The notes under the pieces: generated by a model
What the model was told of the DNA's origin: nothing
What the model saw: only the letters and a program-made list of their open reading frames with translations
The model's database searches: none
Part shown: positions 1 to 64,000 of the stretch, in pieces
How positions within the stretch are numbered: the first letter of the stretch is position 1
How the letters are laid out: the number at the start of each line of letters is the position of its first letter
Program-made: the position numbers and the translations under genes
DNA from: Gracilinanus agilis
Lineage: Eukaryota
Assembly (NCBI RefSeq): GCF_016433145.1
Contig: NC_058133.1
Location: 174,144,629-174,208,628 of the forward strand
DNA: 64,000 nucleotides
Direction of reading: 5' to 3'

Positions 1-259
1 TCCCCTGCTATTCACCCCCTCTTTCCCATCCCCCATGCCATCTTAGATTATTTAGTGTTCCACTCTCACCCTGTGAATTATTCTTCTTATTACTATAATA
101 GTGAATATTATAATAGTGAATAGAGTTCACTACAGAGAATTATACCTAACATTTCTCTACATAGGAATACAGATAATTAGATCTCACTGAGGCCCTTAAA
201 AAGGCAAATTTAAAAATTATAAGTTTTCTTTCTTTCCCCTCTGTATCTTATTTACCTTT

Positions 260-1304
260 TCATGTTTCTCTTGATTTTTGTGGTTGGATATCAAACTTTC
301 CATTTAGCCCTGGTCTTTTCTGTGCAAATACCTGGAATTCTTCAATTTTGTTGAATGCCCATACTTTCCCCTGGAAATATATAGTCAGTTTTGATGGGTA
401 GTTGATCCGTGGTTGCAGGCCCAGCTCTCTTGCCTTTCTGAATATCGTATTCCAAGCCTTGCGATCTTTTAGCATGGAGGCTGCCAGATCTTGTGTGATC
501 CTGATTGGTGTTCCTTGATATTTGAATTGTTTCTTTCTGGCTTCTTGTAAGATTTTTTTCTTTTGCTTGGAAACTCTTGAATTTTGCAATTATATTTCTG
601 GGTGTTTTCTTTTCTTGATCGAATGTCACAGGTGTTCTATGAATCCTTTCAATGTCTATATTTCCCTCTTGTTGTAGGACTTCAGGGCAATTTTGCTGGA
701 TTATTTCTATTAGTATGGAGTCCAGGTTTCTATTAATTTCTGGTTTTTCTGGAAGACCGATTATTCTCAAATTGTCTCTTCTAGACCGGTTTTCTTGGTC
801 TGTCACTCTCTCATTGAGATATTTCATGTTTCCTTCTATTTTTTCAGTCTTTTGACTTTGTTTTATTTGTTCTTGTTGTCTTGAGAGATCATTAGCTTCC
901 AATTGCTCAATTCTAGCCTTTAGGGATTGGTTTTCGGCTATAATCTTTTGGGTTTTGGGTATAATCTTCTGGTATTCCTTTTCAATCTGGTCATTTCTGT
1001 TGTTCAATTTGCTTATCAGTTCATTTGGTTTCTGAGCCTCACTTTCCAATTGCAAGATTCTACCTTTTAAACTGTTATTTTCTTTCCAGATCTCTTCCAT
1101 TTTCCTCAGAATCTCAGTTTTGAACTCTTCCATAGCTTGTGAGGAGTTTTCCTTATTTGAGGAGGGTTCGGATGCTTGTTTGTTCTCCTCCTCTGTTTGC
1201 TCGGTTGTCTGGATTTTCTCTGTGTAAAAGTTGTCCAGTGTTAAAGACTTCTTTTTCTTGTTGTTAATCTTTCTCTTCTGAGCTTCCTGAGACTGGGTAG
1301 CCAT
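260..1304 (-). pseudogene. ORF1: L1 ORF1p (coiled coil, RRM, CTD) disrupted by a single +1 frameshift in the T7 run at 553-559
   Basis: ORF 342..1304 contains ENRSRRDNLRIIGLPE, IERIHR and TPRNIIAKF; ORF 260..589 continues KILQEARKKQFKYQGTPIRITQDL...LGLQPRINYPSKL to the stop at 260; both are canonical L1 ORF1p motifs. Confidence 0.95.
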
Positions 1305-2000
1305 CGTTAGCCCAGCAGCTTCTCAGGTTTATCCTTGCGCTCAGGGTCTGTCCACAGTCTATTGGCTCCTGAGATCTGTCTGGTTTTTTCCAAGGTCAAG
1401 CCCCCTGGTGGACCCCTTTGCTTGATCCTCTGCCAGAGGTTTCTTTATAAGTCTCAGGGCGCTGCTTCCACAGTCATATGTCCGTCTGCACTGGTTCCGC
1501 ACTCAGGGTTTCAGAGCTTTAGCTTGTGGCTGTGTCTGCCTCCACCCACACCTCTACCCGTGCCTGTGCTCTCAGCCCGAGCTCTGTGCCCTGCGTCCGC
1601 TCCCGGCATCCTGCTCCTGCGCTCAAATTCCGTGTGCGTTCGCTAGCTTCCTGGGGTCCCAAATCCCGCCGCTCTCAGGAACAGGCCCCGGAGCCGCCAA
1701 TGACTCGATGGGTGCCCCAAACTTGCTCTATTTCTTTTTAGCTGGCCTTGGTGCTATAGGTGTTGTGTGTGGAGGGGGTGGGGGTGGGGTGGTTGCTCAG
1801 TCCGCAATTTAGTGAGAGCCGTTTCACCCCTTTATAGCATGGAAATGCCTTGATTCCACGTACCTTCCACGCTGTGCCCTGTTGTGGGGTTCCTCCGTTC
1901 GTCTGGACTTGTTTTTATGTCCCCTTGAGGAGTTTTGTGTGTTTTCGGTCAGGAGAGGTTAAGAGCTGCTTACTCTGCCGCCATCTTAACCCGGAACCTC
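1305..2000 (-). promoter_or_regulatory. L1 5'UTR internal Pol II promoter, CpG-rich, with a G-run tract near 1770-1795
   Basis: Lies upstream of the ORF1 ATG; locally high GC and CpG compared with the rest of the window; AAGATGGCGG (YY1-like) at the extreme 5' end. Confidence 0.75.
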
Positions 2001-2711
2001 TAATCTCTATTCTTCTTAACAGATTGTTCCCCAGGCTTGAATTTATACCCCTAAATCATATCCACCTCTTAATATCTTTAGCTTCCTTCCACATCTGCCT
2101 TGGGAGGGGGGCATCTCTCCCTTTCCTAATTCCTCCTTCTACATACCCAGCTGGTGGTCCTATCAGTCTTCTGAAATTGCCATGTATTTGCTTGTATAAT
2201 CTTAGTAGAATGGCCTGCTTTGAAGATATTGACTATTTTTATTTTTTGTCTTTGTAGCCTTAGTATCCAGCATAGTAACTTGCACATAGCAGACCCTCTC
2301 CTCCCATTCTCAGCTAAACTCTTTGGAAGAACAAAATGCTATCTGTACATGACACCTTTACTTCCTTTCCTTACCTCCAATCTGGGTTCTGACCTTACCA
2401 TACAAGTAAAACTGCTCTTTCCAAAGTCACCAACAGTCTCTTAATTGCCAGATCTAATGACCTCTGCCTTTATTGTGGCCTTATCTTCTCTGCAGTTTTT
2501 GATGTTATTGACCAAGTCCTCATCTTGAATTCAGTTCTTCTCCTGAATACTTCCTACTCTGTGGGTTTTCTTGGAATAGTTTTCCCCTGGTCCTTCTCCT
2601 CTTACAATACCAATTGCTCCTTCTCTTTTTCCTATTCCTCATTCCTCTCACTCCCCCTAATTTTGGATATAATCATATGGCTCTGTTCTCAGCTACCTTC
2701 TCTTTCAACAC

Positions 2712-3117
2712 CGGAGGTTCTTAACCTTTTTCATGTCACAGACCCCCTTCAATAGTCTTCAGGTCCATAAGTACCTTTTTCTGAGACTTAGTTTTTTAAA
2801 AGCAAAAAGTAAAATACTGATGATTTCAGAGAAAGCCAATTATATTGAAACAGTTATCAAAATATATTTTTTAAAAATAAATTCATAGGAGCAACTTGGT
2901 AGCCCGGTGAATAGAGTGCCAGGACTGGGGTCAGGACGACTTTGGTTCCTATCTGGCCTCAGATTCTTCCTTGCCATGGAACCTTGAGCAAGTCATTTAA
3001 CTCTGTTATCCTAGCCCTTGATGCCCTTCTGTCTTAAAATTGATATTATTATGGAAGATAAGAGTTTAAAAAAAAAAGCTGTAGGTTTATGAACTCACCC
3101 TCAGGTTGGGAACTCAC
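2712..3117. mobile_element. hAT-Charlie-like MITE split by a SINE
   Basis: Left end ggaggttcttaacctttttcatgtcacagaccccc and right end caggttgggaactc resemble CAGGGGTTCTTAACC-type TIRs; internal gaaagccaattatattgaaacagttatcaaaata. Confidence 0.6.
2888..3078 (+). mobile_element. tRNA-derived marsupial SINE with A tail
   Basis: Head ggagcaacttggtagcccggtgaatagagtgccagg, core aagtcatttaactc, 3' cccttctgtcttaaaattgatatt and an A tail. Confidence 0.8.
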
Positions 3118-3480
3118 CCTCTACATTGTCTTACATGGTGATCTCATCAATCAGCTCCTTTAGATTCAATTACCATCTCTTTGCAGAGGACTCTTCAGTT
3201 TGTATATCCAGCCTGAGTATTTCTCCTGACCCCCAGTCCTGCATCACCAATCTTTAAGTTATTAGACATTTCAAATTGGATCTCTTAAAAGCATCTCAAA
3301 TTCAGTGTGTCCAAATCAGAACTCATCTCTTTCCCCAAACCCACCTCTTTCCAAACTTCCCTCTTACTATCATAGACACTACTTTCTTTAATGTCACCTA
3401 TATTTGCCTTGGAGTCATCCTCAACTCCTCCGTCTCACTTATCTCACATATTTAATCCATTACCAAATTTTGTCACTGCT

Positions 3481-3482
<2 letters not shown>

Positions 3483-3533
<51 letters not shown>
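3483..3533. repeat. (TG)n microsatellite
   Basis: Direct inspection. Confidence 0.99.
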
Positions 3534-3535
<2 letters not shown>

Positions 3536-4139
3536 CTACCACACTAATTCAGGTGTTCATCACCTCATATGATCCCTTCAGTGGTCCCTGTAGGTGCAAG
3601 AATGAAAGATAAACTCTTCTGTTTAGCATTTACATCTCTTCACAACCTGGACCCTCCCTATATGTCCAACCTTTTTCAATGTCCACATGTTGTATGTAAT
3701 CTGGCTATATTATCCTACTTGCTTTTCTGCACCAAAAGCCACTCTCATCTCCATGCTTTTGCACTGGATGTTCCCCAGGCCTGGAATGAATACTCTACCT
3801 CCTCGTTTCATACTCTTGGAATCCCTATTTTTCTTTAAGACAAAGCTGAAGGACTACCTTGAAGATGAAGCCCTTCCTGCTTCCTCCGAGCTATTAGTGC
3901 CCTCCTTCCCATAACAACCTAGTATTCATTTTGCTATATAGACACATGTTATTTCACTCTTTAGAATGTAAGCTCCTTGAGGTCAGGGATTAGGGACTGT
4001 ACCCCCCAGCACTTAGCACAGTGCTTTATGAATAGTAAACATTTAATAAATACTTGTTGACTTGCCTCTTGTTGATTTGAATTAAAATAAAGCTTTCCTG
4101 TTGGAATGCGAGCAAGTGCAACAGCAAAATGTTTTTCTA

Positions 4140-4345
4140 AAGGGCAACTGAGCAGTGGGTAGGGTCTGGAGTGAAGAAGACCTGAGTTCAAATTTAGCCT
4201 CAGACACTTACTAGCTATGTGACCATGGTCAAGTCACTTCACCTGTCTCAGTTTCTCCATCTGTAAATGGGGATAATGGTTACGCACAGGGTTGTTGTGA
4301 GGACCAAATGACATATTTGCAAAGTGCTTGGCACATAAAATAAAA
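4140..4345 (+). mobile_element. MIR (CORE-SINE)
   Basis: gacctgagttcaaatttagcctcagacacttactagctatgtgacc...tcagtttctccatctgtaaatgggg. Confidence 0.8.
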
Positions 4346-7300
4346 ATTATTATTATTAAATATATGATGTCTGAGAAGACAACTTTACTGAGAAATCCTA
4401 AGTCTTGGAGGATACCCAGAGGGGCCGCCAGAGAGGCACTTTCTTCTTACTCCTTCTTGAACATATTTCCTACGGAGGCTTGAGTATCCAAAACCACAGT
4501 GTGAAGGTTGTGCAAGAGTTTTGGAACAAACCTCAGCCTAAAGGTCTTTTTGTCCCCTGGATGGCCTGTTGGCTTGGTCTCTTTGTGCCCACATTAGCAG
4601 TGCTGCAGGCTCAGGGAGTTTATGAAATTTTGATGTAGAAATTAGATTGTTACTTATCTTGTACCTTCTTGCTCATAGTATTGACAGTACCACGGAACTG
4701 CTGGAGGCAGATAGCATCTCAGTGATCACTCTGCTCTTTCAGCTCTCCACTGCTGACAACATCAGAAGTGTTTTAACAGGGTTTTAATGGGCAGGCTCTG
4801 TAGCTCCTTGGAGGGTTGCAAAGAGCTACTGTGAGAAACCCCCCTCTTGCTGCTCTGATCTGACATGCCCTCCTTTCCTCATCCAGCTGCCCTTAGGTGA
4901 GATGGCCGCCTTACTGGTGACCATTCCATCATCTTTGGCCTGGACAATTCTGGAAATGCAAATCAGAGATAAGCTTGTCTAACTTAGGTGAGAATGTGCC
5001 CCATTCCCTGGGATTTCAGTGGTAGAGACAGGGAGTAGAATGTTACTATTCCATTGCTTTTCATCCAGAAATGGTCTGTCACTGACTGGGCTTTTTTTCC
5101 ATTAGACAAGTAGAGACTAACTCTGGGAAGTTAGATATTCTGTGATGATCCTTGGGCCCAGGCAGCAGAGAAGGAATCTGACTCAAATGGTTCCATACTC
5201 ATAGAATTTGTTCATATACTTCGCCTTATGTCTTGTCTGACTTTTCTGGCAGTGAAGAAGAGTGAAAAGAGAATTGAGTAAAAGGTGGAAAACAAAAGTC
5301 AGCCTATATATCTAGATAATACTTAGCTGTTTCTCCACATCCTGAGATTTTTCTCTGCTTGCATCTAATTTCTTTAGAAAGTCAAAATACCAGTAAATTA
5401 GGGCATCTCCATCTGCTTTGGTCCTATGATTTCTATTTTAAATGCATTGAAGCCACTGGCTTCAGTGGTGTTTTTATTAATTCCCAGCCAGCTGTTCAGC
5501 AGCCCAAATCCCTAAAATGAAGGCCAGAGGAGGGCTTCTTTCCTGGAATACTCTGTATTTAAAAAAAAATAGGGAGTCCTTAGAGAAGGAAGGAATCTCT
5601 TGTTGATTTCATTGATGTCTAAACCCTGGGAGAGTAACTAGTAGTGGAAGGAAAAGATGACAAATTCTGGCACTAAGAATGATGGAGATGCCTACATATA
5701 AAGATTCAATGTTATTATCTCCTCTTCCATCAATCAAAAAGCACTGAAATGGGATCATTCTGTTGTGGATTCCTGAAAGAAGACCTAAAAGTCCTTCCTT
5801 CTAATTTTAGGAAAGAGACATCCTTTTCACAACTCCACCTCCTTGGAATACATCTGCATCTCTATCAAGCTTCACAGCTTTCTCCTTGTTGCTCTGGTTG
5901 CCTTGGAAGAATCTCCTATGAGACACTTAAAATCATTTCATAACTTTCTGTTCACCAACCCAATCGACCCTTCAGAAATTTCAGATTTTTAACTTCTTGT
6001 CACCAGTGCAGGATAACTTTAGCTGTTAAGGGATAAAACTGCTAGTTGGGATTAGAAGAAGATCCAGTTTACCTCTGGGAGTTCTTAACTTTCTCAACAT
6101 GATCCTTCCTTCATTTTTGAGTCTCATTCCCATTGCTATTCTCAGTTTTGCCTCTTTTTCCCCAGAAACTTTTTCCCTAGATAATCTTTGATGTTTGTGG
6201 TCCTTTGACAGGCATTGATTGAAAAAAAAAAAAAACAACAACAACAACCTGTAGACTTGGCATCTGCTCAATAGGAGCTTACAGTCAAAGACAGACAAAT
6301 AATTACCATGGGCCCCTACCTGTACAGATCATGGGTCCACACTGCTCCAAGTATACATTGGTTGTTTGCCAGCCTAAAACATCGAACTAAATCATGAATT
6401 GACAGTGGATGTATGTCCACACCATGTAGACTGATGACTTGTTAGACCTGTGGAACAAGATTGAAGGCATCAATGAAATAGAATTTAGGGAAAGTCACTC
6501 GGGTAATTGAAAGTTTAGACTAGTAAGAGAAAAGTGAAGCTATCACTTATTGGGGGAAAGGCATTGATAGTCAATTATTTTCTTGTGCTACCAAGTGCCC
6601 AGTCAAAATGAAGATTATTTTGTTGTTTTGTTTTCCTTTGGGAATGGGGGTATGGGGGCAGCTAATTAAGAACCTTTGGAAATTAAGTCATCTGTTTATC
6701 TGGATCTATGTGGTTATCATCCAGTAGTCATGAGATGAAACTGTACCCTCTGTCTTCTCTCTCCTTCACAAATTAGGGGTCCAAGGAAAAGAAAAATGAC
6801 GCCCACAGTTGGATGCAGTCTTCTCTAGGAAACCACATAGCTGACACTGTCATAGCAAAGACCCGAACTGAAAGAATTAAAGGCAAAAAAAATCTGGAAT
6901 CTTTTGTTTAAAGGCTATGTTGTATGGCAAGGGTATTTAATGAAAAGGAATCAGAAAGAATCTAGAGATCTGGGTTTGAGTCCTATCTTGGCCTCTTCAC
7001 CACCCATTAGGTAGGTGCTAGCCTGTCAGGAAAGTCAGTTCCCCTTTCCAGGCATCACTTTCTCTGTAAAATAAGGGCTTTGAATAAAATTACCTGTAAG
7101 TTCCCTTCCATTTCTATAACATTCTATAGTTCTATAATAATATAAAGTGCATTTTGCCTTTTACAATTGCAGTAATTAATGACTTTCTACTCAAGGTCAT
7201 TAAAAGTATTCTGTGGATCTTCCTAGGAACCCTATCTATTCACTGGCTCAGGTCTGACCCCTGTCTGGCCTGGTTTGGTAACATGATTGGTACTTCCTAT

Positions 7301-9787
7301 TTCACTGCTGATTGGTGATCTGAGTTTAGATCTTGTGATTCACTTGCCTAATGATTGGTGATTTACAATGGCTTTGATCTTTGACCATTGACTGTTGGAA
7401 TTGGTCTAGAAGGACCCAATTGCACCAGGCTGATTCTTATGCATGGTGGTGGTTACCTTGGCCTTTTGCTTTGAAGTCCTGGTCCACTTGGGCAGTTGCC
7501 TTAGGCAAAGTGATTTGCTGCTCCATTATTCTTGTGATTTCCTCTTCTTTCATGTTGGCCCCTTTCTCTAGGCTTGGGCCTTTCATTTTTGTAGTAGGCC
7601 AAAGGCTACCCTTTGGGGTTTCCCTTGCTTCTGAGCAGCATTTCTCCACTGGCTCCTTCCCAGATTCTGACTTTTGTTACTGCTACATCTGGCGATTTAA
7701 CTTTCCCCCCAGTTTTCTAAACCATCAGAAGGTGCCTTTCCAAATCTTACCTTTTTTTTGAGGAAAAAAATTTTGACTGGGCATTCGTGAGCCCAAGAAT
7801 ATAAAACTTACCACTCACTTTAACTGATGATTATAAGAATTAGTTTCACTTTTGACTATCGTTCATAATTTGATACTTTTTTTATACGGTAATAATAACT
7901 TATTTCCCTAAGATATTTATAGATGAGAAAACCTTTATTTCCATCTAAGCAGGAAGAGGGGATGAATGGAAGAGCAAAAATATCTGTAACTGGACAGTTT
8001 AATTACCATGGTAATTAAAGTCTTTATGAAGGGGTAATGAAACCATGACCAAATTAACTTTGCACTGTAGAATTAAAAAAACAAAACCATGAGATATTCA
8101 AAAATTAAAATTTCTTTATTTGGAATTTTGGAATTCCAGATTGTATTACATAATTCATTTGATAAATATGACCCTCCCTTCCCCCCCAAAAAATCCCTGG
8201 TCACACAAATTAAATATCACTGCTAGGATTCAATCCAAGATCTTCTAACTCCATTATTATCCCAGTACATCGTGTTACCTCATAAAAGAAATGGTACCAT
8301 TTAGTTGCTCTGAGTCTCAATTTCATCCACAGTACCTTCTTTCCAGGATTGTTTTGAGGATTCTGTAAATAATATATGTAGGACATTTTGTCCATGTTAG
8401 AGCTCTAACATGTTGTTGCAGTTATTATTATTACTTGCACTATTTTACATGCCACCTGCTACATTTGATTTGAGAGAACCAACGGATTATTTAAATATAC
8501 GAATTTAACTATATGGCAATTCCTTAAATATAAAGCTTAAAGTGACTTTAAAATTAAATAATATTAAAATAACTTTAAAAAATACTGTTTTGATAATGAT
8601 TTGCCTTTCCTCCTCTTTAACTAGACACTAGAATTAAGGAAAAATCTAAACACCCTGTATCGTGCCATCCTGAACAACTGGCATTTAGAATATAGGGAAG
8701 AGAAAGAATGGCTAGATTTATTTGGAAATCAAGTAAATGATCTATGACCAAACCACTTCATTTATGGAGACCTGATATTGAGAACTTCATCCCAAATGAA
8801 ACTAGAGCCCAGCTGAGGGCTAATATTATCTGGCATTCTTGAGGCACCTCAAGCCTTTGGGAAGTCTCTTCTACACTTACCAAGATGAAAGCAGAAACTG
8901 TTCCTGTATTCTCTGGATATGATTATGTCAGGAGTTTGGCTTCCTGAATTTGATTATAATCTTCATTTCAATTCAGCAAACATTTATTTAGTGCCTACAG
9001 TCTACAAGGAGACAGAAAACGTTGCATTAATGAATGGAGAGGTGACTTTTAATTCAGTAAGACCTAAATTCTGCTTCTGACACATCCTTGTGGTGAGTCT
9101 GTGCCCCTTATTTAATCTCTCAGTGTTTATGTATACATTTCAGAACAAGTACTCATCTACATTAGTAGTGGGACTTTCCTCAAACTAATAAAATCACAGA
9201 TCCAAACCCTGAACTTTCCTCTTCCTCCCCAAAATTGGATGCACTATGGATACACCTACACACACACACCAAGTAAAAGAGACCTTGCCCTCAAGGAGTT
9301 TACATTCTCCTGGAGGATATGGTATGTATGGAAATTGGTATAACATCAGATGATTAAAGGAATCAGAGAGGGAGATCAGAAGAATCTTCAGGGAGGAGGC
9401 TGAACCTGATTTGAGCCTTGGAAGAAGATAGGTGTCCTGAGAAAGAGCTGGAAAAAAGGTTCCTGGGCAGCTGGGTAACTCAGTGGATACAGCACCAGGT
9501 CAAACATCTGGAGTCAAAAGGATCTGGGTTCAAATGTGGCCCCAGACACTTCAGGTTTTTGCTTTTGGAAAAATCAATGAACCTCATTCGCAATTTGGAA
9601 TGATTCTATTTGTACTACTGACCTCCAAAAATCTTTGTGAAGAAATTATGCTTTATAAACCTTAACAAGCTATGGAAATATGAATTATTATTTTTATTAC
9701 TTGTAATGTGGATGCTACCTCCTCCTTCAGAAGAAAACCTGTCCTGATCTCCTTGGTTTTAGGTATCCTCTATCTTCTAAGAGTATA

Positions 9788-10449
9788 CAGCCAATTCTGC
9801 TATAATGGGACATATGTGTTACTAAAAATCACTACACTACCCACAATTTCACAACAAAAACCACAGGACTTATTGGGGAAAAAGAGTTGGGGCATAACAC
9901 TCAAAAAACTTCATCACTGACACACAAGAAAAAATAGAGGCCTGATTTAAAAAACTGTTCCATAGATTTATGCATGTTACAATGGTTTTAAAAAATACAT
10001 AAATCTTACAATAAATAGTAGCAGAATTTTCTGCGTTATGCATCAGCTTGACCTGGTCCCTGGCGGGCAGAGTTGATGGCTAGGTTGAGAAGGAAGTCTT
10101 TGTGGTAGGCTACAACTCTGGAACTCATTCAGCTTAGGATGTTGAATTGCTGGGTTTTAAAAATTTTTTAAATATAGAAAAGTTCACAAATGTGTGAAAG
10201 AATAGCAAAAATTAAAAAAATACAACCTTGTAGGATAACACATTTGGTGAACTGAGGTGTGCTCATGTGTTATTTGTGTACTCCTATGTGACTCAGTCCA
10301 GCTGGGTACAGTTTTCCTTATTCTTACTGTTTCTTATGGATGAAATCACACATAAGCCATCACAAAATTCATATTATGCCCAAATTGTTCCCTCCTCATG
10401 TTGGGACAAATTAATGTTTTCAAAACAAGGATTGTAGCAGAACTGTTAG
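9788..10449. mobile_element. TcMar-Tigger non-autonomous DNA transposon (Tigger13-like) with both TIRs
   Basis: TA at 9786-9787 then CAGCCAATTCTGCTATAAT; right end ATTGTAGCAGAACTGTTAG is its degenerate inverted repeat; internal caaattgttccct...ttttcaaaacaag matches the remembered Tigger consensus. Confidence 0.75.
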
Positions 10450-10584
10450 AATTGCACATTACCCATTTTGATGTAAGTTGACTACTACTAGTCCCATAGA
10501 ATCTTTGTTCCATGGGCAAGGGACTCCCCTTTTTCATTTTGTCCTTGTGTTACCAGTGACTAGGAAAATGCTTTGTATATAGTT

Positions 10585-10800
10585 GTTTCGGCTGTTGAAT
10601 TGTTTCAGTCATGTCTGACTCTTTGTTGCCTCATTTACAGTTTTCTTGGCAAAGAGACTGGAGTGGTTTGCCATTTCCTTCTCCAGCTCATTTTATAGTT
10701 GAGGGAACTGAGACAAACAAGGTTAAGTGGCTTGCCCAGGATCACACAGCTAGTAAGTGTCTAAGGCCACATTTCCACTATGTCGCCTAGCTTCCCTTGC
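10585..10800 (-). mobile_element. MAR1/MIR-type CORE-SINE
   Basis: gtttcagtcatgtctgactctttg...ttttcttggcaaagagactggagtggtttgccatttccttctccagctcattt. Confidence 0.85.
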
Positions 10801-11436
10801 TCATAGCAGATGCTTAATAAATTCTTATTGAATAAATGAATAACAATGTTGCTGAAAACTCAGATCTCTGAGAAATTTTTTTTTAATTCCGAAATATGCA
10901 CCCCCCCCCCACACACCTCGTTCAGCTCCAGATCCACATAGATTTCTCTCTTTCCAACAAAAACGAAGTAATGAACTTCTTGAGTGTCTTGAAGCCAGCC
11001 TTCATTTGCCTTTGGTTGCATGGATACATGCAGAAACATTAGGCCCTCCTGAGTGTTGAAACTGGGGAATTTGTTATGGTGAGGTAAGAAAGCGTTGGAC
11101 TGTTGTCCATAGTCATTAAATGGCTGCAGGTTTCAGAAAGCATCTCATCAGCTACCTCTAAAGAAACCCATACAGACTGGTGCTAGCGTTTACTCAACTA
11201 CCAGAGATTTGTCAGTCAATATGGAGGGCAGAAAATGACCCTTCTGGTGAACGGAAACTTGCATGCCATTCCTTTCATTTGTTCTGTTCACTGCCCACCA
11301 TTATTGCCAGGTGGTAAAGTTTGGCAATGTATCAAATGCCGCATTTGCCCTGCTATACTTAGTACTCATCCATTTCCTGTCAGAGCACAAGAGCAGATTC
11401 TTTTTTTCGATGTGTTCATTACTCTTTTTTTTTTTT

Positions 11437-11628
11437 AAACCCTTACCTTCTGTCTTAGACTCAAAATCCTAAGGGTTCCAAGGCAGAAGTGTGGTAAGGG
11501 CAAGGCAGTTAGGGTTAAATGACTTGCCCAGAATCTCAGAGCTAAGAAGTGTCTGAGGTCAGATTTGAATTCAGGGCCTTAAGTCTCCAGGTCTGGCTCT
11601 CTATCCACTGAGTCACCTAGCTGCCTCT
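11437..11628 (-). mobile_element. SINE1_Mdo-like SINE
   Basis: T tail then aaacccttaccttctgtcttag...ctctctatccactgagtcacctagctgcc. Confidence 0.85.
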
Positions 11629-12564
11629 CCATTGCTCTTTATACCCTTATTGATATCGGCAGTTTAGCCATTTGCCTAAACATTATGAATTTGACCCACA
11701 AATCCCCCAAGTTCTTACAAAGACAGATGACATGAATTCTCAGTTTGTAAAGATCCCAGCAGTGTATTTGATTAACTCTGTTGCTGTTGGTTAATTCATA
11801 CAATCACAGGGTTTTTCTCTCCCTCCTTAACCCCTTGCAAAATGGTCAGAAAATGATTTAGGGAGTGGGGAGGAAAATGAATGGAATCATCAGTTAGTTT
11901 CATCATCTTAATTTTTCCAATTTTAAGTTGTTCTCTAAATATGTCTTTATGGATGTAGGTTTACTAGCTTAAAACATCTAATTGAAACCAGTTGCTTAAA
12001 TCTCTTTGGATCAAGAAGCAGTAATAAGCACAGGGAGTATCTTATCCCTGACAATCCAGAAATGCTTAGTGTCTGCTGTACTCAATACATGTGTAATCAG
12101 TTTACTTCCAGCTTCTTTTTTCATCTGAAACCTTCGCTCTCTTGGTGTGTGATCTAATACACCAGTGACGGGGATGTTTATTCCTGTTCCTAGGTCTGTA
12201 AACTAGTAAGACCAAATGAAAGGAGAAAAGTTAATTATTAGTGAATGTTAAAAGGATCTATTATCACTGCATCTCTTTTTTGTGTGGAGAATGTGGCTGT
12301 TTTTCAGCTGCAGAGAATGATTGAACTTTCTGGAAACCAAAGTCCCTTCTCTTTGAGTCAGGCTCCATGGTTTTGCTGTACCTTCTAACTGAAGGGAGGG
12401 GAGGAGTGTATGTGTGGGTAAAGAGCAAGCTCAGCAAGCACATTGCTTTCCAGAAAGCACTGAGTGACCCAAGATGTATGTCACCTGGAATTGAATGTTT
12501 CACCTCTTTGTTGGCATTTACATCAAGAACTTGGAGCGGATTCAGAGACTTTAGGCACTGAGAG

Positions 12565-12825
12565 AGTTGGTTCAGTTGTTTTCAGTCCTGTCTGACTCTT
12601 TGTGACCCCATTCAGGGTTTTCTTGGCAAAGATACTAGCATGGTTTACCATTTCCTTCTCCCACTCATTTTACAGATGAGAAAACTGAGGCAAACAGGGT
12701 TAAGTGACTTGTTCAGGGTCACATAGCTAGTAAGTGTCTACAGCCAGATTTGAAATTAGGGAAGATGAGTCTTCCTGATTCCGGGCTCAGCACTCTACCC
12801 ACTACTCCACCTAGTCACCCATAGC
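12565..12825 (-). mobile_element. MAR1-type CORE-SINE
   Basis: ttcagtcctgtctgactctttgtgacccc...ttttacagatgagaaaactgaggcaaacagggttaagtgactt. Confidence 0.85.
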
Positions 12826-14584
12826 ACTGTCAGAGAGAAGGTGCTTCATAAGTGTTGATTGATGGATTGATTGATTGTTTCAAGGAACTATATCTCCCAT
12901 CTTGCAACATGTTGCTTCCCCTCTCCCCCCCCCGGAAAAGAGGTGAAATGATTTGGTGTAAATGGAGTGCAATGATAACTCATTTATTTAAAAATATCAG
13001 GGAGGAAACTGTTGGACTTGGTCTATTTTCTAGGTACCTGAAGCTCACCTTGGTAAGCACCAACATTATTTTTTAAAATTCTAATAGTTCTAGATGTCAG
13101 CCGTAAGCAAATCATACCATTTCTTCCCCTCTGAAACACAGTTTTCATTAACTTGCCACTCCCCCTTCTTTATGCAGCTGCTACATTAAGCTTTCTAGGC
13201 CTCAGTTTCTTCATGTGAAAAAGGAGGAGGGGGTTAAATTAGATGATCTCTAAGATCCCTTCCAGCTCTAAATTCCATGCACCCATGAGCTCTTTACCAC
13301 AGCAATCAGATTAAGCTGCTTATGTGTAGATCTGATCATTTTACTCATCTGCTCAGAACCTTTCAATAGCTCCCAGTTGCCTAAAAGATCTAATCTAAAT
13401 TCTTAGTTTGGCATTGTAGCCTCTCTGTAGCCTAATATGTCTCCCTCCCTTTATAGCTTTGTTTCATATTTTTCCTCTGTCCATGTACACAGAATTCCAG
13501 CCTGAATGGCCTGCTTGACATTCTGCCCAGCCTGCACTTCCATGCAAAATAAGTTACAATGATATATAAAGTAAGAGTAAATGCTTCTGTGCAAACCAAA
13601 GAACTTTTCTATGAGAAAAATGTGGTTGTTGAGAGACAACATGTGTTTGTTCTCTTGTTCTTGGGAGGGTTCTAGGTAGTTGAGATTATCAAAAAATTGA
13701 GATGCTGGTGCATTTTAAAAATCCTGCCTGGAGCTCAATAGTTCTGTTAGTTAGAACATGGCTCGGCGCATAGGGCATTGGGCTTAGAATCAAAAGTACT
13801 CGAGTTCAGACCTGACCTTAGAAGCTTCTTGGTTTTGGAACTCTAGGCAATTCCCTTAAATTATCCATCCTTCAATTTCCTCATCTTCAAAATGGGAAGA
13901 GTGGTAGTAAACTCAGTGGCCTCTAATGTCCCTTCTAGTTCTAAATAAATATATGATTTCATTAGCCAAGGGAATCCATTCACTTTTGCATGGTTCTATT
14001 GCAATATTTTATTCCTACCAACTACCTTAAAAATACATTGTATGTGGAATTCAGATGGCTTAGGAAAACACATCTTTGCTTACTCAAGAAAAAAATTCAA
14101 AACATTTGTTGAATTGAGAAATTAATTTATTTTCTGTTAGATTAAGAGCACCTTCTTTTATATGGAGAGGACTACAGTTGTGGAGCTAGCATCATATTGG
14201 GGTACCATTAGCAATTCCATGTAGTGATTCTCTTGATGGAACTGGGAGCTGCCCTTTAATTAATAATAACTTATAATTTATATTTTTGTTATACTTTATA
14301 TAATTGTATATATCTTATAAAATATATGTGAACAATTTTCGAATATGCATTCATATATATTTTAAGGTTTAAAAAGTATTTTCCTCATACTACACCTTTG
14401 AAATAGATAGGGCAAATGTTATGATCCCTCTATTATGGATGGAGAAACTGTTGGCTTTGAGAAAGGCTAAATGACTTGTCCTACAACTAAGCTATGGGTA
14501 TCTAAGATGGAATTTGAACTCTTTTTCCAACCATAAGCCTAGCTTTCTTTCCTATATGCAGTGCAACCTTTTGAAATAAGATAA

Positions 14585-14785
14585 AGGGGGCAGCTATATG
14601 GCTCAGTGAATGGAGAGACGTAGAGACATGTGGTCTGTCCTGGATTTAAATCTGGACCTAGACTCTTCCTAGCTGTGTGATCCTTGATAAGTCACGTAAT
14701 TCCCTTTGCCTAGCCCTTCTGCGTTGGAACCAATATACAGTATTGATTCTAAGATGGAAGGTAAGGGTTTTTAAAAAAAAAAAAG
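14585..14785 (+). mobile_element. SINE1_Mdo-like SINE
   Basis: gggggcagctatatggctcagtg...ggaaccaatatacagtattgattctaagatggaaggtaagggttt plus A tail. Confidence 0.85.
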
Positions 14786-14809
14786 GAAAGAAAGAAAGAG
14801 AAGGGCAAT

Positions 14810-15050
14810 TTGGCTAGATCCCAGGTTGTCGCTGAGGAGTCCTGTGAAGATACAAAGAGAAGTTGGAACCAAGGTATGAAGGACTTTTAAAGCTAGACAA
14901 GGGAGATTATATTTATATCCAAGAGGAAATAGAGAACCACTAAAGCTGATTGAGTAGATGAGTAAGATGGGTGACATGTCAGATCTGCACTTAAGGAAAA
15001 TCATTTTGGCCTCAATATGTAGGATGGACTGGAGTGGGAAGAAACTAGAG
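14810..15050 (+). mobile_element. L2 fragment
   Basis: gagaaccactaaagctgattgagtag...gacatgtcagatctgcacttaaggaaaatcattttggc...ggatggactggagtggg. Confidence 0.65.
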
Positions 15051-16854
15051 GCAAAGAGTCCAAAAGGAAGAATAATGCTTATCTTAGCTAAGGGTCACTC
15101 CTAGGGCCTTGGAAAGCAAAATCCCATTGAATTTCCAGCCTACTATGAATTCCAATAGAACTCAGTACTTGAGATAATGGTGCTCTTTACCTGCCCCTTG
15201 CCTCTTTGGTTTCAGGTCTGGATCAGCTCTAGATCTTGGTGTATGTGGCCAAAGCTAGTGCTCAGACTTCTCCATATATGGAGTGCAGACCTGATGTCTA
15301 TTCCTAGGGTCAGCATTCTAGCATGTAACTTCTGGTTCATTAATTGTACCTACCTCTTCCCCACCCCCGAAGAGTGAAGATCAAGAGCATCCCTGGTTAT
15401 TTTGCTGTGAAATCCCTTTACAACTTAATCTTCTTGAGAAATGACTGGGGAAACTCCCAAGTAGACACATCATAATCTTTAAGCAAAGAAGCTGTTTGAA
15501 CAGGAAACCATGATTTGGAGTATATTTTAAAGTGATTTAAAAGGAATAAAATAATATATGTCTAATATATGTCTGTGGGCACAGTATTTTCTCAAGCCAT
15601 TGAATATAGTATAAAGGAACAAAACCCCACTACAACCTTTTAAGTTATAGTCCACTTTTCTCTCTCTAGTGGCAGCATGGTAGAATAGAGAACTCAGTGG
15701 TTTGGGGCCAGAAAATTTAAGCTAAAATCATGGTCTGCTATTTCCTTCCTTCATGGCCTTGGCACCTCCCTGGTCCTTGGTTTCCTCATCTGCAAAAGGT
15801 ATTAGACTAGATGATTTCTAAGGACCCTTTCAGCTCTAAATTCTATAATCCTATAATCTCTCTGCTGGTCAGACCTAGTCTAAATCAGGGAACTATATCT
15901 TTGCCATCCTATAGCCAAGGAACTGCTTTGTATTAGTAGGTGGAAAATGCTTTTTTTAGGTTTCTGGCTTTATGCCATAAAATGTTTTCCTGTATCATTG
16001 TTATTCTCATTAATAATGTTTTCGTAAAGAGGCACAAAATGACAGAGCCAAAAGAGTTCTTAGAGGTTATAGTCCAACCTTCTCACTTTATAATGAGAAA
16101 ACGTTCATAGAGGGATGAAATAACTTGTTCATGGTTACACAGCTAATTAGTGGCAGAACCAAGAACAGGACCCAGGTGTTCTAGGGTTCTTTCTACCACA
16201 CCAGGCTTTCTTTTTCATTTGGATATTACCACCACATCCTGGAAAACTCAAAAGCTTTTTCACTCTTCTAAACTTCCTCTGAAAAAAGGTTGAGGCAGAT
16301 TGAATCTGTCCAACAGAGTCAGTTCAGGTAGGAAGGAAGGTGCCCTCACTCCTAGGCCACAGCCTTTGCCAACTATCACCAGCCAAAATAGATTTGTTTG
16401 TCTTCCTACAGATTAGGGCTCAGGTATCACATCTTTATCTAGACTTTTTGTTGGTCAAGCTAAAAGTCGAACCTTAACTGATCAACCAATAACTATGGTA
16501 CTTCTCATACATGTACCCAGAGAACTTAGGCTCATTCGTGCACATTTTATAAGGATATGAAAATTGAGTCCCATTGTTCGGCACAATACAGCAAACAATA
16601 TCATCAACAGTGATGGAGTACCCAGGTATGAATTCAGCCAGACTGAATATTGCTTATTCTAAGACTTGGAGTGATTTCATATCAAGTTAGCTGTTTCTAC
16701 CCCAATCTGTATTCCTTGTTTCAGACATTCCTCAAAGTCTTCATGCCCAATAGAAAATAAATGATGAAACTTATCCATCAAAGATAGATTTATAGATGTG
16801 ATCTCTTGCCTTGAGTACACAAAACAATGTTCAATAAAAGAAATAACATATCAG

Positions 16855-17050
16855 GGAGAGCTAGATAGCACAATGGATAGATAGCTAGATAGCACAGCAG
16901 GCCAGGAATCAAAAGCAGCTGGGTTCAAATCTAGCTTCAGACACTTCCTAGCCTTGTGACCCCAGACAAGTCACTTAACTCCAATTGCCTAGCCCTTGCC
17001 ACTCTTCTTAAAATTAATACTAAGACAGAAAGTAACAATTTAAAATAAAT
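16855..17050 (+). mobile_element. Marsupial tRNA-derived SINE with a short head duplication (ctagatagcac twice)
   Basis: gggttcaaatctagcttcagacacttcctagcc...gcctagcccttgccactcttc. Confidence 0.8.
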
Positions 17051-17099
17051 AAATCACCATATTCATGGGAACCTTGCCCTATTTTTTCACAAAGGAACA

Positions 17100-17284
17100 G
17101 CAAGAATATTTCCTCAGAATAAATGTAAAGATCTACACTTTGGTTTAGAAAATCAATTTTATACTCACAAGATATGTAACTAAGGTGTTATTTCTGCAAT
17201 AAGAGATGGGGGGGAATTAATGGACTGTTAAGTTCAGCATAGGTCAAGGTTATGGATGGGATGGTCAAAATGATGAAATTTTAG
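17100..17284 (+). mobile_element. L3/CR1 LINE, left part (host of the ERV insertion)
   Basis: atggactgttaagttcagcataggtcaag is colinear with the L3 3' consensus and resumes at 19705. Confidence 0.7.
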
Positions 17285-18586
17285 GAAGATGATTTTATTT
17301 TGGGGGTGTTAACTGTAGGTTGCCTGTATTGATTTTGGCTCCTACTAGTTTGGAGGGCAAAATTTTTCACCTCCTCGATTTCTTTCTCTCGCCTTATTTG
17401 TTTTAATTGCCTTTTAAAATCAGCTATCATTTCGTCTTTGTCTGAGTCAGTCTGTCTTGCGATTCTTGCTTCTTTCTGTTTTGAGTCATGGATGTAAGAA
17501 GCATGTTGCCTTACATCCTCCAGTGGCAGTGATTCCCACTGTGGACAATTCTGTCTAAAGTAGTTTTGTATTGGGATTGATGTTCCCTTTACAAATTTCC
17601 TACGTATGTGGTCTATGGTGTCCTGGGCATGTGTATCTCGTAGACCAAGTATTGTCTCAGCTGCCTCAATTACTTGATCTAGAAAACTTCTTCTTCTTCC
17701 CCCGTTTTAACTTTTCAAACTTTTGCCAAGAGTTTGGTCTTTTTGCGTGAATTCTCATTGCCTCAAGTAAGACCATTCTACCCTGAATCAAGTATCTAAG
17801 GTTTGCATGCTGTGTGAAATCTAAGTCTTGGTGAACTAGTGGCCATGCTGTCAAATTGGGGTTCGTCCTTGTTTCATTAAGGAATTTTTCCTCTTCTGAG
17901 GAAGAATAAAATTCCCCTAAAAGAAATTCCATGTCGTCTAAACTTGGATTAAATAATGTAAACACTCTCTTTAATTCCCTGATGCTCTTGAAAGGTTTTT
18001 CGAAATACTTGGGAAAGCATCTTTTTAGGACCTCCATATCACTTGGGGTGAATGCTTTGTATGTTTTCACATGCACTACCCCTTCACCAGGCTGCACTAC
18101 TGTTCTGTTTACTATTAGTAGGAGAGAGACTGTGGCATTTGTGGATGGTTGGGTTTTTGTGGTATTGCTTCCTAGATACTTTGATTACACAATCTCCAGT
18201 TGGAGAATTGTGTGCTTATCCAATTCCCTTCCTTCTCTTAGTTGTTTTAGTGCTTGGAACAGTAGCTTGATGTTTGCTACCAGTTCCTGAGAATTATCGT
18301 CTTTCTTGGTTGAGATTGTATTGTAATAGTTACACAGGTGAGAGCATACGTTCTTTGAGACTGTTAGGAATTGCCAAATAGACAGGGTTATGGCTATGGC
18401 AGTTGGGATAAAACAAATGCGCTCAGCCAGGGTTAAGGCACACCATTTATAATAGTCATAGAGGTCTAAAGCTTGTTGCACAAAATTGGGGACTGTCTTG
18501 AACCAAAAATCTATTACACCTTGCATGAAATACCATGACATGATGGATATGGTAGATAAGATGAATGTTATTCTAGCCAGTTTCAT
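17285..18586 (-). pseudogene. gag: Retroviral Gag (capsid p30-like) with one in-frame TAA (18185-18187), one frameshift (about 17685-17703) and a 3' truncation
   Basis: YKAFTPSDMEVLKRCFPKYFEKPFKSIRELKRVFTLFNPSLDDMEFLLGEFYSSSEEEKFL aligns by eye with MLV p30 (YWPFSSSDLYNWK..PSFSEDP..L..V..THQPTWDDCQQLL..L...EE). The major homology region reads KFEKLKRG then shifts to FLDQVIEAAETILG; the shifted frame stays open (RRKFVKG...YFRQNCPQWESLPLEDVRQHASYIHD...) to the junction. ORFs 18185..18889 and 17666..18097 are in the same frame. Confidence 0.9.
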
Positions 18587-19029
18587 TTTGGGTATGTCAG
18601 AAGATATAAGGTTGTTCGCTAACTTTACTCGACAATTAATGTAATGGATAAAAGAGGGGGTACTCTCCTTCCCTTGCTGAGTGATGGAGGGGTAAAAGGT
18701 GATTGAGGTAATAGGATAGGAATGGAAGGGAAGGCTAAGTTTAGGGAGGAATGGACAAGGTGGTATTTGGATGGTAAGGGTACAGGTGAGGTATTCAGGA
18801 GAGGCAGCTAACACACCCAGGCTAGAGACAGAGGATATTGGGGTAATAGGCTGAACCCTTCCAGGCAGGAAAGGTACTTTTACAGACACAAGGAACAGAG
18901 CCAGACAGAAGTGGTTTGAATCTGACTTGAGGGCTTTCTTGTCAGTTTCTTAAGTCCTCAAAGGAGGAACCACAAGGCTCCTCCTTGTCGGTGAAATTGA
19001 AGGGATTCAGGAGGAAGCATTGGGCAACT

Positions 19030-19704
19030 ACTTCCTCCCAAGATGAATGCCTCCAGTTTCCCTCAGGAAATAAAAGAGAATTATTCTTTCCCCTTCACCC
19101 TTGCCTAATTTCTTCAATACATAGATTCTCCAGAGGGTTTGATTAAGTAACCAAAGGTTTATTAATGTTTCAGGATTGGTCTGAAGGAGAGAGGGGTTCA
19201 GGATTTCTGACAACTGCTATGGAGAAACTCAAGATGGGGGAGAGTCACAGGAATGGGTTAGACTAAGAGAGAACCTGCTCTCTCGACCTGGGAAGATTTA
19301 GCTGCCTTTTAAGTAGAGGGTATACTAAAGGGATAGTTTGAATTCAAGGATGTCCTACTTGCCTATTGAGGAAAACTAAACCCACAAAGTCTTTTCACTA
19401 AAAACCCAAAAGCCACCCTGCCTCCCAGAGCCCTGGGAAAACAGGCAGGGAAAAACAGGGAAATAATATGGAGAAAGGTCAGGGAAAGGTCCAGAGAAAT
19501 TAGCTAGGTACAGATTGTCCAAAGACAAGGCACAGGCCAAAGCAAACCGAAAGCCAAAATAGAGCTCTGGTTGATCCTTCCACTCTGTTCAAGCATCAGG
19601 GACCAACTGCCCTCTCTCAGAATTCTAAGGCTTCTAATTGCCAGAAGTTTTCACTTGGCCCCCTACAAGAGCAAAAACCTCTCTCTTGCATCTTTTGCAT
19701 TACA
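19030..19704 (-). mobile_element. 5' LTR of the ERV (3' boundary uncertain, primer-binding site not recognised)
   Basis: Starts with TG at 19704; TATA-like TACTTAAAAG at about 19306-19315; AATAAA at 19158-19163; short TTTCCCTG repeats in the U3-like part. Confidence 0.65.
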
Positions 19705-20215
19705 TGGGGTGGTCAAAATGATGAAATTTTAGACTGAATTAATAGAAGACAGTGTCCAAAATACAGGATGCAGTAGTCCCATTTGCTTAGGCCACATGTT
19801 GAAGAGTTGTAGATAGTTTTGATTGCCATATAAAGCACAGCCATAGAAAGGCAACCTAGATGATGGTAAATGCCATTTGAGGATCATCTGAAGGAACTGG
19901 TGATGTTTAATTTGAAGAAGAGAAGACTTTAGAGGTATGTGATACCTAGCTTCGAATATTTGAAGCGCTATCTTTAGAACAGTTAAGATTTGTTTTACCT
20001 GGTTCCTGAGAGACAAATGAGTAGAAGTTACAGAGAAGCAACTTTAATTCAAAATGAGAAAAAACTTTCTAACACTTAAGATTTCCTGACCAAAATCCAG
20101 AAGAGGATGTCTTGAGAGTAGGGAGTTCTGTGTTCCTGGAGCTCTTTAGGCAGAGCTGGAGGATCATTTGTTAGAAGCATTGCAGGGGATGAATACTTTA
20201 GATAGTTTGATGAAA
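19705..20215 (+). mobile_element. L3/CR1 LINE, right part
   Basis: aatagaagacagtgtcc...gaggatcatctgaaggaactggtgatgtttaatttgaagaagagaagac...gaaaaaactttctaac...ctctttaggcagagctggaggatcatttg. Confidence 0.85.
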
Positions 20216-20449
20216 TTGCCTGTAAGAAACCTGCCTGCTTGGAGATTCCATGATTCTCAGGTAGTTGTGTTCAAGAAAAAAGAATTCAGGGTGAAGATGT
20301 GTATGCCTCTCTGCATAAAAAGGCAAGTCATATTGAGGAGGAAAAAATTATTTCCTCAAAATCTCTCTGCCTGTTTTAAAATTTTGTTTTGCTCAGGGAT
20401 ATGGTGGAGAAAGAAATTGAGACTCAACAAAGAATTTAAGTAGGAGCAT

Positions 20450-20690
20450 CTGTACTTAGAGAATATAATACTTGACTTGCAATCAAGAAGACCTTAATTT
20501 GAATCTGGTTTCAGACACTTATTAGCTATGTGACCTTGGGTAAGTCATTTTACTACTTTGACTCAGTTTCTTTATCTATAAAATGGTGCTAATAATAGCA
20601 CCTATCTCACATGCTATTGTGAGGATCAAATGAGTTCATGTATGTAAAGAACTTTGAAAATCTCCAAATGTTATATACACACTATTATGG
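20450..20690 (+). mobile_element. MIR
   Basis: gacacttattagctatgtgaccttgggtaagtc...ctcagtttctttatctataaaatgg...tgtgaggatcaaatgag. Confidence 0.8.
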
Positions 20691-20990
20691 CTAATACTGA
20701 ATAAAAATATTAGTTATTATTAAATGCCTTTCTGAGTGTCACACAACAGAATGACAGCTCCAAAGGAGTACTATTTTAATCTTAATAGATACAAAGAACA
20801 GAGCCCTAACCTGTCATCTCTTTGCCAATGCTGATCCTCAAAACAGTTCCCACGAGGTAGTTGCTATCATCATCCCCATTTTGCAGAGAAAGAAACCGAG
20901 GCTGAGAATGGTTAAAATATTGCCCTGGTGGCACAGCTAGTAAATATCTGGGGCATGGTTCAAACTCAGTTCTTCTTAATTCCACATCTA

Positions 20991-21070
20991 GAGGAGAGGA
21001 GAGGAGAGGAGAGGAGAGGAGAGGAGGAGGGAGGAGGGAGAAGGGAGAAGGGAGAAGGGAGAAGGGAGAG
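20991..21070. repeat. Polypurine (GAGGA)n/(AAGGGAG)n tract
   Basis: Direct inspection. Confidence 0.95.
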
Positions 21071-22369
21071 AACACAACACTTCTCCACCAGGCTTCCCCC
21101 TCACACCTCTGTTCCCACCTTAAATGAAATAATTTTTAATTACTGCTCAAGCCAAATGCTAAGATGATTTTGTTTTCTTTTCCCATTAGAATTAGTCCTG
21201 AAAGTTTAGGATGAATGTTCTTTTTCTTAAGGGGAAGAAATCAGAACAGTGGGAAATTCTGGATAAATCCCTGGTTAGTCTTAACCTTCTCCTTCTCCTC
21301 CTGTGTGCTTACTTGGCACTCTTTGTCTTTGTGATGTCAGAGTAATATGTTATTGAGTTTGATTTTTTTTCTTTGCTGTTTTTTTTTAACTGGGAGTCTC
21401 TTCAGTGACCAGTCTAAACTAGTAATGCAAGATACAAAATGATGTTTCCTATATCAGTTGGGAATTTCATGGAATTTATTCTCATTTGACAGTCTTTCCA
21501 GATGGATCTGTGTGCCTGCCTTCCCAGGGCCAGTTATACTCCCTGAAAATTTGTTTTTTAGCCTTGATACCCTTAAAAGTAATTCCCCTGCTCCAATCTG
21601 CATCCAGGTCACTGTCCGTCTTGTGAGACTGAGTTAAATGAAAGTGGAGTCAACTTAAGTGCCAATTAGCAAGAGGGTTACCATTTCCTTATTTTGGTGT
21701 TTATCTGGAAAGACTGTTAAAGGGATGAGGGTGAGAACATTTCTTGTGAATGGGCCTGAGGGTTCAAATGTATTGGTTCAGTTTCTCAGGCTTTGGCATC
21801 TCCTAATCCCTAAGGGCAAGAGGAGAGGATGAGAGGTAAGGAAGGAGAAGAATCCAGGATCTGACCCTGCGCTTTTACAGGTTTCATTGTAAAAACTGAG
21901 AGGGTTTGGACATTTTGTGACTAATGGGTTTTGCAGAAGTGATTTTCCTATTGTAAGTGGCCCTCGGTAATATTCTTTTTGCAGCATTCAGCTGTCCACC
22001 ACCTACAAATGAATGTTAACTTCCATTCAGTCCAATTTGATAAACCTTCATAAGCTCCTGTTATTTATTTGTTTGTGCTAAATGTCAAAAAGGATGAAAC
22101 CAAAGCTGAAATGACACTTGCTCTCAGGGAGCTTCTAGTTAATTTGCCTCATTCAGCTGGTTAAATATTTTTAGAACCCTCCCTTTTACACTTCACTGGA
22201 AACTGACAGAAAGTAGTTTGTTGGTGTGGAAAGAGCCTAGATATGAGCCTCAGGTGACCTGTATGCTAGTCCTGGCCCTGGCACTAATTCCCTAGGTGAA
22301 TTTGGGCAAATCATTAAGCCTTTCTGAGCCTCCCTCTCTTTTTATATGTCAGTTTCCTCTCCTGTAAAA

Positions 22370-22780
22370 TCAGTCAGCAAACACAGATGAAGCCTTTTGT
22401 TATTCTAGGCACCAGAGACAGAAAGACAAAATGAATATCTCTTGCTCTCAAGGAGCTTATAATCCCCCTGCAGACACGGTGTATGCATGTCTGAGCTTGT
22501 TCAAAACATATGCAGAATAAATGCAATGTACTGGAGGGAGAAGACAGTGGAGGGTGGAGTCAGGGATAGGGAACAGTCAGGGAAGGCCTTGTGTAGAGGG
22601 TAGTGTGGAAATGAGGCTGTGTGCAGGACAGAGGCATATTCTAGACATGGGGCACTGCCTGGACCAAAGCAGAGGTGAGAGATGGAATGTTATATGTGAG
22701 AAACAGCAAGGTGGCCAGTTTGGCCAGAATATAGAATGGATGAAAGGGAGGAATTATGGATAATAAGCTTGAAAAGGTAG
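22370..22780 (+). mobile_element. L2 fragment
   Basis: cagtcagcaaacac...ctctcaaggagcttataatc...gaggcatattctagacatggggcactgcctggaccaaagcagaggtgagagatgg. Confidence 0.7.
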
Positions 22781-23569
22781 CCTGGAAAGAGTTCATCATG
22801 AAGCCTGTCCTAGTGTGCAGATGTCACTTTTCACTGTCCTCATCACTGGTGTCTGGGAGAAAACCTCCATATTGTTTGGTTCACTTCCCCTGCCCTATAT
22901 TTCTGTAAACCAGACTGTAAAAATAGTTATAGAATCATACATCTTGAGCTAGGAGAAATCTCATAGGTTAGTTTAGCTTCCTCACCTTCCATATGAAAAT
23001 GATGCCCAGGGTCATTAAGGGACCTGTCTAAGGTGACATTCTTCAGAGATGGAATTTGAACTTGAGTCCAGTGACTTTAGAGCCAGTACTTTTTTCATGG
23101 TACATACCTCGCCTTTTTTGACATTTCCCTTTGAGCTTTAATATGAAGCTCCTTTTTTTTTTTCTCTTCTTCTCCCTTTATCTTCTCTCTTAGATCCTGC
23201 ATTCCTATATGCCATTCAATTGTTTGTTCTTTGAATATAAAGGCAGCTACTACTTGTCACTTCCTGTCTGGTTTTCTAGAATCTCTGGGTCCCCCTGGCC
23301 ACCCCTTCTGATTGTGTCTGAGACCAGAATGCTCTGATTGCCATATTTCCTCTCAGTTGAGAACTTCTAAATTCAGTTCCAGACAGAGTTATAGGACTGA
23401 ATCCTCAGCCTTCAAGCAAAGAAAAATGTCTACAAGAGCATCTCATCTTCCCCCTTACTAACTGTAAAACAAATAGCTCTCTTGGAAGAAAAGAGTTTAT
23501 TCTTCCCTTGATGAACTCCCACCCCAACCCCTCCATGCAGAAGGTGAGCTCAGTTGGTACCACTTGTAC

Positions 23570-23975
23570 CTGTGGTTCCATTTCTCTTCTCCCACTCCCA
23601 ATATCCAGCCAGCTTCTGCCTGTGCTGGCGGGAGCCATGTTCGGCCTTCCTAAGGGTCTCCATTGTCTCCTTTTGCACACCTAGCTCTTTGCTCACTCAC
23701 TGTGAGAACTGCAGGCCTCTTCTGGTCAGGATTCCCTCCAGGATGGACTCTCCAAAGCAGCCCAGCCAAGGCTGTAAGTGGTTGGACAGGGAAGTCATTG
23801 GCGAATTGGTCCAGGCAGATGACTGCACAACTTTCAGGAGAGCTGGGTTGTTCTTAAACCAGATTCCCCCACTTAAAAGGAAGGAGGAGATGGAGTACTC
23901 GGGGCTTCAGCAGGCCTTACGTAGCACACAAGGCTGTTTTGACGTGTGGTGCTACAATTATTATATTACGTTAAA
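23570..23975 (-). other. Candidate promoter and first or internal exon of an unidentified gene
   Basis: Non-repetitive; pyrimidine-tract acceptor ctccttccttttaag at 23872; donors ACA|GTGAGT (exon end 23701) and CAG|GTACAA (exon end 23570); exon 23701-23871 is 171 nt and open in one frame; three ACGT cores upstream. Confidence 0.35.
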
Positions 23976-26179
23976 TATTATTAACAAGGATTTAATTTCA
24001 TTCCAAACATCTTGTGTCAAAGAGGCACCACTCTGCATAAGTGCAGTGAAATATGAGATTCTTGAGTCTTTAGTAGATGCCGAGCTGGAGACCCCAGTTA
24101 TTCCTACCCCCTTTCCCAACAGCCGCAGCCATGAAACTTTCATGACCCTTTCACCTTTAAACTTTGTTTGAACTTGGAAAGAAGACTTGTGAATTGGAAA
24201 GGGGGGTAGTATGGGGTGTGTGGGGAGGAGATGTGGAGGCTGGGGGGAAAAGGACTGATTATATGTTACCGTCACAGTAATACTAGGAAGATAATCCCCC
24301 TCTTGTGTATGGGTTTCTGCTACTGCAAACTAGAGGGTAATAAGCTCACATGACAGGCCCAGAGGCTAATACTGGCCTGTGCTTTTTTGGTACATATTTA
24401 AACAAAGGCTGATTATCCAAACAAGAATTGGGACTGCTGCAACCGGACCAGTTAAATTATAGTTAGTAAAACTTGGCGCCTTATGAGCCTGGAATGTTAC
24501 AATTACAGCTGGATCCTCATTTGTCAGGCCGCCTCACTAAACAAGAAAACCAGAGATTTTTTTATCCCTCCCCTCCGCCCCCCACCTCCCTGGATTCTGC
24601 TTAACTCCTTGGTGCAAAGATGAAAGTGCCAAATATCACAGCAGGGACTCAGGGAAAGCCTCTACCTTGCTAGAGCCTTCCAGAGCTGAGTTTGCTCAGT
24701 TGATTTTATAGAGTGCCTTTGAGGGAAGTGGGTGGAGGAGATGGGCTTGACCTATGTATGGTCTCTGGCTTTCATTTGTGTTGGGTGGGTGTCCAGTGTT
24801 CTGGACCATACACTGAGCTCCTTTTTTGGATGTTGTCCCTGAACAGAAATTGAAGTCATTAGTGCCCTCCTGCTTCCTTTCTGGGTCTGAAAAATTTTAA
24901 TGGAGAAAGAAAATTCCTTCTCCTAGACAGGTTCTCTGACTTAGACTCTTTAGCCTGTGGTTTTTGTTTTCCATGAATACCCTCACTTTTGACACCAAAG
25001 AGTCTTTGTGACTACTGGAATATAGTTCTACTTCCCCAGATTCTTAAATTTCTTCTTCTACTTAAAAATTTTTATTAACAGTTTTTAACTTTTTTAGAAA
25101 AAAAATCTGCCATTTTTTCTTCTTTTAAAGTTGCCTTCCTTGTGATTGAGGTCCATGGAATGGGTTAGGATTCATCTGATAATGAACTAGTTGAACTCCA
25201 GAAGACCATCCCAGACCAAGAATTAAACGGATGATGTAAATGATAATGATAATTACAATATTGATAACTGCTGAATTGCTTCGTTCAGATGATCTGAAAC
25301 AAACACACTTTGTTTGTAATGTTCGTTCGTTCGTTTGTTTGTTTGTAATGAAGCACAGCTTCATTAGCTTCTGTGATCGTTGTTTAGTCTCTGAGCTCAT
25401 CCCCAAATGTAGGATTCAAAGGGGATCTATAAGCAAGACGATTTCCCCAGAGTTTGACATACAGACTATGGCCTGATAATAAGACCCTGTTCTTTGGCAG
25501 TGAATTTTTCAGGGGCATAGAGAAGATGTAGGAGATAAGGTCACTTGTGAATGCTACTGTCCCTTTCCCAAAACCCATTTACAATTGGCCTATCTCATTC
25601 TGCCTCTCAGTTTTCCACAAGTTGTCCTCACTCTGTGCCTACCCAGAGCTGACCCTGCCAAGGGTTTGTTTTCCTTCCTTCCCTCTTTCTTAATATGCTC
25701 TGTTATTGCAATCCAGGCTTGTGGCTACTGGGAGGGGTGATTGGCAGGGTCAGTCAGAAATTAAGCTCTAAAATGCATCTTCCAGAGGTGGTGGGTAGAG
25801 ATTAGATTGGAGACCTGCTTCCTCTCTCAATTTTCAAGCCAGCTTTGACTATTACTTCATAGAAGAAGAAAAAAAATACTGAAAAGAGCTTGACAAAGAG
25901 TCCCCCTAATAAATAAGATGTCTCAATAACTGGGTCCCTGATAGATTTGTTTCCATTATTAACTTCCATTTCTATCAAAACTAGTGATTTTAAATTTTAA
26001 TTCCTCAGTTCATTTTTTTATATGTTGAGTTAGGCGTGTTGCAGTGTAGGGTAATGAATAGTTTCTTCTTAGAGGAAGATGAGATTCCAATAAGCATTTC
26101 AATGAGATGATAAGTTTTTGGAACCTCAAAACAAGCTAGAAAAATCGACATGATACTAATACCCAATTCACAAGATATT

Positions 26180-26820
26180 GTAAAGAAACTATTTTAAATA
26201 ATATATTATTTTCCCCCAATTACTTGTAAAAATCATTTTTAACATTTTAAAAAATTTCCAAATTCCAAATTCTCTCCTTCCTTTCTTTCCCCCCTCCTGA
26301 GATGGCAAGCAATCTGATATAAATTTTACATGTGCAATCATGTAAAACATTTTTCCATATTAGTCATTTTATTGAAGAACACTCAAACAAAAAATATGAA
26401 GAAAGAAAATGAAATATAGTATGATTCGGTCTGCATTAGCTCTTTCTCTGGAGGCAGATGGCATTTTTCATCATGAATCCTTTGGGATTGTCTTGGATCA
26501 TGGTTTTGCTGAGAAGAGCCAAATCATTCGCAGTTATTCTTTGTACAGTGTTGCTTTTAACTGTGCCCAGTGTTCTCCTGGTTCTGCTCACTTCATTCTG
26601 TATCAATGCATGTAAGTCTTTCCAGGTTTTCCTGAAATCATCCAGCTTGTCATTTCTTATCACACAATAGTATTTTATTACAATCATATTCCATCACTTG
26701 TTAAGCCATCCCTTAACTGATGGGCATCCTTTCAATTTCCAATTCTTTGCCACCACAAAAAGCACTGCTATTAATATTTTTGTATACATAGGTCCTTTTT
26801 CTTTTGGAAAGAAACTATTT
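26180..26820 (-). mobile_element. L1 3' end fragment (older marsupial L1)
   Basis: ttccaaattctctcc...tgtgcaatcatgtaaaacatt...ttccaattctttgccaccacaaaaagcactgctattaatatttttgta. Confidence 0.85.
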
Positions 26821-27189
26821 TTGTAAACCTTAAGCACTATATACATGTGTGTTAATTATGTATGGTGGAAGTTGTAGTCAGGTCTTGTCCTCTTGCATTC
26901 TCTCATCAAGCTAGGAAAGGAAGGATCAGAGATTGGGAGAGACATCTGTGAAGCCCTGGTGGAAATGTGAGGAAACACCTCCAGAACAATCAGACACTGA
27001 AATGGAAGGATAGCTTGATCTTTGGTGAATCCTGTGTTGCTTCAGTTGCTTAGAAAAGAAGATACAACCTCAGATCCTTCCAAGTCTAGCATGCAATACT
27101 CAATACATTGAGAATGGCACTGGTTTGGGGAGGAGGGGCAGTGTAGATTAGGTATTGTGCAAACAAACAGCTGCCAACTCATCCACCCT

Positions 27190-27390
27190 TCTAGGTGGCA
27201 GTGTGGTACAGAAGAAAGCATTCTGAATTGAGTATCAGAAGACCTGGTTTCAGATTCCACCTCTGTCCTGTGAAGATGGTCTTGGGAGAGTCACTTGCCC
27301 TTCCTGGAACTCAACTTCCTTCTCTATAAAATGAAAGAATTGAACTAGATTGCCTCTAAGATACTTTCCCGTTCTGTATCTATGATCTTT
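27190..27390 (+). mobile_element. MIR
   Basis: ggtggcagtgtggtacagaagaaagc...gacctggtttcagattcc...tctataaaatgaaagaattgaactagat. Confidence 0.75.
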
Positions 27391-28598
27391 ATGAGTTAAA
27401 CAGAGGACTTAGCAGTTCTCCCTTTTCCCTATCATATTCCATAGTGGAATGTAAGCTCTTTGAGGGCAGGGGAAATTTCATTTTTTAATTTTATGCATCA
27501 CCTACTTCATTGTGCCGCATATAGCAGATTCTTAACAAAAGTTTGTTGAACTGTATAAAATTAATCAGCTACATTTAAGCAGTGGTTCTGTGATGAATAT
27601 GAGGGGGAAAAAAACCAACTTCATTTACTCCGACAGGTGATCTCATTTAAATGTGTTAACGTTTCCAGAGTAGCCCAGGATAACATGTAGATGTTAAGTT
27701 CGAGATAATTCTAAAAGTATTAAAATTGGTTTTTTTAATTGGAAGAAAATTGCAGCTTTTTCCTATTTAAAATTAAGAAGTTAAAGATTTTTAATCAAGA
27801 TAATCTTGCAACTTCTTAAGGTGCAACTTATTTTGAAAGCAAAATGATCCCTACTTGAACAAAGAAAGTCCTAAGGAAAAATTGTGAGTTAATGTTTACT
27901 CTTTTAGTACTATTTTAATCAAATGACTTTACAACTTGACCTTTTGAATGTGAATATTTTTTTAAAAAGCACTAAGGTGTGTGAGACCAGAATTATTTCT
28001 TAGTGAAAGATTAGGACCTTAGGAATCTTTTATTTGAATCTTGAATATTCCATCAGCAATGGAAATGTTCTGGTTGAGATTTTCAGCAGCAAACCCAGGA
28101 TGGTTTCATTCTTCTGCTGATAAGATATTTGGAGCAGTGATCCAGATATGAGCAGATTTAAGAGGAAGGTAAAAGCATTTTGTGTCAACTCAGCCTTAAA
28201 ACTCTTTCACTTGAGAAATATAGGTTGGTGAGAATCAAACACAGAAGACACTACTGAGCTGAAACTTACTGTTTCCAACAGCTTCTCTTTTATCTCTGTA
28301 GGTATAGATGTAGAGAAAGGGATAGGAGCTACATCTGTGATTTCACTGATACAAGGAACTCGTACAGGAGGAAATTCCCTCCACCCATGCAAGTTAGCAC
28401 CTTTTCTACAATTTATAGTCTTAAGGAGTTGCCTAGATCACTTAAGGGTTAAGTGACTTTTAAGAGCTTTTATGTGTTAGAGACAGGACTTGAATCCAGG
28501 GCTTCCTGGCTTCAAGGCCAGGCTCTATGCCTCTGTATTAGGCTGCTAGAAATAGAGAGTGAAGGCAACACTATATTTTATTAAAAGTAGCTGGGTGG

Positions 28599-28782
28599 GG
28601 GCAGCTGGGTAGCTCAGTGGAGTGAGAGTCAGGCCTAGAGACAGGAGGTCCTAGGTTCAAACCTGGCCTCAGCCACTTCCCAGCTGTGTGACCCTGGGCA
28701 AGTCACTTGACCCCCATTGCCCACCCTTACCACTCTTCCACCTATGAGACAATACACCGAAGTACAAGGGTTTAAAAAAAAA
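28599..28782 (+). mobile_element. Young SINE1_Mdo-like SINE with a 16-bp target-site duplication
   Basis: Full head gggcagctgggtagctcagtgg, A tail, and TSD aaaagtagctgggtgg at 28583-28598 and 28783-28798. Confidence 0.95.
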
Positions 28783-29020
28783 AAAAGTAGCTGGGTGGCA
28801 CAGTGAATAGAGTCCTGAGCCTGGAGTCAGGAACATCTGAGTACATATATGACTTCAGACACTTAAGATAGCTATGTGACCCTGGGCAAGTCACTTAACC
28901 CCTTTTGCCTCAGCTTCCTCAACTATAAAAATGTATGAAGAAGGAAATGGCAAACCACTCTGGTATCTTTGCTAAGAAAACCCCAAAAAGAGGTCACAAA
29001 GAGTTGGACATGACTAAAAG
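28783..29020 (+). mobile_element. MAR1/MIR SINE (host of the young SINE)
   Basis: gtagctgggtggcacagtgaatagag...gaaggaaatggcaaaccactctggtatctttgctaagaaaacccc...gagttggacatgact. Confidence 0.85.
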
Positions 29021-29091
29021 CAAACAAAGAATTGAAATATTTTATTATTTAGTTCATGGATGTACATCTTTATTTTAGATGATTATAGAAA

Positions 29092-29092
<1 letters not shown>

Positions 29093-29134
<42 letters not shown>
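29093..29134. repeat. (CA)n microsatellite
   Basis: Direct inspection. Confidence 0.99.
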
Positions 29135-29136
<2 letters not shown>

Positions 29137-29602
29137 GGAAGCCTCAGTATATGCAAAGTAGTCACAGTAGTTCTTTTTTGTTATGACAAAAAAAATTGAA
29201 ACACCAACCCAAAAATGATGTCCCTTGAATGTAATGGAATCAGTTATTGCCCAACTATTATAAGAAGCAATGAATATGAAGAATTTAGAGAAATACTATA
29301 TGATATAAAACAAGATGAAGTAGTTAGTATCAAGAGAACTGTGTGCACAATAATTATAGCAGAGCAACTGAACAGAATACAGAAAAAAGCAGAACTCTCT
29401 TTAATTGTACTGACCAGTCTTAGTAACCAAGATCAGGTGTACAGATGTACCTCCTTCTCTGTAGTGAGGTAGGTTGGCTGTATTTGGAATATTGTATATG
29501 CCTGTGGGATCACTATGTTGCTTTATTTTGTTTAGCTGGTGATTTGTTTTTTTTTTTCTCACGAGGAAGAGTTAAATGTTCAAGGGTGGTAAGTATATTT
29601 GG

Positions 29603-29790
29603 GGGACAGCTAGGTAGTACAGTGGATAGAATACCAGGCCTGAAGTTAGGAGGACCCTAGGTTCAAATGTGATCTCAGAGACATCCTAGCTCTGTGACCC
29701 TTGGCAAATCACTTAACCCCAGTTGCCTAGCCCTTACCACTTTTCTGGCTCAAAATTGATAAGACGGAAGGTACAGGTTATTTGTTTTTT
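29603..29790 (+). mobile_element. Marsupial tRNA-derived SINE
   Basis: gggacagctaggtagtacagtggatagaataccagg...gcctagcccttaccacttttctgg. Confidence 0.85.
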
Positions 29791-31519
29791 TGTTGTTTTT
29801 TTTTTTTTTAAAGAGTGGTAGTGTATTTGGAAGTGATTATGATCCAAGTAAACAATGGAACACTAAAACTTATTGTTGATGACTCCCTTTTTAAAAAATA
29901 TATGTGAAAATATTTTTAAAATGAGACAGCTCCTAAAATACCTCTGAAAAATTACCAAATGGATGGCATTAGTCTCTAGTACATTTACATTTAAATGTAA
30001 CCCTTCCTTAGAAATACCTTTTTAAGGGAGGGAAAGAGATATAAGAGGAAATCTGGTTGATGTTAAGACAAAAGATCGATAAAAATCCAATTTTTACAAA
30101 AAGAATAAGACCACAGGACTAATTTTTAGGTATCCTTTTCACCCAATAGAAAAGTATTCAGGCCAATACAAAAAAAAATTCAAAATCTGTCCAATTTTAC
30201 ATTTGTTTTTCAATTGCATTAAATCTTTGTAGTCTGAGACAGCTTTCTCCTGAGAAGAATTTCATGGGTTTGAATCCAGAAACCACTCACCCTATACCAT
30301 GAATCTGATCAGTGAAGGGAAAAGTAGGATTCTCTGCCATTAACTATGTAACTGTCTTCAGTTATACTCCCAGAGGAGACTCTGATCTTATTTCTAGACT
30401 ATTGATGATACACTTCTTCTTCTGCTGAGATGGAGTTCTTATTGCTGTCCTTCCCGGAAAGGGTAGAGACTTTCTAAAGTCTTTTGCCTTATACTTCTTT
30501 CTCCTCTTCGTCCTGATCTCATGTGGCCAAAGCTAACTCTCAGGAGAGGGAATGGATTTATGAAGCCATAGTTGTTCTCTAAAGAGTCATGTGGATGGAG
30601 AAGCCAGTTTTTATTATCAGGCCCCTCCAGTAGAAGGCTATGTATGGTATATGGAGAATAAAGGGGAACTCCAGCATTCTAAATGTGGAGGGAAGAGATC
30701 ATCAAAATGCCAGATTACTCACTTTCCACTCATTTCTTTACAAGTAACTTGTATCCCAGCAATCTAAAGACATTGGAGAAATAATGTGTGAAAAAAAACA
30801 AACCACAGATTCTCTATGACAATGAAATGAAGCTGAGACAGAGCATTTAGGAGGGTTTCCCAAGGATAGACCAGCCTGTGGCAAGAAATAACTCTACTTC
30901 CTAGAGGGAAAGACAAGGGATCTGAACAAGAGCTGAGTGTCTCAAGATCTAGGACAAAACAGACTCTTTTCTATTAGCTTCTCATTACCTTCCACCAAGT
31001 ATTGTATTAGGTTTTCAGCCTTGCTGCAGTAACTTGAATGCCACCACAAATAAAGTCTCTGTAATTTGGAATATTCTTTAGGAAATTAGATAGCTATGCC
31101 AAGAAGGCAAGTGTGACTTGCTTGTCAGATCCCTAAAACAGAACAGTAGCTTTTTAGCTGAGAAATCAAGTCCAGATGTTTTATCGGGTCTCTTCCTCTC
31201 TATTAAGCCACTGTCGTTGTCCAGAAAGTAACCCACAAATGTGATTTGATGACAACAAAAGTTGTCATAGAGGCAACAGAAGTCACAGATGGAATACAGG
31301 ACTTAATTGGGAAGATGAGGGTTCAAATTTCATTTCAGACTCTTAATGTGATACTGAGCAAATCACATGCCATTGCTGAGTCTTGGCTTCCTCATCCACA
31401 AAGCAGGAATTAATAATAGAGTATCTTAAAGCATTGTTATGAATTTAAATTAATATCATGTTTACAAAATACTTTACTAATCTTAAAAGTTTATATATAT
31501 ACAAGCTAGTATGATTCCA

Positions 31520-32130
31520 AACACATCTCCAAGGACACTACCACCATCCTTCCAGACACCCTGTTTTGCCACCTCGGTCTCATCCTTGATTCTTCCCTCT
31601 CACCCATTGTATCAAGTTATATGCCAGTTCTTGTTGTTTATTTCTCCAGGGAGTAGTGCTTCCCTGTTTATCTCTCTTCCTCAATATTCTCACCATTCCA
31701 GTCCATCCTTCATACAGCTGCCATAATGATTTTCCTAAATTACTGGTCATGGAATTCCTCTATTCAATAAATTCCTGTGGCTCCCTATTGTATCTCTACG
31801 TTCAAATAAAAACTTCTCCATTTGTCATTTAAAACTCTTTACCACCTGACCCCTGCCTACTTTAAACTACTCATACTAGCCAACTGGATGTTTGGTACAC
31901 ATAGCTTCCTCCCTACTTTTTCATTGACAATCCCTCAGGCTTCCCTTCTACAGAATCCATAGTTTCCTTTAAAGGCCCAACTAAAATGCCACCTTCACCT
32001 TGAAGTCTTTCCTCATTTCTTCTTTCCCTGGCTACTAGAGCACTCTCCCCAAACTGCCTTGGCTTTATTTTGTATGTGTTACATATATTCTTTCTTAATT
32101 GCTTCCTCCATTAGAGTGTAAGCTGTTAAG
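31520..32130 (-). mobile_element. L2 fragment
   Basis: ctgccataatgattttcctaaat...gtggctccctattg...ttcaaataaaaacttctccatttgtcatttaaaactc...cctccattagagtgtaagct. Confidence 0.65.
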
Positions 32131-33459
32131 CATTGCATTTTAGAGTATTGACTGGTTTTCCTCGTTTTTTCTTCCTTTCTCTTTTTCTTTTTAAAAAATC
32201 TTTGTTATATGAACTATCTGGTGGGGTGAATAGGAGGGACACAAGAAAAAATTTAGATGATGTAAAAGCAAAATCAATAAAAATGTATTTTAAGAAATAT
32301 AAGCAGAAACTTATTTCTTGAGGACAGAAACTATTTCACTTTAGACTTTGCATCTTTAATAAAATTATATCTAATACACAGTATACATTTAATAAATGCT
32401 TACTGATTGATTTATCCATAATAAGGAATGAAAGCTACTCCACTGAGAACCTCTACAAGTACCTAAGCTGATTTGTCCAACATTCCTTTCTCCTTTCATT
32501 CTATTGATGTGGCCAATCTTAGAGCTTGAAGTATGGTTACATACCTTCTTATTCCTCCTTTCCCCTTGCAAGATTTTCACTGTCTTAAATGCCTTGTTAT
32601 CTGTGGGCTCCACTTTCTCATTTTGACTCCTAACCCACAACTGAATTTAGTAATGATTTTATTTACAAAGGAAAGTAAAGTTTATACCATTTACAATTAT
32701 ACACAAATTCTCAAAATGCTCATAAATCATCTCACCCATTAAACTGGCCACTATTAGACCTGTCGATCCCATCTAGTTTTCCCTGAATACATTAGGGGTT
32801 TATAGTTAAAACTGATCTACCATGATGAGTTCAGTAGTCCAACAAACCGTATTCATTAGTGCAGGATAATGAAAGAATACTGGATTTGGATCTAGACTTA
32901 AGTCCTTATACTGCTACCTTACTCCCTGTATGAATTTACACAAATCCATTACTGGCTTCTGGATCTAGATTTCCATATCTAGTAGGGGAAGAGGATTTTG
33001 GTAGGGGAAGAGGATTAATTGGATTCGATCTCTAAAGTCTAGTCCTTATTTTAATACTTTGAAACTATAAAGGTATAGAATGTCCCAAACTTAGACTGAC
33101 CTCCTCCTAGAAGGCTTCCAAGCAACCCCTTGACTCTATTCTCCTTCCAGTTTTGCTCACCTAACTCATTTTTGGGGATATAATAAATGCCATGCCTCCA
33201 GATAGTTGACAAGGGGCACAAATAATTGCCCTGCCCACATTCAGGTGTGATCATTTGGATAATTACAGTGTCTCAGACCTCCTCCACAAAGGAAGAATCT
33301 TTGTCCTAAAGGGTATCATACATAGCCATTCGTCTACCATTTCACCTTAATGACATATCTATATGACAGTTCATATGACAATCCAATTTTATACTCTTTT
33401 TTTCCCCACACCATTTTGAATGTTTTAGGATGGTATAGAATATGACCTTTAATCTTTTA

Positions 33460-33710
33460 TTTAAATATAATACTTTATTTTTTCCTAGTTACATGCAAAA
33501 ACGATTTTCAACATTTTGTTTGAGTTCCAAATTTTCTCCCTCCTGTGTTCCCCCCTTCTTGAGATAGCAAGCAACATAATCTAGGTTATATATGTGCAGT
33601 CATGCAAAGTGTATTTCTCTATTGGTCATGTTGTGGAAAAGGACTCATTTAAAAAAGAAAAAAGCCAACTTAAAAATAAAGTGAAAAATAATATGCTTTG
33701 ATCTTCACTG
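33460..33710 (-). mobile_element. L1 3'UTR fragment
   Basis: ttttcctagttacatgcaaaaacgattttcaaca...gagttccaaattttctccc...tgtgcagtcatgcaaa. Confidence 0.75.
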
Positions 33711-35349
33711 AATATCTTTCTAGTGCCACTGAATGTGAAATAAAGTACCTCCCAGCAAGAGACTTTTAGCAAAAACTAGACCCAGATCCAGGTGTTCCCA
33801 AGTTCTAAATCTGATTAAGTCACAGTGGGCAAGATGACAATCGTCAAACCATTAACTTGAAAATTTTATATATTTATTTCCCTGTTAACCACAAGTGAGG
33901 TTTTTTTCCCCCGTAACAATATAAATGAATTAATGAAAAAGTATGTATACAGTGCTCACTGTGTGCCAGGCACTGCACTTTATACAAGTACAGGGGTGAT
34001 ACAATTCTTCGTTCATTGGGGAGTTACAGGGATGATAAGTTGACATGCCATTGCCACAAACAATAGCATTGTTGATTTGATTACTGTGCCCCAAGTAAAA
34101 TGTGGAAGGACAAATCAGGCATATGCTGGTGGCAATTCTAATGGCAAGATGGCCAAGGTGGAAGACTGGATGGAAGATAAAGCATGATTTGGACCTAGCT
34201 AGATAGATATCAAGGCCTTCGTGAGTTTGCACTTATCAATAGAAACAATTCAAAGCCATTGGCAGGGGTTCTAAATCTTAAAAGATTAATATGCCCAGGA
34301 CTTTGATTTCTGGAGATCTGATCCAGAGGGTGCTGTTGCATGTTAAAGGATGCAGGGCAAAATGGCCAGGGAAGATGACTGGATGGGATGTGGAGCCCAG
34401 TCAGAAAGACTAGTGAGTAATAGATATTTACTAGACTTTTAATTCCATTCCATTCTTCAGGGACAAGAGCTGTTTGCATTTTTCCATGTATCATAGGTAA
34501 CCTATTAGTCTCCATAGTCTCCTAAGATACATCACTGAGATTTTTGCAGAGTAGGGAAACTCCATTAAGTCATTGCTTGCCCTAGACAAAATTGTGAAGT
34601 AGGTGTCTTACAGTGTCTTCCTGCTCCTTTCCATCTCTATTCTTTCACTTCGTGGTTCTTTGTCTCCTACCCAGGGTCTTAAAACAAAATCAAACAAGAA
34701 TCTCATAACAAATACTTAAAATATAAAGCATTTACTCATCAAATCTATTATACTTTCTGAGGAAATGAAGACTGTTGTGTACTAAATCCCGTGAAGTATT
34801 AGTTGAAAACAGCCTTAAAAGTGTTATCTCTTCTGAGGATGTGTTATCTTTCCCAAGACTCTCTGGGTCTCATTTTCTACATTTGTAAACTGACACACTT
34901 TAAACTTTGTATTTCCTATATGTAACAAGTTTAGTTCTCGCTCTCTCACACACACACACAAAAACACACACATGCACACATGCATGTATGCATGCACAAA
35001 CACAGAGCCGGAAATAAGCATATTTGGGAGAAGACTGCTAGAGACTTTGGGGAAAAAAGTTATCTCTAATTATTTTAAAATCATAATACTATATGAATTT
35101 CAAGTTGCTAACATACTTCATAGTTGTAGGATAAAAATTTGGGGGTTTATTTCAGTATTTTCAGTAGCTCTGATACAAAAGCATAAGGCACTTTCTGCTT
35201 CCTGGCACAGGGATATCTTGGTAGAGTTCAGAGCCCTAGTCTTTATGAGATCATTAATACAATATAATAAAGTATGTGAAATATCGTTATGCAAGAGCAA
35301 CTTAGATCAAATGAGGGTTTTTATTTTAATTGTTATAACTTAATGCTAC

Positions 35350-35570
35350 AGGGGCATCGAGGTAGCACAGTGGCGAGAGTGTCAGGCATGGAGCCAGGAG
35401 GACTTGGGTTCAAATCTGGCCTCAGATACTTCCTAGCTATATGACACCCCCCCCACCTATCCACCCAGGGCAAGTCACTTAACCTTGATTACCTAGCCCT
35501 TGCTGCTCTTCTGTCTTAGAATTAATACTATGACAAAAGATAAGGGTTAAAAACAAAAACAAAAACAAAA
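35350..35570 (+). mobile_element. Marsupial tRNA-derived SINE with (AAAAAC)n tail
   Basis: ggggcatcgaggtagcacagtggcgagagtgtcagg...ctcttctgtcttagaattaatac. Confidence 0.85.
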
Positions 35571-38500
35571 AACTTAATGCTATCCACAGTGCCATCCTTA
35601 TCACCAGCCTCATTTGATCCATATTATTTAAACACAGTTTTGGATATTTTAAGGGAGCAGTGATCCTGCATTAATAATTTCAGGTCTCAATGTTAATACT
35701 TCCAGATGCCAAGTAATAAACAGAGTTATTTTTGGCAACGTTTAAATTTGTTTGATTTCTAGTGGGTATTTTATCACTATAAAACTGCTTATTTGGAATA
35801 CATAAAAATCACTTCAAACAATCTGGCATCAGTTGAACTTGATTTCTGGTTTCAAATTGTGTACCCCCAAAGGCTCACTGAAGATCTCTTGACATTCATA
35901 ATCTTTAAGTGATATATGCTAAGCCACTGCCTGAAGAGGTATGAGACGTGACCTAGTTTTGTTGGCTTAACTAATTAGTGCTTTTTTCATTACCACCAAA
36001 ACAAAAGTATAGGCACTTTCTGCTGCCTGGCACAGATGCCATCATAGTTGTAGGGATATATTGATAGAGTTCAGAGCCCTAGTCTTTATGAGATCATAGA
36101 TTATTAGTGATAGAAATTACTCCATTTATGCAGAAGTCGTATAAATCCTTGAGAGATAAAGTAGCCAACATCCTATATCTACTTAATGGTAGAGTTGAGA
36201 CCAGAATCCAGGTTTCTTGTTTCCAAATTCAGTATTCTTTCAACCTCATCCTGCTGCCTCAAGTCCTTTGCTTCATATCAGGAAGAAGTTACCTATCTAT
36301 TTATAATCCAGATCATGCTTTCATTTCAGTATAAATATCAACCATTCCACCATGAACTCTATTTTAAAATGCACCCAACTGTCTTAGACTTTGTTTTGTG
36401 GACTGACCTAATTGACAGGTAATCAGAAAGCTCGATTTGTGCCTGAAGTTAGCCATTCATTCCATGGCCCATTTTGTTTAATTTGTTTTCTCATATGGTT
36501 TCTGGTGGGAAAAAAATACATTGCTTTGGTACTGAAATTAACTTGATTGAAATGCCTTAGACTTTGTCATTTTCCAGTGGCTCAAGAGGTTATTTCCCAA
36601 GTGTTTAATTTTTTAAGTACAGTATATTTTAATTTAACTGCTACTTTCTGACATTCATCATTCCATGAAAAATGAGCCCAGCTGAATATGTGGAGAACTG
36701 GTTTGTCTTTGTGCACCAATCTCCAGGCATTACAGCAAAAGTTAGCTTCTAAAATAGTACACAGATTTGATAAAGATGAGGTTTGTAGACAGTGGCTTAC
36801 TGGCAAATGTTTTACAATTGGCCTTATGGGGTGGAATATACAAAACATTTTAAAGTTTAATTTTCATTACTAATATTTTCTCCATTACTTTCTCAAGGCT
36901 AGACAATCAACAAAACAATAAGTCAAAGCCTGATTTGTAGCATTTGCTATTTCCAAGGTGTAAATACTCACACTGAAAATTTAATATATGGCAGTACTGA
37001 GTAGTTCAAGCTGACTCCAGTATCCCGGATCGTAGTTTACCCTTCTGCCATTCATCGATTTGCTAAGTAGAATTTTCAGATTTTCTCTTTCTCTTACAGA
37101 CTGCTCTATAATCTTTCTGTCTTGCTGGAGGAAACACTTAAAGAGTAAATGTAACCTACAGGAACTGTGCAGTCATAATTAATAAATGGAGAAATCACTT
37201 CTCGTGCAGATATTGTTTGGAATAGTTGTCTTTAAAGGTCTTTGAGTCAGGAATATCAGCCATGAGAAAAAAGGTTGGTGTTGGACTTTTAGAGTTTTGT
37301 TTAACATGTTACAGTTTACGCTTATGAGATAAAGAGTGGTCATGAACTAGAATGTTCTTTGTCCTTTCCATTATCCTTGACTCCCATGAAACTCCCCAGG
37401 GTAATCACTGGTGATGACCAATACTACCTACCTCTGAATGCAAAGCTGACCACATACCAATTACTTTCTTGCATGACCACAACTGTTCTTGACTAGAGCA
37501 GATGTTTCTCCTTTGGGGCCTAGCCAGAAAACGTTATTAAGCAATTCAACATCAAGAACTCCAGGCTCTACCTGATGAGCAATGTATTACCTTAGATATG
37601 TTGCACAGTAAGGCCAGTCTTCTCATATCCTCCAACCACTATGTGGTATCTTCTCCAAAGAGTTCATATTTTAAGCCACAGTTGCTATGAACAGAAGCAT
37701 ACTTGCCCCAAGTTCATTATACACCTACTTGCTTTTCCCAATGAAAATGGCAGTCAAAGATTGACCATGCTTTGTTCCCTGTGCAATTTGCTACTTATAT
37801 ATTTCAAGAATTAAGAAGAATGTCATTTTGTAATGACCCCTTTTCTATCAGGTGATGGTTAGCATAGAAGAAAACTACTAAACTTTATGAGATTTAATTA
37901 GGTCATTGAATTTTTCTGGACCTTTTTGGTCCAGAAATGTTAAGTTGGGATTCTCTTCTGAATTTGCTTTCTCTTCTGAGGATAAGTTGAATCCTTTCCC
38001 CTAGAAAGGCTACAGAGGTCTTTATCCCAATGGCTATAATCTTGACCTCAATCAAAAATATATTAATTTTTAGGATGATTGAGAGGCAGTATGGTGTGAT
38101 AAAAAAGAACATTGTGGATTTCACATCAGGAAAGGCAAGCTTTATCTTATACTTCCCATATTTGCTAGCTGTGGGACCATGGGCATTTAATCTCTATAAG
38201 TCTTAGTTTCCTCATTTGTAAAATAAAAATAATATACCTGTAGTTCCTTCCAGTTATGGTGGTTGCGAGGCTCCAAAGAGATAATGTGATTAATGCACTT
38301 CACAAACATTACAATGTTATGCAAATTCAGCTGTTGTTATTATGTAACACATCCCACTCAACTCTGGAATCACATGTTACTTGGGCTCTGTATATAATAT
38401 TTTGGATAATCATTCCATTATGCCTCTACCCCCCTCCCCATCCCAGAACACCAAAGGAACCTCTCCAGAATCTCAGGTTTTAGCAATCCAGTGGCTACTC

Positions 38501-39663
38501 TGCTTACAGGCCAGGGAGGAACCATAAATCTTGTAGCAAAGTATTTAATTAAGACAAAATTGTAAAGTAAGTAACATGGAAAAGGCAAAAATTGGAAACA
38601 TTTCTCTGTCACCCATTACAAATGACTATAGCCTCCTATGTATAGTGTGTGTATAAATTCATACACTAGTGGAAAAGGGTTTAGACAATGACATATAATT
38701 TATGTTACAAGTGGAAGAATGCTTGTCTTAGTATCATGACACCATGTCTTTTTCTACTCCTGGCAATCGGCATGAGTGTTTGCAGAAGCCTGAAGTGTAG
38801 ACATTTGCTTGTTCTATGGAGTCACCAGGATTCTGTTGGAGTTCAGGGTTATCATGGCCGTCTCTTTTGTCCTCTCACTCATGCCAACCACAGCCCTGGC
38901 TCACTACTTTTTCTCATGCTAGCACACTTTGTCCTATTCTTTCCATTTTCCAAATCCTTCTGCCTCTTAAAGTCTTGCTTCAGTCAGAGTCTGTGCCTCA
39001 AAACACTTCACCCTGTTTCCAGATAGAGTCTGATGGGAATTAGAAGTCTATGAATTCCTCTGAATAAATTCTCTAGACCTATGGATCATGGCAAATGAAG
39101 TCTCCCAGCTGTCCCTACTCTAAATGACTAATTGTTTTTATATCTGCTTCCATCTTTCAGTTGGATTGTAATCAGCTTCCTTCTGTCTCTGCTTCCCAGT
39201 ATGTCAAGAGGTCAAAAGATGTTTGTCCTTTTAAATAGAATCCTATAGGTTCAGACTCCCCTAGAGAAGGGAGGCCTATCAGGGTAATAGTTTGTATAAA
39301 GATAGTGGTAGTGAAGGAATTAACATAAAATCATAGGATTCGGGTCTGGAAAAGATGTTAGCTGTCACCTAGTACACTTTCATTTTTACAAATGAAGAAG
39401 CTGAGGTATAGAAAGGCTAAGAAACTTGACCAGGGTCACCCAGATACTACATAACAATTCCTAACCATAACAGACTTTGTATGGGAACCTATTGACTGGT
39501 TAGTGGTACAAATACCTGAGTACTCCTTCTTCTGGGATGTAATCATGGGAATTTATCCAGCTTTCTATGTAATAGGTCCTGATTACTTCATCTGTGGAGA
39601 CTCCAAACATGTCCTCATTTAATCATCTCCTAATTCATAATGTTCTGCAAAACCCATTAAAAA

Positions 39664-40082
39664 AAATCCTTACCTTCTGTTTTAAAAACAATACTAAGGG
39701 GGCAGCTGGGTAGCTCAGTGGATTGAGAGCCAAGCTTAGAGACGGGAGGTCCTAGGTTCAAATCTGGCCTCAGACACTTCCCAGCTTTGTGACCCTGGGC
39801 AAGTCATTTGACCCTTATTTCCTAGACCTTACCACTCTTCTGCCTTGGAGCCAGTACACAGTATTGACTCTAAGATGGAAGGTAAGGATTTAAAAAAATA
39901 AAATCAGTAAAATCAATAAAATCAAATCAAAAGTAAGTATTGATTCCAAGGCAGAAGAGTAGTAAGGGCCAGGAAATGGGGATCAAATGACTTGCCCAGG
40001 GTTGGGTAGCTAGGAGGTATCTGAGCTCAGATTTGAACCCAGGACCTTTTTTTCCAAGCCTGGTTCTTACTACCTAACTGTC
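39664..40082 (-). mobile_element. SINE1_Mdo-like SINE interrupted by a second SINE
   Basis: aaatccttaccttctgttttaaaaacaatactaag (39664-39698) resumes as taagtattgattccaaggcagaagag at about 39934. Confidence 0.8.
39698..39935 (+). mobile_element. Young SINE1_Mdo-like SINE nested in an antisense SINE
   Basis: Near-consensus ggggcagctgggtagctcagtggattgagagcc...ggagccagtacacagtattgactctaagatggaagg with an (AAAATC)n-like tail. Confidence 0.92.
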
Positions 40083-41544
40083 CTTAAAACACATTTTTAA
40101 ATATTTGACTTAGAAAAATATATGACTTATCAGTGTGCTCCATTTTGGTGTTATCTGTATTACCTTCACCAACAGAAGAGACAAAAATGAGATCACTAGA
40201 GTAATATCTACACAGAATGTCCTTTTTTTTTCCAAGTTGATTTAGCCTAAGCCAAGCTTTTAGCTTAAGACTCTACATGTCAGTGCCCCAGACTTGAGTC
40301 TTCCATGAATTAGGATGAGAAAAATTAGCCTGCATCCCCTAAAGGCTCAGCTACTAGTACAAAAGGTCAGGAAACACACCCAATAACTGCATGTCACTAA
40401 AATTTTAAAGGGGGAAATATTTCATTAACAAAAAAGCATGTCATGAGTCTCAATGTAAGACCATCGTCCAAAGATAGAGTTTTGTGAAAAGTTTAAGAAA
40501 ACTTAGATTGGAAGTTTTGCCTACTTTTAAAGAAAAATTGTCTTTATTTTAGAGGTCTTTAAATGTCCCCCATAAAAAGTTTTGTAGAAGTAGTTGCAAA
40601 ACACTAGAGTTTCTACTGCCAGAGGCAGTCACTGGCCTCCCTGGGCCCCAGGAAGTAAATAAATTTGTGTGACATTTTTAGGAAGTCATCCCCCACCCCC
40701 TGCCCCTCAAAAAAGTTCATTTTATCTAAAACTAGAGAGTCTGTGCCTTTTGGATCATATCATGGAATATGATAAAGTGAAGATGAGATAAGGTTTTTGA
40801 ACTCTAGATTTCATGTGGATACTTTACCTCAATGAAGAAGATGGTGATTTGTCCACCTGAGTCAGGAAGCAATGCTGCTGCATTCTCTCACAGCTATGAG
40901 CTAGTCAGAGTTGCCCAGAGAGTGCTCCTTTGAATAACAGCCTCAATTGTAAGACTCAAAGAAAGGTTATAAAACTAATCATTCATGTTTACATTAGAAA
41001 ATTCGGGGTGGGGGGGTTGGGGGGGTGGAGTTCAAATCAGGCCTCAGATACTTCCTACCTGTGTCCCTAGGCAAGTTACTTAATCCAAATTGCCTAATCC
41101 TTACTACTTTTCTGCCCTGGGACCAATACTTAGTATTTATTCTAGGAAAGGGAAGGGAAGGGAAGGAAAAAAGAAAAGGAAAGGGAAAAGAAGAAAAGAA
41201 GAAAATCCCAGGACACAAGAACATTTTCTTTGAGTGTGGACACAGCTTTAATAAATTGTACACTCTCAAGCTGATGGAAAATTTTTATTTCCTGATTGTC
41301 TTACTAAGTTCAAATGCTGTATGACCTCAGTTTTCCCAGTCCATTTATCTTTCCTATCATATGTATGGTGTGAAAACTTATCAAACTAAGAAGGGTAAAG
41401 TTGAGGAGACATAGTTGAGGGAGAAATCCTATTTTAAAATACAAGTACTGATTATTCTGAAGACAAAAAGGAGATGTAAAAGCTCACTTATTGTGTGAGA
41501 ACTCTCATACCCCAAAAGAAAGTTTCTGTGGGACATTTTCTTTT

Positions 41545-42300
41545 TTTTTTAATATTTTTTTTTTAGAAAAATTTTCCATGGTTACATGATTCTTGTTTTT
41601 ATTTTCCCCTTTACCCCACCCCCATATTCAACGTGCATTTCCACCGGTTTTAACATGTGTGATCAATCAGGACTTATTTATATATTATTGATAGTTGCAT
41701 TGGTGTGGTCTTTTAGTGTCTACATCCCCAACCATGCCCGCATCAACCCATGTGTTCAAGTGGTTGCTTTTCTTCTGTGTTTCCACTCCTGCAGTTCTTC
41801 CTCTGAATGTGAGGAGCATCCTTTTCCATAAATCCCTCAGAATTGTCCTGGGTCATTGCATTGCTGCTAATACAAAAGTCCATTACATTTGATTTTACCA
41901 CAGTGTATCAGTCTCTGTATACAATGTTCTTCTGGCTCTGCTCCTTTCACTCTGCATCAATTTCTGGAGGTCTCTCCAGTTCACATGGAATTCCTCCAGT
42001 TTATTATTCCTTTGAGCACAATAGTATTCCATCACCAACATATACCACAATTTGTTTAGTCATTCCCCAATTGAAGGGCGTCCCTTCGTTTTCCAGTTTT
42101 TTGCCACCACAAAAAGCACAGCTATAAATATTTTTGTAAAGTCTGTTTATCTATGATCTCTTTGGGGTACAAACCCAGCAATGCCATGGCTGGATTGAAG
42201 GGCAGGCAGTCTTTTAGAGCTCTTTGGGCATAGTTCCAAATTGCCATCCAGAATAGTTGGATCAATTCACAACTCCACCAGCAATGCATTAATGTCTGTG
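41545..42300 (-). mobile_element. L1 3' end (ORF2 C-terminus and 3'UTR), opossum-type
   Basis: T tail, aaattttccatggttacatgattc...; ORF 42122..42490 ends MHCWWSCELIQLFWMAIWNYAQRALKDCLPFNPAMALLGLYPKE, matching the L1 ORF2 C-terminal HCWW...W...P.DP...LLG.YPKE motif. Confidence 0.92.
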
Positions 42301-42382
42301 GGACATTTTCTAAATGCATAATGGGGGTAAGGTTGAAGAAGTAGCTGTTTTTAATGAAAAATTTCATTAGAAACTCTAGTTT

Positions 42383-42590
42383 TGGGGCAGCTAAGTGGCT
42401 CAGGGGAGAGAGAATCAGGACTGGAGGGGATGTCCTGGGTTCAAATCTGGCCTTAGACACTAACTTCCTTTGTGACCTTGGGCAAGTCACTTAACCCAAA
42501 TTGCCCAACCCTTACCATTCTTCTGCCTTGAAACTGATACTTAGTATTGATTCTAAGATAGAAGGCAAGGATTTGAAAAGAAAGAAATTC
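42383..42590 (+). mobile_element. Marsupial tRNA-derived SINE
   Basis: ggggcagctaagtggctcagg...gatacttagtattgattctaagatagaaggcaagg. Confidence 0.85.
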
Positions 42591-43173
42591 TAGCTTTAAC
42601 TGAGGACAGTTCTGAACTGTAGAAGACTGTAATGTCCAGCAAGATGTGGAAATATTGGGGTGGTGTCAGAGGCATCATAGGACACATTTGAATTAAGAAA
42701 AATAATTCTCTCTAAAGAGAAATTGACATTCAAGGAACAGTGCCTCCTACTTTGTAAAACTGAAGAGTAAAAGGCTTATCTCACCTAATATCATGAATTA
42801 GCCCCATGTGATACACATTATGTAAAACAATAATACAAGGGGCAGTTAGTTCTATCATAGGAAGTTATGTTCCTGGGTGGCCAAAATTTGAACTAATAAA
42901 GCCTAAAATAGACCATCCCAAAGACTGGAAGTTATATAAGCTTTATAAGAGCAATAGGGAAGCAACATGGTGTTCTAAAAAGAACACTAGAATAGGAGTC
43001 AGTAAATCTAGATCCAGCTCCCCACTCTGTTGTTTGTTGCCTCAATGTCTCTGGGTTAGTTTCTTCATCTATTAAAATGAAAAGACTGGGCTAGGTGGCC
43101 AAAGGCCCCTTTCATCTCTAAATCCAGTGATTCTACTAACTTCCCCTCCCCAGCTTCTTCCAGAGTTTCTTAC

Positions 43174-43318
43174 CTCTATTATGGGTCAAGGATACCAGCG
43201 GAGACATGCCTTTACCCATTTACTCTGCCTTAGGTCCCTCCACGGGCGGCAGATCTACTTGCAGCCTCTTTGTGTCCTCACAATTTTGGTCTTTTCCCCA
43301 TACCTTCCTCCTCAGCCC
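43174..43318 (-). other. Candidate spliced exon (145 nt), probably 5'UTR or start-codon exon, or non-coding
   Basis: Acceptor gtcttcctctttcag|G and donor GAG|GTAAGA; unique sequence with retained CpGs; all three frames contain a stop, but ATG GGT AAA GGC ATG TCT... stays open to the donor. Confidence 0.3.
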
Positions 43319-44189
43319 CTGAAAGAGGAAGACATCAACTTCATTTTCTTCTCACCTAGAAGCTGGACCTGGAAGAGCCTATACAAGGCAAAAGGAAAGG
43401 GAAAATGGTAAACAAACAAATAAATAAAGGCCATCATCCCTTGTAATTAATAGTATGGTACATTGAAGAGATTCCTAATAGTGGCTTAGGTTCGAGTTTC
43501 TGTTTGATAACTAATTATTGAGTTACCTTGCACAAGATAACCTTTATGAATCTCAGTTTTTTCATTTGCAAAAAGCACTAAATTGTTATGCTTCTACTTC
43601 TTCTCTCACAAAGTTGTGGGATTCTTTGTAACCATACCTTTTTTTTAATGTAAGCTATTATTCCCTGCTCTATAGTGATTGATATGAGAATAAAGGCTCC
43701 AGAGTCCAGCCCTCCCCCATGAGAGGGTACAAAAGATTCTTATATCAAGGGGCCAGCTTTATATTGGATTTCCATCATAGGAAATTCCCATTAGGATGTG
43801 GAGATGAGGGTGGAGGGAATAGTTACAATATACTAAAAAGTCTATTGCAGAGTGATACTGATAATGATAACACATGTGGAATATGCCTGTCTTTTTCCAG
43901 TTTTGCACCAGTGTTTCCCTGACATTGCTATTGACATTTCTTGGCTAACCATAGGTTTTTCTATATCAGGGAACTCCTTTTGGGTCTGGTCTTTTGTGAT
44001 GCTAGATGCCAGTGGGAATAATAAGTGAAATTAACAGACCACCTTGTGACCCAGTAAATATGAGTTCTAAGGTTTCCTTACTGTTTATAAGTCATATTAA
44101 CATAGATCACCCTGGCTCTATCTCTCTAGACTAATAAAAGCATTTCAAACATACAACTTAGGTGCCACCTCCCACAAGATTGGGATGTT

Positions 44190-44390
44190 AGCTGGTGCAG
44201 TTGATAAAGGCCTAGACCTGGAGTCAGGAGTTCAAATCCAGCTTTAGATGCTTATTAGCTATGTGACACTGGACAAATCACTTAAGTTCAGTCTGCCTCA
44301 GTTTCTTCACCTATAAAATGGGGATAATAATAACACCTATCTCCCCAGAGTTGTTGTGAGAATCAAATGAAATACCTTAGTATGGTGCCT
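44190..44390 (+). mobile_element. MIR
   Basis: gagttcaaatccagctttagatgcttattagctatgtgac...ctcagtttcttcacctataaaatgggataataataacacct. Confidence 0.8.
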
Positions 44391-44769
44391 CACACAGGTA
44401 GTGTTTATAGTGTTGTTCCCTCCCTCTAGAAATCACTTCTTATAATTTTGTTTATACTCATATGTGAGTAACTAGAGTACCAGGAGAAAAGCATTGATTC
44501 CAGTCTCAAAGAACCTGGTTTCAGTTCTACTTGAGATATTTATTCCCTATGTGATCTTGGACAAGCCACCCAACTTTTATTGGACTCAGTTTCTTCATCT
44601 ATAAAATGAAGATGTTAGCCTTAAGTCCCATCTAGTTCTCTGATCCTGTGTTCTATTTCTTCAGCTGAATATAAGCTTTTAAAAGGTGAGAACCATTTCT
44701 TTTTTTGTCTTTGTATGCTCAGAGCAACCAACAAAGTGCATGATACATAGTAGGAACTTGTTGAATGAA

Positions 44770-44990
44770 TTGAACTTGACTTGTCTTCAAAGTGGGAACC
44801 AGAGCCAATCTCAAGAAGTTATCCCAGTGCAACTATCAATAATATGGAAATAGGTCTTGATCAATGATCAAGTGGATCAGTGGAATTGCATGTCAGCTAC
44901 GGGGAGGGTGGAGGGATGTGGGGGGGAGGGAAAGAATATGAATCATGTAACCATGGAAAAATATTCAAAATAATTGATTGATTGATTGAT
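44770..44990 (+). mobile_element. Short 5'-truncated L1 3' end
   Basis: aactatcaataatatggaaataggtcttgatcaatga...atgaatcatgtaaccatggaaaaatattc. Confidence 0.85.
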
Positions 44991-45029
44991 TAATTAATTA
45001 GTTTGTGGGGGGAGAAGAAGTTATGTGAT

Positions 45030-45275
45030 CAGGAGCAGCTATATGTCTCATCGGATAGAGTCCCAGGCCTGGAGCTGGAAAGATCTGGGTTCAAATCTGG
45101 CCTCAGACACTTCCTAGTTGTATTGGACATGTTGCTTCTGCAATTGTCCAACCCCTGATGCTCTTCTCTAATGGAATCAATACTTGATATTCATCCTAAG
45201 ACAAACAGTAAGGGGAAAGAAAGAAAGAGGAAGGAAGGAAGGAAGGAAGGAAGGAAGGAAGGAAGGAAGGAAGGA
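45030..45275 (+). mobile_element. SINE whose tail has become a (GGAA)n microsatellite
   Basis: ggagcagctatatgtctcatcggatagagtcccagg...; GGAA repeats at about 45231-45275. Confidence 0.8.
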
Positions 45276-46417
45276 ATCAAACAGTTGGTGAATGGGAAAA
45301 TGAGCCATAGATGTGGGCCTATTTCCAACATAGATTTGCTTCTCTCTTCATCCATGATACCCCTACCGTACTTCACTTTTCCCTTTCTCAAATACATGAC
45401 TACAGCCAGACTTGGCTTCTCAGAATAGTTACAATCTAAAACCCACACACTCCTAGCAACTGTCCGAGCAAAATTCCCCAGCCTCCTTACTTGATCTCTC
45501 TGACCACTCATTGGCTACAGGCAGCCAAAGGGAAGGTTCTCTACTCTTAGGCTCTTCACAAAAGAGTGAGAAGCACAGAATGAGCAGAGAGAGATGGAGT
45601 GTGGTATGCACCAGAAGCTCCCCACCATCCTTCCAAGCCTCCCAGATTCTCCACCTCCTTGTTATCCTTTACTCATCTGATACTATTCTCTTCCAAGTCA
45701 TTAGGACAGGGACAGAGATGAGCCATCCTGGCTCAGGAAACTTCCTTTGCTAATATAGGCTGAGAACTTCTCTATAACTTAAAGTCAGAGATTCCTAAAA
45801 CATTGAAAAGGTTAAGTGAGTTACCCAGGATCACATAGCTAGTGCATGTCAGAGATGGGTCTTGAACCCAGGGCTTCCTGGTTTTGCATCTGCCTCTTTA
45901 ACCTCTGTGCCTGGCTGCCCTTCATAGTTGCCAGTAATCCCTTCATATAGATGGTCATTTCTCAGTCCTTATTCTTGTTTACCTCTGAAACCTTTAATAC
46001 TGTTCACTGTCTTCTTTTCCTGGATACTTACTTTCTTCTTTAGAATTGCTAAAAACTATGCAAATGTGTTGCCTACAAAAACTCTTACTTGTACTTTAGA
46101 AACTTAGAATTTTCTAACCTGTTTAAGAATCTTGCAGAGGAAGAGTTTTCCATTTTGTAGGAAGAACTGATTGACATCAGGGAAGATGGAAATGATGTAT
46201 TAACTGAATGGAAATGATAATTTTTTAAATCATTGGTGGATTGGATTAGAAAAAAAATGATTATTATGATTTAGTAAACTTAGCCAATGACACACACACT
46301 TCTTCCATTAGGCTAGACCTATTCATGGGAGGTATTTCATCAATGACACCCTTTCCAACCAAGTAATGAAACACATTGAAATTAGACCTGGGTTGGGTTT
46401 GAGGTAGGTAGGGAAGG

Positions 46418-46795
46418 AGTTACATAGCTAAGTAGTTCAGTGTATAGAGAGCCAGGCCTAGAGATGGGAAGTCCTGGGTTCAAATCTGGTCTCAGACACT
46501 TCCTAGCTGTGTGACCTTGGGTAAAGTCACTTAATCCCCATTGCCTAACCCATACCGATCTTCTTTCTGCCTTGGAACCAATACATAGTATTGATTTTAA
46601 GATGGTAGGTAAGGATTAAAAAAAAAATAGAGCTAGGGGCAGCTAGGTCTCATAGCACCAAATCTGAAGTCAGGAGGATCTAGATTCAAATCTTGCCTCA
46701 AATATCTCCTAGCTATGTAAACCTGTGCAGGTCACTGCCACTCTTCTGACTTAGGATTGATATTAAGTCAGAAGATAAAGATTAAAAAAAAAATG
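46418..46795 (+). mobile_element. Two tandem SINEs (about 46418-46628 and 46637-46795)
   Basis: Two head-core-tail units, each ending in an A run. Confidence 0.8.
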
Positions 46796-47369
46796 AATAT
46801 AGACCTAGACCTTCTAATCACCAAACCACAGTGTTAAGCCAAGATCATCAAAATTCATGAACCGTATTCAGTTGCTAAAAATAGTATTTTCTACCTTTAA
46901 TAAATAAACTGTTTTCCAAACATTATTTCATCTTTATCTTATCTTTTTTCATTTCCATTTTTCCTAAGTTGTATAATGTACACAGAGGCCGAACCTGTGA
47001 TTTCATTGATGCAAAACTCCCTAAGTAAGGAAACCTCTCCAACTAATGCATATGTCTGTCATTTGGCATCTTCCCTGAAACCCAACCTTAGAGATGCCTA
47101 TAGCACTGAGAAGAGATTTGCCCAGGGTCACACATCCAACATATATCAGAAAAAAGACCAGCTTTCTATAGACCTACTTAGATATAATTTATAAATAAGA
47201 TATGTATATAGCTTTATATCTATACACAGACATATATATGTATATGAGTATATGCTCAAATAAATTTTATTGATAGGAGAATAATATAAAAAATATTTAT
47301 AGTATGAAAGTGCTTTTCTTTTGTCACTGGCCCAGGAGGTCAGAGAGAACCATTATTATTAATAACATT

Positions 47370-47520
47370 AATAATCCTTACTTTCTGTCTTAGTAACAAC
47401 TCTAAGACAGGAGGGCAAGGGCTGGACAAAGCTAAAAAGTGTCTGAGGTCAGATTTGAATCCGAGTCCTCCCAACTCCAGGCCTGACGCCCTGTCCACTG
47501 AGCTGCCTAACTGCTCCAGA
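47370..47520 (-). mobile_element. Marsupial SINE
   Basis: ccttactttctgtcttag...gtgtctgaggtcagatttgaatcc...gtccactgagctgcctaactgctcc. Confidence 0.8.
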
Positions 47521-48218
47521 ACCACTATTATTTGTTATTAGCAGAGGTAGAAGACAGGAACAAGAATAGCTCCTCAGCTATTCTAATGGATTTGCCAAAG
47601 GGAACCTGAATCCTGGTGTGTCTATAGACTCTGTTCTCTGGGACCTTTGGGATGATGGCTAATATATCCACAGTTGAGAAGAATAGCAAGAGCCTCAGGT
47701 TTCCTGAGGTCATCCAGCTCTACTTTAAAAAAAAAAAATGCTTTAGTGCCAAGTTCCCAGTCCCATTGGGTTGTCAGACAAAGCCGCCCACTCCATCTTT
47801 GTTTATAGAACTCATTTTCAGAAACAAGTGTTTTATAGTGAGGTGAAGGTTGTAAAGAAACTGTTTATAATGAAGACCCTGAGCCTGGGAGCCTTATATC
47901 AGGCATGATCTGAAGGAGCCTTATAAGGGTGGCATTTTAAGAGAAAGGAGAGAAGAATAAGAGGGGGAGAAGAAACTAATAAAAATAGCTGAGATCACTC
48001 AACAGTTATCACGAAACAGATACTACAGGTTTATAACAGCAAGTCCTAAAAGTATACGCAGTCTTAAAAGGCAATTAAAACATATGCTCCAAAACTATAA
48101 AACATTTTCTTTTCATCTGCAATGTTGAGGGCAGATTACAACACATTATTAACGTTTTGTTTAGAGTTCAGTTTCTGATGGCTTCCAAATGCAGTCTGGG
48201 TAGATTAACCAGAAGGAG

Positions 48219-48350
48219 NNNNNNNNNNNNNNNNNNNNNNNNNNNNNNNNNNNNNNNNNNNNNNNNNNNNNNNNNNNNNNNNNNNNNNNNNNNNNNNNNN
48301 NNNNNNNNNNNNNNNNNNNNNNNNNNNNNNNNNNNNNNNNNNNNNNNNNN
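48219..48350. other. Assembly gap (132 N)
   Basis: Run of N. Confidence 1.
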
Positions 48351-48578
48351 AAGGCTTGGCCCGCATTCAGCCCCCCCAGTCCCAGCTCCTTGACCACACA
48401 GTACGTCAGGAACATGTCACAAGTCAGCCTGAAGGCTGGAGCACCGCCCACCGGCCAGCTTGGCACAGCCGTTTTCACATAACCCAGGACTCCAGAGGGC
48501 CGGAGGCAGGCATTCTGGGGCCACGGGAACATGCGAATTTTTTAAAATAGAAATAAAGAAGTTAAAAAAAAAAAAAAA
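48351..48578. other. GC/CpG-rich unique segment ending in AATAAA and A15: possible retrocopy 3' end (+) or exon with acceptor (-)
   Basis: About 8 CpG in 190 bp; AATAAA at 48552-48557; A run at 48564-48578; on the minus strand a T tract leads to ...gtggccccag|aatgcc. Confidence 0.35.
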
Positions 48579-48961
48579 GCCTGGGAATTGAACATTTGTA
48601 GAGTCCATTTGCCTTGGTAGAACTTTAGAAAGTAAAAGCCATAAAATATTTAAAAGTTGTCTAGTCCCACTAGTTTAGAATAGTGGCTAGACCTGGGGTC
48701 AAATCTCATCTCAGATGCTTAATAACTGGGCCTCGTTTACCTGGTTAGTCTAATGAGGGAATTGGATTTAGGACTTCTTAGGTTCCTTCAAGTTCTAAAT
48801 CTCCAGTCCTGAGAACCCTCTTGTTTTACAGAGGAGGAAGATGAAGTCCAAAAAAGATTGTGTAAGGCCAATTAGGAGAGTTAGGGATCAAGTTGGACTC
48901 AAATTTGATTCTTCTCCATTCCAATCCAATATTCTTTACATTATTCCATGGGCTTCTTCCT

Positions 48962-49690
48962 TGTAGGCAAGTAGACTTCCTTACTCAGATGAAGTTAGAT
49001 AGATTGGAGCACTGCCTTCTCCCTCTCATGTAGCCCCATCCTGACCTATATGGGGATATCCCCTGCAATGTGGAAACCATGTAGAAACTAAGTCCCTGAA
49101 TTTGATGATTCTAGAACAGTTTAGATCTCCTGCTCTGTTGGATCCTCTCCAGAGTTAATCCTAAAAGGAAGGAAGATCACATCAGTTAATCCTAAAAGGA
49201 AGGAAGATTGGAAGAGTGGAGTCATCCAAACTTTTAGCCAGTATTCCCATAGAACCCCACCATTAGATTCCTTCAGAGAAGGCAATCTAGGACTTGATTA
49301 TTAGTTTATATTTAGAAATAGGTGGAGAAAAGGAGGAAAACCTTTTAGATTAGACCTGCCAAGCTCTGAGTCTTTGGATTTTTTCCTGAATGGTAGACTT
49401 ACTACGGCCCTCTTTAAAATCCTAGTTGGGGGACCGGAGTGTCCCCAGACAGCATACCAACGACCCTGGAGGAAAATCTCAAGAGAGCCAGTCTTCTCTC
49501 TCTTAGGTATCAGAGAGTACTTACCCCATAAAAATTAAGTGTTTTTACTTAAAGACCGTCTGTGGAGGGAAACCGGAGAGATTTAACCCTATCGGGTTGC
49601 TGCCCCATAACCCAGAATGATGCCCTTTGAAGCCTCCTGTAGTACTTCCACTCATACCAGACCGACTTAACTTTTTTTTATGGCATTTCA
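48962..49690. mobile_element. Probable solo LTR or LTR-like block (boundaries uncertain)
   Basis: Begins TGTAGG and ends near ...GGCATTTCA; LTR-like composition; internal 25-bp direct duplication; no TSD found. Confidence 0.4.
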
Positions 49691-50086
49691 AGTTGCTTGA
49701 GGTCGCATGACTAGTATGTATCTCTGTTTAATGTAAATCAATGCTAGTTTACAAAATTTGGATTAATGTTAGTTTAGAGACTTTTTTCCCCTTATGCCTC
49801 ATTTTCTCTCTTGCTTGAAGTTTTTATCTCCCTTTCCCCCTTGCCAAATCCATTTTCTTGTCTTTCTGACATGTTTGAACAAGTAATCTCTATGATTAGG
49901 ATTTTTTTTTAAACTATACTGCTTTAACTAGGAGGTAAAATAGTATCTGGTTGCTAGAGAAGTCTTTCATGTTGTTTGTTTTTAAAAATACATTCTTTAC
50001 CAGCAGAAGTCAAATCTGTACTTATCACAAACCAGAATAGGTCATTGAAGACATTTTTATTTCTCCCATTTAAAATGTGATATTTT

Positions 50087-50290
50087 GGAGGCAGCTAGGT
50101 GACTTAGTGATTTGAGAGCCAGGCCTAGAGACAGGAGGTCTTGGATTCAAATTTGGCCTCGGACACTTCTAGCTATGTGACTCTGGGCAAGTCACTTAAT
50201 CTGCATTGCCTAGTCCATACCACTCTTATGCCTTAGAACCAATACACAGTATTGATTCTAAGATGGAAAATGAGGGTTTAAATAAGTAAA
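50087..50290 (+). mobile_element. SINE1_Mdo-like SINE
   Basis: ggaggcagctaggtgacttagtgatttgagagccagg...aaccaatacacagtattgattctaagatgg. Confidence 0.88.
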
Positions 50291-51489
50291 TTTAAAAAAT
50301 GTGATATTTTCTGGTTCCATTTCTTTTTCTTAGTACTTTCCTGTTTTGAGGAGGTTGCTCTAGTTTTAGTCATCTAGTATGTTATAAAAGCATCATTACA
50401 AATTTCAAAAAAACTCGGATTTGGCTTAGAAAGAAAACCGAACAGCTTATTGATATTTAAAGCCAACAGCCAAGAATGTTTGGGATATATATTCCTATTC
50501 CCATCTTCATCTCTTTATTTGATAGAAAAACCCGATTCCCACTCCCCTTCTTTAATACTCTTTACCATCAGTAATTTCATTCCTGACTTATCTTATCTTA
50601 ATTAGGCAGACCACAGAACTGAAACTGAATAGTCAAGTCCTGCCTCCGGGTCCCCTAACACATCAAGGGCAGAACCTGGATAAATGTTCCACCTTCAAAG
50701 AGACCCCTAGACCAGCTTCTTTAGTTTCTGAATTCATCTTTGACCACCAAAGTTTAGCACAACTTAAGTTTAGATTTTCCACACTTCATTTATCTTGGGC
50801 GCCCTGAGTTTGGAAACCATCAGGTGAATCTTTGTCAAAATGCTGGTGCTCAGAGGCTTGTGGAGTATTCCCAGAATCCATGAGTCTTGGTGTCTTTCCT
50901 CATCAGATAGATGCATCCTGGCCCCCCATAGTGTAGATGTGAGTGTTGTAATCTGAGAAGAGCTGGGTTTCTATGTCTCTGATATGGTTGGCCCAAGTGT
51001 CAAGTGTTGGATTGAGCGAGACAGTATTCACCAGAGAACTCCTCGTTCTTCATGCACTCTTTCACTTGGAGAGAAGTACACTGTGTGCAGGAGGTCTTGG
51101 GAACTAAGAGTTACTCCTAACAGGAAGGGTCTTTTTGTGGCCTTTCTCTTAGCAATTTAGAACAGGAGCCTGCCTTCCAAACTTTTAGTAACCAGCACCT
51201 AATAAACATACAAATGGGAGGCCATGCCATGATAATAACAAGGTTGGAGGCCTGGTTTTGTCATCTTGCCAAGCCTTTTGATATTGATTTGGCCCTTCAC
51301 TTGGGCAATGAGAAATGACCCACTTTGACCCTCTCTCCCAGAGTAAGGTCTGGCTGCCTCTGGCCTTTCTTGTTCATAAATTCAGTCACAGCACACTGAC
51401 TCTGGTTTGTCAATCAATCAATCAGAATGTTCATTAAGTATTTACTATGTGCTCGGTGCTATACTAAGTGCTAGGTATACACAAATATG

Positions 51490-51491
<2 letters not shown>

Positions 51492-51545
<54 letters not shown>
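51492..51545. repeat. (TG)n(TA)n compound microsatellite within an L2 3' end
   Basis: Direct inspection; flanked by caatcaatcagaatgttcattaagtatttactatgtg. Confidence 0.95.
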
Positions 51546-52380
51546 ACATTATGTACACATATACACATTTATTTTTGTGTGTTTATATATATATATACAC
51601 ATGGTTCCTGCCCTTAAGGAGCTTATATTTTAATGGTTTCTCATTGATGCTATATGTCCTATTTCATATCATTCTTAGTCAGTGCAGGTCCATTTATCCT
51701 GAGGGGAGCAAACTCTTGTTCTGCCTAGTTTTAGCTTAGCCTTCCTTCTTGCCAGTGATGTACCAGGTTTATCTGTAAAGGGATACTACTCAGGATCATA
51801 GATCTAGAGCTAGGCCTAGGAGGATCTAGGAGGGAACCTTAGAACATATCTAGTCCAATCCGCTCATTTATAGTTGAGGAAGCTGAGGCCTCTACTATAG
51901 GGTTTAGTAAGACTCTGTTCCTTCCTATCCATGTGATCTTGGACAAGTCAATTAATTCCTCAAGTTGAACTTAATCTCTGAAGTCATTTCTAGTTCGCGA
52001 TCTAGAATCTTATGATCTGGGTTTGAATTCTAGCTCTGATAGTTTGAAGCTGTGTGACTATACAAGTCTTCCCCTTGGAAAAATGGATATAAGTACTGCT
52101 CACCTCACTGAGCTGCAAGAATAATCTTTTTATAAACTGTAAAACTACATAAATATGAGGCCTTATTTATTATTATGATACCACAACACAGTGTGCTTTC
52201 CTCATATCTACCTGAGAATCCAAAAATAGACTATTTTGCCATCTTTGTCAGTAACCTGCTCTTTTTATTCAAGACTGATGGCCACAAATTCTTGTCTTTG
52301 AAATTGCTGCAACAATGACAAATCATTTAACCTCTCTCAGCCTCAATTTCCTTATCTGTAAAAGTAAAGGGGTGGGGGTG

Positions 52381-52590
52381 GGGGAGCAGCTAGGTAGCTC
52401 AGTGGATTGGGAGCCAGGCCTAGAGACGGGAGGTCCTAGGTTCAAATCTGAGCTCAGACACTTCCCACCTGTGCGACCCTGGGCAAGTCACTTGACCCCC
52501 ATTGCCTACCCTTACCATTCTTCTGCCTTGGAGCCAATACACAGTATTGACTCCAAGATGGAAGGTAAGGGGTTTAAAAAAAAAAAAAAA
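52381..52590 (+). mobile_element. Young SINE1_Mdo-like SINE with a 16-bp TSD (one mismatch), inserted in a MIR
   Basis: aaaagtaaaggggtgg (52360-52375) and aaaagtaaagggttgg (52588-52603); near-consensus body. Confidence 0.93.
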
Positions 52591-55500
52591 AGTAAAGGGT
52601 TGGACTAAATAGCATATAAGGTCTTTTCCACATGTTATGAAGGAGATAGTGTAAGTACTTTTTTCCATACACCCCCCCCCCCATTTTACAGATGAGAAAA
52701 CTGAAATGTTAAGTGACTTAACATAGGCTGGGCATTTTCTATATGATTCTTTTTTTATTTCCCCTAGTTGGAAATGTATAAGTAGTACTCTTCATTATGA
52801 CACATAGCCTATACCATTTTGTTTTGTGACTATATATATATCCCTTCTCACCTGCCAAATTCTAAACCCCTAGAATGAGGAAAGCATATCTTCTTACATT
52901 TTTGTATCCATCATAATATCCGGTATAATACCTAGTATCTAATAGTTTCTCAATAAATTTTTATTGATTAAATGCATGAAAAAAGATGACCAGGTGATAC
53001 TTCGCTTCCAAGCAATGATTCTCTAAATAAATAATGTATTGTAAGTGCTTTAAGATCATCTGGTAGAATGTCAGACTTGGGAGTTTCAAGAGAAGTGTGA
53101 ATTACACAGCCACCAATTCTGAAATTTGGGAAGCTGAGTGTAAGTCCTTGTGTTTTCATAAAGAAAAACTACCCCATTTGGCTCCAAATAGATACTTGTA
53201 TATCTAGTGTGACTAACATGTGGTTTTGTAGGTATAATGCTTTAAAATGGGGCTATATCATACCTCTCTATTTTAATTTACAAATCTGTTCTAGACCGAC
53301 AGATGTTAAGCTCAAGATGTCTTGAGCTTCTGGGGATTCTCATTTCATTTCTGATTAAAAGATGCTTTTTTCTTAAATCCAAAGGAACTGTGACCACAGC
53401 GATCCTCTCCTAAACTACTTGCTTTAATGCCAATGCTCTGTAGGATTTTAGCTTCTGGGAAGGAGTACCAGGGCCTTGAAATCTATCTCAACTGCTTGCA
53501 CCCATTTCATATTTCAAAAGATACTGGGAAATGAAGGGCAAACAGAAATTCAGCATTAAAAAAAAAAGACTAGTGTATGGACTTTACATATTGATTCAAC
53601 AAAATTTCTAAACAATAGTATGTAATGATATAATCTGTGCTATCACCCTTAAAATTAACATGTATTACTTTATATATACTTAATACTTATTTATCATCAT
53701 GCATATTGTATCCTACCAGGAGAATATAAACTCTTTGAGGGCAAAGACTATTGTTTTTCTCTTTATGTCCATAGCACCTAGCACGATACCTGGAACATAT
53801 AGATGATGTATAATCAATGCTCATTTAATTGAACTGAAGTAATGCCAGGTTTTGTTTTTTGGGTTTTTTTTTCCCTGTCAAGTAGAACATAAAATATCAC
53901 ATAAATGATGATTGTAATAAAGAGCCTTACGCTGTGCTTAGCTCTGGAGGTACATAGATGAAACAAGACACAACAATGTACAAATATGGAATAGTTGTTC
54001 CCCTAGATCTAACTAAATCTTTGAGGAATGTAAATGTTTCTACCAGTTACAAACCTAATGAACATTACAGTTACTTAAGTTCATCATTTTAAGAAATTAC
54101 TTGAACAAAAGAATGGACAGATTCCTACAGATCCAATCTACAGTATCATCTTCCTCTTGAAAGCGCTGACAGTATTCGAGAGCCCTGAAATTCAGCCAGC
54201 TTAATGACCCAGAGTTATGGTCAGTGTTCCCGTATGTTTTGCACTTTGTTCTCTTCTTAGACTCCAGCTCTGACTTTAATAGCACTCTGGCCGCCAGCCC
54301 CTGTCCATAGGAATTGAAAAGTTTGGGGGATTTTTTAAATACTAGAGAAACTGAGGTTCTCTAATTCAATCATGGGCTTTTCTTAAGTTACTGACTGGCT
54401 ACTGTAGAAACTGGCCTCTCAAGAAAGCCAATCCATCAGCAAAGGAATGTTAAGTAAAAGATTTCAGTTCTCTAGCCATGGGAGCAATCTCCCTTTTTCT
54501 TCCCATCTTTTATAGCCCCTTCATCAGAAGAGCCTTGGATTCTCTTCTCAGGCACTATCCCTAGACTTGGCAGCTGTCCATTTGCTGACCTGGAACACTC
54601 TGGATCCTCTTAGCTGTTTTTACTATTCCCTTTTCCTTCCTCCAAAGATTATCATGTGTATATGGATTCATTTACAAGTTGTAAATGTAAGTTCCTGAGG
54701 GCTGGGTCTGTCCAATTTTTGGTTTTGTATTCCCAGCACCTGGCACATAGTAGGTGCTTGGTAAATGCTTGTTGTTTAATTGGATTGAATTCTCCATGAA
54801 TCCCAGAATCTCTCTGGCTAATTTTTGGTCCTTTCAAAGGGCTTCTGAGTCTGTCTTCTTTAGATTGTGTAAGTTTATTAGATATTGAGGTGAATATCAG
54901 GGACCAGATGTTATTGTAGCTTTGGACTAGTCTCCTACATGTAGAAATCGTTCTACCAGTGCACTTTGGAATCAGTTTGGGCTTTCCCTCCAAATAATTC
55001 ACAGAACACACTAGTAAGGCCTTGTCGTTTTAAACATTACAAGTGTCTACTGTTTTTCAAGAAAGAGCCTGGGAGACTTCTAGACCTTAGCGTAGGCAAA
55101 CTAGAACTGAAAGGGCTGGCTAAAAATATAAATTTAAGGTCATCTGTTTTCACTGACACAAAAGTCTATGGAAAACGAGTGAGCCAGCCTCATGTTTTCT
55201 GAAATACAAAATTTTTTACAGTGGGAATGTGTTATAAAACGCCCTGCCACTGTTGTTTCCCTTGGGATTTAGGGCGAGAGACAAGAAGGCTGACAACTCT
55301 CTTCCTGTTGTCAGAGCTTCAAGGAACTCTGTAATCTTCCCACCAGCTTTACTCTCTCCTGGAACTCACGGATAAAATTAGCTGCTGGCCCCACTTCAGT
55401 AGTGGAGATTTTGAAAGCTTTCAGAAGCTCAGTCAGTCAAACAACGGCAGCAGACTGCTTTCTCACAGTACCACTTTGGGATCTACTTTGTACAGAGTAG

Positions 55501-56579
55501 CCTGGGATGGTAAACTGATGGGCGCCTGACATGAGTGTCATAAATCATCAACATTAAGAATGCCCACAGGGAGGGACAAAGAAGAATCATCTTTGTGGGG
55601 AATGGCCCCATTGGTGTTTCTGAAGATTTTTTTCCTCTTAGATTTGTGTGACTGCTTTGTGACAGTTTTAAGCCAAATAAGCTCTATTTGGAAGGGCTAA
55701 AGACCCCCACTTAACACTCCTTTTCCGACATGGATTCCAGTTGTCCATAGGAGGAAAAAAAGGTGGAAAGGGGGGCAGGGAGGAATCATTTGGGGACTGA
55801 CAACTCCCCTAAACCAGAACTGAACACATTTATCCAATTTGACACGTGTTGCCTCTGAGTCCCAGAAAGAGACTGAAATGCCTCAGTCAGAGAATTAAAA
55901 AGGCCAAGGACTGAAACCAGACTAAGGGAGGCCAGCCCATTAGTGAATCGCCAGCGGGGGTGGGGGACAATGGGTATTATTGAAGGTTGAATCAAGAATG
56001 AACTAGGAGGGAATGTTACCCAGGAAAATCCCTCCCCTACCCCCCCCAGCCACCACCAATAGCTTTGGATCCCAGGGTACAGTTAAGGAGATGGGGTTCT
56101 GCTTAGTCTCCGCTTCAGGATGCTGTGCCCTGACCCTTTATAAGTCAGCCTTGCTTGATTACTCTTTTTATTCAAGACTCAAAACAGCTTGTAAAGTTTT
56201 TTATCATTCCTTCCCAGATTGTGTGGGCCACACTGAAGCTTTAGCTTTTCTTTTGTCCACATCTGTTTTCCAACCTCATTACTCTTCTGTTATTACATAG
56301 GAGTTGTTTTTTTTTTAAGGGAACGAAAGAAGAGAGTTGTTTATTTCTATTCTGCAAAGGTTTTGTTTTCTCTTTTAAAGTCTCAGCATCCTCTACTAAA
56401 TCAAATAATTTTACTCTGAAACAAGGAAATGGCTCTCTTCCTAGTATTAGGATTCGGTATTGCCCACAGCTTCTTCCTTGAGTAGTGAGGTTTTTAGGCC
56501 ACATTTTACTTTGTCATGAGCAATCTGTGGTTTTTCAGCATCTCATTTTGGTGTTAGACTATTGCCTCATTGTTAGACT

Positions 56580-56760
56580 CTTTGTAGAAAGACAGGAGAG
56601 CCAGGCCTAAAGATGGGAGGCCCTGAGATCAAATTTGACTTCAGACACTTCCTAGATGTGTGACCTTGGGCAGGTCCCTTAACCCCCATTGCCTAGCCCT
56701 TACTTCTCTTCTGTTTTAGAACCAGATACACAGTATTGATTCTAAGATAGAAGATAAGAG
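56580..56760 (+). mobile_element. SINE1_Mdo-like SINE, 5'-truncated, running into a gap
   Basis: gagagccaggcctaaagatgggagg...gatacacagtattgattctaagatagaag. Confidence 0.85.
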
Positions 56761-56771
56761 GAGCGAGAGGG

Positions 56772-56909
56772 NNNNNNNNNNNNNNNNNNNNNNNNNNNNN
56801 NNNNNNNNNNNNNNNNNNNNNNNNNNNNNNNNNNNNNNNNNNNNNNNNNNNNNNNNNNNNNNNNNNNNNNNNNNNNNNNNNNNNNNNNNNNNNNNNNNNN
56901 NNNNNNNNN
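56772..56909. other. Assembly gap (138 N)
   Basis: Run of N. Confidence 1.
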
Positions 56910-57428
56910 CTGAGTATTTCTTAGTGTTTACAGAACTCACGATTTCTCATTTATTACCTGTAAATAAGGCCACTTAACAAAGTCCTGAAAGGCTTTTCTT
57001 TGTATGCTCATAAGATACCCCTATCATATACTATTTTATTGATCAATGCCTAAATATTTGTCTGTGTGTTTATATACTTGGCATTTGGGGGGGAGGAGGG
57101 GGAACAACAGGTCTTAATGAAATAACTGATCTAATCATAGAAGCCCACAGAAAAGCATGAGAGGGTTAGAAAGCACTCAAAAGGAAAGATTCCAGAATAA
57201 CTTTGAAGATGTGCTTAAAGGACACAACTAATACACCTCAATGGACCATTACAAGAGGAAGAAAAATAGCATTGCTTAGCAGGCTGATAAATATGAATCT
57301 CACTATTAAATAGACTCATCACAAAGAGTCCTGCTATGTCCAGTATTTACAATATTTGATTACATTTCACTTATAAGTAGCTTTAAGAAATGTTGACAAA
57401 GACAAGGGCCTGCCTGAAACTACATTAC

Positions 57429-57429
<1 letters not shown>

Positions 57430-57464
<35 letters not shown>
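57430..57464. repeat. Poly(A) run of about 35 nt with no recognisable attached element
   Basis: Direct inspection. Confidence 0.95.
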
Positions 57465-57466
<2 letters not shown>

Positions 57467-57865
57467 ACAAGGGATCTAACCATGCATATGTTTGTCTTTT
57501 TATCTACTTTTATGTACTCAGGAAGCAACTCAGCCAAAGTGTCATCTTCAAATGTGAATAAAAAATATGTATATCTGTCTATGTATAAGATCTCTTACTA
57601 AATCTGGTTTTAGGATGTTATTAGATCTTTGGGTATTTGAGTCTATGCTAAAATAGCTTTCCTACTAACTGATCCATTTGCAAACTGGAAGGAATAATCT
57701 AACTAAATGGAAAGGAAAAACTTAGTTAAAAGGCCTTTTTAAATTTAATTTTGAAACATGTAGTTAAATCTCAAATTAATAAGTTCAAGGATAAAATTAC
57801 TCCTTTTTAATATTTTATTAATACTTTTTATTACATTATGGTGTATTTTTTACACCATAATGGTN

Positions 57866-57950
57866 AAAGAAAGAAAAAGGAAAGAAGGAAGGAAGGAAGG
57901 AAGGAAGGAAGGAAGGAAGGAAGGAAGGAAGGAAAAAAGGAAGGAAGAAA
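57866..57950. repeat. (GAAG)n microsatellite
   Basis: Direct inspection. Confidence 0.95.
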
Positions 57951-58284
57951 TCATTGAGTTGGGAATAGAATTCTGGACTCAGAACTGAGAGAGACCTAGG
58001 TTCAAATCCTGACTGAAGCTTAAGATCCTGGGCAAGTGGCTTAACACCTCTGATGCTAAGGATCTTCATCCATAAAGTAATACTAACACCTAGTAATACT
58101 AACACAGGGGTGGTAGTGAGACCATATATATATAAAGTGCTTTATTAGCCTCATGGCAAGATATAAACATTAGTAGTTATTATATAAAGCATGCAATTGT
58201 CACATGGCTCTTTTGGTTAATGGCGATTGCAAACGTGGCTTTCAAATCATGTAAATTGTGAATAGCACTATGGGTTTTTTTTTA

Positions 58285-58490
58285 AGACTTGGCAAATAGA
58301 ATCCAGGAGGAATAGCTTAAGGAATTGAGGTTATTTATCCTGGCAAAGAGAAAGCAAGGGGAATGCTTAAGATCAGGCTTCCAGGATACTAGCATTTCTG
58401 TTAGAAGCAGTTGTCCTTCTATGCAAAGAGCTAATGCATTTAAATTGCCACAGTAGGAAGGAACTCCTTGACTGAGAGCAATGAGTCTAG
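58285..58490 (+). mobile_element. Degraded L3/CR1 3' fragment
   Basis: gaggaatagcttaaggaattgaggttatttatcctggcaaagagaaag. Confidence 0.55.
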
Positions 58491-59199
58491 AGTAATAACT
58501 CACATTTATATATTACTTTACAGTTTGTAAGATGCATTCCTTATACTAACCCCATGAGGGAGGTAGTAGATTACAGTCTTCTCCATTTTACAAATGAGGA
58601 AACAATAATTAAGTGACTTGCCCAAGGTCCCTTGACTTGCATCAAAGTGTTCTGACTTCAAGAACACTCCTTGTTCCACTACACTCTTGCATGTTACCAG
58701 GAGCCATTGTAGGAGCTTTCTCCTTTTTCTCTTGGAATACACTAGACATCTGTTAGATTAGACTGTTTATATGCAGCCTTCCTGAGGCAAAGTGATTAAT
58801 TTCTGCCCTGTAGCAGTTCTAGCTCGGTGATTTGGTAATTTTTTTTTCCTTTAAGGATCAGTATTCTTATGAGAGAAGAAAGATGAAGATAATTTTCCTT
58901 GGAAGATATTTGAGACCAAAATCCTGCTTCTGCAGGCCTGATTTCTACTGTGCCTCTTTGGCTACAATTCATGTTGACTTTAAGTAAGGATTGCCAATTC
59001 ATGCCCAAACTTTGTGGTTAGTGAAAACAAGCTCATTTAATATAGGAATAAACTTCAAACTCCTGCCGTTGAAATCCATCAAGATTTCCTTCCATCAAGC
59101 AGTAACTGCCAAGTGTATTTGATGCTCTGCTGGGCATATTGGAGCTTATTATGGATATCACATAAGATGATATCCCATACATTTGGGGCTTTCCTGTTC

Positions 59200-59730
59200 T
59201 TGTTGGTGAGTTGTTTCAGTTATATCTGACTCTTTGTAACCTATTTGGGATTGGCTTGGCAGAGATACTGAAGTAGGTTTGCCATTTCCTTCTTTACCTC
59301 ATGTTACAGATGAGGAAACTGATGTAAATAGGGTTAAGCGACTTGCCCAGGATCACACAGCTAGGAACGGTCTAAAGCCAGATTTGAACTCAGGTCTTCC
59401 TGACCACAGGTCTGGCACTCTATCCACTGTGCCACCTAGCTACCTAAGCTAAAAGCTGTAGCATCTGTCACCTCCTCTTTTTTCCCCACTGCTGTAGCCC
59501 TAGTTCTTATTTAATCACTCTTTCAAATCATGGCTGACTGTTTATGACCTCATTTAGAGTTTTCTTGTCAAAGATATTAGAGTGGTTTGCCACTTTCTTC
59601 ACTAGCTCATTTTATAGATAAGGCAACTGATGCAAGTAAAGTGACTTGCCCAGAGTAACATGCTATTGTGTCTGAGACCATATTTGAACTCAGTTCTTCC
59701 TGACTCTTAAGTCCAGTACTCTCTATCCAC
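59200..59730 (-). mobile_element. Two MAR1/MIR-type SINEs in tandem (about 59200-59445 and 59520-59730)
   Basis: Two copies of ...gatactgaagtaggtttgccatttcc / gatattagagtggtttgccactttc...tttacagatgaggaaactga. Confidence 0.8.
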
Positions 59731-60399
59731 TGCTTCTGTTCTTGAAGTAATGAATTACTAAAATATACCTTCTCCTTAATGTCCAACCTTGGCCCCAGAG
59801 AAGAGATCTGAAAATGCACTACTTCCTTTTCTTCGAAGAAGTGGAGGTGACTGTGAGTAGAGTACTTTAGATTATGTCAGGCTTTTTCAATTAGTTTGTT
59901 TATTTTACTGAACTTTTTTCCTCCTCCTATTCTTTGTTATAGTAGTTCTCTCACATGGGGAGAGGGATTAACTAGGAAATATATGTGAGACAGAAAGAAA
60001 AGACAGCAATAACAATTTATTTTTTTAAATATAGTCCCTCTATGATAATAAGATATGTTGCCAAATTTGATCCAGGTAAAACTCAGCTCTGCTGTCAATT
60101 GTCTGTGCTCTCTCCTTTGCAAAGTTACTTTGCATTTGGATGTCTGTTAATGGACTGTATCCTCTCAGAAAAATGTAAGCTCTTCATAGTAACTGGCACA
60201 AAATTGGTGCTTAGTAAGTATTTATTGAATGAAATTGAATTTAACTGGCAAAAACAAACAAACAAACAAAAACAACCAAGCCTCATCTTTAAGATGTTAC
60301 TTCTTGAGTTTCTCTCTCATGGGACCACTGACTGATACATTTTTCTGTTGATTATTGATGTGTGTTTAATAAGTACTATAAAGGTCTTTTGAGAACATG

Positions 60400-60640
60400 G
60401 GCTAGAAAAGGAAAAAAACTGGTCCTATAGCAAGAGTGAAAGAAAACAAAATATTGGTCCAACAGGGTAGCACTGGTCCCTATGTGATGTTAAAATAACT
60501 AGAAGGTCTCATAAGCATTTGGTAGTCCTCTGTGGAGAACTTATAGGAAGATATGCACAAGAATTACATAGAGTAAGAAGGCATGGCAGGGTCATGGCGT
60601 ACACTGATGGAGGACATAGCCTTATGAATGAGATCATGTG
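60400..60640 (+). mobile_element. RTE-clade LINE/SINE 3' fragment
   Basis: cactggtccctatgtgatgttaaaataactagaagg...ctctgtggagaacttataggaagatatgcacaaga resembles the marsupial RTE 3' end. Confidence 0.6.
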
Positions 60641-60799
60641 TCTATCCAAGCACTACTTTGGTAGAAAAATTGGTTGAAGTTTTATAAGCAAATGGTGCCA
60701 GTGGTGTACACTAAGCATGTGTTTGTTTTGGGATAGATCTCTTTTGTTATTCATAGACTTGTAGGGTAATGGTATTGTTGTTTGAAGAGCAAGTCCTGG

Positions 60800-60978
60800 G
60801 AATAGCTAGATAGCATAGTAGATAGAGTGCCAGGCCTGGAGTCGGGAGGACCTGGGTTCACATCTGATCTTAGACACTTCCTACCCATGCACTCACTGAA
60901 ATCCAGTTGCCTAACCCTTACCACTCTTTTGTCTTAGAATACCAATTCATATCAATTAAGGTAAGGTTAAAAAAAAAA
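60800..60978 (+). mobile_element. Marsupial tRNA-derived SINE
   Basis: gaatagctagatagcatagtagatagagtgccaggcctggagtcgggaggacctgggttc; candidate flanking repeat aagagcaagtcct at about 60784 and 60978. Confidence 0.88.
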
Positions 60979-61531
60979 GAGCAAGTCCTTATACTTCAAA
61001 TCAATTTATTAAATGCCTACTGTTGGCATATCACTGCTAGGTACTAGGAATATAAAGAAAGAAACAAAAAAGCACAGACTTAAATGAGCTGAGCTTCTAC
61101 TGGACAAATACAAAACATAGACAGGTAAGTAAATGCAAGGTATATGTATTTAAGTCACACACCTGTTGAAGAAGAGAGAACACTAATGGGAGAGTAGGAA
61201 CCAGTAAAGTAACCTTTGTTAACTATGAGAGAATTTTGGTGTGCAGGTAGGTTCCTTGTTGCCTTAATCATCAGGATAATTTGTCACAATTTTAGTGGTG
61301 GAAATGACACTCAACACTGAGAAAATATGAATGACTAAACTCCATTCTCCCCAAACCCCAAAGACTTAAAAGGAAGTTCAGCTACAAACAGCCTCCAATA
61401 CTGAGAATCATCTTATCCTTATTTGTGGGGGGGTTTGAAAGTTATAACGGGGCCTTTATTTTAATGTTCATTTTCCTAAATAAGTTGTATTGATGCTTTT
61501 TGATGTTATATCACATTCATTTCTGAATATC

Positions 61532-61534
<3 letters not shown>

Positions 61535-61580
<46 letters not shown>

Positions 61581-61622
61581 AGAAGAAGGAGGGAGGGAGG
61601 GAGGGAGGGAGGGAGGGAGAGG
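61535..61622. repeat. (GA)n followed by (GGGA)n
   Basis: Direct inspection. Confidence 0.97.
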
Positions 61623-63199
61623 AATAGAATAAGGGAAACAAAGGAAAACAGCTAATTCTAAAACAGCCTGGGTCTGACAATGTATGAAAATCCTGCCCTC
61701 CCCTTGTAGTCACCCACCTTGCTGCTTCAGGAAGGTATATTTCATTATCTCTTCTCTAGGCCATTGATTTTTCGGTTACTTGGAATTTGGCTCCTTTCTA
61801 GTGCTCTTTTCATTTTTATTGTTTTAGTCATTGTGTATATTGTTCTTCTGTTTTTGGATGCAGAACTTTTAATAAGACGCTGGAGTTTGCAGTGGCCTCT
61901 TTTCAGGGTAACTCAAGCTGCCTATTTCCTCATGGTAAAAGATTTGAGACAGAGAATAGTTTCCAAAGGAAAGTGTGGGAAGCACCTGGGGCTTGAATGA
62001 TTTAACACTGTACCAAGATGGGACCCTAGAGAAGCTATCTGTGGACCTGAGAGGTGAAACCAGAAGCCTAGGAAAAGTTTTTCCCAATCTAAGATTCTCA
62101 GGAGTGTCCAGGAAGACCTTGCATGCAGATGCAATTTTCCAAGGCTGGCACACTGAGTGGGTGATCCTTATAAAAGATCTAATTGCTGCAACAAATATGA
62201 CTCAACAGCCCAGTTGCTCCTTCTGTTCTTGTGTGGAGTTCATTTCATGCTGTTAGAAATTTGCTGTAATCTAAGCCTATTTAGTCTGTTTTCCTCCACT
62301 TTGTAAACATGCTTTTTCCATAGTTGCAAATGTCTCCACCATTATTTGTTTCAATTTGTAAATTGCACAAAGACTTTAATAAACAGTGTCCTCACGCACA
62401 CACTCCTCTGTAGCTGGAGATCAACCAAGGAAAGGCCTGGAGACACATAAGAAAAGAACCTTCCATGACATTTTGCTTATTCCAGCAGATAGGCCCAGGC
62501 TTCCAATGGTAAGGAATACTTCAGAGTCTCATTCCATCAGAAAGAGGAGGTAAAAAAAAGCATCTGGGATGAGTAGCAGATAATACAAAAGTGGAGCATC
62601 CAAGACTGATTACAGTAGTTCTTTCAGCAGGAGAGTTGATTGACACATCAGAAATATTCAGGCCTCCTAGGTGTTACCATATTGTCCAGAGCATATCCCT
62701 ATTAGTGAGTAGTAATGGCAAAATGGGGACTCTCATGCCTTGACAGATTGGTTATCCTGGACTATATCTCTTTCTTTTATACTCCATTCACTTTATTTAA
62801 TTAAGTGAAACCTGGCTTTTCCTTGTGAATTCCATACCTTGGATATTCTCTCCTAGCTGACAGCTCTATTTTTCTCCCCTTATCTTACAGAGCTTGGGGT
62901 CTCCACTGTTGCACAAACACAGCTGTTTTCCAGGACAGAAATTCTAAGAGAGGGAGCTGTCCACAGCTGAAACTAGTTCAGAAGAAAAAGTGGGGTGCTG
63001 GGTTAGCCCCAAATGGACGCTGGTACAGTGACCCAGTAGAGCCAGTCAAATTGTAAACTTGCCTGCTCATATGACTAAGTTATTTTGGGGATACCAGGTT
63101 GCTTAAACTCTCTAATCTCAGACCACATTTTCCTGTTTTGTTCTTTGTATCCTGCTTTCTCACATTAATAATCTGTATTTCAGCTTATTTCTAAATTAA

Positions 63200-63705
63200 A
63201 ATTTCTTTCATTCAATCATGATAATCCACTTTCTCTCTCTCTCCACCCACTGCCACTATTGAGAAAATAAGAAAAACAGAAACACTACTCCTATGACAAA
63301 CATGTATATTAGAGCAAAACAAATTCCCTCATTGGTCATATCCAAATAAAATATATCTCTTCGCTGTGAACCTATTACCTCTCTTGTTAGGAGGTAGGTA
63401 ATATGTTTCATTGTGAATCCTCTAAACCCGTGATTGATCAGTGTTGATCAGAATTCCTGAATCTTGCAAAGTTTGTCTTTACAATATTTTGTTGTAATTA
63501 TATAAATTGTTCTTCTGGCTCCATTTACTTAGTCTGCATCAGCTCATATAAATCTTCCTAGGTTTCTCTAAAACTATTCATTTCTTATGGCACAATAGTA
63601 GTCCATTAATTCACATACCAAACCGTTCCCCAAATGATTGGGCACTTCTTCAGTTTCTATTTCTTTGCTGCCACAAAAAGAACTATTATGAATAATTTTG
63701 TATGT
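63200..63705 (-). mobile_element. Old L1 3' end fragment
   Basis: tttcttatggcacaatagtagtccatt...ttctttgctgccacaaaaagaactattatgaataattttgta. Confidence 0.8.
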
Positions 63706-63794
63706 TTTTATCTCAACACCTACCTCTGGTTTTAGTTTGTTGGCTAAAAAAAAGTTTTAGTTTCTTGGTTGCTGCTTTGAAAATAAAACCTGCT

Positions 63795-64000
63795 GATAAG
63801 GGGGAAAGACCTACCTACATCCAAAATATTTTTAGAAGCTCTTTTTATAGAGGCAAAGAATTTGAAATTGAGAGTTTGTCCATCACTTGGGGAATGGATG
63901 AACAAGTTTTGGTATTTGGTTGTAATGAAATACTGTTGTACCATAAGAAACAGCAAACAGGATAAGTTCAGAAAAACCTAGAAACACCTCTATAAACTGA
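63795..64000 (+). mobile_element. Old L1 3' fragment running off the window edge
   Basis: ccaaaatatttttagaagctctttttatagaggcaaagaatttgaaattgagag...ggggaatggatgaacaag. Confidence 0.8.

Follow-up and report, generated by a model that had tools for sequence, protein, structure and literature searches.

A 3'-truncated class I endogenous retrovirus between 28-nucleotide host duplications in the marsupial Gracilinanus agilis, a probable fossil of one-ended integration

The window, a 64,000-nucleotide stretch of the Gracilinanus agilis genome (contig NC_058133.1, positions 174,144,629 to 174,208,628, forward strand), contains a ~2.4-kb minus-strand piece of an endogenous retrovirus (ERV) lying inside an old L3/CR1 LINE. 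In viral orientation, the insert is composed of a putative complete 5' LTR, a short leader and a damaged gag, and is bracketed by a direct repeat (Table 1). A SINE copy with a short tandem repeat inside its 5' end (16856–17040) sits just upstream of the host L3; we take the SINEs of the window to resemble opossum SINE-1.

Table 1. Features of the ERV insert and its host flanks; positions are counted from the first base of the window.
Feature	Position	Strand	Remarks
Host L3/CR1 LINE, segment preceding the insertion	17205..17256	+	By-eye match to L3 consensus; left limit approximate
Left copy of the host duplication	17257..17284	+	Base 17256 extends it to 29 nt; adjoins the broken end of gag
3' junction zone, viral or repair filler	17285..17301	-	AATAAA at 17299-17294
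Class I (gamma-like) gag, ATG through capsid	17299..18586	-	Stop at 18187-18185; frameshift near 17700
53-nt leader after CA-TT, unusually short	18587..18639	-	No TGG-starting primer-binding site recognised
Inferred complete 5' LTR, ~1065 bp, TG...CA, 7-nt terminal inverted repeat	18640..19704	-	Inverted-repeat test
Stable stem-loop in the inferred U5	18990..19062	-	-31.2 kcal/mol, z -2.9; by-eye choice of segment
Right copy of the host duplication	19705..19732	+	Abuts the LTR terminal CA (plus strand 19703-19704); TTTT/AG at 19727-19732
Host L3/CR1 LINE, 3' region after the insertion	19733..20150	+	By-eye match to L3 consensus; right limit approximate

The initial annotation had placed two 29-mers differing at one position at 17256–17284 and 19704–19732, exactly bracketing the ERV, and direct sequence comparison confirms them. 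The copies are identical at 28 of 29 positions, the sole mismatch being A at 17261 against G at 19709, and they enclose 2,419 nt. Base 19704 is also the T of the LTR's TG, which refines the annotated length of ~28–29 nt to a host duplication of 28 nt plus one base shared with the LTR (29 nt if this base is counted). The longest repeat with at most one mismatch in each of 20 block-shuffled windows spans only 16–19 nt, so the 29-nt repeat is not a product of chance. The real window holds 16 repeats of at least 24 nt with at most one mismatch, including the ERV-flanking pair; the other 15 presumably resemble interspersed-repeat motifs or belong to a single host duplication, unrelated to the ERV, at 35.2/36.0 kb. 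This local duplication consists of two highly similar copies of ~70–90 nt (35175–35254 and 36000–36097), 825–843 bp apart with a SINE between them, and its second copy carries an 18-nt insert resembling sequence at ~35120.

Comparison with the L3 consensus, made by eye against the accessible part of supplement file 2 of PMC4316615, agrees with the earlier statement that the host L3 is colinear across the site. Two anchors flanking the insertion are 63 nt apart in the consensus; in the host they are 60 nt apart when one copy of the repeat is counted, and would be 89 nt apart with two. The anchor spacing makes the duplicated segment single in the consensus, so that the duplication most probably arose at insertion or later. 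A CR1 protein search for colinearity matched none of its 10 candidates. At 28–29 nt, the duplication exceeds the 4–6 bp of a canonical integrase-made provirus; normal duplications measure 5–6 nt in kangaroo KERV-1 and 5 nt in a canid gammaretrovirus, according to the portions available of PMC5711953 and PMC6407205. Among 10 SINE copies in the window, five have a clean duplication, each of 11–16 nt, and a script detected none of at least 20 nt in the 10 copies; the other five were ambiguous, one of them running into an N gap.

An assembly artefact, in which a filled allele was joined chimerically to an empty one, is a further alternative. The assembly is a draft, with three N gaps in the window (48219–48350, 56772–56909 and 57865; 271 bases in all), but these gaps are more than 28 kb distant. 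A duplicate made by assembly should moreover be identical, whereas a one-base difference separates these copies, and the overlap between gag and host is too short for a misjoin, leaving an artefact scarcely credible.

The 5' end, which had been described as beginning at a normal-looking LTR TG, starts with TGTAATG at 19704. The only 7-nt inverted partner of this motif in the element lies at 18646–18640, ends in CA followed by TT, and is positioned 53 nt before the gag ATG. In dinucleotide shuffles, a 7-nt partner occurs at a frequency of 0.033 when any position upstream of the ATG is allowed; the frequency falls to 0.016 within the last 500 nt and to 0.006 within the last 200 nt. Allowing gaps, the test gives 0.028. 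The minus-strand LTR delimited in this way contains a TATA-like TTAAAA at 19312 and an AATAAA at 19163. Read from these two motifs, the LTR would be divided into a U3 of ~420 bp, an R of ~140 bp and a long U5. U3 appears to be present in the insert, with ~390 nt lying upstream of the TATA-like box. HERV-W LTR17 likewise has a long U5, from 327 to 780, in the sections of PMC5016936 used here. A complete LTR with U3 suggests that the insert begins at the viral DNA end and not at the RNA cap site or transcript start. The LTR limits are suggested by a motif of p ~0.01–0.03 rather than by comparison of paralogues, and the lack of a recognisable TGG-starting primer-binding site after the proposed LTR end (18587–18639) counts against them. 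An LTR end near 19055, where a TGG is found, was dropped, as it has no preceding CA and the inverted partner is located at 18646–18640 instead.

The gag reading frame extends from its ATG through the capsid region. Its Gag_p30 match is weak (E=6.6e-5, 23 bits, under the Pfam cut-off of 27.4), and a full HMMER search with gag returned 13 matches, the best at 36–40% identity and the top two being Monodelphis domestica proteins. The Monodelphis protein XP_007499152, a gag of 520 residues that contains p30 and, at 427–442, a CCHC knuckle, aligns to the insert gag with 34–41% identity (E=1e-70). This alignment stops at window position 17299, corresponding to residue 427, the start of the knuckle. 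Because the match ends where this knuckle begins, the insert breaks inside gag just before the nucleocapsid zinc knuckle, in accordance with the 3' truncation inside gag noted in the initial annotation. XP_056674145, also from Monodelphis, has 29–37% identity; both proteins combine a Gag_p30 capsid with a hydrophobic N-terminal region, as the insert gag does, and both are too distant for the same ERV family. The 13 HMMER matches are likewise too distant for reading viral sequence across the junction, and word-index searches yielded no close gag relatives among 545 and 146 candidates. A gag with Gag_p30 capsid homology behind an LTR supports a class I (gamma-like) assignment, which, with pol absent, is a classification by gag.

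The remainder of a provirus is missing from the window, which contains no second LTR copy and no further copies of the LTR, gag or local L3 part. No reverse transcriptase, integrase or env families were detected in the 74 scanned of 134 ORFs of at least 72 aa, and Rfam returned no matches at gathering scores. The canonical arrangement of two LTRs around gag-pol-env is therefore not the one found here. The element is dead: it is without pol, env and 3' LTR, its gag is broken, and it has no sign of function.

Two testable features define a one-ended aberrant integrant, and the insert has both. One end appears to lie precisely at the LTR terminus TG/CA (shuffle frequency 0.006–0.033), and the other is truncated and accompanied by a duplication of more than 6 bp of a host segment that was previously single, as judged by eye from the L3 consensus. 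The insert is neither a canonical provirus nor a HERV-W-type processed copy. We interpret it as a fossil class I ERV whose germline integration by integrase was one-ended and was completed by host repair, and assign this reading a probability of about 0.6; this figure, like the weighting of every other explanation, is a judgement and was not computed.

The observations comprise the duplication, the one copy of its sequence in the L3 consensus, the TG start and its inverted partner, and the position of the break; from them we infer how the events followed one another and which enzymes acted. The anatomy suggests that integrase would first have joined the processed U3 end (CA, plus-strand 19703–19704) to one host strand in the old L3. 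The other viral end, defective, incompletely made or trimmed, would never have been joined, and all sequence from the nucleocapsid knuckle onward would have been lost. Host repair synthesis would then have joined the trimmed end 28 nt 5' of the integrase joint, by way of microhomology over a few bases or of a short filler copied from a template, and would have copied the 28 nt that now flank the insert.

Support for one-ended integration comes from both ends of the insert. At the 5' end, the edge coincides with the TG...CA inverted-repeat pair and U3 appears present. The 3' junction is without poly(A), its longest A run being 4 nt and lying within the duplication or gag, and it offers two candidate filler sources (~0.1–1%), both identified post hoc. 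The last 17 bases resemble a slipped copy of the duplication start, a resemblance reached by 23 of 2378 element 17-mers and by 1 of 160 when GC-matched. Of the 16 bases at 17286–17301, 15 are identical to host 21161–21176, which lies 1.4 kb past the insert; such a 16-mer match is found within 13–24 kb for 3 of 2403 element 16-mers and in the whole window for 22 of 2403. The host segment 21161–21176 is a possible template of repair filler, and the last 16–17 bases may not be viral; if they are filler, the AATAAA within them is a by-product. A zinc-knuckle dipeptide resemblance in another frame at the junction was set aside as uninformative, since 112 of 1264 random 21-nt windows show it as well. 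The short SINE duplications of the window (11–16 nt) also favour one-ended integration, as do the cultured-cell integrants that share this anatomy and the existence of HERV-K germline precedents.

The same reading is weakened by the missing TGG primer-binding site, by the usually much greater length of experimental duplications (hundreds to thousands of bp) and by the loss of most of the viral genome, which goes beyond the losses quantified in the accessible text of PMC5041404. It also leaves to chance two motifs at the aberrant end. The plus-strand end of the repeat, TTTT/AG, is an L1-like nick motif with a chance of ~0.9–1.7% over three offsets; on the element strand it forms the CT/AAAA site to which the initial annotation had drawn attention, present as described, though 2 nt inside the repeat edge. 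In addition, the junction AATAAA ends 11 nt before the AAAA (chance 2.4%).

Both motifs would be accounted for by an ordinary L1 retrocopy of ERV RNA that was prematurely polyadenylated or internally primed in gag, and HERV-W offers a precedent for L1 mobilising ERV RNAs in the part of PMC5016936 at hand. The HERV-W processed pseudogenes described there share with the insert an ERV origin, a longer-than-integrase duplication and possibly a TT/AAAA-like insertion site. Such copies, however, begin at R without a 5' U3 and finish with U3-R and poly(A); their duplications measure 5–15 bp. The insert appears to retain a complete U3 and does not begin at R, as far as the proposed U3/R limit holds; it has no poly(A) tail left, and its duplication measures 26–29 nt. 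The 2 extra shared bases would be a 1-in-16 coincidence if priming had occurred on poly(A), and the template would have to be a read-through RNA whose truncation fell exactly on the first base of the LTR. We consider this origin very improbable.

A hybrid route would retain the L1 nick at TTTT/AG and replace the RNA template by unfinished plus-strand retroviral cDNA starting at U3. The T-rich end would prime an A-rich patch of a cDNA stalled or internally primed in gag, and ORF2p would copy to its 5' end. This would explain why the insert starts exactly at U3 and why a nick-like site is present with a 2-nt shift. According to the excerpted text of PMC10830420, DNA serves ORF2p as a template about as well as RNA does, and the available portion of PMC4476161 describes L1 internal priming that gives 3'-truncated, tail-less copies with extra shared bases counted in the duplication. 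The tail-less snRNA retropseudogenes of the latter source resemble the insert in that their 5' end is complete, their 3' side is cut short at a purine-rich patch, they lack poly(A) and the edge of their duplication is shifted by shared bases, but they derive from short RNA templates and their 5' end is the transcript start, whereas the insert is 2.4 kb long and its 5' end matches the viral DNA end. No paper title retrieved describes ORF2p capturing retroviral cDNA, a duplication of 26–28 nt is long against the 11–16 nt of SINEs in the window, and TTTT/R sites are common enough for a chance match of 1–2%. The hybrid route is quite improbable, and the two L1 routes taken together are still unlikely. 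Of the two origins offered in the initial annotation, L1 mobilisation and one-ended integration, the second is favoured, while a plain L1 retrocopy is disfavoured because the 5' edge of the insert apparently coincides with the beginning of U3.

That annotation omitted the possibility that a normal provirus later underwent gap repair or deletion, as well as the published HERV-K precedents. A normal provirus with a 4–6 bp duplication could have been rearranged after insertion, while heterozygous: its distal end, resected into the flank, would have copied the empty allele slightly past the insertion and rejoined gag by microhomology. Aborted gap repair of this kind is known from Drosophila P-element work. 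The end structure would be the same, including the intact U3 end and the filler-like junction bases, and the indistinguishable product of such one-allele repair further weakens the case for one-ended integration. This route nevertheless requires a second rare event, with a copy tract that by coincidence ends no more than 28 nt from the insertion point. In a variant of this route, a deletion would have spanned a local duplication that already existed, along the lines of the pseudo-TSD models discussed for HERV-K 6p25.2 in the accessible part of PMC5488345; the L3 consensus has one copy only, so that a further event would be needed. We regard later rearrangement as unlikely, though conceivable.

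One-ended integration, the preferred reading, has parallels in cultured cells and in primate germlines. In ASLV and HIV-1 one-ended integrations from the Hughes laboratory, as reported in the available sections of PMC5041404, one end is normal and the other often truncated, host DNA is mostly duplicated at the aberrant end, and short homology or appended sequence is present there. The insert shares the normal integrase junction, the truncated end, the aberrant-end duplication and possibly the microhomology or appended sequence; in contrast to these integrants, it is a natural germline fossil with a duplication shorter than their usual hundreds to thousands of bp. For HML-2, the accessible text of PMC5488345 lists 8 of 451 inferred duplications as longer than 10 bp (13–450 bp), including the truncated 6p25.2 provirus with 111 bp. 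The 3'-truncated 21q21.1 HERV-K has a 450 bp duplication and Pan2Ap one of 15–18 bp; the portion of PMC4422153 consulted ascribes both to inefficient integration and ties them to experimental aberrant integrants. These truncated HERV-K(HML-2) proviruses, germline and fixed or polymorphic, thus display the same intact 5' LTR, lost 3' end and duplication far above 4–6 bp, and aberrant integration has already been proposed for them in these sources. The insert differs in being a class I marsupial ERV, whereas HERV-K is betaretrovirus-like and primate, and in its duplication of only 28 nt, its truncation into gag and the L1-like nick motif at its aberrant end.

The insert is therefore most likely a new marsupial example of an already known rare integration accident. 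Searches of an open-access library, a scope with most subscription journals outside it, retrieved no report of such aberrant integration in marsupials. As a single locus it is of small importance, one further fossil of failed retroviral integration, in a marsupial; rules such as 'ERV = 4–6 bp duplication' nevertheless overlook real insertions. If L1 capture of cDNA were general, L1 would have made some of the long-duplication truncated ERVs for which integrase failure is now held responsible, and TTTT/A sites at their broken ends would give them away.

Elsewhere in the window, a weak Pfam DUF3404 match on the minus strand (25128–25415; E=1.6e-4, below the cut-off) is probably due to chance. 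At the beginning of the window, the 5' part of an L1 with ORF1 pieces (Transposase_22, E=6e-12; Tnp_22_dsRBD, E=5e-7) occupies 260–1322 on the minus strand and continues to ~2800, the element running off the window start.

Follow-up and report, generated by a model that had tools for sequence, protein, structure and literature searches.

Two hydrophobic stretches stand ahead of a retroviral capsid in a decayed gag of Gracilinanus agilis, and the locus raises the question of whether a class I lineage of endogenous retroviruses (ERVs) gave up its matrix for a membrane domain and turned to intracellular assembly. The element lies on the minus strand of the window, the whole 64,000-nucleotide stretch of DNA that was analysed, and reads, in order, a 1065-bp LTR, a decayed primer-site-like stretch, a 53-nt leader and gag from 18586 to 17284 (Table 1). 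The gag ATG sits in CCCAAAATGA and opens a 133-codon frame that closes at the TAA of 18187-18185; downstream of this stop, a frame matches Gag_p30 at E 6.6e-5 and 23 bits, below the cut-off of 27.4. The two hydrophobic stretches, the one TAA and the p30-like capsid described in the sequence-only reading are all present in the window sequence. Its count of only two lesions was too low: besides the TAA there are frameshifting indels near 17700 and a cut at 17284, and the copy is without ~95 of ~532 gag codons, the zinc knuckle among them, and without all of pol. The window element is truncated and dead, and belongs to a class I ERV family without an envelope gene. At the junction at 17284, no bridging contig was found among the sequencing-run contigs listed, which is evidence neither way. 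The insertion site resembles what we take to be an old LINE fragment, and a SINE-like repeat of ~200 bp occurs in many copies in the window (e.g. 28596-28757, 39697-39903 and 52381-52588).

Table 1. Features of the ERV copy in the window (window coordinates)
Feature	Position	Strand	Remarks
Target-site duplication, left copy, 28 bp	19705..19732	.	27/28 identical to 17257-17284
5′ LTR, 1065 bp	18640..19704	-	TGTAATG...CATTACA ends; TATA-like site 19313; AATAAA 19163; same LTR at 3′ end of other copies
Primer-binding-site-like stretch, decayed in window copy	18617..18634	-	most other copies start TGG
Leader, LTR end to gag start	18587..18639	-	53 nt in window copy; 52-56 nt among 12 copies scored
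Hydrophobic segment 1, residues 3-21	18524..18580	-	after basic N-terminus; predicted signal or signal-anchor
Amphipathic linker, net acidic, residues 22-56	18419..18523	-	conserved P33, Y43, W48
Hydrophobic segment 2, residues 57-75	18362..18418	-	conserved P61; basic residues after; predicted membrane anchor
Amphipathic helix, residues 98-118	18233..18295	-	possible coiled coil
In-frame TAA, private to window copy	18185..18187	-	0/29 other loci
p30-type capsid, N-terminal part	17690..18043	-	frameshifting indels near 17700 within major homology region
Capsid C-terminal part and charged linker	17284..17706	-	element cut at 17284, ahead of zinc knuckle
Target-site duplication, right copy, 28 bp	17257..17284	.	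sequence comparison with left copy

The family of the window copy

Genome searches with a 601-base gag probe (1455 first-look candidates, 40 scored, 30 fetched) and with a 3′ probe (833 first-look candidates, 40 scored) revealed that the copy number of the window family is high. Longer copies carry a p30 capsid, a zinc knuckle, protease, RT, RNase H and an integrase with an MLV-type C-terminal domain (MLVIN_C matched in three copies). Gag_p30, the Pfam check suggested at the outset, passes its cut-off in copy L033 (E 7e-10) and stays below it in the window copy and in L048; another family copy matches PDB chain 6hwx_A, labelled ‘putative gag polyprotein’ and presumably the MLV capsid, at E 3e-6. 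The one zinc knuckle is matched by zf-CCHC weakly in L048 and above cut-off in protein P0002. Gag ends at a single TGA or TAA in the nine loci printed, the same frame being open behind it in most, and the target duplications in family copies are of 4 nt. The best matches of the RT, at 35-52%, are to vertebrate class I-type Pol. The capsid of p30 type, the MLV-type integrase end, the gag-pol stop within one frame and the RT matches make the family a class I (gamma/epsilon-like) ERV, in agreement with the affinity first proposed for it.

A spacer of ~1.36 kb, AT-rich and stop-rich, separates pol from the 3′ LTR in the 18 of 30 loci where this LTR was seen (two of the 18 are duplicates). Pfam env families were found in none of the 18 X-read frames from six copies, a natural env from the G. 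agilis genome had no match in 91 clade stretches, and no small ORF for a separate membrane protein was noted from pol to LTR in the family or sister copies examined. By these searches the family is without env, a point that the sequence-only reading had put forward for checking in full-length members. Of the traits that mark the genus Gammaretrovirus, it has neither the N-myristoylated matrix, nor env, nor an RT within the MLV-like group; the class II (betaretrovirus-like) pol of IAP is likewise not found, nor are the conserved upstream leader frame and the downstream matrix or Met-Gly of MLV glycoGag. The frame upstream of the window ATG is open for 121 codons in this copy and for 11-83 in the 12 others scored. 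As it is not conserved, there is no glycoGag-like upstream leader.

Three further aspects of the layout were observed. A Ser/Glu-rich spacer of 330-400 residues separates the gag stop from protease in the window family and one sister group (L046:3458-4435, + strand; L164:2895-4100, + strand); it is much shorter in L159 and matches no Pfam family above cut-off. A ~70-bp tandem duplication in the spacer after integrase is common to most copies (L051:1934-2071 and matching loci). U5 apparently spans ~500 nt (18640-19140 in the window, reckoned from the AATAAA at 19163) against a leader of ~54 nt, and because U5 is long and the leader short, packaging signals may lie in U5 or gag.

The gag ATG (18586 in the window) is kept in 29 of 30 loci; taken at first for a good-context start, it has in the window copy an adequate, not optimal, context (A at -3, no G at +4). 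A true family stop at 18185-18187, which would have counted against the sequence-only reading, is absent, as the window TAA recurs in none of the 29 other loci. Met-Gly occurs in 0/30 copies over the first 160 codons, which bears out the initial remark that there is no Met-Gly start, and within these codons no separate Met-Gly gag start lies downstream. Over the same stretch, ATGs kept in at least three copies stand only at codons 1, 16, 21, 25 and 36; because none is so kept in codons 37-160, no second, soluble matrix-led Gag is apparent, unlike in MLV glycoGag.

Pairwise pN/pS over codons 1-78 is 0.33 (0.22-0.52, an optimistic interval, as the copies are related and the pairwise counts are not independent), compared with 0.85 and 1.09 for the other two frames of the same DNA, a contrast that is unchanged without CpG codons. 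The ratio is 0.50 over codons 79-157 and 0.28 in the capsid. Non-coding LTR controls give 0.56-0.84, with U3 intervals that overlap the interval of the gag N-terminus; since these controls fall below 1, the neutral baseline is ~0.7, and the frame contrast is the stronger test. Codons 1-78 are under purifying selection, and the hydrophobic Gag start is a family trait, not private to the window copy.

Hydrophobic Gag starts and the missing matrix

The N-terminal domain is built of a basic start, hydrophobic segment 1, an amphipathic acidic linker, hydrophobic segment 2, a basic patch and a helix, followed by the capsid. Domains of this type align (alignment A1, 24 rows) across proteins 13-40% identical, with near-invariant M1, P33, Y43, W48 and P61. 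Gag_MA has no match in any of the 24 members of A1, hhalign of A1 against nine outgroup matrix regions returns a probability of 0.1%, and a matrix profile matches none of 61 clade stretches; the same profile does recover outgroup Gags beyond its own seed set. Judged by these profile comparisons, the N-myristoylated matrix is missing, and a selected two-segment hydrophobic domain is in its place. A few relatives do begin with Met-Gly, namely P0015 and P0016, with Ile at position 6, outside the usual myristoylation motif; L176 and L140/L160 can likewise be read from a Met-Gly. In the sister locus L137/L159, a myristoylation-pattern match occurs at the Met aligned to P0002 residue 8.

The nearest Gags in a search of 1.84 billion proteins are Monodelphis predictions and ENA fragments, known here as proteins alone. 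On the Kyte-Doolittle scale, N-terminal hydropathy peaks at 1.9-2.6 in P0002, P0003, P0007, P0010, P0015, P0016, P0030 and P0110, whose starts are readable, and at only 0.69 in P0006, of the same group. For the turtle, pigeon, echidna, lizard and gamma-type Gags the peak is no higher than 0.98, and 7/9 have the myristoylation pattern. Genome searches with P0015, P0002 and P0030 uncovered further sub-lineages with the same kind of Gag start. Among longer proteins, P0002 is the sole match to the A1 profile; a word-index protein search with a natural Gag gave no match, the ESM Atlas no usable match to the window N-terminus, and a single-protein query of viral contigs no relative. Within the capsid clade, P0030/P0110, L172-L173, P0003 and P0010 have a single hydrophobic segment that is not alignable to the two-segment domain. 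In P0030/P0110 and P0003 this plain segment reaches a hydropathy of 2.4-2.6, and the hhalign probabilities of the single-segment N-termini against A1 are 1.7% (P0030/P0110), 2.1% (P0003) and 26% (P0010). The one-segment anchors are possibly separate gains.

The capsid tree places 20 hydrophobic-labelled rows on one side of a branch (SH-aLRT 99) and 12 matrix-bearing rows, namely reptile, bird, echidna and gamma-type Gags (P0086 left out as too short), on the other; no label shuffle in 500 scored as low, with weak labels in L161 (44 residues), L175 (22 residues) and L171 (unchecked), and unlabelled P0005 and P0006 falling inside. The marsupial class I ERV lineage put forward in the sequence-only reading thus holds as a clade, and the trait is wider than was thought, extending to several divergent sub-lineages: by hydropathy and tree placement, a hydrophobic Gag start is present across the capsid clade in opossum-like marsupials. 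The reptile-bird-mammal spread of the matrix-bearing Gags suggests a root among them, in which case the matrix would have been lost once. In the RT tree, which held no class II or III outgroup and from which P0009 was left out as too short, the family and Monodelphis Pol form a group (100/98) beside lacertid lizard ERVs (92/87) and a turtle ERV. The family, on a long branch (1.14), stands apart from a bat gamma-type Pol group, each stem having 100/99.

Six of 20 sister stretches have two LTRs, 86-99% alike, with 1.0-1.8 kb from pol to LTR; a frame of at least 150 aa between pol and LTR was found in none of these six two-LTR copies, and no env-bearing progenitor was found inside the clade. L187-L206 are a young, distinct family with a gamma-type env and LTRs of ~350 bp, 94-99.7% alike and paired in 16/20, many copies being internally deleted; its protease motif is one that we take to be betaretrovirus-like.

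Predicted topology and competing readings

Segment 1 of the window copy is moderately hydrophobic, with a hydropathy peak of 1.59 over 15 residues and 1.38 over 19. Segment 2 peaks at 1.73 over 19 residues in the window copy and at 1.52-2.36 across the 30 copies, and is preceded by Glu in most A1 rows. Residues 21-45 are strongly amphipathic, with a moment up to 1.6. Summed over the 24 A1 rows, which are related and so not independent, K+R/D+E amounts to 23/4 before segment 1, 52/83 in the linker and 48/10 after segment 2. Charge asymmetry is related to membrane topology by the positive-inside rule. Read by this rule, the bias would place the linker in the lumen with both ends cytosolic, or make segment 1 a cleaved signal and segment 2 an anchor; it suggests that the capsid stays cytosolic under either topology. 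In an AlphaFold model (pTM 0.30), residues 2-117 form one long helix and no hairpin. With segment 1 only moderately hydrophobic, the domain may be a signal peptide, a transmembrane hairpin or a monotopic amphipathic hairpin.

The reading that we favour, at a probability of roughly 0.55, is that the Gag N-terminus inserts in the ER membrane with the capsid cytosolic, that particles would bud into the ER lumen, and that the family would spread by intracellular retrotransposition. The two-segment domain would enter the membrane as an N-in/C-in hairpin or as a cleaved signal and an anchor, leaving capsid and nucleocapsid in the cytosol, where packaging of RNA and Gag-Pol is possible. Gag would stay fixed to the membrane of its synthesis, presumed to be the ER; by analogy with IAP and MuERV-L, the simplest outcome would be budding into ER cisternae, with germ-line spread by intracellular retrotransposition. 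The moderate segment 1 (1.38 over 19 residues) and the single long AlphaFold helix weigh against this reading, as do the few relatives read from a Met-Gly (P0015, P0016, L176, L140/L160) and the ability of an ER-made membrane protein to move on to the plasma membrane. The fuller history, in which an old opossum class I clade swapped the whole myristoylated matrix for a new integral-membrane hairpin and became intracisternal retrotransposons, is advanced tentatively, its odds falling a little short of even.

The continuous AlphaFold helix would suit a different arrangement, unlikely on balance, in which the helices lie in the cytosolic leaflet as a monotopic amphipathic hairpin and tether naked capsids without budding, perhaps near the nucleus; the ER, outer nuclear membrane, lipid droplet and mitochondrion are its candidate membranes. 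The amphipathicity of residues 21-45, the shortness and moderate hydropathy of segment 1, and the conserved Pro of segment 2 and the Glu before it in most rows point the same way. However, segment 2 reaches 1.5-2.4 over 19 residues in 30/30 copies, the basic-acidic-basic charge asymmetry fits a true hairpin, and the single segment of the sister Gags P0030/P0110 and P0003 is a plain one of 2.4-2.6.

It is rather improbable that the anchor instead takes Gag along the secretory path to the surface or endosomes, where env-less particles would be released and pass directly between cells, or do so with an Env taken from env-bearing elements in the genome. Many open-frame env genes are indeed present in the G. 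agilis genome (78 scored matches), but the 20 env-bearing stretches have a pol, where matched, only 24-25% like the family RT and the A1 domain in 0/20. Env-independent cell-to-cell spread has been reported for Drosophila MDG1 elements, via a small membrane protein (10.1101/2025.03.14.642691), whereas no such small ORF was noted between pol and LTR here, and the high copy number fits the env-less ‘superspreader’ pattern described in PMC4643047.

Very little probability attaches to a glycoGag-like role, that is, a type II membrane protein with a luminal capsid part and an accessory or restriction function, particles being made from another start. MLV glycoGag does have a transmembrane segment before its matrix and a luminal C-terminus (PMC12530543). 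In the family, by contrast, there is neither a second matrix-led start nor a matrix, basic residues follow segment 2, and this Gag frame must deliver the enzymes, because pol continues the gag frame beyond a single stop. Although AT-rich DNA yields hydrophobic translations and the LTR controls also have pN/pS below 1, it is scarcely credible that the hydrophobic frame is an accidental AT-rich leader with the true Gag start downstream, as the domain aligns across 13-40% identity with its near-invariant residues, the pN/pS ratio is frame-specific, and no downstream start is kept.

Element ends, known counterparts and meaning

A full second LTR within 8.4 kb after the start was found in 0/21 gag-selected copies, and two full LTRs in 0/20 copies picked by their 3′ end, of which one has a large N gap. 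Seven of the 17 scored copies with a 5′ LTR end in an LTR-end stub of ~3-95 nt with a 4-nt duplication, compared with a mean of 1.0 and a maximum of 4 in 2000 trials with shuffled flanks. Two of these seven stubs are inverted U3 ends (such ends are listed at L041, L049 and L165), and a younger sister group shows the same LTR-stub forms. The copies inspected for odd ends were the window copy, L031-L050, L081-L100 and L164-L170; L048, L082 and L084 start at or next to the primer site, and L096 and L170 keep only 5-7 nt of the 5′ LTR. In the window copy the U3 end is normal, the opposite end is truncated and the duplication is long (28 bp), which is the pattern reported for HIV and ASLV integrations that are one-ended and completed by enzymes of the host (PMC5041404). 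For this copy, a complete U3 end and no poly-A at the junction rule out an L1-processed pseudogene; a general assembly failure on two-LTR elements is rejected on the LTR pair of 16/20 env-bearing stretches, although these have shorter and younger LTRs.

The primer-site-like stretch begins 5-6 nt past the end of the LTR, and the polypurine tract, seen at the 3′ LTR starts of L101-L119, is a weak one; either could give poor cDNA ends. The stretch in the window copy has, as far as we can judge, a likeness of ~8 nt only to a tRNA-Arg site, and a tRNA gene search of the 64-kb window found none. The ends suggest that broken or incomplete cDNA was repaired at integration. Later deletion and survivorship, given that two-LTR copies collapse to solo LTRs, are rival explanations, but they would not readily account for inverted ends or very short stubs. 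The one-LTR-stub habit of the clade may be a trace of the proposed intracisternal life cycle.

MuERV-L, a class III element, forms the epsilon particles, and its Gag carries an N-terminal ER signal of its own. That its particles accumulate in the ER (PMC5930517) is a precedent missed by the sequence-only reading; given it, the family would repeat a known strategy in a new class. The family resembles it in being without env and differs in its p30-type capsid, zinc knuckle and MLV-type integrase C-terminal domain. Mouse IAP (class II, derived from IAPE) lost env and gained an ER signal on Gag (PMC4643047, PMC6466679), and shares with the family the loss of env, high copy number and, for the family by prediction, a membrane-targeting Gag N-terminus. 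Unlike IAP, the family is class I, has no matrix similarity left, and carries a new domain, common to the whole clade, in which two hydrophobic segments span ~75 residues and a helix is added; ER targeting, demonstrated for IAP, is here predicted from sequence. On the evidence so far, the family would work in the manner of IAP or MuERV-L and is a member of neither. FcERV-gamma6 of the cat and MLERV1_3 of Myotis belong, like the family, to class I and have lost env; they spread by retrotransposition, as the family is proposed to do, but as described in PMC4643047 they retain a recognisable, faster-evolving Gag_MA, which in the family is replaced. MLV glycoGag (gPr80) is, likewise, a class I Gag with a hydrophobic segment ahead of the capsid; it starts at an upstream CUG, keeps its matrix, is type II and is made alongside normal Gag (PMC12530543), whereas in the family a conserved ATG follows the LTR by ~54 nt and there is neither a matrix nor a second start. 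The dasyurid element MEBrv 3 is also an env-less, amplified marsupial ERV, but its RT is class II-like, and ‘myrist’ occurs 0 times in the main text of its description (PMC11334065). The nearest outsiders by capsid and RT are the lacertid lizard, turtle, bird and echidna class I ERVs P0035, P0060, P0009, P0011 and P0018, which differ in starting with a Met-Gly that fits the myristoylation pattern and in having a matrix-like region that is hydrophilic (hydropathy no higher than 0.98). Among the titles and opening abstract lines listed by the literature searches, no class I or opossum Gag with a membrane N-terminus was found described. Prior annotation is possible, and Repbase, we presume, very likely lists these families by name.

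The transition from retrovirus to intracellular retrotransposon has been called poorly understood (PMC4643047), and the worked examples found in the literature are mouse elements of classes II and III. If the ER reading is true, the clade would be the third lineage to have reached ER assembly independently, class II IAP and class III MuERV-L being the others, and each of the three ERV classes would then have made the switch. A class I clade with its matrix swapped, kept under selection through 13-40% identity and at high copy number, would make the re-routed Gag a convergent solution, and its one- and two-segment N-termini would offer a natural series for asking which anchor directs assembly to which membrane. 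ERVs make up ~10% of the Monodelphis genome (PMC13709493), and the clade may account for part of the heavy ERV load in opossum genomes.
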